From NCBI GenBank assembly GCA_022813865.1, contig JALDZX010000009.1, positions 124,001 through 188,000 on the forward strand: 64,000 nucleotides of DNA, given 5' to 3'. Every line of letters starts with the position of its first letter. Within the stretch, counting starts at the first letter, position 1. Source of the DNA: Xylographa opegraphella. Its lineage: Eukaryota. A program made the position numbers and the translations under genes. The notes below the pieces were generated by a model, which was not told the DNA's origin, did not search any database, and was given only the letters and a program-made list of their open reading frames with translations. Positions 1 to 64,000 of this stretch are shown here, in pieces.

Positions 1-571
1 CCCCCTTTACAGACAACACCCAAAACGCCATCCTCCCCATCAAGCAAGGCCTGCTCGTCACCACCCAAAGCGGCGGCCCCCTCATCGCCGGACAGGCCAA
101 CGCGCTCGTGCTCAGCAGCGGCGCGGCGGGCGTCGCCCTCGACGGCGCCATGCTGTACGCCAACAGCCCGTCGGGCGCGCGCGTCGGCAGCTTCGTCGAC
201 GCCGGCGCTGTCTTCAAGCCCTTCCCCGGCTGCGGGCTCAACGCCCACGGGCAGATGGCGGGTGTCATTCACTCGCAGCTGATTACGTGTAATGTAAGAA
301 ACGAGCTTTTCCCCTTGTTTTTGTGTGTGTGTGTGTGTGTGGGTTTGAGAGGGGGGGCTAATATGGGGGGAAAATGTAGGAAACGTACACGATGCTCTCG
401 TATAATGCGCCGCGGTGCGGCTACGGCACGGTCATGCTGGCGGGGCTGAGCGTGACGGATAATGGGTTCGGGGTGTGGAATCAGTCGATGGAGGTGGTGG
501 GGCAGAAGCCGTTCGACATGGATGGGGATTGCGATGGTGATGATACTGATGATCGGATGAGCGGGCGGTAA
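1..571 (+). CDS. 3' part of a hypothetical fungal protein (truncated by the window start)
   Basis: GC3-rich open frame (...GAAGVALDGAMLYANSPSGARVGSF...ITCN), intron 294-379 (GTAAGA...GCTAAT...TAG), last exon ETYTMLSYNAP...GLSVTDNGFGVW...MSGR* ending at TAA 569-571. Confidence 0.65.
322..341. repeat. (TG)n microsatellite within an intron
   Basis: about 10 TG units read directly. Confidence 0.9.
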
Positions 572-2012
572 GTGAGAGGGTAAGGGAGAGAGGGGGATGG
601 GGTGTGCGTTGGAGTGAGCTTTACCGTTGTTGCATTTGTTCGGGAGTCTGGGAGAGCTTTATTTTTTCTTACCCTTCAGCTGGTCTGCGGACCCAGTGGG
701 TTACAAATTGTCTATGTAGAAATGTGGAGTGGCTGGGGACGAATGACAGCTTCATTGATTGTCCTATATGCTTACGCTAGGGATTCAGTGAGTCATGGAC
801 GCCGTCGACGACGAATATGTATCTCGGAAACTGTTTTGCCGCGACTCCTTGCGCTCAACTTGTCCCGTACATATCAAGTCATTGCTTCCTTCCCGAAAAA
901 CCAATATCGGCTCCGAATCTCCTACCCTGCCGCGGACCGAGATGTAGATCCCCTCGACGTCCTCCCCATGTTCGGCAACGGCCCGTAGCCGCAAGGTAGA
1001 TCTCACTCCGCCGCCGTGCCGCATCCAAGTCACGTGTGTGAGCTGCCTGGTGTCGCACCTCTACGACAAGAGCAGACATTCGAATGACCTTGAAAGCTTT
1101 CACAATTTCTGTGAGTAGGCGTTCATTTCCGTGTCTGCGTTGCATGTCTGCCAGATCTGTTTCCGCAAGACCAAGCTACCTACGCGGCACTTTTAACAGG
1201 TACACAAACGGCGACTGCAACTGCTGTCGGTAGCAACGACGTCCCCAAGGCCGACCATGAAAACCAGGTTATCTTTCGAAAGGTCCAGCGATCTTCAGTA
1301 ATCCCCCACGCCTCACAGATAGTGCAGCTCCAACGCGCATATGCAACCGGAGACCAATCCTCGCCAAGCCATTCCGTGCAGCATGTACGGATTCCCAAGC
1401 TCCCGTCTGTCTCGAGATGTAATCGTCCTACAACCGAGGAACCGGTGACATTAGTTGGTCATCTACCCACCAGATACGTATGCCATCATCCCATCACACA
1501 CGACAGAGGAATGGCGAGCCACCCAATAGCAGGCCAGCGAGTCGACTCATACTGAGTCCGCTTACTGCAGCACCGCGCTAGCCGTTCTTGGCCCTACCAA
1601 ATGCACGACGTAAACGCTTCTTGCCCACTCGATCTTCTCGTAGCGTGCTTCGACTCATTTCGAGTGCGAATGGTGTGGAAGATGACGGGGAGATCAATAT
1701 AGCAGTAGAAGCGTTGGCATGTAGAGTATATATGAAAGAAACGTATGCGAAATAGAGTATGGAAAGCACCAAAAATCATTAAACAATGGCTCGAGCGGGT
1801 TTTCGACTTTTGGATGTAAGCGGCCTGTCTTGTGTGGTGTAGGGCTTGCCATTGAAAACTTGTGATGCATATCATTTTTTGCCGAAGTGAAAAAGATTGG
1901 ACACAGCTCTGGTTCATGATCAACATTCTTCCGACATCGTCTGAATAGTTCTTTTGAATTACTCTCATCTGACAAACTTTTGAACAAGAGGTACGCTAAT
2001 CATGCCCACATG

Positions 2013-2408
2013 CTAGGACTCCTCTCCATCCTGTCCCCGTGGAGGCTTGCCAACCAAGTCTTTCAATATCTGATTTTCTCCTTGCAGCCTGGCAAGCTGT
2101 ACTTTCAGTGCGTCTCTCTCCTGCTGGGTCTCCTTTAGTGCTGATTCAAGCTCAGAAATCATGTTCAGGCGGTTTTGACGATATCGGCGAGCGGCGAGTG
2201 TATTGGCTTTCCGCTTCTCGACCCGAGACCTTGAAGCCGAGCTCGATACCAGCTTGGAAGAGAAGTCGTTGATGCTTGTCTTAGGACTAAGAGCAGCAGA
2301 CACGAGATCGGTCATAGAGGTGGTGCTGTAGGACGGGGAGCTGTCGAAGATAGAAGAATCTCCTTCAAAGGCCGTCGCATTACCGAAACTCGAAGGGGCA
2401 TGTGCCAT
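2013..2408 (-). CDS. jlbA: bZIP transcription factor, JlbA/IDI-4-like (start uncertain; frame open upstream to 2759)
   Basis: Basic region VEKRKANTLAARRYRQ followed by leucine zipper LESALKETQQERDALKVQLARLQGENQILKDL; first in-frame ATG at 2408. Confidence 0.8.
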   Translation of the reverse strand: MAHAPSSFGNATAFEGDSSIFDSSPSYSTTSMTDLVSAALSPKTSINDFSSKLVSSSASRSRVEKRKANTLAARRYRQNRLNMISELESALKETQQERDALKVQLARLQGENQILKDLVGKPPRGQDGEES

Positions 2409-2646
2409 TGGTGCGAAGGGAAGTAGCACATTGTCGTAGGAAGGAAAGATGAAGCAATCTTGAGAGGAATGGGTATCGTACGACTCGTGCCGGTCAAGCT
2501 CTCCAAGCTGAGCTTGAGGCTCTGGAATATACAGATCGGGCGTGAAGTCAGGGTGTGGAGTGTCCGATGAGTGGCTCGGGTGATGGAAATGAACTTTATC
2601 CGTGAGAAATTGGGTAGTATGTCGAGAGGCTTCGAGACAAGCAGTA

Positions 2647-2721
2647 TCATGGGGGTTTCCTTGTGGTCTTCCACTGCTGTGGTTGGAAGTACATGTTCTG
2701 GCTGATTTTTGGACTGCCCAT
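2647..2721 (-). promoter_or_regulatory. uORF1 (24 aa) in the bZIP leader
   Basis: ACAAAC-ATG-G strong context; MGSPKISQNMYFQPQQWKTTRKPP*; its TGA overlaps a second ATG at 2650. Confidence 0.55.
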
Positions 2722-2888
2722 GTTTGTGGAGATGAATGCGCACAGGATTGTATTGCTTCTCACGGGCCCAGTGGACCCGTCGATAGTATCAAATGCTTTG
2801 GTGGCTCGTTGTAGAGGAGCACCTCTTAGAAGTAGGCGCGATATCGTGGGAATGACAAGAGGAGCGGATTAATAAAATGGAGGGATGT

Positions 2889-2945
2889 ATGACTCTTCAC
2901 TAGCGCCATGCCTCAGATCAGCCCCTCGTGCCTCGCTACTGAGTC
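2889..2945. promoter_or_regulatory. Putative Gcn4/CpcA-type sites (TGACTC/TGAGTC) upstream of the bZIP gene
   Basis: TGACTC at 2890-2895 and TGAGTC at 2940-2945; jlbA-type genes are induced by amino acid starvation. Confidence 0.4.
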
Positions 2946-3827
2946 GGATTCGTCTTCATCGACTCAACCGCATGCTTCGGGCGATCGAGAAGAAAGGATG
3001 GTTAAAGACATTAGCTACGTACGACAAGACTCCAACGGCACGAACAGCGGACAATTGAACAGCCGTAAAACGTACTCGACACATCAGATCGTCACGCAAT
3101 AGGCGCTTTACTGTTTACATGTGGACCGACCTTCATTTCCTAACTACTATACTAATATATCGATAGATGATACCCATTCCCATACCATGAGCTCTTGGGC
3201 CTCAACCCAACTCCTCCATGTACTTCGCGTTTCTCCCTCGACGAAACCATCTCTCCAGATGAATTCCCATCAGCCGAAGCTCCCCAAGCAAGGTCCCAGC
3301 AGTAGGACGGAACCATATACAGCCGCCCGGCGATACATACCCAAAGCCGAGCCCAATAAGCCCCAAAAGTCGATAGACATCACTTGCCACATTCCCCAAA
3401 GCATTCCTTCGACACCATCCGCAGCATCCCCAGTGAAAGCAAGCAGCGCCAGAATAGCTCTCCCCCTCTTCCCATGCCATAACCCTGTACGTCTCGCCAA
3501 CGACAGCTCTTCCAATGTCGTTTTCAAGACTCCTCCGAAGGACCGCGATTATTCGGATACTGGCGTTCCTATCTCCCATCGCACCCGGTCCCCATCTCCA
3601 AGCCTGCTTCGTTGCCTGGCTCCGACGATTCATGCGGAGATCCGCAGGCCGTGTATGTGGCAGTCATCCGCGTTGACTCTTTCCCAAGAGTCGAGGATCG
3701 GAGCCGATATGAATGCTCGTGAGCGTGGACGTTTCGAACAGGTCTAGTCCAATTGACGGGCTTGGTGAGACGATGTCGGTCATCATAGCCAGCACGTGGC
3801 CAGACCATTCATCACCAGAGCGTCCAC

Positions 3828-5745
3828 TCAGAAAAACCGGTCCAACTCTATCCCTTTCCACCGCGCCCGCTCCGTATGCCACCACCACTTCTTGCCGGCG
3901 GGATGACTCGCGTTCCACAACCCCGTACATCCCTCCACGCCCCTCTGGAGTTTCCCATCATCTCCGCTCCCTCTGCCCCCCTCATCTTTCAGCAGATCTC
4001 TCCATCCACAGATCGCATCCCCAGCTCCCGGAATATCTGGTTTGAGCAAATAATCAATTCGACTGCCCACGGTGCCCACGAACCCGGGTAAATCGTAAAC
4101 CTGACTCACACTGCCATCTTCCTCCACCACAATTCTGAACAGGACCGTATTGCGAGCTGCTTCTATACGCTGTTGGGCGGCTTCGCGTGCGGCGTGTAGA
4201 GTGCGAGCATACAGCGAGGGATTGGCCTTCCTCAGTTCTGCGGCCGCCGCGTTGTATTTGTCGCTGGGCAGTACGATCTGCGCACGCGGCTTACAAAGGG
4301 CTTGCAAAGTACCGTAAGGGTCTGTGGGTGCTCGTATAGTGCGAAGAGCAGGAAAGCCGTGGGCGCGGATGGACGATGCAAGATGGTCTGTTGCGGTGGA
4401 AGCTAAGGGAGACCGAATGTCCCAATGGAGATAGCTGAGGGATGCCGAAGCTAAGAGAGGCTGGAAAACCATGAACATATCGGCTGGCAAGGTTGGAGAA
4501 AGCTCTTGAGAGAGGCTGAACCGAGCGAGCGAAGTAAGGTTCGCAAGTAATTTAGATATAAGCTGTAAGGATGATATGGATAGGGCGAGAAGAGAGAGAT
4601 TGCGAAGGGGCAGAGCGGCGGCTGAGGATGCATAGCGAGAAAGGCCATCGCAAGTGACTCCGGAAAGAGATTCGAGCCGAAGTGATTGCAGTGGAGGAAT
4701 GTACTTCAGTGTTTCGTCGTTGAAGTCATCGATATCGAATGAAGAAATGGCAAGATGAAGGAGCGACGGAAGACGCTCAAAGACTGAGATGAAGATATCG
4801 TGCTCCAGAATGGCGTTCGGTTGTGAGTGAAGAAAAAGCGTCGTCAGGGAGGACCACGAGTCATGACACTGAATGAAGCTTGCTGCTTGTTGTGTATCCA
4901 TGAGCCCCGGAGGAAGCTGTATCTGTGATCGGGCCGTAATCTCGTCATTTTCACCGACTATCCATATGTGCTCTTGCAGCTTCCTCCTTGTTGAAAGTGC
5001 ATACGTCAATCTGTTGAAGGTATGATTGTAAGTTGGGCAAAACCCAACAAGCTTCTCAAGGTTCGGGCAAGCCATGACAATCGACGCAATCGTGTCGATC
5101 GCTTCTGTGCTAAAGTCACCTGAGTCTGGCTGCAGATTGGGGACTTTGAGTTCATGCACATATTGTGCCAGAATTCGCCGTTCGCGAAGAGTTCGTCGTA
5201 ACAGCTTCAAGCGCACCCCCGATTTCATCTTGCATCTTTTCAGCTGAGAAGCGGAGTCATGTCCAACAATGTGTATTCGATCATACCTGAAATTAGCATG
5301 ATCAGCACGAAATCCTATCCTGACCGATACGGACTTCTCACAACTGAACCTGCACTGCCCGGTCCCATGTCCTGCTCACCAACGCTAGATTGTACAGATC
5401 TCTTAAGTAACAGGTCGCACAGCTTTGGATATATGGTTCAGTATGAATGTTCCGTAACTGCTGCAATATACAATCATATATTTCTAGTGGTAATCGCTTG
5501 AATACCGGAGGCGGTGGTTGTGTCGAGCGCGACCTCTGCTGGACAGTAGTAAAGGACGACCTGCTTGATCCTACTGATGTTGTCGTCTGCGTCGTCGAGA
5601 AAGTGGAATGAGCGGAGCCAAAGCTGGCGTAGGAGGACGTTGAAGACCGCCGTGACTCCGGCCGAGCCGCGGCATAAAAGTCGGCGGAATCCCAGGAGAC
5701 GGAGTTCGTGAAGGGCAGAGGGGTCTTCTGGGGCCTGTAGGCCAT
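3828..5745 (-). CDS. F-box-like / leucine-rich repeat protein
   Basis: Exon 1 has F-box-like FKRLPLEIYDCIL...LYNLALVSRTW; intron 5287-5341 (GTGAGA..GCTAAT..CAG) joins in frame to the 466 aa ORF with LRR-like LxxLxL repeats. Confidence 0.75.
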
Positions 5746-7161
5746 AATGACCGGGTCGTACACCTGTCCAACATGACTGGTAACACAGTGACGGTCAGTG
5801 AATCGAGCTCAGGTAGGTTTGAGGTTGCGCAAGGCTGGTGCGGAACGTGAGAGGCGCATACCGATTAGCAAGCAGGGCATCGTCAGGATTGAGCGAGGTC
5901 CGCTTCGAGCGATAAGAATCCATGGTAGCCATTGAAGGGCAGTATCAAGTCTGCTTCTTCCACTCGTACATACTGCAGGGACCACGGAGCTGTGGTGCTC
6001 AGGAAGGATCCAGGAAAGAAAGCGAAATGCATGGAGGAAACGTCTTGGGTGGAGGCAAGCCACACCACACAGGGATGTTCTTGCTCGAGTCGTGCCGCAC
6101 GATGCGGGACAAGAGGTTAGGTCACCATTTTAGGGACATTAGGTGGGCCGGCAACCCAGGAACAGGTTTTGGGGGCGTGCATGCAGCCGCGGTCGGTGCT
6201 CGAGGCCGGTAGCTTTAGCGGGCAGCAGTGCTGACGGGTTCGGAGGGAGAGGTTGAGATGAGGATGAGGTAAGGTAGCTATCCAGGTTGGGCAAGCGTCG
6301 GAAGTGTGCAACAGCAGTCTCCAATTCTGCTGATGCAAGCATTCTTCTGAGTACCTTACGTATATACTCTGCTCTTTGATCTTTTGCTGAGTGACTGACC
6401 CATCCCGCCAAGTAGCCAAGCAGCGTAGATGGACAAAAGGAGCGAAGCCAAGCACCGGAGTGCTTGGAGGAGGAGGTGGCGCTACGGCCTCCCCAGCCCC
6501 GCAATGGGAGGAGATAGCATGATGTGAGCGCCTTGAGTGCGTGCGTCCAAGTCTTGCATGTTGCATTCGGGGCTGTTGAAGATCGAAGCCACTCAGGTTC
6601 TTTGACTCGGACTCGCTATGCCGTGGACTGGGTCTTGGGGTTGCTCGACGCATCACGGAAGTACGGCCTCGTACTACACACTTCGGACGAATCCCGCGCC
6701 ACACGATCTGCAATCTGAGCGGCATCACCAGCCACACTTCTGCTTGGCACGCTATGTTCTAGCGCCGCATGGGTCGGCTGCAGGCCACGAACGTCATGCT
6801 GATCTGCAAAGATGATGCACCAATCATTACACATATGAACAATGATTGAAGGTATGCTCACGTGCGCGCGTTGAGATGGCTACACAACCCCGTTCGATAA
6901 CTATCAAGATATCCTAGGCATAACACGCAATTGTGTGTCAGGAGCTTCAGCATCGATCGTCTTTATTTTCTCACTCCGCTAGCATAAAGCCTGGCATTGT
7001 GATTTGAGTAAGGAACTAAGGTACCTTTACAATTATGAAAAGACCATGAGCACAATGCACCAGCGATATCACTTCACGCATCAAAGCAAGATCGCTTCTA
7101 TTCTTGCGTGGCATTCATTCTAGGGCACTTGATCTAATATTACACAATTCTCCACGTCCCT

Positions 7162-7854
7162 TCAAATGGTGCAATCGCTCACATCCGTGTCCGCGCTCCC
7201 ATCCGGATCCTCGCTCCCATCCACATCCTCCTCGCTCCCATCCACATCCTCATCGCTCGTCTCCACATCCTCCGCCCATACCGTCCCCTCCCGCACAAAC
7301 CTCCCCTCCTTCAACCACCTGCGCAGTTCCCACAAGGCCCAGTCCCAAAACTCATCCGTCAGCTCGACCGGCGCCAACGGCGCAAATCCCTCCACGGCGC
7401 GGTGCTCGCCAAAGTCCCACACTAAGATCTCATCGTACGTGCGCCCGTACATCCAGCGCCCGTACATGAGGTATTGGTGCCAGTCGTTCCTAAGCGCGCG
7501 CTCGTTCGCCTCCATCATGGGCCGGTACTGCGTCACCGTTTGCCACGCCGGCGTGACGTAGTAGGACTCGGCCGGCACGTACCGGAATGCCGGTGCGCCA
7601 TCGGGCATGGCGGGAGCGCCGGGGAAGTCCTCCTAGGCCAACACCGGCATCGCCCATTCCCAGAACTGCGGCGTGCGAGGGGGCAGGCCCCCGACCTTGG
7701 AGGTCTCGATCGTGGAGACCACATCCCACGTGCTGTACCAATCCCGGTGGAAGTACTCCGTGAGGAAGGGGAGCCAGTGGATTTGGAGAATGCGGAGCTC
7801 GCTCGACATCTTGGAACGCCACGGGCATTGGTTGGGGGAAGATGGGGACTCCAT
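7162..7854 (-). pseudogene. Hypothetical Trp-rich protein with an acidic tail, interrupted by one in-frame TAG (7633-7635)
   Basis: ORFs 7633-7854 and 7162-7608 share a frame; high GC3; TATAAATA on the minus strand at 8033-8040. Confidence 0.55.
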
Positions 7855-8409
7855 GTGTCGTCAATCAAAGACATCAAAGGCAAGATGATCACAGGGGTGT
7901 TTAAGTTTGTAGTAAAAGTGTGTGAGTGTGTAAGAGTGTGTAAAAGTGTGTAAAGTGTCCAATGAGCTTGCGAGAATTGGGTAAGATGGTTTGAAGGATT
8001 TGAGGATATATGTTGAAGTGTGAGACGGGAGATATTTATAGATCGGCCAGGTAATTCAACAACAAGGAGAGACACAATACTGATTGTTTCCAAGAGTACA
8101 AAGAAGAGATTTCAGCCAAAGTAGGCTAATAAGAACAATAGGGATTGTCTTCGGAAACTGCGAACAAGGCTTATCGACTCCATGGTCTGATGTGAACCAA
8201 AGCCCCCGAGACAAGGGTGAAGTTTGTAGTGATTGACAAGACGACAATTCCCGAGCTGTGGGCTGGAAGAGAGCTTCGCACAGAGTGCAGGATCGCCAAC
8301 ATGTACGAGACGTCGGAGAAAGCCACAAGATACACGGTATGGACGGACCCACAGAATCTGCTTTGGCTTGCAAACATCAATCCTCAATTCCGGGTGATCA
8401 GCAGCCCAG

Positions 8410-10194
8410 TCAGCTTTTATCGGTTCCTTGTTGACCCCCCGTCAATCGCCTCAACATCAACACCTCATGCTTCGTGACAAAGACGCCATTTCCTGCCGGC
8501 CCTCCAATAGATTCTTTTGGAGTCCGTTCCCCAGTCGTAGAGGCTGACAGACTCAGCGCGTCCATCATGTTGCGAACTTTGCCCCCTTCCCAATCACCGT
8601 TGCCGTTTGTCCAGAATACGCGTTTGATACCGACCGTGTGCATGTAGCAGATGCAACGATAGCAGGGTCGGGAGGCACCAACACAAGCCCGCTCAGCTTC
8701 TGGTCTTCCTAAGTCTGAAGGCGGCGAGTGCGCAGGCAGAAGAAGCTCGTTGTAAAGTGATCCGGTGGAAGGTACAGGCTCCGGCTTCGGAATAGTGCCT
8801 GTGCTTTCAATGACTCGACATACAGTGTCCTTAGGGTCGTCAGTATTATCGGGCTCAATTGGCAATACTATAGGTCCGTTAGTCTTTCTCCACCCAAGCC
8901 GAGCGACGTAGAGGTCTGCGCCTCGAAGGCGGGAATCTTTCATCCTATCAACAACAGAATGAGCTTTAGAACCTGTATGAGCACGAGGAAGCAGGAGAGT
9001 TGGAGGGGTTTTCGAAAGATTTCCAGATAGTGGTGGAGCAGTATCATCCTACGAATTATAATGTTAGCTCAAATGCCACTGGAAAAGGATATTTTGTGTT
9101 CGTACATCTGAAAGCGTTTTCAGCGGGATACGCTTAGTAGTATACTTAAAATCGCCCTTGAGAGTGGACTGTGCTTTCCCGGAAGTGAAGAAGCAAGAGT
9201 TCGAGATAATCGCATTCTGACCTTTAGGTCGGCTGTATGCATGTCGTTGTCCATGTTGTCCCGGCTCCTCCTTGTGGTGGTGGACAAGACTTTGATGTCC
9301 CTCCTCGCACTTATACCTATAGTGCTTCTGTACGTAGACTTTGTCCGCATTCTTCCATGAAGGCGCCCTCACCTTCTGGTTCTCTTCCTTGCGTTTCTCC
9401 GCGTTGTAGCCAGTGCTTCCGTTGATTCCGTTGCACTCGTTGTCCTTGACGGCGTTTAGGTGGAGTCCCTTCAAAGCGCAACTGTTGAACCTGCGACCCG
9501 CCACCGCATCGCTTGCCACGGGTCTCATGTACGGGGCCGGTCTGCTCACCGCAGATGGCTTCGACGTACGCTTTGAGGCCTCGTAAACGTAGCTGTCGTT
9601 TACCACCAGCCGGTAGTTTGAAGCACGGTTTAACCAATCACCGTGCAGACCGGGCGGAACCATGAGACGCCAGTGTGCTGGACATTGACAAAACGGAGTG
9701 AATTGCCCTAACGATGAAAAATAAGTAAATGAGACACAAGACTTACCTGAGATTTGATTTAACATCCCTTCTACTTACATCATCTCGGAATGCATTGACA
9801 ATGGCTGATTGACCAGACGACCACCGCCACCTGAGCGGTCCGAAGCGGTACTTTCGAAAGGGGTGAAAGTAGAGGTAGAGGCAGATCCAGGGTCTTCCTC
9901 ATCAGTGTTCTCAATAAAAGCACTCTCCTGATATGGCTTGGACTTGGGGACATTCTTCTGCTTCTGCTTCTGCTTTTGCTTTAGAGCAATGATAGCAGGG
10001 CTATTCGAAGCGCTACAGGCTGGCAGCTTCCCGGTCTTGAGAGCACCACCGTTGTAACCTGGACGGTATTCATTGTAGCCGTGACCAATGACCTTGCCAC
10101 CGCTGGCAATGATACATCCATGACGGTAATGGAGGGAGGACTTGGATGCCTGTTCTAGGCACAGAGAAAGGTATGAGTCACTTCGAGGAGCCAT
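8410..10194 (-). CDS. Zn-dependent cytidine/dCMP deaminase-fold protein requiring a +1 frame change in exon 2
   Basis: N-terminal YRHGCIIASGGKVIGHGYN and SMHSEMMAI (HxE); C-terminal LRGADLYVARL and SRPCYRC...GIKRVFWT (PCxxC); introns 9708-9778 and 9049-9105. Confidence 0.8.
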
Positions 10195-11000
10195 TTCGAG
10201 ACTGGAAGTAAGAAAAAAGACAGAAATTATTCTAGCTAAAGTGTATAGAGAGTTTGGTGTGTCAAAGTTGTGTTCGGCAGGAGTTTATGACTCTTAGTTG
10301 ATGATGAATAGTTCGGAAGTGACTGGAATGTTATGTTCTCTGGTAGATCAGAAGCATAATGGAGCTCTACTGACTGCTTTTTAGAGTTTTGCGTAAAGAA
10401 GTTTATAGACAAACTACAGGTAGACCACCACCAAGGCAACTGTGAAATACTTAAAGCTTGCAAACGTATGTGCACGATGAAAAGCTCCGTTGACGAGTAT
10501 CAAGGAACGGACTTGTGCATTATCTGGCTCTATGGTATCACGTAGGATAGCAGAATATATATTGTCATATTGCAACTCATCGGTACTTTTATCTAGCTTG
10601 ATGAGAATAAGCTGTAATATTGTCATTACATAGGTAGCCTTCCTGCTATGCGGGTACAGTGGATACTCCACACAAACCAAATGCCAGTGCTTTTTATTGG
10701 CTCCTTTATCCTCAATTATCGAGTAACGCCTTCGCTGTGCCGTGCACGTGTCGTATCACTCACAAGTGTGTCTTGCGTCGCGCCTCCGCAGAAGAAAAAG
10801 GCAACCGGGTAAAGCGCCAATAGCCAGATGCACCTGCAAAGCCGCTCACAACGTAAACATAGTATGCCGCCCTTTCAGTCAATCGTTACCCTCGAATAGC
10901 CGTCGATCATGAGACACAATGGAAACGGTAACGGGATACTTTCTCCGCCACGACACCGCTAGAGATGGCGTGTGAACGGTCCCGCAATATACAAGTGCTT

Positions 11001-13849
11001 CTAGTCGTCGAAGTGATTGTTGAATATTGTATCTTCGCCGCTGCTTGTTTTGATGATGCCACTCATACGATCCCCTGACTTGTCCTTGTGATCGAAAGCT
11101 CGTTCCCAGTTGTCGTCAGCCCCCCCTTCTCGATCGTCTTCCTCCATTCTTTCCAATTCATTACTCTTGAAGTGCTCGTCTAGATTGCTCTCATCCACAA
11201 AAGTGAAGCCTTTGAAATTGGCCTGCATTCCAGGTGAGAGAGGAGTAGAAGCAGGCATAACGCCGGCTGTCAGGGCTGCAGCTCGGGCGTTCAGGGAAGA
11301 CGAGTTCGTCAACGCATTGGTGAATTCCGGGTCGAAATTTGAAGTGTCAAGAACAGACTTGAGCTTCGGTTTAAAAGGAGGGACAACCATCTTTTTCGTC
11401 AATGCGGTCCAATCAATATCGGAGAAGAACGGATGAGCTTTGAGCTCCTCCGCATCGTTGATCGCACCAAGCCGATGCTTTGGGTTTCGGTTAAGGAGAC
11501 CCTTGACGAAATTGCGTCCCTCTGTACTCAGAGCGTCACGGGGAAACCGAACTTTGCCAAATGCGATGTTCTTGTACATTTGCTGGGTATCTTCGGCATA
11601 GAACGGGCTCCAACCACAGCACATCTCGAAAACAAGAACACCAAGTGACCAGAAATCAACCATGGTGGTATAGCCTTGTTCGTCGAGCAATACTTCGGGT
11701 GCTAGATATTCGGTTGTTCCACAAAAAGTGTTGGTCGTGTCATTCTTGGTGAGGTTGGCCTTGGACAATCCGAAATCGCAAAGAGCAATATGTCCATTGG
11801 CATCAAGAAGGATATTCTCCGGCTTCAGATCTCGGTAGACAATATTATGACCGTGTAGATGTTGAAGCGCAAGAATGAGCTCGGCAATATAAAATTTGGC
11901 TCGTGCCTCATTGAAACGACCCTCTTTCTGGAGGTGCCAAAACAGTTCGCCACCTGACATGAAATCCGTGACTAGGTAGAGATCTGTTGGTGTTTGGAAC
12001 GAAAATTTGAGGCCCACAATGAACGGTGAGTCTGTCATCGCAGTTCGAACAAGGATATTACGCTCGCCTAAAGTATGAGCGACTTCTTTCTTTTGTACGA
12101 TTACTTTCTTTGACAGCACTTTCATGGCGTATATTCGTTGAGTGTCCTTCTTTCGGACTTGGTACACTTGACCAAAAGTGCCTGTAAACTTATTAGTGTC
12201 TATCAATTTTGGATGGTAAAGGTGTTGAACGAGCCTTTCCCAATCAGTTTCAGAATCTGGAAATCCTCAGGTCCATAATGTTTCTTGTCGGTCTTTTGAA
12301 AATGTAACTGAAGGTGTATTTCACCAGAAACAGTTTCTTCTTGAGCGTCACGCGGTTCGAGCTTGTACCATCCTTCGGTTTTGTTGTTATCAACCCTGGC
12401 GTCCAACGAAATTCTGACATGGCCAAGGAATGCTTCGTGGTTGGACCGATCATAGACATATATGTCGAGATCCGAGCTTGCCCCAAGCACATCGCTGGAT
12501 GGCGCGTTAGATATTGGAGCACACCGCAATTAGGCCGACTGGACTTACAATGTTGCGTCGTGGTCCCACTTTGGATCTGTTACCTGCCTTCCGGATTTGA
12601 AATTCTTCTGATCCGAAAGGCTTGTTGTGCTGCTTTGCCGGCTCTTCATCGGTATTGCCATGGCTCTGCCCATATCGCTGCCAGACCTTCTGATCGGGAC
12701 GCCTCCTAATGGTTCATCCTTGGATTTAGCATCGTCCTTCTCAGTGTCTGAATCTTCCTGTTTCGGGCCCTTTGAAATGTACTCGTTCCACTCGAAGACG
12801 CATACCACGTATGGATCATAACTGGGCCGCAAACCCCTGGCTTCCGTAATCTTCACAGAAAGCTTGCCTTTGGGTGGTCCCACAGGAGGCGAGTTATTAG
12901 GGGCCAAGAGGTTGTTCGACGCGTTGGACTTCTTTCTCTCTTGCTGTGCTGCACTGAACACTGCATCGTCTGGAGGAGATTGCGCAGGTTTCGCAACGGG
13001 TGCAGGGACTTTGAGAGCATCATTGGACAATGCTCGAGGTGTGTGTGGAGGAGTACTCTTTGGACGAGGCAATAACGCCACGTTCTCAGTCAGCTTTACT
13101 AGCTCTAGATAAGACGATGCCATAGAGGATAATGCAGAGGTATGAGGAGAGTCAAGGGTAGGGGTACTGGGCGTGGTTGATGAATGCGCGCTGGTAGGGT
13201 TTGAGAAATATGCAGCATGAACTGGAGAGTCTGTGGTGATCGCAGAAAGAGACTTGAGCCCTGCGGTGTGTCGACGTGTTCGAAGTGGGATGACATCCGT
13301 CGCTGACAGTTGCCGCCCAAGAGTTGGACGGCCAGCAGCGGAGTCGTCCCGAGAGCACGTTCGGCTACCTATGCCCACACACCCACCAATCTCTTTGTGT
13401 ATGGAAGAAGGAGAAGATATTGGTGGGGTTGGGTATGCGCATGCGCCTTCTAGCTGTGGCATCACCAAGTGCTCATGCCGCAGAAGCTGCTCAGTATGAT
13501 CATTGTCATCCTGCGAGCTGTTCTTGGGCGAGTTTGGAGCAGTCGGGAGTGCCTCGCCTAGATTCTCACCCACGCGATAATGCGCAGGTGCATGGCTTGC
13601 CACACCAGGATCGAGCGCTGGGGTCGTAACCGCACAACGATCTGAGCCGCTAGAACTTGTAGTAGAGCTTGTACCCACCTGGCCAAAGTACCCATGCATT
13701 ATCTGAGGCAATCTCTTGTCAGATGGGTCTGGGCGCGGTGTAGCGACACCGGAAGGTGTGGCACTTTGGGAGCCGATGTGGTCGTGGTTGTGGTCGTGAT
13801 TGTCGTCGTCGGATCTGCGTGTGGGGTACTCGTTGTCATTAGAGATCAT
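11001..13849 (-). CDS. SCH9: AGC-family Ser/Thr kinase Sch9 (C2 domain + kinase)
   Basis: C2 region KLSVKITEARGL; GKGTFGQV, YRDLKPEN, DFG, TFCGTTEYLAPE, hydrophobic motif FKGFTF; introns 12495-12548 and 12182-12234. Confidence 0.97.
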
Positions 13850-14453
13850 GTCCAAAATGCAAAAACGAAGAGCAAGAAAAGCGAGAGTAAATGGTAGAGG
13901 CTAAATCGGTGGCGGAGGGTATGGCGGAGGAGCGCTTGCTCCTGACGGCGCAAGTGAGTGAATAGCCTTGCGGATGGGTGAAGGAGCGATGGCGAGGAGA
14001 ACTACAGCTGTCTGGACGATGGTGAAGGCTTGGTGAGGTAGGTGGTGAACAAAAGTTGAGTATGACGAGTGCCGATGTTTCGGGCGTTCGAAAGGTTCTG
14101 GAAAGATTGTGTGACAGGGATTAAATAAGTTCCAAAAGACACTGGCGATTTGGCTTAGACCGTCTCGGCATTCACGGTTCTGCCACACATGTGAATTGCC
14201 TGGCCATCGCATATGGGAATTTTCCAGCTTTGCCAAGCACGATGCGAAGTCGGGTCTGTCGTGGTCTTCGAGATCGGCCTGCGGAGGCCTGTCCGTCGTG
14301 TCGTCGCAGTCATCTCGGCTGAGCTGGATTTCCAGATTACGGGCCAGTATTTCGTATATGCGCATACTCCCGAAAAGCCTTGACCGCCATTGACCCGTCT
14401 ATGGCGCGGAGATGCGAAGGTGGATGGAGATCAAGGAAAGGAGAAACACGCAC

Positions 14454-14543
14454 TCACCGGTGTAGCATTGCTTGTCTCAACAAATCGGCCGCCACGTGTG
14501 GGTTAATGCCATGATAGCTGTGGTCCTGCTGTGTTGGCGTCAT
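14454..14543 (-). promoter_or_regulatory. Candidate uORF / leader exon upstream of SCH9
   Basis: GCAGCC-ATG; MTPTQQDHSYHGINPHVAADLLRQAMLHR followed directly by a GTGAGT donor at 14457. Confidence 0.5.
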
Positions 14544-16300
14544 GGCTGCGTTTGGGGACCAGAATCGCGAGTGCCGCCGCAGCCTTCCTTTGTTGATTGT
14601 CGTTTGGTCGCGCTCGATATATTGGAAGGGTGACTGGACAGAGCTGCAGTGGAGAGGAGAGGCGGATGCTGACAACGAAGAAGAGGCGGTGGGAAGGTCC
14701 GGGTGGTGTTAAGAGGAGACGGTGTTTGCCATGGATCGACGGATGATTTGGCTCGGTGGGCGAGGAGCTTGCACCATTAACGCAAGCGTTCGCAGACCAC
14801 CGCAGAGATTGCACGCGAATCCTCAATATGTGAGAAGGTCTAATTACGGAGTCTCGTGTGCCACGAGATGGAGCGGGCCACTTCTGGATGCTCGACGGCG
14901 CAGGCTGCAATGTTAATGCTGCTGCATCGATGGATTATTGGAGGGAGGCTGGCACGCTGCTCTCGTCAACCAGGTCTGGTCCAATCTCCCTGATACCCGC
15001 CCGCGATGGCCAGGTACCCCTCTTCGACAAGAACAGAAAATGTGATTAGGTTGCAGAGATGATGTAGTGGGGAGGCCTCTTGTTTTTGCCTGTTTGGCGC
15101 CAACGCTTCAGCTAATGTGGTCGGCTGTCAACTATTCGCGCCGCGGCCTCGAAGCGGTGTCGAGCGTGCTTTGTTGAACGACCCGATGCTGGTGTCTAGA
15201 GCCGGAAGGGGCGCTCAATGATGGGGAGAGTTTCGGGTGAATGGGCATACTAATTGCTACCGCGCACGTCGGTGGAAAACTAGGTGGAAAGGCGGAAAGG
15301 TTGTGCGGGAAGTGTGGGAGAGGAGGAAGTAAATGCTGAAGTTGCCGTGACTCCGTGCTCCGGAGGTACCTCTCCGCCTATCTACCAGAGTGGGGTACTT
15401 TCGAGATGTTCTACCTGCCCACCTAAGGTACGAAGTATCCTGCTTGGGACTCTGACCACGCAAATCACCGGCACACAGGCCTAGAGTCTGCATACTGATC
15501 CGATCAGCTGAACAATTGCTGAGTCAGGACAACCTGAATGATCGGGGTTCGTGGAACACACCACTCACAGTGTGTGTCAGCACCGAGATACACAATACGC
15601 ACATGTGGTGCTGGACAAAGACTGGAAGACGTCAACGGCTTGCACCGTATGTCCTTTGAAGGTCACTGCTGCCCTTCCAGACTACTATCAGACGACCCAT
15701 CCGAAAGCACACCGAGTGCCCACCGAGTGCCCACCATCAAGCTTTGTGCTGTCCCAAGATCTTACCTTGAAAAGGTACATGAAGTGAATCAGCTGTCTTG
15801 ACTTCTTTGTAGGCGTCATGCTGGGAAAGCTGCTTGTGGCACTGGAAATCTGAACAATCACATGCTTTATGTAGCAATCTATAGTGGCCAGCACAGCGTC
15901 GATACTTTTTATTGCATGTGATGGCGAGGATGTCTCGAAACTTGAAAGGGATGGAATCTGCAACTCCGGTCCAAGATCTAGTGGTACTTCGGAAGAAATA
16001 ATGGCGGGGGATTTTTATGTAGCACCAGGCCAAGTGACACCCATGGTCTCTACGAATATGGATTTCATCCTCTGATAAAGATTGGCGACCGTGTAATCAA
16101 CGCAATTTAGTTCAATCAAAATAAATAGCGAGTTGGAGAGACAGATTCCGATTGGTCAGCTGTGAAAGCCACTATTCCACATCGCGGATAGTGTTTATCG
16201 CGAAATACCTCAGCCACTAAATGTTGTTCGAGCTATGAAGCTTCAACATCTAACGGGCTTCCCAGCTTCCAGCACCATCTGACATTCGCTCGTGTACGCC

Positions 16301-18127
16301 ATGGCACGGAAAGGCCGTTGGGCAAACCGTAATGCTGCTCGGGCAATATCGACTGCCATTCGTAACTTTCCTAGCAACCCAGTGCGTAGCACGAGACTGA
16401 CTCAAAACCTAGGGACACCAACTCCACAAGTCAATGAACCGTCCGACGATGACATGCAAGATGTGCAGGCATCTGGCGCAGCAACCCCACAAGATGACGA
16501 TGGCGAGGAGCAGGAAGAGGATGAGGAGCTCATAGACGATGGCGACGAGGACGGGCCAACAACACCGGTGAACGACTCAGAAGCCCCTTCTCGGACCGCT
16601 ACCCCCGCCCGTGGCCGCGGGTCCTTAAGACGTCGAGCCGGGAGACCACCAAAACATCGTACGCACGACTGGGACGCGCCCGACGAGCCAGACTCGCGCG
16701 ATGGAGGCTCAGATGTCGGAACACCGAAGCGTAGGGGCGGCTGGCGAGGTGGACGAGGATTTGGAGGCGGCAGATGGGGCCGGCCTCGAGGAGGCCCGTC
16801 GCACATCTCGCAAGTACCTCTGGACAAAGAAGGCAACATGGCGAACGTCGTCGACGACGAGGTGGAGCTCCCCGAAGACCCTGAAGGCGAGCAAAAAGTC
16901 GACAAGAACGGGCGTCTGAAGGACGGACGTGAATACCGCGTTCGCGTCTTCACCATCCAGGGCAAGGCCGATCGACTCTACATGCTGTCGACGGAACCTG
17001 CGCGCTGCATCGGCTTCCGCGACAGCTACCTCTTCTTCCAGAAGCACCGCCAACTCTTCAAGATCATCCTGCCCGAGGACGCCAAGCGCGACCTCATCGA
17101 GCGGCAGATCATCCCCCACTCGTACAAGGGCCGCGCCATCGGCGTCGTGACAGCCCGGTCCGTCTACCGCGAGTTCGGTGCCCGCATCATCATCGGCGGC
17201 AAGAAGGTCACGGACGACTACCAAACCGCGGCCGCGCGCGCCAACGGCGACGTCGAGGGTGAATTGGCCGTGCCCGACGACCGGCTCCCGTCCACGGGCC
17301 AGGACTACGACAAGAACCGCTACGTCGCCTGGCACGGGGCCAGCAGCGTCTACCACTCCGGCATGCCGACGGTGCCCATGCCGAACGGCAAGCTGGCCGA
17401 CGGCAAGAAGCGCAAAGTCCACGTTACGGGTGCGAACTGGATGTTCGAGCACGCCCGTGAGGCTAGGTGAGCGTCAACCCTCGCCTTCACCTTCGCCTCA
17501 CCTCATCCTCCCCTTCATCTTCACCTCATCCCCACACCCCCCTCTCACCCTCACCGACTAACACCCTCTCCACCCCCTCCTAGCCGCTTCAACACCACCC
17601 TCACCAACGCCCGCGCCACCACCCTCAACGGCGTCTACGACATCCACACCAACCAAACGCACTACCCGCGCAGCATGCAACCCACCCACTGCCGCTGGGA
17701 ACCCGTCACCCCACCCCTCTCCCCCACCACCACAACCACAACCAGCACCACCCCAACCAAAACCCTCACCCCCCCCAAAACCCTCACCTCCACCACAACC
17801 ACCACCTCCCCCCACACCACCACAACCTTCCCCCCACCCCCCCCCGCCCTCCTCTCCTCCTTCCTCACAGCCGACACCTACCTCGTCCGCGCGCCCATCT
17901 CGCACCTCGGCATCCCCGGCCCCGACGGCCCGGCCGCCGACCCCCTCGGGCCCCCCGGCCTCGCCGACGTGCCCGCCCACGTCGCCGCCTGCCTGCCGCC
18001 CGAGTGCCGCGCCGCTTTCGACGACGTGTGTGCGCTGCAGCGCGTGTGGAGGGCCGAGTGGGGCGCCGAGGCCACGGATGGACAGAGGGGGTTCGTGAGG
18101 GTTAGTTATAATACTTGGCTACCGTAG
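16301..18127 (+). CDS. RSC7: Chromatin-remodelling complex subunit Rsc7/Swp82 (Npl6) family
   Basis: DPEGEQKVDKNGRLKDGREYRVRVF...LYMLSTEPARCIGFRDSYLFF...IPHSYKGRAIGVVTARS; intron 17467-17583 joins to GVYDIHTN...MQPTHCRWE; a further 5' intron ending near 16410 is possible. Confidence 0.9.
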
Positions 18128-19484
18128 GGAGGGGGGAGGGGCGGGGTAGGTGGGAGGGACAGATGGGGATGCGGAGGGGGAGAGTTTGAAAGGGGGCTTT
18201 TGGCGCCGAACGGGGGGGCGGGATGGGGTTGTATGATAGCGAGAGAGATGGCGAGATGGCGAGCACCCACGCGCGTGCGTGTGGCGATATCGCCCGCTCT
18301 GGTCGTGGCATGGGTAGCGCCATACCCCATTGACACCACCGCTGTGTGGACCACTTTCTGCTCGCGTGCCGACGTGATGACAGCCTGGGGAATTTTGAAC
18401 CGGACGCTCGGCGGTGAGATAAGGAGCTAGGGGAGCGGTTTGCGCAGCCGGGGCTAGGCGAGGTCGACGCACAGATATCGATATGCGTGCCGGGAACCCA
18501 CAGCGCAGCCTTGAGGCCACGGGCGTACGGTACGGTACGGTGCACATAAGCAGTCACTCACGGTAAAGTTCACAGCATGCAACGACGGCCAGCCTGTCAG
18601 AAATCAAACACGGTTGGTTGTATTGGACTTTTTCGGCATCTAAAGCGTCCAAGTTCGGACCCAGTTTTTCCCCCGCCCTCTCCAAGCTATTAGGTGGAAG
18701 TGAGGATAAAGTAAATCAGCTCGATTTTTGTGCCACCGTCCATGCCGACCCAGCCACTCCCGTCCGCTCTCCTCAAGAGCGTGCCCGTGACACGGCACCC
18801 GAAAACCGCCAACAGATGCATGTGATAAAAGCAGCCAATGTCCATACATCCAGCTCGATCTACAAAGAGATCGTGCCTCTCGTAAGCGAACAGCTAGGCG
18901 AAATCAAACCACGCTGGGTCTCCCAAGCGAGTGTACCGTAGTTGGTAATAACGAACATAAGGTATGAAGCAATAAAATCCCAACAAATACCACCCCGTAA
19001 CCCATTTTCCCCAGTTGTCGTGATGCGCAAAAGTACATTTTGAGACAAGCCCACCGTGCTAAATCCAGAACAAGAAAAGCTAAACACCGATGCTGGAGCA
19101 ATCTATCGCTTTGATGACAAGGAGATCGTTTCGATTTGTATGTATGTGTAGCGAAAATAAGAAACAAGAAAAAGTAAGTGTGTCGTTTAAGTGTATGGTG
19201 CCAAGAATGCGTCTCGTTCGTTCGACACAGCGAAGTGGTACCAAAACTGCAGAAGTCTAGGCTGCAAATCTTCGCGAAGCATTGTTGTGATCGTGTAGAC
19301 ACGACGATCCTTCATGTGGAAGGCGGCATGTAGAAAACTCATAATGTGCCAATAGATGAGCAGACGCCAGAAGGCATGAGGTACCGCGTGCCAAAAATTG
19401 GAGAAGTAAACTTTTGGAGATGGTCGAAAATTCCTGGCGTATGGTAAAGCTCAGAAATGCCAGAAACACGACTCTTACTGGAGA

Positions 19485-20906
19485 TTAAGCGGCGACAGGC
19501 TGAGCTCCATAGGTGTGAGCCATAGAGTAGCGTTCGTGCTGAGGAAGACAATATCCACACATACATCCTATGCTGTGCCCTGACCAAGGACTCGGAGTGT
19601 ACTGTTGTGGGTATGAGGTGCAGTAAGGGGATTGCGTAGACGATGGGAGAGTTCGCAATGGTTGCAGCAGTGGCACACATCGTATGCTTTGCATTGATGC
19701 CGTCGGAGGAAAGCCGCTCGTGCCGTGACGCCCGTACCATTCCGGAGTATTGGGACCAGTTTCAGGAGCAGAAGGTGGCGAATTGTCCACAAGGCTGCGG
19801 ATAGGTGGCCACTGTTCATGACGCGGCGTTTGCCACACCGAGTGAGATTTTGCAGCCATGGTGAACATGGTGTCGGCGTAGGAGGAATAAACTGGCGTGG
19901 GTGGAAGGTGCTTTTGGACCGAGTGCTGTCTGCGGAGGCTGGAGTCCAGAGGCGTCAGTTTCAGAGAGTCAAGCGTGATCTCAATTCTCTTTGCTTGCCA
20001 CCTTTCCCATTGTTTCAGCCAGGCGGGCAATCCTTGCGGATCGCTCGTATCGATATGTAGGGTCCAGTTAATGCCCAGTAACCAGTTCACCTCTAGCGTG
20101 TTGAGCTCCGAGACTGGTATGTGGCTCACCTCCGCCCAAGAGCGGTTTTGAAAGGTGTTATCATCAAGAAACTTAGATCCAAGCATGAGAGCGGTCGTGA
20201 GCATGTGGTACAGATGCCCCGTACTGGAACTATAGACACCCTGCGTAGATAGCATGGTCATTCGTGTGGCCAAATAGTGGAGACCCAGCAAGACGGTCGA
20301 GCTCGGCAGGCGAGTCGAAGTCAGGATCTGGGAAACGTATTTGCGAAAATCCGCAGAGACGGTCGTTTTCGGCTGGACGCTTTGTGAAAGGTCAATATCT
20401 GCCAGGCAGAATTGGGATTGAAAGATGTCATACATTCCCTGTGCCATCTCAGACACAAAGTCGACCATCTGCTCCATGTCGTAGTCAAGGTGAGCTGCAA
20501 CGCCACCGGCGACCTTTTCCTCCTTTGGCGGTGCGTGAGTCTGTGAATGAAGGACCTGAGTGTTCCGATAGTAAGTGTGCTCAATGCCTCGATCCGGGAC
20601 GCGAATCGGGGGCAGCACTGGAGCACCGACGTGCCCATACACATTTTCCTGATGAGCAAAGGATGCAGGATAGCTCGTGGTTGACTGATTTTCAAGCTCT
20701 GAGCCATATACCAGAAGATTAGACGGTCCAAGCGACTGATGAACAGGCTGCGAGAGGTATGAAGAGCTGTCACGAGCGTCCACGGGGTAGCGATTGTCGA
20801 CTCTATTAGCACCATAGAACGTTGTCGCAGAAGACTGCATACCAGCAGCTGAGGTGTTGTCGAAGCTGTAGTAGTCGGGTGGTGTGAGTGGTAATTGCCG
20901 TGCCAT
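19485..20906 (-). CDS. CLG1: Pho85-type cyclin, Clg1-like
   Basis: GGVAAHLDYDMEQM...FRKYVSQILTSTRLPSSTVLLGLHYL...ALMLGSKFLDDNTFQNRSWAEVS cyclin box; alternative ATG at 20930. Confidence 0.88.
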   Translation of the reverse strand: MARQLPLTPPDYYSFDNTSAAGMQSSATTFYGANRVDNRYPVDARDSSSYLSQPVHQSLGPSNLLVYGSELENQSTTSYPASFAHQENVYGHVGAPVLPPIRVPDRGIEHTYYRNTQVLHSQTHAPPKEEKVAGGVAAHLDYDMEQMVDFVSEMAQGMYDIFQSQFCLADIDLSQSVQPKTTVSADFRKYVSQILTSTRLPSSTVLLGLHYLATRMTMLSTQGVYSSSTGHLYHMLTTALMLGSKFLDDNTFQNRSWAEVSHIPVSELNTLEVNWLLGINWTLHIDTSDPQGLPAWLKQWERWQAKRIEITLDSLKLTPLDSSLRRQHSVQKHLPPTPVYSSYADTMFTMAAKSHSVWQTPRHEQWPPIRSLVDNSPPSAPETGPNTPEWYGRHGTSGFPPTASMQSIRCVPLLQPLRTLPSSTQSPYCTSYPQQYTPSPWSGHSIGCMCGYCLPQHERYSMAHTYGAQPVAA

Positions 20907-22667
20907 GTTGGCAAGGTACAAAGACGGCATCGTAGCTTTGCAGAGAGGATCAGAGAAGCACAAGAAGCAATGAAGCGTATGCTATGAAGTATTAGCTATC
21001 AATCTGCCACCATTAAAATTCTGGGCGAGATGGTAATATGGAATCTGTACCTTCAGTCTTCTTAACTTCTCAGAAACCCAGCAGGAGAAGCTCTACGAGC
21101 ACCTCCCTTGTCGCCGAAGAACACCGCTCAACTGAGATGGCTTTTTGTCAAGGTGAATGAAGAGCTCGCAGTTGTGATGGTGAGGTGTGGTGGAGGCAAC
21201 TATGAGTGGCTCGGGTCTAAGGTCGTGTCGAATCAAAAGTCGTGACGCTGGAAGAACAGAAATCGCTGGTGGTGAAAACGCTGCAAGCAAGTTTAAAACG
21301 AAGCAACACCGGAAGGTGAGCTGCAAGGGACCAGTTGTGACGACGGGAGGATGCAGAGAGTTGTCCTGGACGGATGAAGTTCTGGCAGGAAGATAGTCCA
21401 AAGGCTCACAAGTCTTAGTGAAAAGCTCGTCAGACTCCGTGTTATTCCCGAAGATGCGATGGACAGTGAGAGCAGCAAATGTTCGACGCTGTGTGAGCAG
21501 CAGACGATATTCTTACGAGCGCGTAGCCATGAGTTGCGTCGATGGAGCAGCGGAGCGGCGTAGTTCCTCTAGCTATTCTTGGTACGAGGATAGTTTGTGA
21601 GGGCGAAGTGGAGAACGACGTGTCGGCGGCCAGTGTCCTTGAATGTGGAGTGAGACAGGAAAAAGATTTGCTGAGCTCGTTCCGGCACGTTCTTGGCCTC
21701 GTCAGGTCCGATGGCCGAGGCTTTGATCCTTTCAGATGGATGGACGACACTGGGGGCAGCCGAGATGATTTTGTCTTGCGGGAAATTGCGGGTCCGAAAG
21801 GGGGTCGGACGGTCGCACCCGAAGATGGGTAGGTACTTTTCAAGGGATGAGGAGGAGTGGAGGAGGATGAGGATGAGGAAGGAAAGTGAGAAGGGGGGGG
21901 AGGAAGGAAGACGAAGCACGTCTCAGATGGGAGAGTAGTGTAGAGTGAGGGAGAGGTGAGTGATGAGCGAGGGACGGGCGGATGTGGAGTTTTTGCTGCT
22001 GTGGTGTTAGATTGGGTGGGTGGCCCCTTGAGATGGGCTATGTGGAAGAGCAGCTATAGAGGGACTAGGTTCGGGGGGGAAGTGACAAGGGGGGAGGGGG
22101 GGGGGTTGTTAATCACTGTGGTATTCTCTGTTCTGTGCCTTCCTTATGGGCTGCTTCTCCGGCCTGGGCGACGCTTGGAAGATTTTGAACGAACCGGATC
22201 CCACGCCGGTAAAATCTCAGTACGCTACGCTTCTTCGGGCCTGGTCGACGTTGCTCTTTCCTCCCCCCGGAGGCCGAACAACCTGAACACGAAGCCAAAA
22301 GGCGCTGACGACACAGAAGCCGCAACACCAATTACTAATTCAACCCTCAACCCACAAGCCGCCTTTTCATGCATGGGAAGAGGGTCTCGCATCAAAGTGT
22401 CTGCAAAGTCGAGAGGGTAGTGACGAGGCCGTCAGCACCGTGGCTGATTAGCCGTGTGATCAGAGAGCCAGATCGGCCCGTCTGCATGACTGCGCATTGA
22501 TTCGTCGGCGGGCATGGCGAGACCGTGATTCATATTCTACTTTTAGCTGGGGAGACACTCATCGGTTTCCAGGCAGCATCATACCTTTGCTTGTAACTGA
22601 AGGTTAGAGGAGAAACGTGGGTGGAGATCTGCTTCATTATTCATGACTACAGTATTTTGTCATAACA

Positions 22668-22707
22668 GCGGCGGCGGCGGCGACGGCGACGGCGACGGCG
22701 ACGGCGA
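22668..22707. repeat. Compound (GGC)n-(GACGGC)n microsatellite
   Basis: read directly. Confidence 0.9.
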
Positions 22708-23472
22708 ACTACTAGGCTAGGACGAGTTAAGTACCTTAGTCTACACAGTAGGCTACTGAGTACGGCGTACCGGGAAACAAAAAGTGAACTCATGATCCAG
22801 GATGACATGGCATATTTTTTATGCTCCCACTAATTATTACGAACTAAGGTACCCCAGCTATCTCTATCTATGAGGTGGGTAAGTGAAGAAACCCACTCTA
22901 CTCCTTACCGCTTTCCGCTTTTCTGCAGCCTGCGCTCCCTCCGACCAACCCGCTTCGACCGTCGGAATCCATCGCCGCCCGCCATCCTTCCAAGGCCGTT
23001 CTCACTGGCTATGCTGCGTCACTCGCGCCCCCCCACTCCCTCTCGTGTCCTCTCCGCCCAAGTGGCACTTCCCGTCGGCCGCACTTGGACGAGGCACTCG
23101 AAGGAAGAACAACGTCCCGAGTGCCGAACACAGTATCCGACCATAGTACGCACCAATCCCACCGTGACTTCATGTTGCATGCTTGATACGAGCACCGTAA
23201 TGTCTAAGATACCTAGGTGGGTATCAAGCACAGATCATTTTCTGTTGGCTTGCGCGGTCGTCCCTCCCACACGTGCGGCAAGGTCGCATCGGCTGGAACT
23301 GGATTGCAAAATGTTGCCTACGGTGGCCTGCACCGTCGGCGGCTATTCATGCTGCGCGCTTTTTTGCAACTGCCAATCCGATCTCGGGGGTACGAGGCCC
23401 ATAGAGACAGGACGGATTCATGATGCCAGTCTACTGCAAGCCTGCCCGCCTCGCCCTCAGTCGCGATTACCA

Positions 23473-26005
23473 TCACTGCCCGATCACCGCACCTCCCACT
23501 CCGCCATCCGCTTCATAAGAGCCTTGGGATCCCCCGGCCCCAGCGTCGCAAATGGACCGTAGTCCATCGAGGAACGCTTCTACGATCTCGCGATCCCTTT
23601 CAGCAAAGACGTCGAGCCGCTTAGGGTGTGCCAACTGGAGCCTCTGGGTTTCCGTAGTCCAGAGATAAAGCATCGCGGAGAGATCGACGGTGATGATAAC
23701 GTGTATCGGTTGATTGTCCAGCTTCTTGCCTCTCTCCAATATCTGCCCGGCGTGTAAGCGAAACGGCTGACGTGCAGGCAATCTGTACTGACCTCTGCCT
23801 CCACTTCCTTGACAGCCACATCCCACACCTCAGCAGGTCCAACGATTGCATCCGCACGTTTGCACCATATGTACCCGGCACATACTCTCTGCCGTGTTTC
23901 TATAATCACTTCTGTAGTATGTGATGGGAGGGTGAAGCGATTGTCGTCATCGTTGCTTCTTTGCAGCCCGCACGCCCACACGATTTCCGACCATAATCGC
24001 TGGAGCTGTCTCATGTGCATCTGAGCTATCGGCTACAACTGACTCAGCACCTCGGGTCGCTTCCAATAGTGACGATTCTCAAAATCATTCTCGTGGTACA
24101 CTTGGTGCCGGCGCTGGAAGCCTTCATTCTCGATCCTGTCAGTCCCTCGATTTACTTCGGCCCAGCTATTAGCAATCTCATAGTCTAAAAAGAAGAATTT
24201 GGACAGTAGCGTTGAACGCTGCGAGCTTCCGCAAACGATGGCCCAGGTCGTACTATTCTTCCTCTTGGAATATCTTCCGACATATGACTCGACTTGATAT
24301 GGCCAAGGTTTTTTATGAGGCCCAAAACTGAGGACGAACCTTGATGTGTCCCAGGTCTGCGTGACCCCTGCCTTGGGATCAAGACTATGGACCACAGTGC
24401 CTTCCCCCACACGAAGTGCTGTATGACAGCAGCGACGGAATTTGCGGGAGACGCCGAGACAAACTTGGTAGGTAATATCGTCAACGTATTTAAGAATCAT
24501 CTCATAAATCTCGGTCGGAAATACCCCTTCTTGGGCCTTTTCAGGAGCCATTGAACGGAGAGCTGCAACTTCGAAAAGATGCATCATCGCAAAGAAACCA
24601 TCATATTGGACAGGCCATAGCTTCGTCTCTTCCCCGTCCCTGATCTCCTCTTTCTTTTCCCACTTGTCCTCTTCTTCCCCTGCGTTTTGGGCATCCATGA
24701 ACAGTTTCAGCACCCCTCCTAGATAACGACAACCAGGGTGTTCCGGATAATGCACCGCGATATCCAGCAGTTTCAAAGCGGCTGTTCTTTGAACATTGAT
24801 TCCGACCACATGCAGCAAGATCACATGTTCGATCGATAGCAGTATAACGTCAAAGGGTTCTTGTCGGTACTGGAAGTCTTGTGCAAAGTCAATCGCATGT
24901 CTGATTGCTTGCTCAACTCTGTCCGATACTGTAAGATCTGCTTCCAGCCGAATCACAGTACCTTGAAACCAATAGGTTTGGCATTCAGGCGCTGAGCCAG
25001 GAGCTATACCTTCTGCATGGTGACCAACAGCTAGATCTGACAGGACTGCAACCTCATGTTCAGACGGGTCACCAAGCATGATCCCGGCCCATGTTGCGTC
25101 CGATGACGATCGGATGCGGTGCGTATCAACAACTTTCAGAGTCGACGATAGCCCAGCTGCGATGGAAATAAATGCAAATGCTATTTCCCGAAAAGCGAAA
25201 TCATCAGGTGTCAAGCCTCGGAGAATAAACGGCATTTCGTCTTTGAGTGAAGTTGTTACAAAGCGCCAAAAATGGGCCATTAGTAGCGGCCCGTGTCGAA
25301 GCGTCGCTGGAAAGTCGAGGAATCCTTTAGGGCGAACGACCGAAGTCTCTATCTGTTGCGTTCCACTTTCCATTATTTCTTCTGTGGTTTTCCCTGCGAA
25401 TCGAAGGACCGCGAGGTCAGCGATGCAACCCGGCGGGAGAAGACTCGGGAAAGCTAGTCTCTCCCATTGGTCGTCGAATCCCAAGCTCTCAATCCAAATG
25501 TCCTTCGGTATCTTGTTGAGAAAGAAGTGTATACCATTATCCATCGTAAAGACCTCACGATCCAGGTCCACTACATAGGTGTACTCAATGTTTGACTCTT
25601 TCTTGGGGGTATGGAAGCATGGCAAAAGATGCGGGTCGAGTCTATCATCCAGTAACGCGAGTAGAGAAGGTTCAGCGTGAGACTGTCCACCCGAAGCTAT
25701 GATATTAGAGAGGCTTAACTATTGCAATCTGGAGTTTGTGATGGAAAGTATCTGCTCCTCGAGGACCTTCTCCCACTTTGCGAACTTAGCTCTATGAGCC
25801 TCCAGCCATTCTGGGTTAAGTTCTCATTAGCAAAGTTCTCTCAACTGGAGTTCTATGGATTCCACTTACGTTGATATCCTTTAGAGTCTTGTGGAATAGT
25901 CTCCAAGATCCACACGCCTAAGCCTTCCGGATAACAGTCATACTGACGATAGAATATATAGTAACGACCACGGAACCGATACGCATAATACCCTCGCGTA
26001 CCCAT
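23473..26005 (-). pseudogene. Large hypothetical fungal protein (MGTRG...YPEGLG family, central F-box-like motif) with two in-frame TAG codons
   Basis: ATG 26005 MGTRGYYAYRFRGRYY...DCYPEGLG; introns 25811-25869 and 23743-23792 keep the frame; IEYTYVVDLDREVF and FPTEIYEMIL motifs; TAG at 25719-25721 and 24033-24035. Confidence 0.7.
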
Positions 26006-26676
26006 TATGAGAATGTACCTCTGTTGAAGGGAACCCGATTTTCTTATTCCAGTACTGGTTTGGTGGCAGTGTAGCAATATGGAGAAGTCGTATGACTCGC
26101 CTTTTGATAACGTCAAATATCTAGTGCGGGGAACGGTGCAGGCAGCCATGCATAATCCACATTTAGAGCACACTGCCTACCTTAAAGGACCTACCTTAGA
26201 TATATGCATGATTCATATTGAGCACTCACTGCATTGGCAGAAAGTCTACATCAACCCTCGGTCAATGGATTGAAGCAGCACTGGCGACTTCGCCACGGCT
26301 GGCCAGGTTGCACATAGGTGAATGAATAGCATTCTAGAGGCACCTATCACTAGCTATTGCTTTCTTACAGCGCGTAAAGTTCCTCGATATGTACGGTAAT
26401 GACAGTCGCAACCATTTCGATCCTCAACCGGTCTGGCTAGTTTACTAGTTGGTCTAGTGACTCTAGTCTAGGGTGATGAGACTACGCGCTTAGTTGAATG
26501 AGATTAAGCGCGCTCTTCCTTTAGCGGTTCCCGAGAAGGTAGCTTACCTTTTGAGCTTAAAGCACATCAAAGTGATCAAGTCGATTCCAAGCTTTTCGTC
26601 ACCCTGTGAGCTGGTGTTATCCTTGTTTCACTATCCCACTACTTGGTTCTCATTCTAAAACTCATTCGCTGCGAAT

Positions 26677-28245
26677 ATGTCGACATTAGAAGATCTAGAT
26701 GACATGGAGCGAGAAGGAAAGGAAGACAAGAAGGACGATGGCCAGAAACCAGATCAGAGTAGTGATGCTGAGATGAAGGATGCAGATGGCAGCAAGAAGG
26801 TGGCGGCCGAAGAAGAAGATATGATAGATACTGAGATACTACACTCCAGCACAAGAGACATTCAAATGCGGCGGCGGCTACTGGATAACGATATGAGAAT
26901 AATGAAGAGCGAATATCAACGGCTCACGCATGAGCAAGCTGCAATGAAGGAGAAGATCAAGGACAACCTTGAGAAGATCATCAACAACAGGTATGTTGCA
27001 TTTCAACGACCAGCCTAGTTTCGATTCGATCATCCAGCGTCAAGGTCCTAATTGTCCGGTTCTAGACAACTGCCGTATCTGGTCGGAAATGTGGTGGAGC
27101 TGCTTGACCTAGACGTCGAGGCTGAAGCAGCGGAAGAAGGCGCCAACATTGATCTGGATGCGACTCGAGTCGGCCGTTCTGCAGTTATCAAAACTTCAAC
27201 GCGGCAAACCATATTCTTGCCTCTCATCGGCCTCGTAGACCATTCGAAGCTCAAACCCGGAGACCTCATTGGTGTAAATAAGGATTCGTATCTTGTGCTC
27301 GACACACTACCGGCCGAATACGATAGCAGAGTCAAGGCGATGGAGGTGGACGAGAAGCCAACCGAGAAATACACAGATGTTGGTGGGCTTGACAAGCAGA
27401 TCGAAGAACTCGTTGAAGCTGTCGTGTGGCCGATGAAGGAAGCCGAACGCTTCAAAAAGATAGGCATTAAAGCACCAAAAGGCATTACCCTTTTGCATTA
27501 TCCGCTGAACCTATGCTAATCACATCTTTGCTAAGGCGCTCTAATGTACGGCCCCCCTGGTACAGGCAAGACGCTGCTTGCTAGAGCCTGTGCTGCACAA
27601 ACCGATGCCACATTCCTCAAGCTGGCTGGCCCACAGCTCGTGCAAATGTTCATCGGTGACGGTGCCAAGCTCGTCCGCGACTGCTTTGCCCTCGCAAAAG
27701 AAAAGGCTCCTTCGATCATTTTCATCGATGAGTTAGACGCTATAGGTACGAAGCGTTTCGACAGCGAGAAGAGTGGGGATAGAGAAGTCCAGCGGACTAT
27801 GCTTGAGCTTCTTAATCAGCTCGACGGGTTCGCGTCCGATGACCGCGTCAAAGTTCTCGCTGCAACAAATCGGGTCGATGTTCTGGATCCTGCCTTGCTC
27901 CGTTCTGGTCGCTTGGATCGAAAGATTGAATTTCCGTTACCGAATGAGGAAGCTCGAGCACAGATCCTGAAGATCCACAGCAGGAAAATGACCATAGATG
28001 AGGCTGTAAATTGGGCTGAGCTGGCCAGGAGTACCGACGAGTTCGGTGGCGCACAGCTCAAGGCCGTGTGCGTAGAGGCAGGTATGATTGCCCTCCGGAA
28101 AGGACAAGTCAAGATTGGACACGAACACTACGTCGACGCGATTGCGGAGGTCCAGGCAAAAAAGGTAAGTGGCTACATCCGCCTTTACGTGAAGTGGTCT
28201 TTACGCTAACGATACCAGACTCAAACCGTGAACTTCTATGCCTAG
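26677..28245 (+). CDS. RPT5: 26S proteasome regulatory AAA-ATPase subunit 6A (Rpt5)
   Basis: GPPGTGKT Walker [11 protein letters not shown]alker [22 protein letters not shown]-terminal NFYA*; introns 26991-27065, 27482-27535 (GC-AG), 28165-28218. Confidence 0.97.
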
Positions 28246-28628
28246 GCGCTGAGCACAATGGGGTCATTTTGGCTGTAGTATGTATTCAATAGCATGGCGC
28301 GGCGATAGTATGGGCTCTAGAAATAAATACAATTTCATACCGATCAGAAGCTCAAACAAGCACTACTGAAAACCCGTACACGAGCATGTCTCCCTTCGTG
28401 GATGTGCATTTACATCCGTTCCCAACCAACTCCGGTGACCCTCATCCATGTATCCAGAACTCGCTCTATCGCTTTTCCGCACGATCTTCACCGCATTCTC
28501 AACCACAAACTTCGCAAACCTGCGCCAACAAGATTTTATTCATCTTCCGATCGCTCCGTCACCTTCGTCCTTATACCTCCACTCCCCTATTCCCGGCACG
28601 CGATAGCCCCTCGCCCTCCGCCATCTCG

Positions 28629-28916
28629 TCACCATACTCTCCCCCGGCCCCGACCGCGCAGCGTATCTCCCTCCTCATGACCCAAGCCCTCGTCTCTGTG
28701 CCTTTCCCTGATCGGCTTCATGTAAGAGCGCCATGCCTTCCAAGTGGGCATGCAGGACACGCATCGTTGGTCATTAGCGAGTGGGTGTACGTGGAAGGTT
28801 AGGAGGGCTAAGACGTACCAGTAGTTGTGATTGCACGCCGGGCACGTCGGGGTGCCTTGGGGGATGTTTGGTTGTCTGCACACGTGGCATTCCCAGGGAG
28901 AGGTCGTGTAGGACAT
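28629..28916 (-). CDS. Small Cys/His zinc-ribbon protein
   Basis: WECHVC...CPACNHNY[C]VSC motif; intron-like segment 28762-28818. Confidence 0.55.
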   Translation of the reverse strand: MSYTTSPWECHVCRQPNIPQGTPTCPACNHNYWYVLALLTFHVHPLANDQRCVSCMPTWKAWRSYMKPIRERHRDEGLGHEEGDTLRGRGRGRVW

Positions 28917-29368
28917 TGTGGATAGGGAGCGGGAGGGGTTGTGGAGCTGCTGATGCTGGTGTTTTGGGGGTTAGGTACTCAGAGTGGAGGGTTTAGGGGT
29001 TGGGATAGAGTGATGGTGAGGGAGGGTGTGGTATGTTCTTCTTGCGAGTGGAGTGTTTTTCTTCTTGGTTTTGGGATGGGGTACTTGGTTGATGGGGTTG
29101 AGAGACTGTTTGAAATGGGTTTGAAGGCGTGATGGGGAGGTGGCTGAGGTGAAAGAATGATATGGAGGCGACTGGACGTATTCAGTCATTGGGTGAGTAG
29201 ATGGACTTGGAACGGGTACTATGAATCATTGTTGTTGTATGACAGATGGCTTGAGATGGTAATCATCACTGAACCATAATGATGATAGACTTGGATCATA
29301 CAGCCCAGTCGCCACAACTTCTCCACGGCTTGTCGAGCATTTGGTCCATTCTTGTTCTGCCAGTTGCT

Positions 29369-31329
29369 TCACACAGTCAAAGAAAGTTCCTCAGGGCTCA
29401 TGTTCAGTGTCCGCCATCTGGACATGTAATCATCATGATTTACTGGGACGCAATGTCAGAATCAACAATCAAGACAGCGGAGGGAGTTTCGACTCACTGT
29501 ATCCGCCACACATTCGCCTTTTCCCAGTGAAAGCTGACCTCCCATGCAGCACGCGCCAATTATCGAATACTACGTGTGTCAGCTTGTTTGATCATCATTC
29601 ATATTTTTCGATGATATTACTCAGTGCTCGGCCTGGCCTTAATTGTTCCCAGTACTCGCTCTCTGCACTTCTCACTATTTCAATCCACTTCCAAGCAGCA
29701 TCGTACCATGCGTCTACAGATACCCCATTCCGTCCGCTCGCGCTGTTGGCGGGTAGAACTGCTCGATCATCGTTGTTCCAGCGTACTTGATAAACATTTC
29801 CCTCAGAGGGCGAAGCATCCGGGGTATCAAGGTTAATAACGGGCCGGCCGTTATCTGGACGTAAATGGATTCCGGCGTTACCGCTTGCATGGCTGGAAAC
29901 CTTGAACGTACTGAAGATTTCAAAGGCTTCTGGGAACTTCTGTCTGAGGATGCATGCAGCCCGGAAGCCATCGACCAGCAGTGATGTACCACCTTTACCT
30001 TCTGTATGGGAAAGAAGATGGAACATTTGCAAGCCGGCCGGATCTGAAAAGTAGGTCGTGTCCGTATGAGCTCCAAGCGCAAGGGATGTGTATGCCGTGT
30101 CTTTCAGGGAGAGATCGGAAGTAAAATCCCAGAAACCACCTAGAATAGAATAGGTATAAGTGAATAATCAAAATATCGTTAAGTTCATTATATAGTACCA
30201 TAATGCGTGGGTCTAATAAATGCTATTCTTTCAAGAAGAGATTTGGTTGCTGAGGTAGCCACGGGACATCCATCTATGTAAGTAAATCCATGTGATTGCT
30301 GCATTAAAGTGAGCACAACAGAACACGAACAGAAGCTTGATTTCTCACGAGAAGAGCTGTCCAATGCTTTACTCCTTCGTCCGAGTTCATGATCTCATCA
30401 TAATAGGCAACGGGAGGGTCTTCCTTGATTTCTGCTCCCCAATGGACATGCCTTTCGCATATTAGACCAACAGCACTCTCTTCAGACTTTGCAATAATTA
30501 CTTAGCCCCTTTTTGTGAACCCGGGTCATTGGCGCGAGAATTTAACCACCGCCAACTATAGAAGCTCTGATGACCGTCATTTGACCCTGGACGGTTAGAT
30601 AAGTCTATAAATCCGAGCCCAGCATCGTACACGTTACTGAGACACCATCTTTATCTTCAAGTATTCTAGTAACGGATAAATTTCTGGGTATCTTCAAGTT
30701 CAGAGTCAGCCTTTACAGCTAATTCAGCGGCGACAAGCGCAAGTTTCCACATGACGATAAATGCAAATAGAATAGACCTCAATGGCAGGTATGATTGGTC
30801 ATCGACAGCAACAATCGGGGATACAAACCGAGAACGTATCGACTAAGCGCTGCTTCGTTTCCTCATGGCGGCACTCCTTGCAATGGCAGTGATCTCTGAT
30901 GGGATAAAACTAAGCACAGAAGACGTTCGGCACAGGGATATTCAGTCCAACCTCAAATAAAAGGCGCTTCTGCCAGACAATGAGAAGCCAATATTACCGG
31001 ACCAGGTAATGGATCATTCTTACAATTCGACCACGGTACCGTCTTTCCACTGAAAACATAATGAAGATTTATCGTCATTCGGTGTGATTGCTGGCTGTAC
31101 ATCACCAGGTGTACTAAAGCTACGCCTGCATACTCTGCTAGCAATTGAGGAGTCCCCACCAATCTGACGACGCCGAAAGCATGTTAGATAAAGAATTTTA
31201 TCTTGAAGAAGGTAAACACACGTAGTTCAGGTAGACATTGTCTCGTATAGAATGCCTCGGAACTCGAAGCCTATTGCTACTGATTGCCAGACGAAGCAGT
31301 CGCAGTCCCTGGTTCCGGCACAGTCCCAT
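29369..31329 (-). CDS. Trimethyllysine dioxygenase (TauD/BBOX family, carnitine biosynthesis), multi-exon, probably mitochondrial
   Basis: LRDHCHCKECRHEETKQR Zn motif; LGAHTDTTYFSDPAGLQMFHLL (HxD); VRWNNDDR; FDNWRVLHGRSAF; Arg-rich N-terminus from ATG 31329. Confidence 0.9.
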
Positions 31330-31761
31330 CACTTTAACGAACCTTTGCTACGCCAACATGTTCCACTTGAGTATCGAAAATTGGATAAATTCAAGTTCAG
31401 CACATTATGGCTTCTAGGGAGTTGCATAAATTAGGCATAATTCATGCACATTTCAGACATAAGTCACCAACGTCACTTTCCTTTCGGAGGGAGGTCGCGA
31501 ACTGATAAGCCATGTATAGAACTGCGAATACGGTCATTCAGTATTTCGGTCCCTCTATCTTGGAGAAATGGTCGCAATACGTGGCGAGCAAGAGAGGTGT
31601 TGTCAACAAGAATAGAATGCGTTGCTCCCGCATGATATTGAATTACCAATCATCTCATATTGGCTACCCTAGTCCCCAAAGTCGTTCCAACTCTTCAGAC
31701 CTTTGAACATATAAACACATTTTCTACATCAGTACTGTTTCATACCCATATTTCGCTCATC

Positions 31762-33671
31762 ATGCCAAACAATGACAGGCGAGAGCCAACAGAGGAAGAG
31801 CCACTGCTCCCATCCTCAGCGCCACCCGAGTCAACTAAAGGACTGTCGGAAGACGAAAGCAATACCTCAAATCAGTCCGTCACTAGAGTGCGGGCCTGTT
31901 GTATAATATCGTCTCTTGGAGTCTTGATATTTCTCCAGGGTACTTATCCTCCACGTTCTGATTTAGAACTATTGATCAACCTTATATATCTATAGCATGT
32001 AACATCTCCCTGCTCACAACAACTCAATCTACCATTGCCGCCGATCTCGATGCTTTCGCAGAAGTATCATGGTTTACTTCGGCCTACCTTGTATGTAACC
32101 CATTCTCCTGACATGCAATGTCTGCCTACAATTGGACTGTTGTGTTGGCATGAGAAGTAAAATTACTAATTTTGTTTTAGATAGCTATGGCTAGCATGTC
32201 ACCATTGGCGGGTCGGCTTTCTCAGATATTCTCCCCAAGGTGGTGTATCTTCGTTTCGACATTGCTCTTTGCTATAGGGGCCTTTGTCACCTCCAGCGCC
32301 GCTCGTCTGCGAATCTTTTTGCTTGGACGAGCGATCACTGGCGTTGGTGCCGCCGGGATACTGACTCTCAGTATAATCCTTGTGATCGAATTGACCTCAA
32401 AGCAACGTAGAGGTCTTTTCATCGGCCTTGTCAACACGGGATATACTACTGGGGTATCTCTTGGTGCTGTTATTGCCGGAGCGCTAGTAGGCCCTTTAGG
32501 CTGGGTATGTTACCGTATTTACTGGGCATTGCAAGAAATGCTGACCCTATTCAAAGCGAGCCCTCTTCTGGATGCAGTCGCCTCTAGCCGTTGCAGCTGG
32601 ACTCTGTATCTTCTTTAGCATGCCTAGGACTTTTACCACAAGCTCGCCTACCCTCGACCGGCAATCGCTCTGGCAAAAACTTGCTCGGGTTGATTATCTT
32701 GGCGCAATCCTCCTCGTATGACCCCTTTATTGCCGTATTTACTTATACCTATGCTGACTTCACAGACTTCGTCCCTCACACTTCTTCTGACAAGTCTCTC
32801 GTCACCTCATTTATCTATTTTACCTATCCTACTTTCCTTCGCCATTCTCATCCTCTTCGTCCTAACCGAGATATACCTTACTTCCACTCCGATCATTCCC
32901 GTCAATCTCCTCCGTCATCGGGGCGCCCTCCTCGCCTGCCTCGCTCAGCTCGGCCTCATGATGGCCCGCTGGTCTATACTCTTCTATACCCCTGTTTACG
33001 CCCTAGCCGTGCGTACCTGGTCGCCCGCAACCGCCGGCTCGATTTTGATTCCCACGAACGCAGGCTTCGCCATCGGTGGACTCCTGGCAGGCCTGCTCCA
33101 CATTCGGCGGGCAGGCAGTTTTTACCTTGCCTGCCTCGTTGTTTTCGCGATAAATCCGTTTACGCTGCTGCTTCTTGGATATCTTTCTACCCCTGACACT
33201 CCTGTCGCACTGTATTTACTTTCCACGTTCACAAACGGCCTCGCTACAGGCGCAGCGCTTAACTATACCCTGGCACATGTTCTACACCTGACACCGCCGT
33301 CAACGCATTTTATCGCTACGTCTGTACTGTCTACTTTCCGAGGCTTTGCTGGTAGCTTCGGGTCTGCCATTGGGGGTGGTATCTTTACACGTATCCTGCG
33401 GGCAAGTCTAGAACAAGGCTTCGCCGAGAAGGGATTGCAGGACAAGGGAGAGCTGGTGAGAAGGCTGCTCGGTAGTCCAGCACTAGTGGCTGGCTTGAGT
33501 GGTGGTGAACGGGAGGTAGCGATCAGTGCTTATGTGGACGCGATCAGGGGTTTGTTCTGGGCCGGAGCGGGCCTGGCGGTTGTTGTTATTGCCGTACAGG
33601 CTGGTACTGGATGGAAAGCCGGAGTTGAAGAGAAAGTCGAAGAAGAAGAAACGGCAACGCATCATGACTAA
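31762..33671 (+). CDS. MFS transporter, DHA2 / Vba-like
   Basis: WFTSAYL, PLAGRLSQIFSPR, GRAITGVGAAG, KQRRGLFIG motifs; many TM segments; several introns. Confidence 0.88.
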
Positions 33672-34152
33672 GGATGAAAGAGAATCCGGTAAAGGGATAT
33701 GTATGGATACCTAGTCTTGTAAGGCTAAATAGATTATATGGTGAATGGTCCGGTAGACACTGGTATAGAAATAGATGCACAGGCATTAGAATCAAACTCT
33801 TTGTACAATCAATAAATCGTATGACTCGTTTCTGAATGGACTTTTCGGCAGAAATTTTTACTATTCCGCCCAGCTAACAATACAAAATCTGAGTGGCATG
33901 TATGAAAGGGTCTCAGTAAGCGTTCTTCACGATCCGTACCCAACTCAAAGACTCCAACCGGTAGCTAGCCATTCACAAAACCAAAGCCAGCCAATCATGT
34001 CTCCAAGAGCTGAGGGTATCACTAGTAACCACAAGACGAAAACAGAGAAGCCTATCCCGACATGCCCATCCGCCCCGTAGCGCACCAAAACCCAGAATCA
34101 CGCAACACCAAACCCTACCACCCAAAGCGAGTACCCACCACTAGTCCCACAC

Positions 34153-34494
34153 TTACTTCCCCTCGAAACCACTCTCCACCTCCCTCGCGGGCCAGAAGTA
34201 CGCTCGCGCGGCTTGGACGTAGAAGATCGACTCCATCGTCGCAAACACGCTCAGGCACGCGAGCACCACGATTCTGACGCCGCGGCTTGCACCCAGCTCT
34301 TGCAAGCTTAAGCCTGAGGACACTGTCGGCGGCACAACTTGCTCTGGTTTCTGAGGTCGTGAGGGCTGGGGCTTGGGGGTGTCGATGGTGCTGAGTTGGG
34401 TTTTGTGGGGAAGGAGTACGAGCCGTGGGGTTGGAGCCTGTACGAACTTGCATGGGCGAGTAATGGATCTGAGGGCCTTCTGTCGTACTGACAT
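34153..34494 (-). CDS. Small hypothetical protein with one TM segment, possibly mitochondrial
   Basis: MSVRQKALRSITRP basic N-terminus; LQELGASRGVRIVVLACLSVFATMESIFY hydrophobic segment. Confidence 0.55.
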   Translation of the reverse strand: MSVRQKALRSITRPCKFVQAPTPRLVLLPHKTQLSTIDTPKPQPSRPQKPEQVVPPTVSSGLSLQELGASRGVRIVVLACLSVFATMESIFYVQAARAYFWPAREVESGFEGK

Positions 34495-34787
34495 CTTTCG
34501 TATGAGGAGTGATGAGGAAGAAGTGGTTGCGAAGTAAGAGATGGGAGCTGGACACACTTCGGGGAAACCCGGCGGCTGAGGATGCCTGACGGAAACGTCA
34601 GTTATGAAAATCCAACCGGTCTGAGCCGCATTTACCAAGGAATATGATCAAGCCGTTTGGGAGCATTTGGTAGAAGCACTGCAGACAATATTGCCAGTAT
34701 GCGCAGCTTCTCCCCGGTTGATGTGGTTGCAGCAAACAGCGATAGAAAGATTGCTCAAAATATTCTACACATATATTTCGACGAACG

Positions 34788-35911
34788 TTATAATTTACTC
34801 TTGCTACTCACACACCGCATGGACGCTCTTCCATTGCTGAGCACGACCTTTCCCCCTTCGACACGCGTGACAAACCGGATCTCTTCCCAGCCATCGTTGA
34901 TGTCCCCTGTTCTCCAAATCTCCGTGATGAGCTTGTCACCAGGCTTTACGGGCGCCGCAAATCTTGCTTGAAACTCCTTGATGTTGGCTGGATCACTCCC
35001 TCCAAGCTTCAAGAGTAATCCATGGCACGTAGTATTCCAGGAAAATAGGCCATGCATGATAACTCCGCCAAAGCCCATTTTCTGGCCTGGCTCAGGTGTA
35101 GCGTGTAGAGGGTTGTAGTCCCCATTCAATCTGGACAGATTAGCCCCCGAGTGTTGGATTTTAGAATCGACAATGCGTACCTGTACAGAAGCGCCGATTC
35201 TCGCGTTGTCTGAAGCGTGTATACCGCATCTGGCTGTTTCCCCTCAGGAGGAGGGAAATTGGTCGTGCTAGGACCTTTTATCTACATTAGCCGTTGAAGT
35301 GGTTTTGATAAGGTCGAGAATTTACCCTTCGGACCTCCCCAGTTGCCTTGGCCAACGAAAAACGCGCTCCCAACGGCCTTGGTATAAACGTCTCCACCCT
35401 TCTCCGCCAGGACAGTCTCTTGCTCCACCACACTTCCGGCTTTACCCTTGTCGTATACACCAATGATTCTTGTCCGTAGCTCAAATCTTTTCCCTGCACT
35501 AGTCGGAGGGAGTGGTTTCAGGAACCGGATCAACCGTTGGCCATCGACCACACGGCGGGAGTCGAACTTGGGGACGCCGGGGATAGGAGTGGCACCTTGG
35601 CGAGCGTAGAAGTCGATCACTTCTTGATCTGTTTGTTTGAATGCTACAGCACATGAACATCACACTCCGTAAACATTGGGCAATTTTCCTACTCACGAAG
35701 AATGATGGAATACGTAGGGAACACCTGAAACTTTGGATGTAGTTCCTACATTGGTCAGTAAAGATTGATGACTTTACAAAATGGTGCACACAAATAAAAA
35801 GTGCAGCTCATCAGAAGTACAGCCAATGCTATTGGCAAACAGTAAGACATCCCGCTTGAGCCATGAGACCTCTTGTGGAGGGTATTCGAAACCTGCGCCT
35901 GGCCCAGCCAT
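34788..35911 (-). CDS. Peroxisomal MaoC-like dehydratase (enoyl-CoA hydratase 2)
   Basis: WLKRDVLLFANSIG, VVDGQR, YRLNGDYNPLHA hydratase-2 motif, IMHGLFSW, C-terminal PTS1 SKL; multi-exon. Confidence 0.92.
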
Positions 35912-36457
35912 TGACCGCGGATGAATGACTGTCCAAAGTCGATTCCAGCGACACTATATTTCTCCTTCTGTTGGAAGTAGATTGGAGGACTTTGCTATGC
36001 GAAGCCATCGAGGACACATCTGGAAAGACGCCGGAATGCCTTGGCCAACATCTGAAGTGGGGTATCTATTTTGGAAGCTCCAGCATTGCCGAGCCTTACG
36101 ATATTAAAGTAGGCATCGTGTACTTTGTCTTCCAGTGTGATGCAGACTTTGCTTTGGTCCCTAATGACTATAACTCCGCATTACAATGTTCTGTTTTGAA
36201 CGGTGTTGCTTCGTGTAACAGAGACGACGTAAAGTGAGCCAGTCCCGAACTTTCGATAATGACGGAGAACAATGACGATATATCAACGCTTAGATTTCAA
36301 ACTACCGCGACTCATTCCAAAAGGGTATAAAATGAAGTGTTGCTCATTTCGTGAGATCTACGTATCAGTTCTCTAAATATTCTGTACACACAACGCCAGT
36401 GCATTTCAAAGCCGGACCGAATAGATACAATAGTGAGAAGGATTGACAAAGCGAGCG

Positions 36458-37064
36458 ATGTCAGCTACACTCGCCTCAGACGGTGGTCCATTGTTCTTCT
36501 GGAGAGAATTTGAGCATCCCTACGGCTTTTTCTCTCAATGGTACCCAATCTCATTTAAAGCACCCTCGCCCTTGCCGCATAAGCCTGACATGACGTTTTC
36601 TGACGCCGAGCAATACATGATGTATCATAAAGCCATGCTTTTCAAAGACACAGAAACAGCAGATAAAATCATGCTGGCCACTGTACCAGAAGAGTATCAA
36701 CGACTGGGGAGACAGGCAAAGGGGTTCAATAGACAGCTTTGGGATCAGCACAAGGAGAAAATTGTGGAGGAAGGAAACTGGTACAAGTTCACCGAAGCCA
36801 CGACAGAAAATCTAGGTCAAAAGCTCTTAGAGACTGGAGACCGTGAGCTAGTAGAGGTATTTTCAACATTGTCAGCAGTACAGTGACAAGACTAAGAAAG
36901 AATAGGCATCACCGTCAGATAGAATCTGGGGTGTAGGGTTCAAAGCAGTTGATGCGGAGGCTAATAGAAGCGATTGGGGACAAAACCTGCTGGGAAAAGC
37001 AATCGCACGAGTAAGAGCACGCTTGCGGAGCCAGGCTCAAGACCAGAGTAGCCGGCCGGGCTAA
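36458..37064 (+). CDS. NADAR (YbiA/DUF1768) family protein
   Basis: FFW...FSQWY, AEQYMMYHKAMLFKD, LLETGDRELVE|ASPSDRIWGVG...GQNLLGKA; intron 36857-36905. Confidence 0.92.
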
Positions 37065-37346
37065 GCACGGTTCACTGCTTTCAGAAAATCCCGACCAGCC
37101 TGCAGCCTACCAGGAGACTGGCTCAGGAACCATGAGATTTCTAGCAGTAATCTAATGATTCTAGGTATCATGAACAATCCAGGCAATATGCCCATGGCTC
37201 GCTATGCAACAACCGGTAAACATCCGAGATACATTTCACTTTTGATGCCCGTACAGAAATTAATTCCTGTGAGCCAAATGCGAAGAATAATGCTTTCAAC
37301 ACCTGTGCAAGTCAGTAAAAGATGAGTTTAACGAGTACTGCGGTTC

Positions 37347-38637
<1,291 letters not shown>

Positions 38638-39003
38638 AATCTTCGTGATACTGACTCCGCTTGGTGATCAGATGAGGCACCACAGATCTCAGATCACAAA
38701 TGTCAAGCTGTGGTCAACATTTGTGTTATATAATTGTGGATTTGTTGACTTCAAGGTCTGCCGCAAGCGCTACAAGCTACACCTTTTTCGATGAGATGCC
38801 GCTAAAGTCAAACGAGTGGTTAGCGCCCGCAGTTATGCGAACAAAATCAAGGGATAGGTAAGCTATCGGATTTACGCAAGTAACGACCTTCAATGTAACA
38901 AAGATCATCTTACATCAGAACCCAGATACGCTCACGGAGCGGAAACCTTCGGTACGCACAAGCTACAAACTTATATACAATAGCAAAACTGTTTGACACA
39001 TTA

Positions 39004-39075
39004 GGGGAGATGGCGTAGGGGTAGCGCGTTTGCTTTGCATGCAAAAGATCCTGGGTTCGAATCCCTGTCTCTCCA
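39004..39075 (+). tRNA. tRNA-Ala (anticodon TGC)
   Basis: Acceptor stem GGGGAGA/TCTCTCC with G3:U70; anticodon arm TTTGC-TTTGCAT-GCAAA; T-loop GGTTCGAATCC. Confidence 0.95.
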
Positions 39076-39473
39076 GAATCTCGCCGCGGTACAAATTTTT
39101 ATACATTTTTGGAGAGTTTTTGAATATTTTGAACCTTTGTGGGAGTGGAAGTAAAGAAAGAATAAGGTTTGCTTTTTGAACACTGAGTGAACAGTAGGTA
39201 TCAGAGATACTGGTTAGCAAAGACTTCTTTGGAGATATTTCCGTTGCGCCAAATCACTTTGCCGTCATCTAACATCCTATTAAGACAGGACTCGTAAAAT
39301 TATGAAGCATATCCTTTATGACTTGGCAAGTCATTGGTACGATTGAAATATCTCACAGTACTTGAAATTAAATCTAGGGCTTGGCAAGCACTAGCTATTT
39401 AAGGGATCGTGATAATTGGAATTGACCTACTCCATAAAAAGTAACATTCGTCCGTTATAGACTTTTCGCAATA

Positions 39474-40635
39474 ATGGTTGTGCGACAGCAATTACAGCAA
39501 CCGATCGCACTGCTCCTTGTCACGCTCGTATGGTTGATTCTTACTACCCGCGTAGCTGGTTCTCTTGGAGATCGCCTCCCGGATTTCAAGGAATGCGTCA
39601 CGGTAGAATCCGTCCCCACTTTTGTTGTCTTAATAGCCATTGACGCGTCTCTATAGGTCTGCATTGATGAGAACTGTCAGCAAGGCGGTGCTGCTATTCG
39701 TAAGCGTTCTTAATCTCCACTGCATGTGCGGAAAATTGACTGATTTTGTAGCTGCACACCTACGCCTTCTCCTATGGACGTGCCCTTCGAATTGTGACTA
39801 TGTGTGCCAACATATCATTACAGACAAGCGAGTGTCACGCGAACCTCCAATGCTCGAGCCTATAGTACAATATCACGGCAAGTGGCCGTTCTATCGATTC
39901 ATGGGTATGCAGGAACCAGCATCTGTGCTCTTCTCTCTCTTCAACTTTCTTGCCCATCGGTATGGACTCAATAAAATTCGCGCAACAATACCTAAAGACT
40001 ATCCGTTGAGAAAATACTATATTGCCTTTGGGAATTTCGGACTTGCAAGCTGGATCTTTAGCATGCTCTTCCATACTCGAGACTTTGGAATAACTGAGAA
40101 ACTTGATTATTTCGCTGCGGGTGCAAGCGTCCTGTACGGATTGTATTATGCACCAGTGCGAATATTTCATTTGGAACAGCATTCCTCGCCTGTCAAACAA
40201 ACACTGCTTCGACTGTGGACTATTACGTGTGCTATGCTTTTTGTCGCTCATGTGTCATACCTAACATTCTGGCGTTGGGACTATACCTATAACATGGCAG
40301 CCAATGTGGCTGTCGGAATTGCTCAGAATGTACTGTGGAGTTGGTTCAGCGTGACGCACTATCAGCGGTTGAGGAAGCCTTGGGCAGCGTGGCCGGGTCT
40401 GATTGTGGCGTGGATTGTAATGGCTATGAGCCTGGAGCTGCTGGATTTTCCACCGTATAAATTCGTGGTCGATGCCCACAGTCTCTGGCATCTCGGAACT
40501 GTGGGGCCGACGGTGTGGTGGTACAGGTGAGTGATTGGCTCCTGAGTGCAGGGAATGATGCTAATGCATAGTACCTGCAGTTTTCTCATCAAAGACGCCC
40601 AACAGGACATGGCTGGCGATCGCCTCAAAGCGTGA
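39474..40635 (+). CDS. PER1: Per1/PGAP3 GPI-remodelling protein
   Basis: Signal peptide, SLGDRLPDFKEC, QYHGKWPF, QEPASVLFS, FHTRD, DAHSLWH; three introns. Confidence 0.93.
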
Positions 40636-40999
40636 TCGTAATAGCAATGGCATGTTGTTCACTCATTACCTTAGTCTGCATTTCTCCATGCACTCCATGG
40701 AGCGCTAGCTTCTGCTGCGCTGTCTCACGAAGCCCCCATTCTCAGCCGTCGAAGGACTGGTGATCCTCCGTCCCCACTGACACCAGCTCTGCAAGCGCGT
40801 AACCCGCCGTTAAGGTTCTGGTCAAAGCTCACGGCCAACACTAACCACATCCTGGCTAGCCGCATTGCAAAAGCGCGGGGTTTCCGTCGAGCCTGAGGCG
40901 TAATTTTCGCATCTGATCCCAGGCACGCCCGTTATCTGCCACCTTTGATTTTTCTTGTTTCCCTCCACATTGAACATCCTCAACATCGCGCCGCCCAAG

Positions 41000-42944
41000 A
41001 TGACAATCCGAGAGGCCATACTGACTGCGTCTGCCTCGTTTCCGAAGCCTGCTGAAAACACTTTTCAGTATGGAACTGCAGGAGTATGTTGTGCACCCGG
41101 CCAAGTCATTTATTATGTGAGGCTAACCTTATTTAACCGCAGTTCCGCATGAAAGCGTGTGTAGTGCCCTTTAGATCTTCCGCAGCCTTCAAGAGGCCTT
41201 GCGCTGCTTCACTTGCACACTGGACTTGCGCATCACTAACGATGGGTTCAATGGCAGTGCTCTCCTCGACTCCGTCGTATTTCGAGTCGGTCTTCTTGCA
41301 GCTTTGCGATCCCGATTCAAGAATGGCCAGATTATCGGGGTGATGATCACCGCAAGTCATAATCCTCCCGATGACAATGGTGTAAAGTTGGTAGACCCGA
41401 TGGTATGTATTCTCGGTCTGCGCATGGCACATGGTATGCTAATAGACTGGTGCTAGGGTGAGATGCTGGAGGTAGCCTTGTTGCGATACCTTAGGAACGT
41501 TTCTTCGTCCATCAGCTAATGATCGAGCAGGCGTCTTGGGAAGCCCATGCTACAAAACTTGCGAACGCGCGGTCAGACGAGGATCTTGTAGCAGTATATG
41601 AAAAACTTGTCAGGGAACAAAATCTGAAAGATGTCAAGCCACACGTTATCTTTGCTCGTGATACTCGTGCCTCCGGACCACGACTCGTTGCAGCCCTCGC
41701 CGCGGCGCTCGATGCTACGAACACTGAGTATACAGACTACAAGCTTCTTACCACGCCGCAGCTTCACTACATCACCCGATGTCTAAATACTCAAGGTACT
41801 CCTTTCGACTACGGTGTTCCCACGGAGGAAGGATACTACGAGAAGACTGCGGGAGCATTCAAGAAAGCTATGCAGGGCCGACAAGCCAGCGGAGGTGTGA
41901 CAGTCGACTGTGCGAATGGTGTTGGCGGTCCTAAACTGAGAGAGCTGGTCAAATTTTTGCCTCCAGTTTCTGAAAGTGGCCTCGAAATAAGGATAGTGAA
42001 TGACGACGTTGTCAGTCCTGAGCGGCTCAACTCGCAGGTACTTCTCTATAAGCGTCCCATTTTTTTTCGAACACTGACTCTGGTAGTGCGGAGCGGACTT
42101 TGTCAAGACTGGTCAACGGGCACCGCCGTCTTCCCAGGCTAAGCCTTTGGCGCGGTGTGCATCCTTGGATGGAGACGCAGATCGAATCGTATATTATTTC
42201 GTGGACGCAGATAACAATTTCCGCTTGTTAGACGGCGATCGAATTGCTACCCTGGCTGCCTCGTTCATTGGTGATCTTTCGAGAAGCGCTGGACTTGGAG
42301 AAAAACTGAAGGTGGGTGTTGTACAAACTGCATATGCTAATGGAGCAAGCACGGACTATGTTGCTTCCCACCTCAAGCTCCCGATCATTTGCACAAATAC
42401 AGGAGTGAAACATCTTCATCACGCAGCAACGAAGTTTGATGTTGGAGTATATTTCGAAGCAAACGGCCACGGTACGGTCATCTTCTCAGATCTGGCATTA
42501 AAGCGCATCGGCAAATACGAACCCAAATCGCCTGCTCAAAGCGAGTCGCTCGAAATCCTTCGTGCTCTCACTCAACTAATCAACCAAACTGTTGGTGACG
42601 CCCTCTCCGACCTCCTTCTTGTCGAGGTAATCCTTGCGCACAAAGGATGGGGCCCGAAAGAATGGGACAATACTTACACGGATCTCCCGAACCGTCTTGT
42701 TCGAGTAGAGGTCGCCGACCGGAATATCTTCAAAGCAGTTGATGCTGAAAGGAAGCTTGAAAGCCCACCCGGAATCCAGCAGCAAATTGATGCTCTCGTT
42801 GGGAAGTACAAGAATGGCAGAAGTTTTGCAAGAGCCAGCGGTACCGAAGATGCCATGCGCGTGTACGCCGAAGCAGCAACACGCGGAGAGGCAGACGATC
42901 TGGCGAGCAAGGTTGCGGGCCTGGTCAAACAAGCTGGTTCGTGA
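41000..42944 (+). CDS. PCM1: Phosphoacetylglucosamine mutase
   Basis: [49 protein letters not shown]; includes micro-exons near 41142 and 41457. Confidence 0.96.
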
Positions 42945-45556
42945 GAGCAAAGGGTTCATAGCATCCGTAACCATGGCGTTGGTTTGTTCTCCAAATCGGA
43001 TGTGGTGGCGGCTAGGAAAAGTTATGTCTTTCATTTCAGGATTATGTGGCAAGAAATCCTAACAGCAAATTAGGCAGCCTTAACGCCATTACCTTTTTTA
43101 GTACCGCACCGTATCATGCTTCGTTACTGAATAGCATTTTCATGTGCAGCATGGAGGTCTCTAGTTTTCTATCGTGTACTCTTAGAGGCCTTCCAGGCCT
43201 TTGATTCAAATATATTAAACAATTAATGCTTTCAACAATTGGCGGATGTAGATTCCTATTTTTGGTACTCGCATATGCATGATGAAGTTCTCCAATTGGT
43301 ATTTCTGTCTTTCGAGGGAGCCTGGTGGAACCTTCCGGATATAATGGTCTATTACATTTGCAATGCCCACAAGCGACAGAACTTGATGGTGCTACGAGGT
43401 GGACGGCAGATGCCCAGTGTTGACAATTGCTTCTTTTCAGTTTTTGCACTGTCTGGAGCTATCAGCAGTCTCACAGGTTGGAGACCTTACATTGCATCCT
43501 ATAAGTGGTATTTCTATATTGTGTTTGCGCGTACCCTATAATGATACCGGAATGTGGTGATTCTATGTTCGCTTTTACACCAGGACACGATTGCGTTCCG
43601 CATTCTTTCGGTTCGCTGCGTTCAGATGAGGTTCTGGTGCTGACCATAGCTTCTTAGCCACTAAGGTAGAGGTTTGTTGATGCTGTTGTCTGCTGCTCTG
43701 TAAACTATGGCTCCGAGATATCAGATCCTAGTAGCACAACATACACTGAGCTCCACTTTGCAAACCCCACATCTCAGAGGCCAACCGGGTTCAAAAGTGC
43801 GGCCCACATGGCCGACTATGTTCACTGTCATTACTAGAACAACCACAGCTCAAGATCTTGGTGCTAGAGAGCATGCAATTACATGCTCTGATTCTGTCCA
43901 CCCATTGTCCGTGCATTATCTCAAATACGGATATACTCCTGACACATTTCGAAGATGTGCAAGTCCATAGACTGTCATTGTAATCTACTACCATTCAAGA
44001 ATATATTATTCTTATCTTTCAAGTATTTATATTCATACCGAGACACTCAGCGGTACGCTTTGTGCATTTTATCCATTGCTACCGAATATCCTCTTCCCAA
44101 TGAAGTGGCGCACGCTCCACAGAACGAAACTCCTACTATTGCCACTGGTAGCAGCTATCCAGAATTTGCGACACATTTAAACAGGATGTGGTAGCCAGAA
44201 TTTCTCCTGCTTTTTATGTTGGTTATCCTGTGAAATCGTGCATCGGCAATGCGTTGTGGGGTCTTGTTTTTACCAATGTTGAAGTCTCAACACTAGCTAT
44301 GGTTGTCTGCTCGGTTCTGGTAGCTATCTTCTGGCTGCAGAACCCTTTTTTGGTGTCTATGTTCCAATCAAGCCGAGTATTTAGACGACGTCAAAAGACT
44401 TGATCAGAGACGCAGCCGTTATCGTCAAAAACGTTGGAGTCAAGCGCCCCAATATCTCGTTGATGAACTTTGCCCAAGCTGGAGCCTAGATAGTTAGTCT
44501 GTTGCGGATGTAGGCCGTCCGCTACACGAACGACCTATCGCTGTTATACGGTTCATCTTCCGACTCTGAAAAAGATAGCGAGAGGTGTGTCCGTAGTTGG
44601 CGAAACCCCTTTCACAGTAATGCATCTTACTTGCTGGAAATTTCAGTTCTCTGCAACAATTGAGCTCGGGCATTTGCATGAATGCGGCATGCTCCTACCG
44701 ACCATCACAGCAACATTTTGGAGCTCTGGAAATATTATCTCACGGGACTGCTGCGCCGTTCGCAGCAGAGTTCTACAGGATTTTCGGTACATTTAGACTC
44801 GAGAACGTAGAACTTGCAAAGTTGCTTAGAAATGCCGTATAGCGCCAAAGCAAAAGACTCCAAGCCAAACCTTTGGAGCGCTTTTCATTTGGCAGCTACA
44901 TTGTCTAACTCGATGAAACGACTATCCAGTTGACAATGGCTTCCTCGCGCTAAGACGATTCTCGGCCAGTGCATATGAATGTGATCTCAACAACTCCCTC
45001 CCACTTCTTCCAAGGTGAGAAAGAACTCACTATCCAAACTGGGTATATCGATCATGCCACACCAGAGTGACCGAGCTTGCCGGTAGAGAATGATCCAGTA
45101 TATTGACCTTGCCTAGTACTTCTCGATAAATCAATCGAATCGGCACCATGCGGTCTCATGCAATGTAGTAAGTGGTCAAGGAGAATTGTGGATTTAATGG
45201 TAACAGTTTTAGATTGTATTTGCACCTACCGAGTCATGAATTCACGACTGCCCTTCATGATAAGACGAGCTTTTCATACGGCATGATAACAAAATGAAGA
45301 CTCTCAGGGAGCACAACAATGCTTCAGTTAGTTCTTCTGCGACCTTTCACTGGATTCGTGCTTTAACATGGCTTCACAAGACATCCTCAGCTGTGGAGAA
45401 CCCGCACGTACTCAATCTGCTGTCGTTGGGAATTATATGCTATATATAACTAATATATAACTATGACGTAGCCAAACACAACCCTGATTGCATGCGCAAA
45501 GGGCTCGGGATTTCGCGTTGATCAGATTTGACATTCCAAGCAAAGGAGTAGCCAAA

Positions 45557-47849
45557 ATGCCGACCCCAGGCTACGTATTCAGAGATGGGGGCCCTATCCC
45601 AGATGATGAAATCCAGAGCAAAAATACTAGCACGGGTCAAACACAAGACGTCGTGCGTACACCGTCGAAATCAATCTCGATCTCTACAACTTCTCCTGTG
45701 AACACCCCGACCTCGAGTCGGTCGACCTTTAGCTCGGCGACAGAAAGCCATGCTTTAGCCAATGCAAGTCACGAAGATAAAGGCGCCGCTCAAACCGGAC
45801 ACGATGCGACTGAGGTCAAGAACTTAGGGTGGAATGATCATCCGGAAAATGTTCCTAAACCACTTGTCGGAGGCCTCCCTAATGAGGAGCTATGGCTGCT
45901 AGTCAGACGATTCAACAAGGTAGCTAGGATCGAGAGTCTATGAAAGGCGTTGCACTGAAAGCATTGAAATAGCAAATGTATCATGTCAAGGCGATGAATG
46001 AGGCCCCTCCAGGAGGACTCGACCTCAATATTGCAGACGAAGACGAATTTTCACCGGACAAGCTACGGGCCAATATTGAGAGACTTTACATGACAGTTAT
46101 TGTTGGGGTGATTGGTTTTGGAAAACATATTGCACGGCTTCGGTCGTGGAGAGAGCCTCGACGCACAGCAGCGTTCTGCGCAGTATGTGGGCTCCATTAA
46201 TGATTGAGCAAGACTAAACTATGCTAGGCTTACTTCATCGCGTGGATACTCAACCTTGTCGTTCCTGTTCTGACACTTACAATGATAGTACTGATTGCTT
46301 ACCCACCGTCTCGCGATATACTTTTCCCGCCCGCTCCCCTCGCTCTTGTGGACTCCAAAACAGGAGGTGTTCAGTCGCCTATGGCTGGAGTGCTTGGTAG
46401 CCATGACAGTGTAACCGGAGCACCTGAGAACTATAAGGGAGAAGCCGTGGAAAAGGAAGCTGGCAACTTCGTCAATAGCTTCGCCTCTATTGCTATAAGC
46501 AGCGCTAGTGGTAAGAAGGATCACGGAAATCCAGACTCAGATCCGCTCAACGCATCTATACCGGACCCGACCGACGTCGCTGTTGCAGGAGCAGATGCGA
46601 AAGACAATACTGCTGGTGGCAGTAACACCGTCAAGCATGACAAAACGAAGCAACCGATGGAGGATGCGATGTGGACGAAGATGAGACCGATAATGCATGT
46701 CATTGGAGATATTGCCGATGGCTGGGAGCGGTTTGCCAAGTACGTTTCACTGCTCCACTCCTTGCGCTTCTGGCTTATTTGATATCAGTGCCTTGTCTCC
46801 GACGCCCCCATTTCCAGAAGATGCCCCACGCCTCCGATTAGCCGCACTTCTTGTGCCTGTATTAGCTATCTCACTTCTCACGACATCGGCTATGTTTATG
46901 AAAATGAACACATTCTTCGTTGGATTTGGGTTTTTCGCAGATCCTATTATCTGGCGTGCTGCAAGCTGGCTCAATCGGGAATTCCCTAATTGGCAGAAGT
47001 TGCTCGAAATAAGAAAGTAGGGTTAACGCTCTGTTGGCCAAGTTTTATAGTGCTGATAATTTTTCTAGTACCATTTTGAAAGGCGTTCCTACGAATGCGC
47101 AACTTACACTTACACTTCTGCGTGTCGGAGAAGCAAACAAAGCTCCGCTTCCACCACCGCCAAGATCGGACGAAGCTCCTCCAGATCATCCTGCAGAACT
47201 TGACAAGGACGAGCTAACCTTAGATGCATCCCATGAAGAAGTTCATGACGCGATTCATCATGATGCGGAGTCAAAGGCTATTGCGGACGGTAGCAGCACA
47301 ACTAGCAGTACGGCAAAGCCCAAGCATCATCATGGTGCCCGAGTCTTAGGGTTTCTCAAAGGCACAACAAAGACAGGAGTTGAAGCTAAGCTTGGCATCG
47401 ATAAGGTTAGAGCCACGGCTGGTTCCAACACGGCGAAGAACCACCTTGGCATTTTACCCAAACCGGGCGAGTACTTGCCTTCCGGACCTATCGACTTCAA
47501 AGCACGTTACAGGGGTAAGAAAGGCTGGGTGTACATATCCACATCAGCAACGACGCCTTGCGTCTCGTTCTCCTCTCATGCCAGCGATGGCACAGGGGAG
47601 CAAACAACAAATGAGCTAGAACCGATCTTCAGTATTCCGATCGAGGAAATCAAAGAACTCAAGAAAGTGGGAGGACTAGGCTGGAAGTCAAAACTTATTG
47701 TGGGATGGGCAACGGACAGGAATGTCGCTGATGGATTGGAAATCATCGACAAGAGCGGAAACAGTTGGAAACTAACCGCTATTGGTCTCAGGGAAGAGCT
47801 TTTCAACCGGCTGGTGGCAATGGGCAGCCAGAAGTGGGAGAGTTGGTAG
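45557..47849 (+). CDS. DUF3292-family membrane protein
   Basis: SHALA...KGAAQ...EVKNLGWN...PLVGGLPNEELWLLVRRFNK, DEFSPDKLRANIERLY, ELKKVGGLGWK, ELFNRLVAMGSQKWESW; multi-exon. Confidence 0.82.
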
Positions 47850-48559
47850 GATATTGTACAGCGTATGATCTGTTTGGTAATGTAGGCTCGATGTATCATA
47901 TTTCGCGATTACCTAATTGTTACTTCCTATTAATTCTGATGCCAATTTGTACGCTGGTGCTACCACTTCTTGACGTGTTGGATGAACATGTGTCCATTCC
48001 TCTCGTATCAATCCGTCAAAGCTGTGCGAAGCTGTCTCAAGCCCTCAGCGAATAAATGCGCGGCTGCTGGAAAAGCTTCCTGCTCGTCACCTCGTAGCCA
48101 GTGCGCGGTTGCTTCGAAAATCCATCCGAGCCCCTTGGAGCATCCACGCAGTCCCCCATTCACACGACCTATATTCATTCCTTGCCAGCGTGCAGCCTCA
48201 TCCGAAACACGCCTTCGCAAAATGTCTCCCCCGGTCGCCAAGGTTCCCCGAACGAGAAGCAGCGAAGTGTGGGCTTGATGCTCCACCAGGCCATTCGCAT
48301 AGGCACGCCCAGTTCTCACTTTACTACACCGCCCAGCCGGCTTCGCTGCTGCCTTTACGCTCGCGTCTGGTTTTTGCAACTGAGCGCGGGACGGCGTCTG
48401 CACAGGGCTATATGGATTCGTCCCTGCGAACACGCGGCCGAGGGACTCGGAGATAATGTTTGGGGTTTGCGTGGAAGGCTATGCATCGGAAGGAAGTCCT
48501 AAGTCGCTGACATCGATATCTGTGTTGTTAGGATAGAAGAATCTTGGGGCCTATAGACC

Positions 48560-48815
48560 GCCGCGAGGCATGGAACATTCTCATAGTCTGGTTGGTTGAT
48601 AGCCTTCAGATATGAGGCCACATCGAAGGCTTCGAGTCCGAGTTGGTGCAAATGTTGTGCAAAGTTCTCTACAATAACTGCTTTGCGGTTGAGGACCCAG
48701 GTCGCCTAGGCTGTATCCAAACCGTCGGCAGAACGGATCCATTGTACATTTGAGGAACAGGAACCAGGGATCGGCACATAGCTGTTGATAGGGTTCGTTC
48801 CAGGATTGGTTGCAC
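48560..48815 (-). pseudogene. Relic of a lysophospholipase (PLB) N-terminal region
   Basis: SYVPIPGSCSSNVQWIRSADGLDTA*ATWVLNRK...LHQLGLEAFDVASYL...ENVPCLAA; TAG at 48706-48708; the expected SGGG motif does not follow. Confidence 0.55.
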
Positions 48816-50121
48816 CCCCGAGTTATATATTAGTGACTGTAGGTAACAGTCAGATGCTGGAAAGAATATATTGGACATGCCATGCCTAGACTTAGGATCA
48901 CAATGGCGCTCCGAAGCCACATTGTCTGAGAGAATAGAGAAGACATATTGACTGACGAAAAGCACTTCTATCTGATGTTGGTGGACGGCTTTATACAAAT
49001 TCTCTCGAGCTAAGGATGATAACTGTGAAAATTGCCTATTCAGGCAACATATGCGGCGATAGTGCAAAGTCAACAGTTCGTAGGACACGACAGTGACTTG
49101 GACCCTCGTGTCTGCGAGCCTTTCAAACCAATTACTCCACTTCAAGGCGGTGAGTCTCTAGTGAAATGAAAATGACATGAGCTCGTAATAGTGCATCTCA
49201 AGGAATTGCCCGGAACAGCTAAGAACGGTAACAAAGGCCACACTTGTCTCACGTGAATTGTGTAGTCAAATATCTCCATAGTCCACGCGAACCGAATATG
49301 GTAGTTACTTGCGGGTTCAAGTGCCCACAACGCTCGCAATGACTTGATGACAAGATCGCGATGCGACAGTCAGCAGTCAGCCCGAGTCAGCCCAAGTATT
49401 TCCACGGCGCGCTAAGGAATTGGCAAGCTTTATGAGCCATCCTAAGATTCTGCAAATTTAAGAAGCACCAGATACAAGGCCGCCACTCGATCTTCATATA
49501 GTTATTGCGTGATCTTGAGTGCGGAGGTCTTCAACCAATCACATAAGGCTTCTCAGGACGCCCAACAACGTTTGGAAAGCACGGCCATCGTGCATGCAGC
49601 CACGTCTGAGATTCCAATCAATTCAAATAGTGAGGATGGTCAACAGCGGAAACTTCGCTTTGTGAACAATGCCAGCGAAGTATTAATGCGAGACTTGATG
49701 GATTTTGCAGCATAACCAGTTCTACTTCCAATGAAGTCACGAACCGTGCGAAGACAAGCACTTAAGGGGAGGAGAAGGAGACGATGAATGTCGCATTTAC
49801 CTTCTCCAAAGGTTCGCATTGTTGTTGAGCTTGAGTAACATAGGTCGCCACTGGTTATTCTAATCTGGTACTCCAGCATCATTATAAGCTCGAAGGAGTA
49901 AGTGCTTTCCAAATTAGCACGCAATCAATTAAAGCGATACCTTAGTGTTTGAGCTTTAAGGTTCAGGGCGATTACCTGTTGGAAAACAATTTGGGATGAG
50001 CTTTCAATCGTCAGGGATATTGTCTGGTCTAACGCCAGTATCTGCGCAAAATTTTTGAGCTCATGAAAATTCACCGGCTTCGTAATTGCTGTAGAATTCC
50101 CTTTGGTGCTAGCTGGACCTT

Positions 50122-51652
50122 TTATCCTTCCTCCCTATCCATTTCATCGCGTCCCCGCTTACCTCCTGCAGCGCGTCCTCGTCCAGATGGCTTCCTGCCC
50201 CGAAGTGTAGCTCCTTTCGTACCCCTCTTCTCATGCAAATCTTTCATTTCTCTGATGGCTACTCGCTGTGCGTCACCCACTCTCTCCCCAAGCACAATCA
50301 CCTCTTCCTTCTCGACTTTATATTCTCCCAACTGTTTTCCCAGTGCTGCCTCAATCCGCTGCCATATTTCCACATCGTACTGAGTGACAAATGAGATGGC
50401 GTGACCCGATTTACCAGCACGGGCTGTCCGACCGACTCTGTGGATATAAGTCTTGCTGTCAGGTGGCAAGTCAAAGTTGACGACAATGTCAACAGATGGT
50501 ATGTCAAGACCACGAGCTGCAACGTCAGTAGCGACAAGAATATCTCGGCTTTTGGCGCGAAACTTTCCGAGCGCACCAAGCCGTGATGACTGGGATAGCT
50601 GGCCATGTAGTGGTATAGCGCCGAAACCCAGGGCCCGAAGGAGGATCGCTACTCTTTGCGTCTCGTTGACTGTGCGAGTAAATACAATAGCCGATTGACC
50701 AGCAAATTCATTCAAGAGATACACAAGATAGAGATCCTTGTCTTTATGTGGAAAGAACATATATGATTGCAGCAGAGTTGAGACAGTTTGGTACTTGTTG
50801 GTCGAAATAGAAACCCGAAGTGGGTCTTTGAGTGATGCTCGTTGGAGTGACTCGACCTTCGAAGTCATGGTGGCGGAGAAGAGATATGTGTGTCTATTAT
50901 CTCGAGGAAGAACTTTCAGAATCTTGTCAAGTATGGGTCCGAAATCCAAGTCAAGCAGCCGATCTGCTTCATCCATAACTAAGTACTTAAGATTTCGAAG
51001 CGAGAAGCCTTTAGTATTCTCTAGGTGATCCAGCAGACGACCGGGTGTGGCAACCACTATATGAGGCTTCTTTCCTAAAGCAATAGCTTGTGGTACCATA
51101 TCCATACCGCCAACAATCACAGCGCATCTAACAGAGATGAGTGAACCCAGCGCCTCGAATGCTTGCGATATTTGATATGCAAGTTCTCTTGTCGGGGCTA
51201 GAACGAGTCCAAAAAGAGGTTGGGGTTTGTCCATGAGTGCTAGTAGATGTCAGTACGGGAGGATTGGTAGTAGAATAATTAACATAACCTTGTAGTATTG
51301 GAAGAGCGAATGCCGCTGTTTTCCCGCTGCCTGTTTCTGCAAGTCCAATAAGGTCTCGACCTTGCAGAGCAAGTGGTATGGCTTCATTTTGAATAGGCGT
51401 GGGCGCTTTGTATCCCAGGGCCGTACAAGCATCACATAACGACTCAATTATTCCTAGCTCTTGAAACGACTTTGTTGCAACCTCTACCGCTTCTGTTGTT
51501 GGGGTTGTGTCGTCGGTCACCGGTGCCTGAACGGTCGGTAGAGTGACATCTGGGGTACTATCGTTGTCAACTGTCGCCTCCTCAGTCTTCGTAGAAGTAC
51601 CCGGCAGTATGGAATGCGATCCATTGAGCTTCCTTTTCTTGATAGCAGACAT
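50122..51652 (-). CDS. RRP3: DEAD-box rRNA helicase Rrp3
   Basis: [39 protein letters not shown]; intron 51240-51288. Confidence 0.95.
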
Positions 51653-51855
51653 ATTATTAATGGTGGCAGCGTGTACTAAGCGGCTTTCCCAAATTCCACA
51701 ATCAAATTGGAGCCGTGTTAAAGTTAAAGACGCTAGCACAATCGATAACGAGGTTCTTAGCTGCGCCCTGTGATTGGCTACGCTAACTACATTGTTCGAG
51801 AATTTATGTGTAGCTCTTGAAGAAAGCCTGTCAAACGGTATTACCACATTAAGCA

Positions 51856-53239
51856 ATGGCGAGAAGACGCACGAAAAAGCGCACACACGTTGGTGCCTCC
51901 AATGGCACTTCGAAATCGCAGCCAGCAAACTCGTCTGCGAGCAGAGTACCAAAAAGCATGGTAATTCGTATTGGAGCTGGAGAAGTCGGCGCGAGCGTCA
52001 GTCAGCTTGTCAAGGATATAAGGGGGATGATGGAGCCTGGTACCGCAAGTAGACTGAAGGTAATGCAATCCCCGCTATCGACCAGCAGAGGCTCAGTCGT
52101 GACAGGAACGAAGATCCAATCGACTACGAGATTATACCACAATGGCTGGCCCGCTGGGCGTTTCCCATCTCCTTCTTTTCTCCCGTTCCACTACCGGTAA
52201 TACCAATTTGCGCCTAGCGCTCACTCCTCGGGGACCAACTCTACATTTCCGTGTCGAGAAATACTCCTTATGCAAGGATGTGCTAAAAGCTATGAAACAC
52301 TCGAAAGGGGGAGGAAAAGAGTACCTGTCGCCTCCGTTGCTCGTAATGAACAATTTCACCTCTCCTCAACCAGCAGATGGCGAAACCCCTAATGTACCGA
52401 AGCATCTCGAATCTCTCACGACTACGATATTCCAGTCTCTATTCCCACCTATCTCACCACAGTCGACCCCGTTATCCTCGATACGTAGGGTCTTATTACT
52501 GAACCGTGAACTACCTACATCGTCATCTTCATCGTCGAAAGCTGATGGATCATATGTTATCAATCTCAGACATTACGCGATTACCACCAAGCGCACCGGC
52601 CTTTCCAGGAGTATTAGACGGTTGAACGCTGCCGAGAAAATGATAAAAGAGAAAAAAAACAAGCGCAGCATACCAAATTTGGGAAAGCTCGAAGATGTGG
52701 CAGACTATCTGCTTGACCCTTCCGCTGCCGCAGGTGGATTCACATCTGGTAGCGAAAGCGAAGTGGAGACAGATGCGGAAGTCGAAGTCCTAGAAACGAC
52801 TGCACGGAAAGTCCTAAACAAAAAGCAGATGGAAGCATATCGTAAAAGTGATAGCAACGCATCACGTCCAGAAGGCCCGGCGGTGGAGAAGCGTGCTGTC
52901 AAACTCGTAGAACTGGGCCCAAGGATGAAGCTAAGGATGACAAAAGTAGAAGAAGGGGTTTGTAATGGTAAAGTTATGTGGCATGAGTTCTTGAGCAAGA
53001 CGAAGGAAGAAGTGAAAGAAATGGAGAAGGTGTGGGAACAGAGGAGGAGAGAGAAAGAGGCGAGGAAGAAGGTGCAGAAGGAAAATGTGGATAGGAAGAG
53101 AAAAGAAAGGGGTGCTGGCGAGAAGGAAGAGATAGGATATAATGAGGACGAGTGGGATAGTGAGGACCTGGTGGAGGATAGCGACGATGATGGTATGGAG
53201 GTTGATGACGACGGACCTATCCAAGTACCGGCTGGTTGA
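51856..53239 (+). CDS. SSF1: Brix-domain ribosome biogenesis protein Ssf1/Ssf2 (Peter Pan)
   Basis: [46 protein letters not shown]; intron 52060-52105. Confidence 0.95.
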
Positions 53240-53499
53240 GATATCAATGATACCAATTTTGAAATGTGCGGCCAGTCTTTCCCGTTGCAAGTAAATCATT
53301 AAGTTGAGAATCACAACAATAGGCAGCGCCTCCATTTCAATTGGCAGTTGCTTTATCAACCGATACAGCAGCGGAAATTAAGAGATTGAGGCGTAAAGGA
53401 TTTGTGTATTCCTCATGCCTTGCCCCTCCCCAAGTCTACCCTTCGGAGCGGGCTGAAGGATCTAGCTCACCTTCTACCGCATCACATTAGGAACTTGCT

Positions 53500-54560
53500 C
53501 TACTCCTTCAGGGCCAAAGCTCCTGGCCCGACAGGATGCACGATTCGACATCCGCCTTTTCTTCCCTTGTCGGTGTACTTAACGCAATCCAGACATAGAC
53601 CAGGGAAGGCCAGCTCGGCCAGTATTCAAATTTCTCCTACGCTAGCCCCAAAATTCAAGAAACATGAGTCGCATTTGATGGGGCCTTTCTCCACGTGTGG
53701 TATTGCTGGAAATTTGCATATCTCGAGCTTGGCGAATATCTGACTAAGAGAAACGCCATTTAACTCCCCTTGGATATTTCGACGACCGTGTCTATGCATC
53801 TGTTCATAAAAGCACCGAGGTAGTTGCTGTTGCATGCGGAAAAGTAGCGATTGTGGGCATAGGAGATGTCGCTCGTGGCATGACATGAGAATTCTTGATT
53901 CATTCCTGCCCAAGTCTTGACCAGCAGATCACTGACCATCTTGTCCAGGCTCCTCGGTATTTCCGTCTTTATTCTGCGATACTCTGCTTTTAGAGCTGCT
54001 TCGAATGTTAGTACGTGCGTAACAACCATGAACCCTCAAGATAATCATAGACATACAAGGTAAACCAACAGGAAACATTTTACGAACGCACACAGTTACA
54101 CGGTCAATGGTACCGAAGCCGGTATCCGTAACGCTGTAGACCATGCGTTTTGTAAAGAGCTGAAAGGAATCTGGCTAGCGTAAAGCAATAATTTAAGACA
54201 CCAGCCTGTCCATGAAGCATTTTCAGGGAGTTCGTCAATCAACTACTTGAATGACAGCGCACTGCAAATCCCCGTGGACCGAGTACAGTCGTATTTGTCG
54301 GACAGAATGGCCATTTGATCCATAAGCTCGGGCTTTGGTTCCACCTTCAGTACGTCGGATCGATGATACAGGATCATGCACAACAGCGTGATGGCCGCTG
54401 GACTACTGTGATTCTGAGCCGAGGCGGTAGAGCACCATAAAGATAGACCTGGAAGTCAGCGTGCAGAGAGAATTCATCACCACATGCATGAGATGAAGCA
54501 AGAAAACAAGACTTCTGCTCCGAAAGACCTCATCAAATTCCCGTCGATTATTCCAAGCAT
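53500..54560 (-). pseudogene. Decayed BTB/POZ-domain gene (paralog of 55342-56451)
   Basis: AAITLLCMILYHR...MAILSDKYDC, DSFQLFTKRMVY and FPGLCLDCVK fragments with stops (e.g. 54243-54245, 53626-53628) and frameshifts. Confidence 0.75.
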
Positions 54561-54566
54561 AGGTAA

Positions 54567-55094
54567 TCAGACATAAAACAAGACCAGATTTGATGGAATT
54601 CCTGCGTCCTTTGTTACGTTCAAACCTATTCTACCACGTCTGAGGAACTGAAGCAAAGCGTGCCAAGCATGGCAACACCTTCTCCAACTCCTCCTGATCC
54701 CTAATAAGGAATTCATCAAGCGACTTCTCTTGGGAACATCAGGCTTCCCGTTCAAGACAAAATCCAGAAAAAGTCCTAGGAAAGCATCTGTGACCTTCTT
54801 CCTCACGTCCTGGAGCTCCATATTGAATTTGTGGATGTATTGACTGCACTCCGCCATGGTCAAGGGAGTGTTTGTTGGCTTTCTGAGGAGTGACAAAGCT
54901 ACATTCCCCGAAAGTTTCAAAAGTGCGGAAAAACTCTGACTATCGACAGCGGTCGTCAAAGGATACAGATTGCATCGCAAGCGCTCCCTGCAATAGTAGT
55001 AAACTCGGTTGCTGTCACACTCACAGACGATCGTGCTCTTATCAATGACACTTTCAAACATATAATACCGTCGCAGAGATGTGAAGACCACCAT
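54567..55094 (-). pseudogene. C-terminal fragment of a further BTB-gene paralog
   Basis: CECDSNRV...NLYPL and VRKKVTDAFLGLFLDFV resemble ECSCARI...GLYPL and LRQEVEDDFRGFCLDCI of the intact copy. Confidence 0.5.
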
Positions 55095-55341
55095 GACAAG
55101 GTTGGCATCGACAGTTGAAACACATAGAGATCATGTTCAAGGCTTGCTCAAATGTCCCCCAAAATAGCTAGTATTCGTCGGCCTGTAAGATATCCAGGTC
55201 CAGATGATTTGCCTCTACATCCCACAACGACTGGATTGGCAATCGTGCATTTATTTCAAGATTTCCACCACGGATGTACTCATGCAATGAACACTTGTTT
55301 GAGAGCTCTTGTGGGGGCGTGGCTGTGATGAAATCCACGGG

Positions 55342-56451
55342 TTACACAACATGCATGGCGTCTGACAAACGACAACCCGTTCCTTCGGGTCCTTTGGACC
55401 GGATACAATCCAAGCAGAACCCTCTAAAATCGTCTTCAACCTCCTGTCGTAACTTTTCCACTGCCCCGTTGAAGTCTGTCTTGCACGATGGGCAATGTGA
55501 GAAATCCCCCAGCCTGTTTTCAGGCACCATAATATTGAAGTGAAGTAAACTCGTGAGTATTGTCTCAAGGCTCATTGGAGCCGTAAGCGTGAGAGGGTAT
55601 AAACCCACCTGAACTAACTGATGCAAGAACATCGTGATTCGAGCGCAGCTACACTCGGATATATAATCCTGGCTATGGGATGAAATATTGTGCCAGGACT
55701 TTCCGCGAATTGGTCCCTCGGCCAGCATAGGCTTGGAAAGAAGTTTCATAAGAATGTTTTCGAGGCCTTGATGGAGTCTGCGTTTTAACGTGAACTGTAG
55801 CCTCACGTGTGATTCTGTAGATTGAAATCAGTTGCAAAGTCCTCTGAGACCTTGGACATCCGTACCAATAAGTCCATCGGGAAGCAATGCCCTTATAGTA
55901 TTGTCTACGCCCAGAAGTACTGACTCGAACACCTCAGACACATCAATGCCAGGACTGGTAAAGACCAATTGTCTACTGACTTTTTGGAAAGCGATCGGCT
56001 CATCCAACACAAAAGCTGCGAACAACAAATCTCCCATGTCGGACTCAATGATCTCGGACTTCAGTAAGCTAGTAAAGGATATGCTGCTGTAATGTGAAAT
56101 CGCCTCCAAACAGTCATATTTGTCGGTGATGATGGCTAGCTGCATAAGAGATGAGCCGGAATGTGATCTGGGAACATTTCTGGTCCGGTGATGCAAGATA
56201 TTGCACAGCGTAGTCATTGCGTTGGCATCGTCTTCCAACTCCACTTGACGGGCCTCGCCAAGCTGAAGCTTGCGACCTTCTGCGAAATTGGAGCGAAACA
56301 TTGCTTTGAACACAGGAGAGCCAAGGCTGAGGGCTTTGGAGGACACTCGGATTCTGTGGTCATCGGGAAGTTGGAAGACCACGTCCCCGTCAGGATCGAT
56401 CTCCTCAATGCAGTTCTTGACCGGCTGCTCTGTAGACTTGCCTTCCTCCAT
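55342..56451 (-). CDS. Fungal BTB/POZ-domain protein
   Basis: IDPDGDVVF...RVSSKALSLGSPVFKAMF...EDDANAMTTLCNILH...TDKYDC; intron 55815-55865; C-terminal GFCLDC. Confidence 0.85.
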
Positions 56452-56925
56452 ATGGATGAGCGATGAAACTGTGTCGATATTGTAGTACGCAAAACAGTTT
56501 GAACCTCAGGGACAACTAGTCGGCGAGACTAGTTGTTGAGGTTACACCAGTATTAACGTGGCGATGCCAATATCCTTAAGAAGGCGACACTGGCCAATTA
56601 GACAATGAGGCGTCTTTATCAATTTCGATTATAATTTCGGTGCACGAATAACGACAGCGGCCTGCTCGTTTGTCACAATCGTACATTGCATACCACACCC
56701 TGATCTATGTAATCCTTGTTGTTATTCTGTGGGTCCGTCCATGAGGGCTAAAGTCGCAGAGAAAAAGAAACAAAGTTTCTCTACAATCTCGAGTTGTTAT
56801 GATCTGTCTACGAGACTAAGCTCTCATTATAGAAGGAGTAAATCTTTTTACTCTGATAACTCTCCGCAATATCCTATGGTGCAAGGCTCTTAACAACTAG
56901 CCTCGTTAAGCAAAGCAGTAACAAT

Positions 56926-57700
56926 TCATTCTTGTAGGTTGAGCCCCAGGAAACTTTCGAAATTCTTCTCGTCCTGGGTCGCACTAGCCGGGCCACTTTT
57001 GACCCGTGCGAGACGATAGCCATCGAATGAGTTCATCAGCTTGACTTCAATGATCGTTGTGTGCATCAGAAGCCTCGCTAGGCAGATAAAACAGTCAATA
57101 CCGTCGTGACTGGGCAACTCTCGCCGAACGGAGAAGTTACATGCTTTTGATATCAATCGCAGAGCTGTAGAGCCTTTGGTTCTCAGTGCAAGACTGACTG
57201 AATACAGTCTGTGGAAAGATGACTGCTTAAAGGACTAGCACAGCCTTCTACCATCGCATTCGTAAGCATTGCCTCGGTCAAGAGAGCCTATACTGCAATG
57301 GTTGACTCCTCTAAGAAGGGTTCGTGCACCGGTAAGTGTAACGAAGATCTCGTCCACCACTTGACAAATAACTCCACATCCAACATTAGTTACCTCTTCT
57401 GCCCGTGGTCTTCCCTGGAGACGGTGACCATAACCTGTAAGTAGAACTCAAATTAGCCTTATGGCAGGTACACACCAAGCAGGTTCCCAGAACTAGTCCT
57501 GGCTTGTAGATCGTCATAGCTTAGGTGTCATCTTTCGGAAGTGGAAAGTTGAGTGGTTGACCGCCGCCGATAGCAATTTCCGTCACATATGAGCAAACGT
57601 ATATCTCTGCACCTTGCACCACGAGGAAAACATCTCCACCGTGAGGATCGCTATCAGTCATAGCTTTATCGATGGCAACGGCCAAAGCTTTTGCCATTAA
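56926..57700 (-). pseudogene. Heavily decayed BTB-gene paralog
   Basis: DSDPHGGDVFLVV, LPKDDT*AMTI and CFIC...FDGYRLARVKSG fragments, in the expected order. Confidence 0.45.
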
Positions 57701-58165
57701 CAGGAGCATGAGACAAGGAGCTCGAGGCGAAACGCTCATAAAATGGAGTCGAACAGGCAGATATCCTACCTGGCGAGACCGGTATAAAAGCTCCAGATGG
57801 AAGCGATTTTGATGAGGTATGATAGCTGAGGACGTGTGAAGTACCGGAAAATAGACCGAAGTACCAAGAAGTTCGTATCATTGTCGACCTCTCCATGAGT
57901 GATTTTGACCCAGGCCAAAGCGGCGGTGCGGCGAATCGTACTAGCAAAAGCTCGGCATCAATGATAAGCGCCTTGTTATGACAGCAGGCGGGACCCCATG
58001 CGGCGAGAATGGCTTGATGATGATGCCAAATGGCAGAGTATAGAGAAGGTAGCTGTTGCAGTAGGGTAGATAAGTCCCTTCTCCAATTCAAGACCAACAG
58101 CTGTTGTATGCCGATCCACAATGACAAGATGAATATGATCAAGATCCCACAGGATTGAAGGCATG

Positions 58166-60127
58166 CTACCACCCAAATTTTTCAACACTGACATTGACGT
58201 TCCTTCCTTTCACCTGAAGCGCCGAACATGCATTATGCACCGCCCTGCCCATACCGTCCGGTCCCGAGCATACAACACCCGTCCTCCCACAGCCATCATG
58301 AAATTCGTCGTCGTTATCCATGATCCATGTCTCCACGATAGAAGCAATATCTGGACGGCCACCTATTTCGGTGGCAGCTGGTATCATAACTGTTACTCCA
58401 TGCAAGCGAAGCTCTTCAATCTGGTCCTTTCCTAACCATGACAAATGCCCAGTCTTCTGCACGATCCATATGAAAAGAATCTTTTTCTTCCATGACGAGT
58501 CGGGAGTGCTCTCTAGATCAGCGGGGTTGTTGTTGTTCGCTGCCGCGATGGCCCAAACAAGTGGCCATGTGACAGCTATCCCACTTCCTCCAGCAACAAT
58601 AACACAACTATCGCTATCTTGTAGCATTTCCAAAGCATCTTGAGAACCATAGGGTCCATCAAGTCGGACTCTTGCTTCAGCATGGCCTTGGGCATACCGC
58701 AAGAGGTCGCTGGAAAATCCATCTTGTGCTCGAATAATAAAATTCATTTCACCTGTAAGATCATCTGAGGCAGGAGCTCGAGAAGCAATGGTGAACGGAT
58801 GGCTTTGAACGAGGTGTTTGTGCGATATGTCTGGAACACTGAGAAAAACGTGATCTGTTGTCCTCCACCCATTTGCAACGTTGTGACCAAGTATTCTGTT
58901 GATGAACGGTGCCTTCGCAGAGATGGGAACAGCGACATAGAGGCCCACGGTCTTTTGGTCCTCATACACGGTAAAACTCCCTCGGTACGTTCGAGTTTTC
59001 AACGTCATACGGTACACAAGCCTATCGACGAGGAATATTGCAAGGGCAATAACGGTGTATATCTTACTACCGTGGTGATGGTAGAAGAGAAGGATAAGAG
59101 CAGCCACCTGTAAGAAGATATGAAGCGCGAGGAACAGTTCATACCACCGCCTGCGAAAGGTTCCCAACGATGTGAAATAAATAGCCTCGTACGCGACGAA
59201 AGCCCCGATTCCCAGCAGAATCATATTACTCAAAAGAAACGTGGTAAGGGTGAGACCGACGGGGCGTAGAAGCGTATACCAGACGCCAACCATTCCTGCA
59301 GAATGAAGAAAAGCAAGAAGACACATGATTTCTCCAAGCCTTCTGTGTATTATATTCAAAGACTCATATGAGTAGCCTGTGAGCATCTTGATAGGCTGAT
59401 TTTTAGCAGCAAACAAATAAAACCACGGGAGATTGGCAACGAAGACCAGGGAAGCTCGATCAGCAAATACAAAGAGCATAGGGAAACTGAGAGGCACTTT
59501 GTATAATGTATAGAACAGATTGATTGCGATGAGAAGCAAAATAACCACAGATGTGCCGTTGGATGGCAAGACTTTGTTCACTATTGGGATAGGTTTTGGC
59601 TGATACGTGAGCCATGCTCGGACTTGTGGTGGCGGCCAGATTCGCCAACCCTTCGCGCTCTGGTTCTCTTGATGCTTCAGCAGCGTAGTCCGTTCATCCG
59701 CTTGATGTATAGATTTTGGTGTAGGCGGACCTGTCCCTTGTAACGTACTACTCGATGACGATGAAGATATGCAATGGGTCTCCTCCGACGACTTTCGCGC
59801 CTTCTGAGGATCCTCCTCATCTTCAATCCCATTGCGTCCCACCGCGTTCCTTCGGCCCTTGCTGATATGAGTCTTCCGCTTCCATCTTCTGTATTTTGTG
59901 GTCCAGTGTGCCAATGTGAAGACCAGAAGTAGACAGACGGTGACAGCCTGATAGGTCACAATGAACCGCCGGGAGAAGAGGATACCAGCAATCAATGCTC
60001 GAAATTGGGCATTATTTCTGCCAGGCGAGTCCTCTGTGGTATCTTCAGTTTGCAATGTCGACGAAGTTGCACGCAAAGCAAAACGTAAGGCAGTACTCAG
60101 ATCAGAGCTACTGATGACATTCTCCAT
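58166..60127 (-). CDS. Ferric reductase-like transmembrane oxidoreductase (FRE family)
   Basis: HRRLGE...HS and YELFLALH heme ligands, HPFTIAS FAD motif, LDGPYG, VAGGSGI, VCSGP, EKFGW. Confidence 0.92.
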   Translation of the reverse strand: MENVISSSDLSTALRFALRATSSTLQTEDTTEDSPGRNNAQFRALIAGILFSRRFIVTYQAVTVCLLLVFTLAHWTTKYRRWKRKTHISKGRRNAVGRNGIEDEEDPQKARKSSEETHCISSSSSSSTLQGTGPPTPKSIHQADERTTLLKHQENQSAKGWRIWPPPQVRAWLTYQPKPIPIVNKVLPSNGTSVVILLLIAINLFYTLYKVPLSFPMLFVFADRASLVFVANLPWFYLFAAKNQPIKMLTGYSYESLNIIHRRLGEIMCLLAFLHSAGMVGVWYTLLRPVGLTLTTFLLSNMILLGIGAFVAYEAIYFTSLGTFRRRWYELFLALHIFLQVAALILLFYHHHGSKIYTVIALAIFLVDRLVYRMTLKTRTYRGSFTVYEDQKTVGLYVAVPISAKAPFINRILGHNVANGWRTTDHVFLSVPDISHKHLVQSHPFTIASRAPASDDLTGEMNFIIRAQDGFSSDLLRYAQGHAEARVRLDGPYGSQDALEMLQDSDSCVIVAGGSGIAVTWPLVWAIAAANNNNPADLESTPDSSWKKKILFIWIVQKTGHLSWLGKDQIEELRLHGVTVMIPAATEIGGRPDIASIVETWIMDNDDEFHDGCGRTGVVCSGPDGMGRAVHNACSALQVKGRNVNVSVEKFGW

Positions 60128-60324
60128 GACTTACGAAGCACTTGCCACTTTCCGATCAACTGGCATGAACGAGCTGCGACGAAGAGACTGATAACGCGAT
60201 GACGCTATCGATTGTTGACTTCCAGATGCCTAATGCCGATGAGGAATAGCCTCATTATACTCGATCCTTGCAGCCAAACGTGTAGAAAGCCACAGCAACG
60301 ATCATGATCAGCACCCTCTATCCA

Positions 60325-61173
60325 TTACTGCACTTTGCTCCACAGGCTGCTTATCTGGCTCCAATATCGTTCACGCTCCAACCTCATATGAGCCACATGC
60401 CCCGTGTTCTCAAACATCTCCTTCCTCACCTGATATCCCTTCGCCTCTGCCTCATCCGCATGGTCCTCCACATCCTTCCACGATACCAGCCTGTCGGCTT
60501 TTGAGTAGATATATTCCCTGGTCGCGTTGACAGTAATGAGATCTGGATCATTCAGCTCTTCCCACACCCGATCTATGGTGTTCGTCCATCCAGTAACTGT
60601 GACGACGGCCCAAAATAGGAACAAGAACAAGTACAGGAGTGCCAGGCCGGGAAGGCGTAAGTACCAGGCCTGCGGCATCTCGTATGCCAGGGCTTCAGCA
60701 GAGCGCTCGAACGTCGCTTTCCCTGGCGCACTATCCAGGACAAGTGCGTTCATTGGCAGGAGGCGACCTTGTGTTGCTTTGTAGAGCTTGGCTAGCCTCC
60801 ATAGCTTATGGGATCCACCGTTTGAGAACAAATGGACCAAGCCTCGCGCCTCAGGATTCGCAGTGAGGATCTGTATGACAGGCTCCAGCTGAAGCTTTTT
60901 TGAAGCGCTGCTGCCAAAGACGAAATCTGTAAATGCAGAGGTGACGAGTATGATCTGGGCCGCCGGATAAAGCTCAATGTAGGCAGGAATGTACTTGGCC
61001 ACATGCTTGATATTGGCACCTGACCATGACAACAGGAGTACTATGTCTGGATGGCCAAGTTTTGTTGTAGCCTGGTCCGATTTCGTTGTAGATGCCGGCG
61101 CCTCATAGACAAAGACCGAGGGGTTGTACCGAACGAAATGACTCGACAGAATCGAAGATGTATTTCTAGCCAT
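60325..61173 (-). CDS. DUF829 / PaxU-like alpha/beta-hydrolase-fold membrane protein
   Basis: LLSWSGA..KHVAKY, HLFSNGG, LDSAPG, YIYSKADRLV, HVAHMR...YW. Confidence 0.88.
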   Translation of the reverse strand: MARNTSSILSSHFVRYNPSVFVYEAPASTTKSDQATTKLGHPDIVLLLSWSGANIKHVAKYIPAYIELYPAAQIILVTSAFTDFVFGSSASKKLQLEPVIQILTANPEARGLVHLFSNGGSHKLWRLAKLYKATQGRLLPMNALVLDSAPGKATFERSAEALAYEMPQAWYLRLPGLALLYLFLFLFWAVVTVTGWTNTIDRVWEELNDPDLITVNATREYIYSKADRLVSWKDVEDHADEAEAKGYQVRKEMFENTGHVAHMRLERERYWSQISSLWSKVQ

Positions 61174-62106
61174 GTCAATAGTTTAATTTCATAGACCTAG
61201 ACTACCTGATATTGAAACGACGAAAGGCTGCCTTCCCTATTCCGACCAACTCTCGCGAACCGCCTGATGAGTAGCAAATGAAACTCTTTTGTCACTCGGC
61301 AGCGGTTCCGCCTACGTCGGCTTCCTACATAACGTGTGTCAGGCACTTTTTTCCAGCAATTGTTCCTTGCACGCGTAGACATCCCAATCTATCTATTCAA
61401 CCTACGCCAAAGCGCAACCAAAATACGGCGACGGAGAAAACTCCGTGCATCACCCCCGCTTTCAATCATATCCAGTGGATATCCATCTCGTCCGTCATAC
61501 AGCACACACCCAAGCAACGCGTGCGCGAGTAAGTCTCCCCCAACCATCTCACCAGTCGCGCGGAGCTCTTGGCCGTAGCGATATATACACGACACCCATC
61601 TCCACAGCGCCCCTCCACCACCTCACCCGCATCCACATCTCAACGAAGCACCCTCCTCCCTCCTCTCCCCTCCCCTCCCCTCCCCTCCCCTACCCACCAT
61701 GTCTATGCATCTCTCACCAATGCGCAACAAAACCGCCGTACAAACCTGCGTTTACTTCACTCACGCATTCAACGGCCTCGAGACCCGCGAAAATCCCCAG
61801 CCCCTGTGCTCGCCCCAACAGCCTCGTCCCCGCGAGGCGACACAGCTGCGAGGGAAGAACCAGACGTCGAAACCCCTTTCGTCTTCTTTCGCACTAGTAC
61901 CGACGGGTTTATATTCCTACCTACTACGCGGTATCCTGGGGGATAGTGTGATCTCCGATGATATTAGCAACTGTCGTGCCTATTAAGCCTTACCCACCAC
62001 CACCAGCTCAATCTCCCTCTCCCTCTCCTCCCTGCCTCCCCCTCCACCCCCATCTCACCCATATCCCTCCCCCTTCCATCTCGCGACCCAGCCATGCCAG
62101 CCCCAC

Positions 62107-62135
62107 CATCCTCATCCTCATCCTCATCCTCATCC
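62107..62135. repeat. (CATCCT)n hexamer repeat in a low-complexity region
   Basis: read directly. Confidence 0.85.
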
Positions 62136-62980
62136 CCACCACACTCATCCCCATCCTCATCCTCAACCCCGTGCAACCGTACAACGGTGCTTACCGTAGA
62201 CTCGCCAATAGGGGAGGAGGTACCTTAAGCAGGCAGGTGCGTAAGCGCGCCGAGGCCAGTCTTGTGAAACGTACCGTGTATAACGAGCGGACGAGACGAG
62301 CACGACGTGCGGAGGGGGCGGGGCAGTGGAAAACAGCGACGCTTGAAAGGCGGGCGGAAGGGGGGGAAGGGAGAACGGGATCGCAAGTGGGAGCTGGATC
62401 TGAAGAGGGAAGGGGAAAGGAAGTATGCCAGTAACCCGAAGAAGAAGCAAGTACATTGCACGCCATGAATCACAAAATCCGAAGCAGCCACCGAAAAGCC
62501 CAACCTCATAAGACGAAGCATGCCTACCATTCATCACCCACCCCTTCCCCAAACCCCCCGAACCCGAGTCCAAGCCACACACAGTTTATGTACAACGTAA
62601 AGCCCGCTAGGACCCTCACCAGAGGTATCCCAACCAAAAAGAATGCCCGTACCGTCATACATCCGCCCCAAGCGTACACCGTCAGCGACGCCGATGTCGG
62701 GGGAACGACCCGTCCGCTTATTCCCCCCCCCCCGTCCCAGTAGCACGCCTGCTAGCCATACAATCGCCCAAACCAACCGATGGTGACCCCACTCGAAAAC
62801 CCCCTTTTTTCACGCCGGAGCAGATGGAAGATAACGCACACAGGACCCCGAACCGATGGGGTATATAAACCAGGAAAAGATGACCAGACGCCAGATCTGG
62901 GCCGAGATCATTCGCTAATAAAAAAAAAAGGGGGGACGAAAATTTGGATCAGGATGAATTTGCGTATGCGACAGAGGATT

Positions 62981-64000
62981 CTACACGTCCTCTTTGACGG
63001 TCTCGATATTGGTGGCACTCGCTGCGGGTTTGAGCTCGATCGGGATATCTCCAAACCGAACGGCGACCTTTGACATGTTGTTTAGGAACGCCAAAGCTCA
63101 AGGACAGAGTTCGGGCTCACCTTCAGATTCCCCTCTTCGATTTCTTTCTGCAGAGCAGTAAGCCTGCTGCCCTTGGGCACCGATCTCCACGCGGGCCGAC
63201 CACTATCGAAGACGACGTCCATCTCCTCCAAGGTCTTCCCTTTGGTCTCAGGGGCGGTCAAGAACATGTGGATAAAGGCGAGGCCGTTGAAGGACGCAAA
63301 AAGCATGTACAGGCGCCAGTTGATATTCCAAAGAAGCGGCGGCACGGCGAACGCAAGCGCACAATTCCAACCCCAATTCGAGGCGGTGGCGAGTGAAACC
63401 GCCTTGGCACGGATTTGAGACGGAAAGATTTCGGCCGGATACGTCCATGATGTGGGACCCTGACCGTGTTAGGGTTTGGGCTTCGGTGCCGTATGAAAAG
63501 ACGCTTGACTTACCCACGTGATGGAAAATGTTGAGACGAAGAGATATGTGAAAACCACAACCGCCAGCTGAACGGGACGGTTGTCTTCAAGGATCCATGA
63601 AATGGCCGATAGAGGTCCCGAGTCGGCATGAAAAGGTTGTCCGTACAACGCTTGCAATGCCCCCACAATGAACAGGAAGATCATCATCATGAAAGAGCCG
63701 ACCAAGAGAGACGGACGACGACCCCATTTGTCGAGAAAAAGGATGGCCGGGAGGGTAAGTACGACATTCAGAATATACTGAATAGCAGATGTGAGAAGAG
63801 GATCGCCGATATTGGCGGCTTCCATGGCATAGACAATATAGTACATCCTGTCAGACGTTAGTGGGTTGGCCGGAAGGACATAGCAGTACAGCACGCACAT
63901 CACGTTCATGCCACAAAGTTGAGACCACATCTGAATGGACATGCCGAGGATGACTCGTCTGAACATCCGAGGCTCCGTAAGAAGGGTCCAGTCGGGTTTC
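62981..64000 (-). CDS. 3' part of a sugar porter (MFS hexose transporter, Hgt1-like), truncated by the window end
   Basis: QMWSQLCGMN, LDKWGRR, WTYPAEIFP..IRAK, NWGWN, PETKGKTLEEMD; three introns; TAG 62981-62983. Confidence 0.92.

Follow-up and report, generated by a model that had tools for sequence, protein, structure and literature searches.

Two zinc-binding halves in frames offset by +1: conserved organization of a deaminase gene in Xylographa opegraphella and its relatives

We analyzed a deaminase gene on the minus strand of a 64,000-nucleotide stretch of Xylographa opegraphella DNA (hereafter the window), and found that its two zinc-binding halves, one with the HxE and one with the PCxxC motif, lie in frames offset by +1, with a spliced length of 1657 nt (3n+1). 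The same offset, between the frame of HSEM and the path through HLN to the C-terminus, was present in all 50 relatives, which are distinct sequences from metagenomes, none of them identical to the window; with the window they make an aligned set of 51. The need for a +1 frame change between the halves, proposed in an earlier note on this DNA, was thus borne out, and orthologs continuous in one frame, which that note had named as evidence to the contrary, were not found in any of the relatives (0 of 50). An offset shared so completely is more than chance and not a private accident. As judged by sequence comparison, it is ancient and is maintained by selection, and synthesis of the full enzyme in these fungi must involve an unusual, as yet hypothetical, change of frame. 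We tentatively propose, at somewhat less than an even chance, that an ancient programmed +1 ribosomal frameshift joins the halves, possibly at rare NUA codons.

All coordinates of the earlier note were reproduced (exons, introns, TGA, frames and spliced length). The features are listed below, with positions counted in the window.

9779..10194, minus strand: exon 1, N-terminal deaminase half, with start ATG at 10194-10192; ends ...MHSEM+AT in phase 2
9792-9781, minus strand: HSE(M) motif in exon 1 (HSE 9792-9784)
9708..9778, minus strand: intron 1, 71 nt, GTAAGT...TTAG
9641..9707, minus strand: frame-0 continuation AIHSVLSMSSTLASHGSARSAR, the remainder of the HxE helix; frame 0 is conserved in relatives
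9661..9663, minus strand: +1-frame ATG (MVPPGL) at which the 398-aa public gene model P0121 begins; not conserved
9638..9640, minus strand: frame-0 TGA, context CGG-TGA-T
9593..9641, minus strand: candidate intron, 49 nt, GTGATT...ACAG, 3n+1, which would yield a 535-aa protein; weak signals
9608..9631, minus strand: block 1, KPCFKLP in frame 0 and NRASNYR in frame +1; all three codon positions conserved
9613..9619, minus strand: site 1, AAA-CTA-C, a rare NTA codon in frame 0 that overlaps a +1-frame Tyr codon; possible site of a hungry-codon +1 shift
9551..9601, minus strand: B2, basic frame-0 peptide KRQLRLRGLKAYVEAIC, by frame-0 pN/pS
9589-9583, minus strand: site 2, CGT-TTA-C, inside B2
9491..9550, minus strand: variable linker after the frame-0 and before the frame +1 coding signal; both frames stop-free
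9470..9490, minus strand: block 2, GTTCAACAGTTGCGCTTTGAA, FNSCALK in frame +1 and VQQLRFE in frame 0; conserved at the nucleotide level
9454..9462, minus strand: HLN motif, frame +1; variation synonymous in frame +1 only
9106..9469, minus strand: remaining frame +1 coding region, low-complexity insert
9317..9319, minus strand: TAG, the first frame-0 stop past the TGA, which would end the short frame-0 product under readthrough
9049..9105, minus strand: intron 3, canonical, 57 nt, GTACGA..CTAAC..TAG; equivalent canonical introns in relatives
8410..9048, minus strand: last exon with GADLYVARL, PCYRC, KRVFW and VFVTKHEVLMLRR; stop TGA at 8412-8410

Intron 1 has no counterpart in the 50 metagenome relatives used, all of which read HSEMMAIHS without interruption at its site. 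In the window, frame 0 reopens after the TGA for 106 codons (9637-9317), and the +1 frame is stop-free from 9774 to 9064.

Motif and profile comparisons identify the gene as orthologous to a zinc-deaminase gene of the CMP/dCMP type (PF00383) that is widespread in Pezizomycotina. A protein identical to that of the window carries the name Xylographa opegraphella. The H and E of HxE were invariant, and the S nearly so, in a 20-sequence alignment, and PCxxC, which reads RPCYRC in the last exon, was unchanged in all 24 homologs aligned. The homologs P0033, P0012 and P0188 matched PF00383 with 30.1, 36.4 and 25.7 bits, respectively (Pfam cut-off 25 bits); the match of exon 1 of the window alone was weak (14.2 bits). 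Comparators for fold and family were the dCMP deaminases 4p9c and 2w4l and the cytidine deaminase 3dmo. In a low-confidence model of a homolog (mean pLDDT 48.6), the top structural matches over model residues 15-446 were CDA-superfamily enzymes, the best of them, 3dmo, with a Z of only 6.3 (rmsd 4.9, 94 aligned), so that the two halves may build a single deaminase fold. The gene thus resembles the CDA superfamily (PF00383) in having HxE and PCxxC, in the Pfam matches of its homologs and, tentatively, in the matches of the low-confidence model, but differs from it in that the coding of the domain is divided between two frames and the zinc motifs are separated by an insertion of roughly 250-290 residues. 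Public models of the family are truncated, lack the HxE helix or contain invented tiny introns, and they join the halves at mutually inconsistent positions (at least five). Among the matches listed from a set of 5.8 billion proteins, no un-annotated ORF carried both halves, those listed being no longer than 372 aa (N side) or 433 aa (C side).

In the relatives, frame 0 and frame +1 are both open for about 130-150 codons, and stops are abundant in the third frame. Culturable fungi with this layout include Zymoseptoria tritici, Fulvia fulva, Hortaea werneckii and Cladosporium. In 49 of the 50 relatives no frame-0 stop precedes reference position 300; the exception, L070, carries RIP-like TAG/TAA stops and was handled as a dead copy. 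Frame +1 was free of stops between reference positions 79 and 400, again in 49 of 50. The exception here, L075, which has +1-frame stops inside B1-B2, was considered as a counter-example and set aside, its C-terminal half being inverted on the contig. Compared with synonymous shuffles, frame 0 was open 65-110 codons beyond expectation, and the probability of zero stops was 0.001-0.05 in most loci, in a test that is biased by the choice of interval. In the relatives, a short canonical intron connects frame +1 with the C-terminal exon (in L061, 50 nt, GTAAGC..CACAG). No cDNA-like contig was recognised among 80 loci, all of which had a downstream intron or a continuous frame.

Codon-substitution analysis in both frames, which the earlier note had called for, indicated that the coding signal passes from frame 0 to frame +1. 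Within clusters, pN/pS was 0.17 for frame 0 upstream, 0.27 for frame 0 of B2 (0.94 for frame +1), and 0.24 for frame +1 from block 2 to HLN (1.74 for frame 0); two further comparisons gave frame-0 values of 0.57 and 0.46 for B2. Deep comparisons showed the switch too, as did the lichen/Leotiomycete-like group. The frame-0 signal of the family extends beyond the TGA, through 9601-9551, and the frame +1 signal is present by 9490-9454. The earlier reading of frame 0 after the TGA as no more than an off-frame read was therefore wrong, since this stretch encodes a peptide that the family conserves, KPCFKLP..KR..RLR..L..YVE.VC. Two blocks, 9631-9608 and 9490-9470, were conserved at all three codon positions, with a frame-0 pS within clusters of 0.063 in block 1 versus 0.352 upstream. 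The signals alternate, block 1 being like frame +1 and B2 like frame 0, so that either more than one shift site or true dual coding must be assumed.

No canonical 3n+1 intron common to the relatives was found in the 51 sequences. Since the orthologs are continuous in no single frame and share no canonical intron, the offset looks like a selected, ancient feature of recoding or processing. The best common 3n+1 GT..AG pair, with GTGCTT as the 5ʹ site, was present in 34 of 51 sequences, and the best candidate per locus reached a splice score of at least 6 in 9 of 51, versus 23 of 31 when the true downstream intron was scored in the same way. In 13 loci the gap between ..V-C of frame 0 and F-K-S of frame +1, by our reading, was exactly 31 nt, which leaves no space for a spliceosomal intron there. 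We regard it as fairly unlikely that the halves are joined by unconventional or regulated splicing, in which a weak 3n+1 intron ("exitron") between blocks 1 and 2 would give the short protein when retained and the full deaminase when removed, and the conserved blocks would be splice-site and enhancer sequences. The GT of block 1 does pair with an AG of block 2 in 34 of 51 sequences, but it is absent from 17 of 51 that otherwise look intact, and the 5ʹ sites, GTGCTT or GTCGAG, lack the G at +5 that is present in 27 of the 31 true downstream introns of the relatives. P0188 of Zymoseptoria tritici, which reads REKP followed directly by PRQAQASGRFKS (REKP, then PRQAQ...), fits a 5ʹ site at the GT of block 1; the public models, however, place the junction at no fewer than five different positions. 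In one lineage (L019/L025), exceptionally, a canonical-looking GTGAGT candidate intron of 43/49 nt is found in the right place and would favor splicing. The frame-0 constraint in B2 and the open frame 0 downstream would likewise suit a translated isoform with a retained intron, whereas frame +1 is also open and partly constrained within the supposed intron (synonymous variation, YRV and DY(D/E) codons). We also considered HAC1/IRE1-type loops, U12-type sites and an antisense ORF; by eye, from consensus sequences and the ORF list, none fitted.

The TGA at 9640-9638 was found in 1 of the 51 aligned sequences, that of the window. The corresponding codon is Trp in Xylographa P0002 and was deduced to be NGG (Trp) in P0001 and P0003, and relatives farther away encode Ser, Cys or Tyr at this position. 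A stop-dependent, antizyme-like shift site, as proposed earlier, is hence not conserved, the other sequences having sense codons there. The TGG-to-TGA change sits seven codons upstream of site 1, and since the TGA precedes the conserved candidate sites, the family mechanism alone cannot rescue the window copy. The full enzyme could be made here only by a shift at or before CGG-UGA-U, as the earlier note proposed, or by stop readthrough; otherwise the copy would be defective. That it is indeed broken is possible, although we lean against it. The TGA would then have arisen by nonsense mutation in recent time, or from a miscalled base at 9638, in a frame-0 path on which the family depends, and a 165-aa stub would be the only product under any mechanism of frame change in the family. 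The restriction of the TGA to one sequence in 51, with Trp in congeners, and the family frame-0 coding signal running beyond this codon agree with such a loss, as do the public annotation, which called only the +1 ORF from ATG 9663 (P0121), and the precedent of L070 for dead copies with stops. However, no other defect is present: frame +1 (open from 9774) and the last exon are intact, the latter being 75% identical to the X. pallens protein, and +1 shifting is known to be promoted when a stop codon occupies the A site. A species-specific repair is improbable in our view. It would require that the TGG-to-TGA change, which turns GTGGTT into GTGATT, creates a new 49-nt intron (9641-9593) whose removal eliminates the stop, moves the reading into frame +1 and gives the 535-aa protein. 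The length of 3n+1, the GT..AG borders, the typical fungal size, the clean reading and the improvement of position +4 of the 5ʹ site by the mutation would all be in keeping with it, but the G at +5 is missing, no CTRAY-like branch site was seen by eye, and the conserved KPCFKLP..KR peptide would be lost. Moreover, the same GT and AG are part of ordinary frame-0 codons in L001 and L010/L011, where the frame-0 coding signal is present. Least of all do we expect two polypeptides, an alternative raised in the earlier note, with the HxE half stopping at the TGA and the PCxxC half starting at ATG 9663, either through reinitiation or on a separate transcript. This ATG overlaps the end of the first ORF and is the start of P0121, but the alternative is weak: of the 50 relatives, 1 shares with the window a +1-frame ATG at the aligned position and 27 lack any +1-frame ATG within the first ~330 nt, and both halves are placed in a single CDA domain by the low-confidence model.

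Under the +1 frameshift that we tentatively prefer, the short frame-0 protein would consist of the N-terminal half and a basic KPCFKLP..KR..RLR..YVE.VC tail, and the second product would be the full deaminase, read across both frames. As signals, the blocks at 9631-9608 and 9490-9470 would be the best candidates. In block 1, AAA-CUA-C would offer a rare NUA codon with Tyr as the +1 reading, and a second putative NUA-C site lies at 9589-9583. The combination of a rare NTA codon and a +1 Tyr was observed in 46 of 51 sequences at site 1 and in 41 of 51 at site 2; CTA and TTA together make up 12.5% of the Leu codons elsewhere in the same genes. No classical slippery heptamer was found at these sites, the codon preceding the rare codon being variable (AAA, AAG, UCC, GAA), and the codon immediately ahead of block 2 also varies among relatives. 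Of the two features whose recurrence in relatives the earlier note had proposed to examine, the frame offset recurred in 50 of 50; as to a nucleotide motif, blocks 1 and 2 are conserved at all codon positions, but no single heptamer is invariant. As for conserved RNA structure, the RNAalifold consensus was empty in four windows, and Rfam gave two matches, both at chance level. An 11-12 bp pairing of block 1 with block 2 was found in one Dothideomycete-like subgroup, with z down to -3.1 and without covariation; this duplex was not conserved generally (median z -0.56). In X. opegraphella the frame change may have been either relocated to the new stop or blocked by it. We infer both the ribosomal nature of the frame change and its position.

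To our knowledge, conserved cellular +1 frameshifts in eukaryotes are rare (antizyme, a few yeast genes, PaYIP3). Hungry-codon +1 frameshifting occurs in yeast Ty1/Ty3, ABP140 and EST3. The deaminase gene is similar in having rare CUA/UUA/AUA codons at which the next base gives a common +1 UAC/UAU, at two sites, but its heptamers are unlike the known ones and the codon preceding the rare codon is variable. The junction in the window, UGA followed by U with GAU as the +1 codon, is presumably like the shift motif of antizyme. Antizyme and the deaminase gene share an arrangement in which one ORF overlaps part of another at +1; for the deaminase, however, the stop is private to one species (1 of 51), the dually open overlap is ~130-150 codons rather than a few, and no 3ʹ pseudoknot was found by RNAalifold or the duplex test; nor is the gene known to be connected with polyamines. 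For antizyme (OAZ), +1 programmed frameshifting has been described (PMC1874602). For PaYIP3, the report and a review describe frameshifting that is conserved across Pezizomycotina for ~400 My, two products of one mRNA, and a +1 configuration in Capnodiales and Ophiostomatales (PMC3777964; PMC5009743). PaYIP3 is, like the deaminase gene, a cellular gene of the same subphylum. The deaminase differs in that its frame change falls inside the catalytic domain, after HxE and ahead of PCxxC, and no structure is conserved. A -1 frameshift of the PaYIP3 type, with a slippery run and, downstream, a pseudoknot showing compensatory changes, was not supported, as there was no RNAalifold consensus and the duplex median z was -0.56. 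A search of the full-text literature returned no description of this split-frame deaminase feature.

The inconsistency of the public models means that any study of this deaminase family needs a corrected gene model. In its broadest form, which we put forward as a doubtful but specific proposal, one gene would, by an ancient recoding, encode two proteins across several Pezizomycotina classes, with +1 shifting at NUA codons, ~45 codons dually constrained and ~130-150 dually open, and the enzyme kept scarce or conditional; in X. opegraphella a stop-codon version, a few codons upstream, would have taken the place of the shift site. A frame change in a catalytic domain across several fungal classes would then be a new case with unusual signals. 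If the proposal is true, a potentially mutagenic nucleic-acid or nucleotide deaminase would be kept scarce or conditional in these fungi, and the reason for gating the enzyme would become directly testable in culturable relatives.

Re-derivation of the gene's exons, introns, TGA and open +1 frame gave coordinates in full agreement with those of the earlier note. We call the frame of the HSEM motif (the HxE half) f0, the +1 frame leading to the PCxxC half f1, and the third frame f2.

10194-9779, minus strand: exon 1, ending ...MHSEM plus two bases
9778-9708, minus strand: intron 1, 71 nt
after intron 1, minus strand: f0 stretch reading AIHSVLSMSSTLASHGSARSAR, then TGA at 9640-9638
9774-9064, minus strand: f1 open frame
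9631-9608, minus strand: block 1
9601-9551, minus strand: B2, a basic peptide in f0
9550-9491, minus strand: linker
9490-9470, minus strand: block 2
9462-9454, minus strand: HLN
9105-9049, minus strand: canonical intron, 57 nt, joining f1 to the last exon
9048-8410, minus strand: last exon, with GADLYVARL, PCYRC and VFVTKHEVLMLRR

Without further change the spliced length is 1657 nt (3n+1). The public 'hypothetical protein MMC26_001869 [Xylographa opegraphella]' (398 aa, last exon 100% identical) starts at the f1 ATG at 9663, so the annotators were able to call the second half only. Exon 1 contains an (AAGCAG)n-like microsatellite (9955-9990, minus strand) that codes for KQKQKQKQK and varies in length among Xylographa proteins. 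Intron 1 contains, 31 nt in, another GTAAGT, which makes a tandem 5' site. Not one of the 50 metagenome relatives used is interrupted here, so that only part of the family has intron 1.

With exon 1 as query, 250 protein matches were obtained (E no higher than 0.001), and the best 120 of these came from lichen-forming and other Pezizomycotina (Xylographa, Trapelia, Pleopsidium, Candelaria, many Dothideomycetes, some Leotiomycetes and Sordariomycetes). Homologs scored 25.7-36.4 bits against Pfam PF00383 (cut-off 25), and the closest solved sequence was the dCMP deaminase 4p9c (E 0.0024). The structure model of one public homolog, P0033, was poor overall (mean pLDDT 48.6), with confident pieces at the N-terminal strands, the HxE helix, the ADLYVARL strand and the PCYRC helix, and with a long insert between the zinc motifs that is modelled as disordered. 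Since its best structural matches, CDA-superfamily enzymes, span both halves (residues 15-446; 3dmo, Z 6.3, rmsd 4.9, 94 aligned), the two halves are predicted to build one domain.

Metagenome contigs yielded 80 related loci, of which 67 had HSEM and at least 450 nt downstream; 50 of these were distinct and, with the window, made a set of 51. All 50 relatives carry the peptide KPCFKLP..KR.ARLRR..L..YVE.VC..GK.QVQ in f0 and ..RFKSAVL(K/N)..HLNQV...AFH..EKH.. in f1. The orthologs are therefore not continuous in one frame, as they would have to be to refute the earlier note on this count, and on this alignment the offset is confirmed as family-wide, beyond the window. It is f1 that reaches the C-terminal half, in one locus (L061) via a textbook 50-nt intron. 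In 31 loci a short intron resolves the f1 stop (G at +5 in 27, score of at least 6 on a simple scale in 23), and in 15 f1 continues stop-free.

Both frames are open across the transition, and f2 has many stops in every sequence. Before reference position 300 of the 51-sequence alignment f0 is stop-free in 49/50 relatives, the exception being L070, with TAG and TAA (L070:574-900) at sites where others carry CAG/CAC and GAA/CAA. These C-to-T changes are RIP-like, so L070 is probably a dead copy, a decaying paralog; it also has PCHGC in place of PCYRC. Between positions 79 and 400 f1 is likewise stop-free in 49/50; upstream of 79 it has stops in seven sequences (31-76), plus a near-universal TGA at position 10. 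The exception, L075 (2052-3600), has its N-terminal half on the plus strand and its PCYRC half on the minus strand, some 500 nt downstream, which is an inversion or mis-assembly with no intact gene; it has f1 stops inside the block 1-B2 stretch, and its rare NUA codons are swapped for common ones. Past block 2, most loci have a further 65-110 f0 codons free of stops. When f1 was shuffled synonymously, 2-5 stops were expected in this stretch (P(0) 0.001-0.05); as the interval is set by the first stop, the test is biased in favour of an open f0. The f0 end shared by most loci at about reference position 486 (...I/L/M-C-V/A-stop) is a shadow of the conserved f1 motif PS(V/A)S(K/S), whose TCT-AAG/AGT codons make the stop.

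Column and amino-acid entropies followed the wobble of f0 cleanly as far as the codons ahead of KPCFK, and that of f1, again cleanly, at HLN, where CAY CTC AAY varies at f1 third positions only and the f0 four-fold sites are invariant.

Coding signal by region in close relatives (10 clusters).
Upstream: pN/pS 0.17 in f0, 1.70 in f1, 1.96 in f2; pS(f0) 0.352
Block 1: flat in all frames; pS(f0) 0.063
B2: pN/pS 0.27 in f0, 0.94 in f1
Linker: pN/pS about 0.84 in f0 and about 0.84 in f1
Block 2 through HLN: pN/pS 1.74 in f0, 0.24 in f1

Deep comparisons of 18 Dothideomycete-like sequences and of 11 lichen/Leotiomycete-like ones (including the window) gave B2 as f0-coded (0.57 and 0.46, respectively) and the block 2 region as f1-coded (0.47 and 0.69). 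At this divergence the f1 codons TAY-CGN-GTN of block 1 vary synonymously only and the f0 residues there are variable; from block 1 to block 2 many f0 four-fold sites are fixed, and several f1 four-fold sites are fixed by f0. All three codon positions are conserved in blocks 1 and 2. We read the cross-constraint as about 45 codons that appear to be selected in both frames, or at the RNA level.

Could an intron join the frames? On our reading of the alignment, 13 loci have exactly 31 nt from the last f0 motif (..V-C) to the first f1 motif (F-K-S), which leaves no room for a spliceosomal intron unless it takes in sequence with coding signal. Over all column pairs no GT/GC..AG pair of length 3n+1 was universal, the commonest occurring in 34/51 (5' site GTGCTT). 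The best candidate per locus with both frames clean scored at least 6 in only 9/51, most of them beyond HLN, versus 23/31 for the genuine downstream intron under the same scoring. Two observations speak for an intron. One lineage alone, L019/L025, has a canonical-looking GTGAGT...CAG of 3n+1 length (43/49 nt) in the right place (L019:3398-3446; L025, own positions 145-193 after the HSEM codon), and it would excise the otherwise conserved YV..VC motif. In the public Zymoseptoria tritici model, REKP is followed directly by PRQAQASGRFKS, as it would be with an intron starting at the block 1 GT. Public models are mutually inconsistent on the junction: Z. brevis has it after ..GQWQ, Dothistroma after YVAAV and Sphaerulina after YVKA, the AIHS.. 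helix is left out in X. pallens and X. bjoerkii, and X. trunciseda reads f0 to ..RLRSL. No un-annotated ORF with both halves was found among the matches listed in two protein searches, as expected if fused mRNAs are rare or absent, and weak evidence of it. Unconventional splicing seems to us the less likely reading, though a serious rival.

Translational +1 recoding is the best explanation, held tentatively and at somewhat less than an even chance. At yeast Ty-type +1 sites the frame-0 codon is rare and the +1 codon after it common, and the candidate sites here are alike. At the block 1 site, AAA-CTA-C, an f0 Leu/Ile codon (CTA, TTA or ATA) is paired with an f1 Tyr codon in 46/51 sequences; at a second site (CGT-TTA-C in the window, 9589-9583) the same pairing holds in 41/51. 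Where these genes are coded in one frame only, CTA and TTA together account for just 12.5% of the Leu codons, and AAA for 24.7% of the Lys codons. On this likeness we prefer a hungry-codon +1 shift, which would occur at rare NUA codons, possibly at more than one site. The candidate sites had no invariant heptamer among the 51 sequences, and no conserved RNA structure was found in the relatives' alignments; f1-like and f0-like signals alternate, which a single shift site does not explain. Full-text literature searches returned no publication on this gene. PaYIP3, as described in PMC3777964 and the review PMC5009743, comes closest as a precedent: its frameshift is kept throughout Pezizomycotina, in most cases as a -1 shift at a slippery run with a pseudoknot, and two orders have a +1 configuration.

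The earlier note had proposed an antizyme-like +1 shift at the TGA. The need for a +1 change was borne out in 50/50 relatives, whereas a conserved stop-dependent site was not, as the TGA occurs in 1/51 sequences, the window. Others have TGG (eight sequences) or TCN, TGC, TAC or TAT, some of these from a shorter, differently aligned group; X. trunciseda has Trp (SARSARWL), and in X. pallens and X. bjoerkii the codon would be NGG, judging from their f1 peptides (..GGW..). Since the family's f0 coding signal runs on through B2, the TGA breaks the ancestral path. There is a real chance, clearly the smaller one, that it recently killed this copy or is a miscalled base, although the rest of the gene is undamaged. 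The other two readings are a weak new intron, the 49-nt GT..AG stretch at 9641-9593, which would bypass the TGA and also restore the frame (535 aa), and a shift of this copy at CGG-UGA-U. With such a shift about seven residues would be replaced and the long f0 product would be lost.
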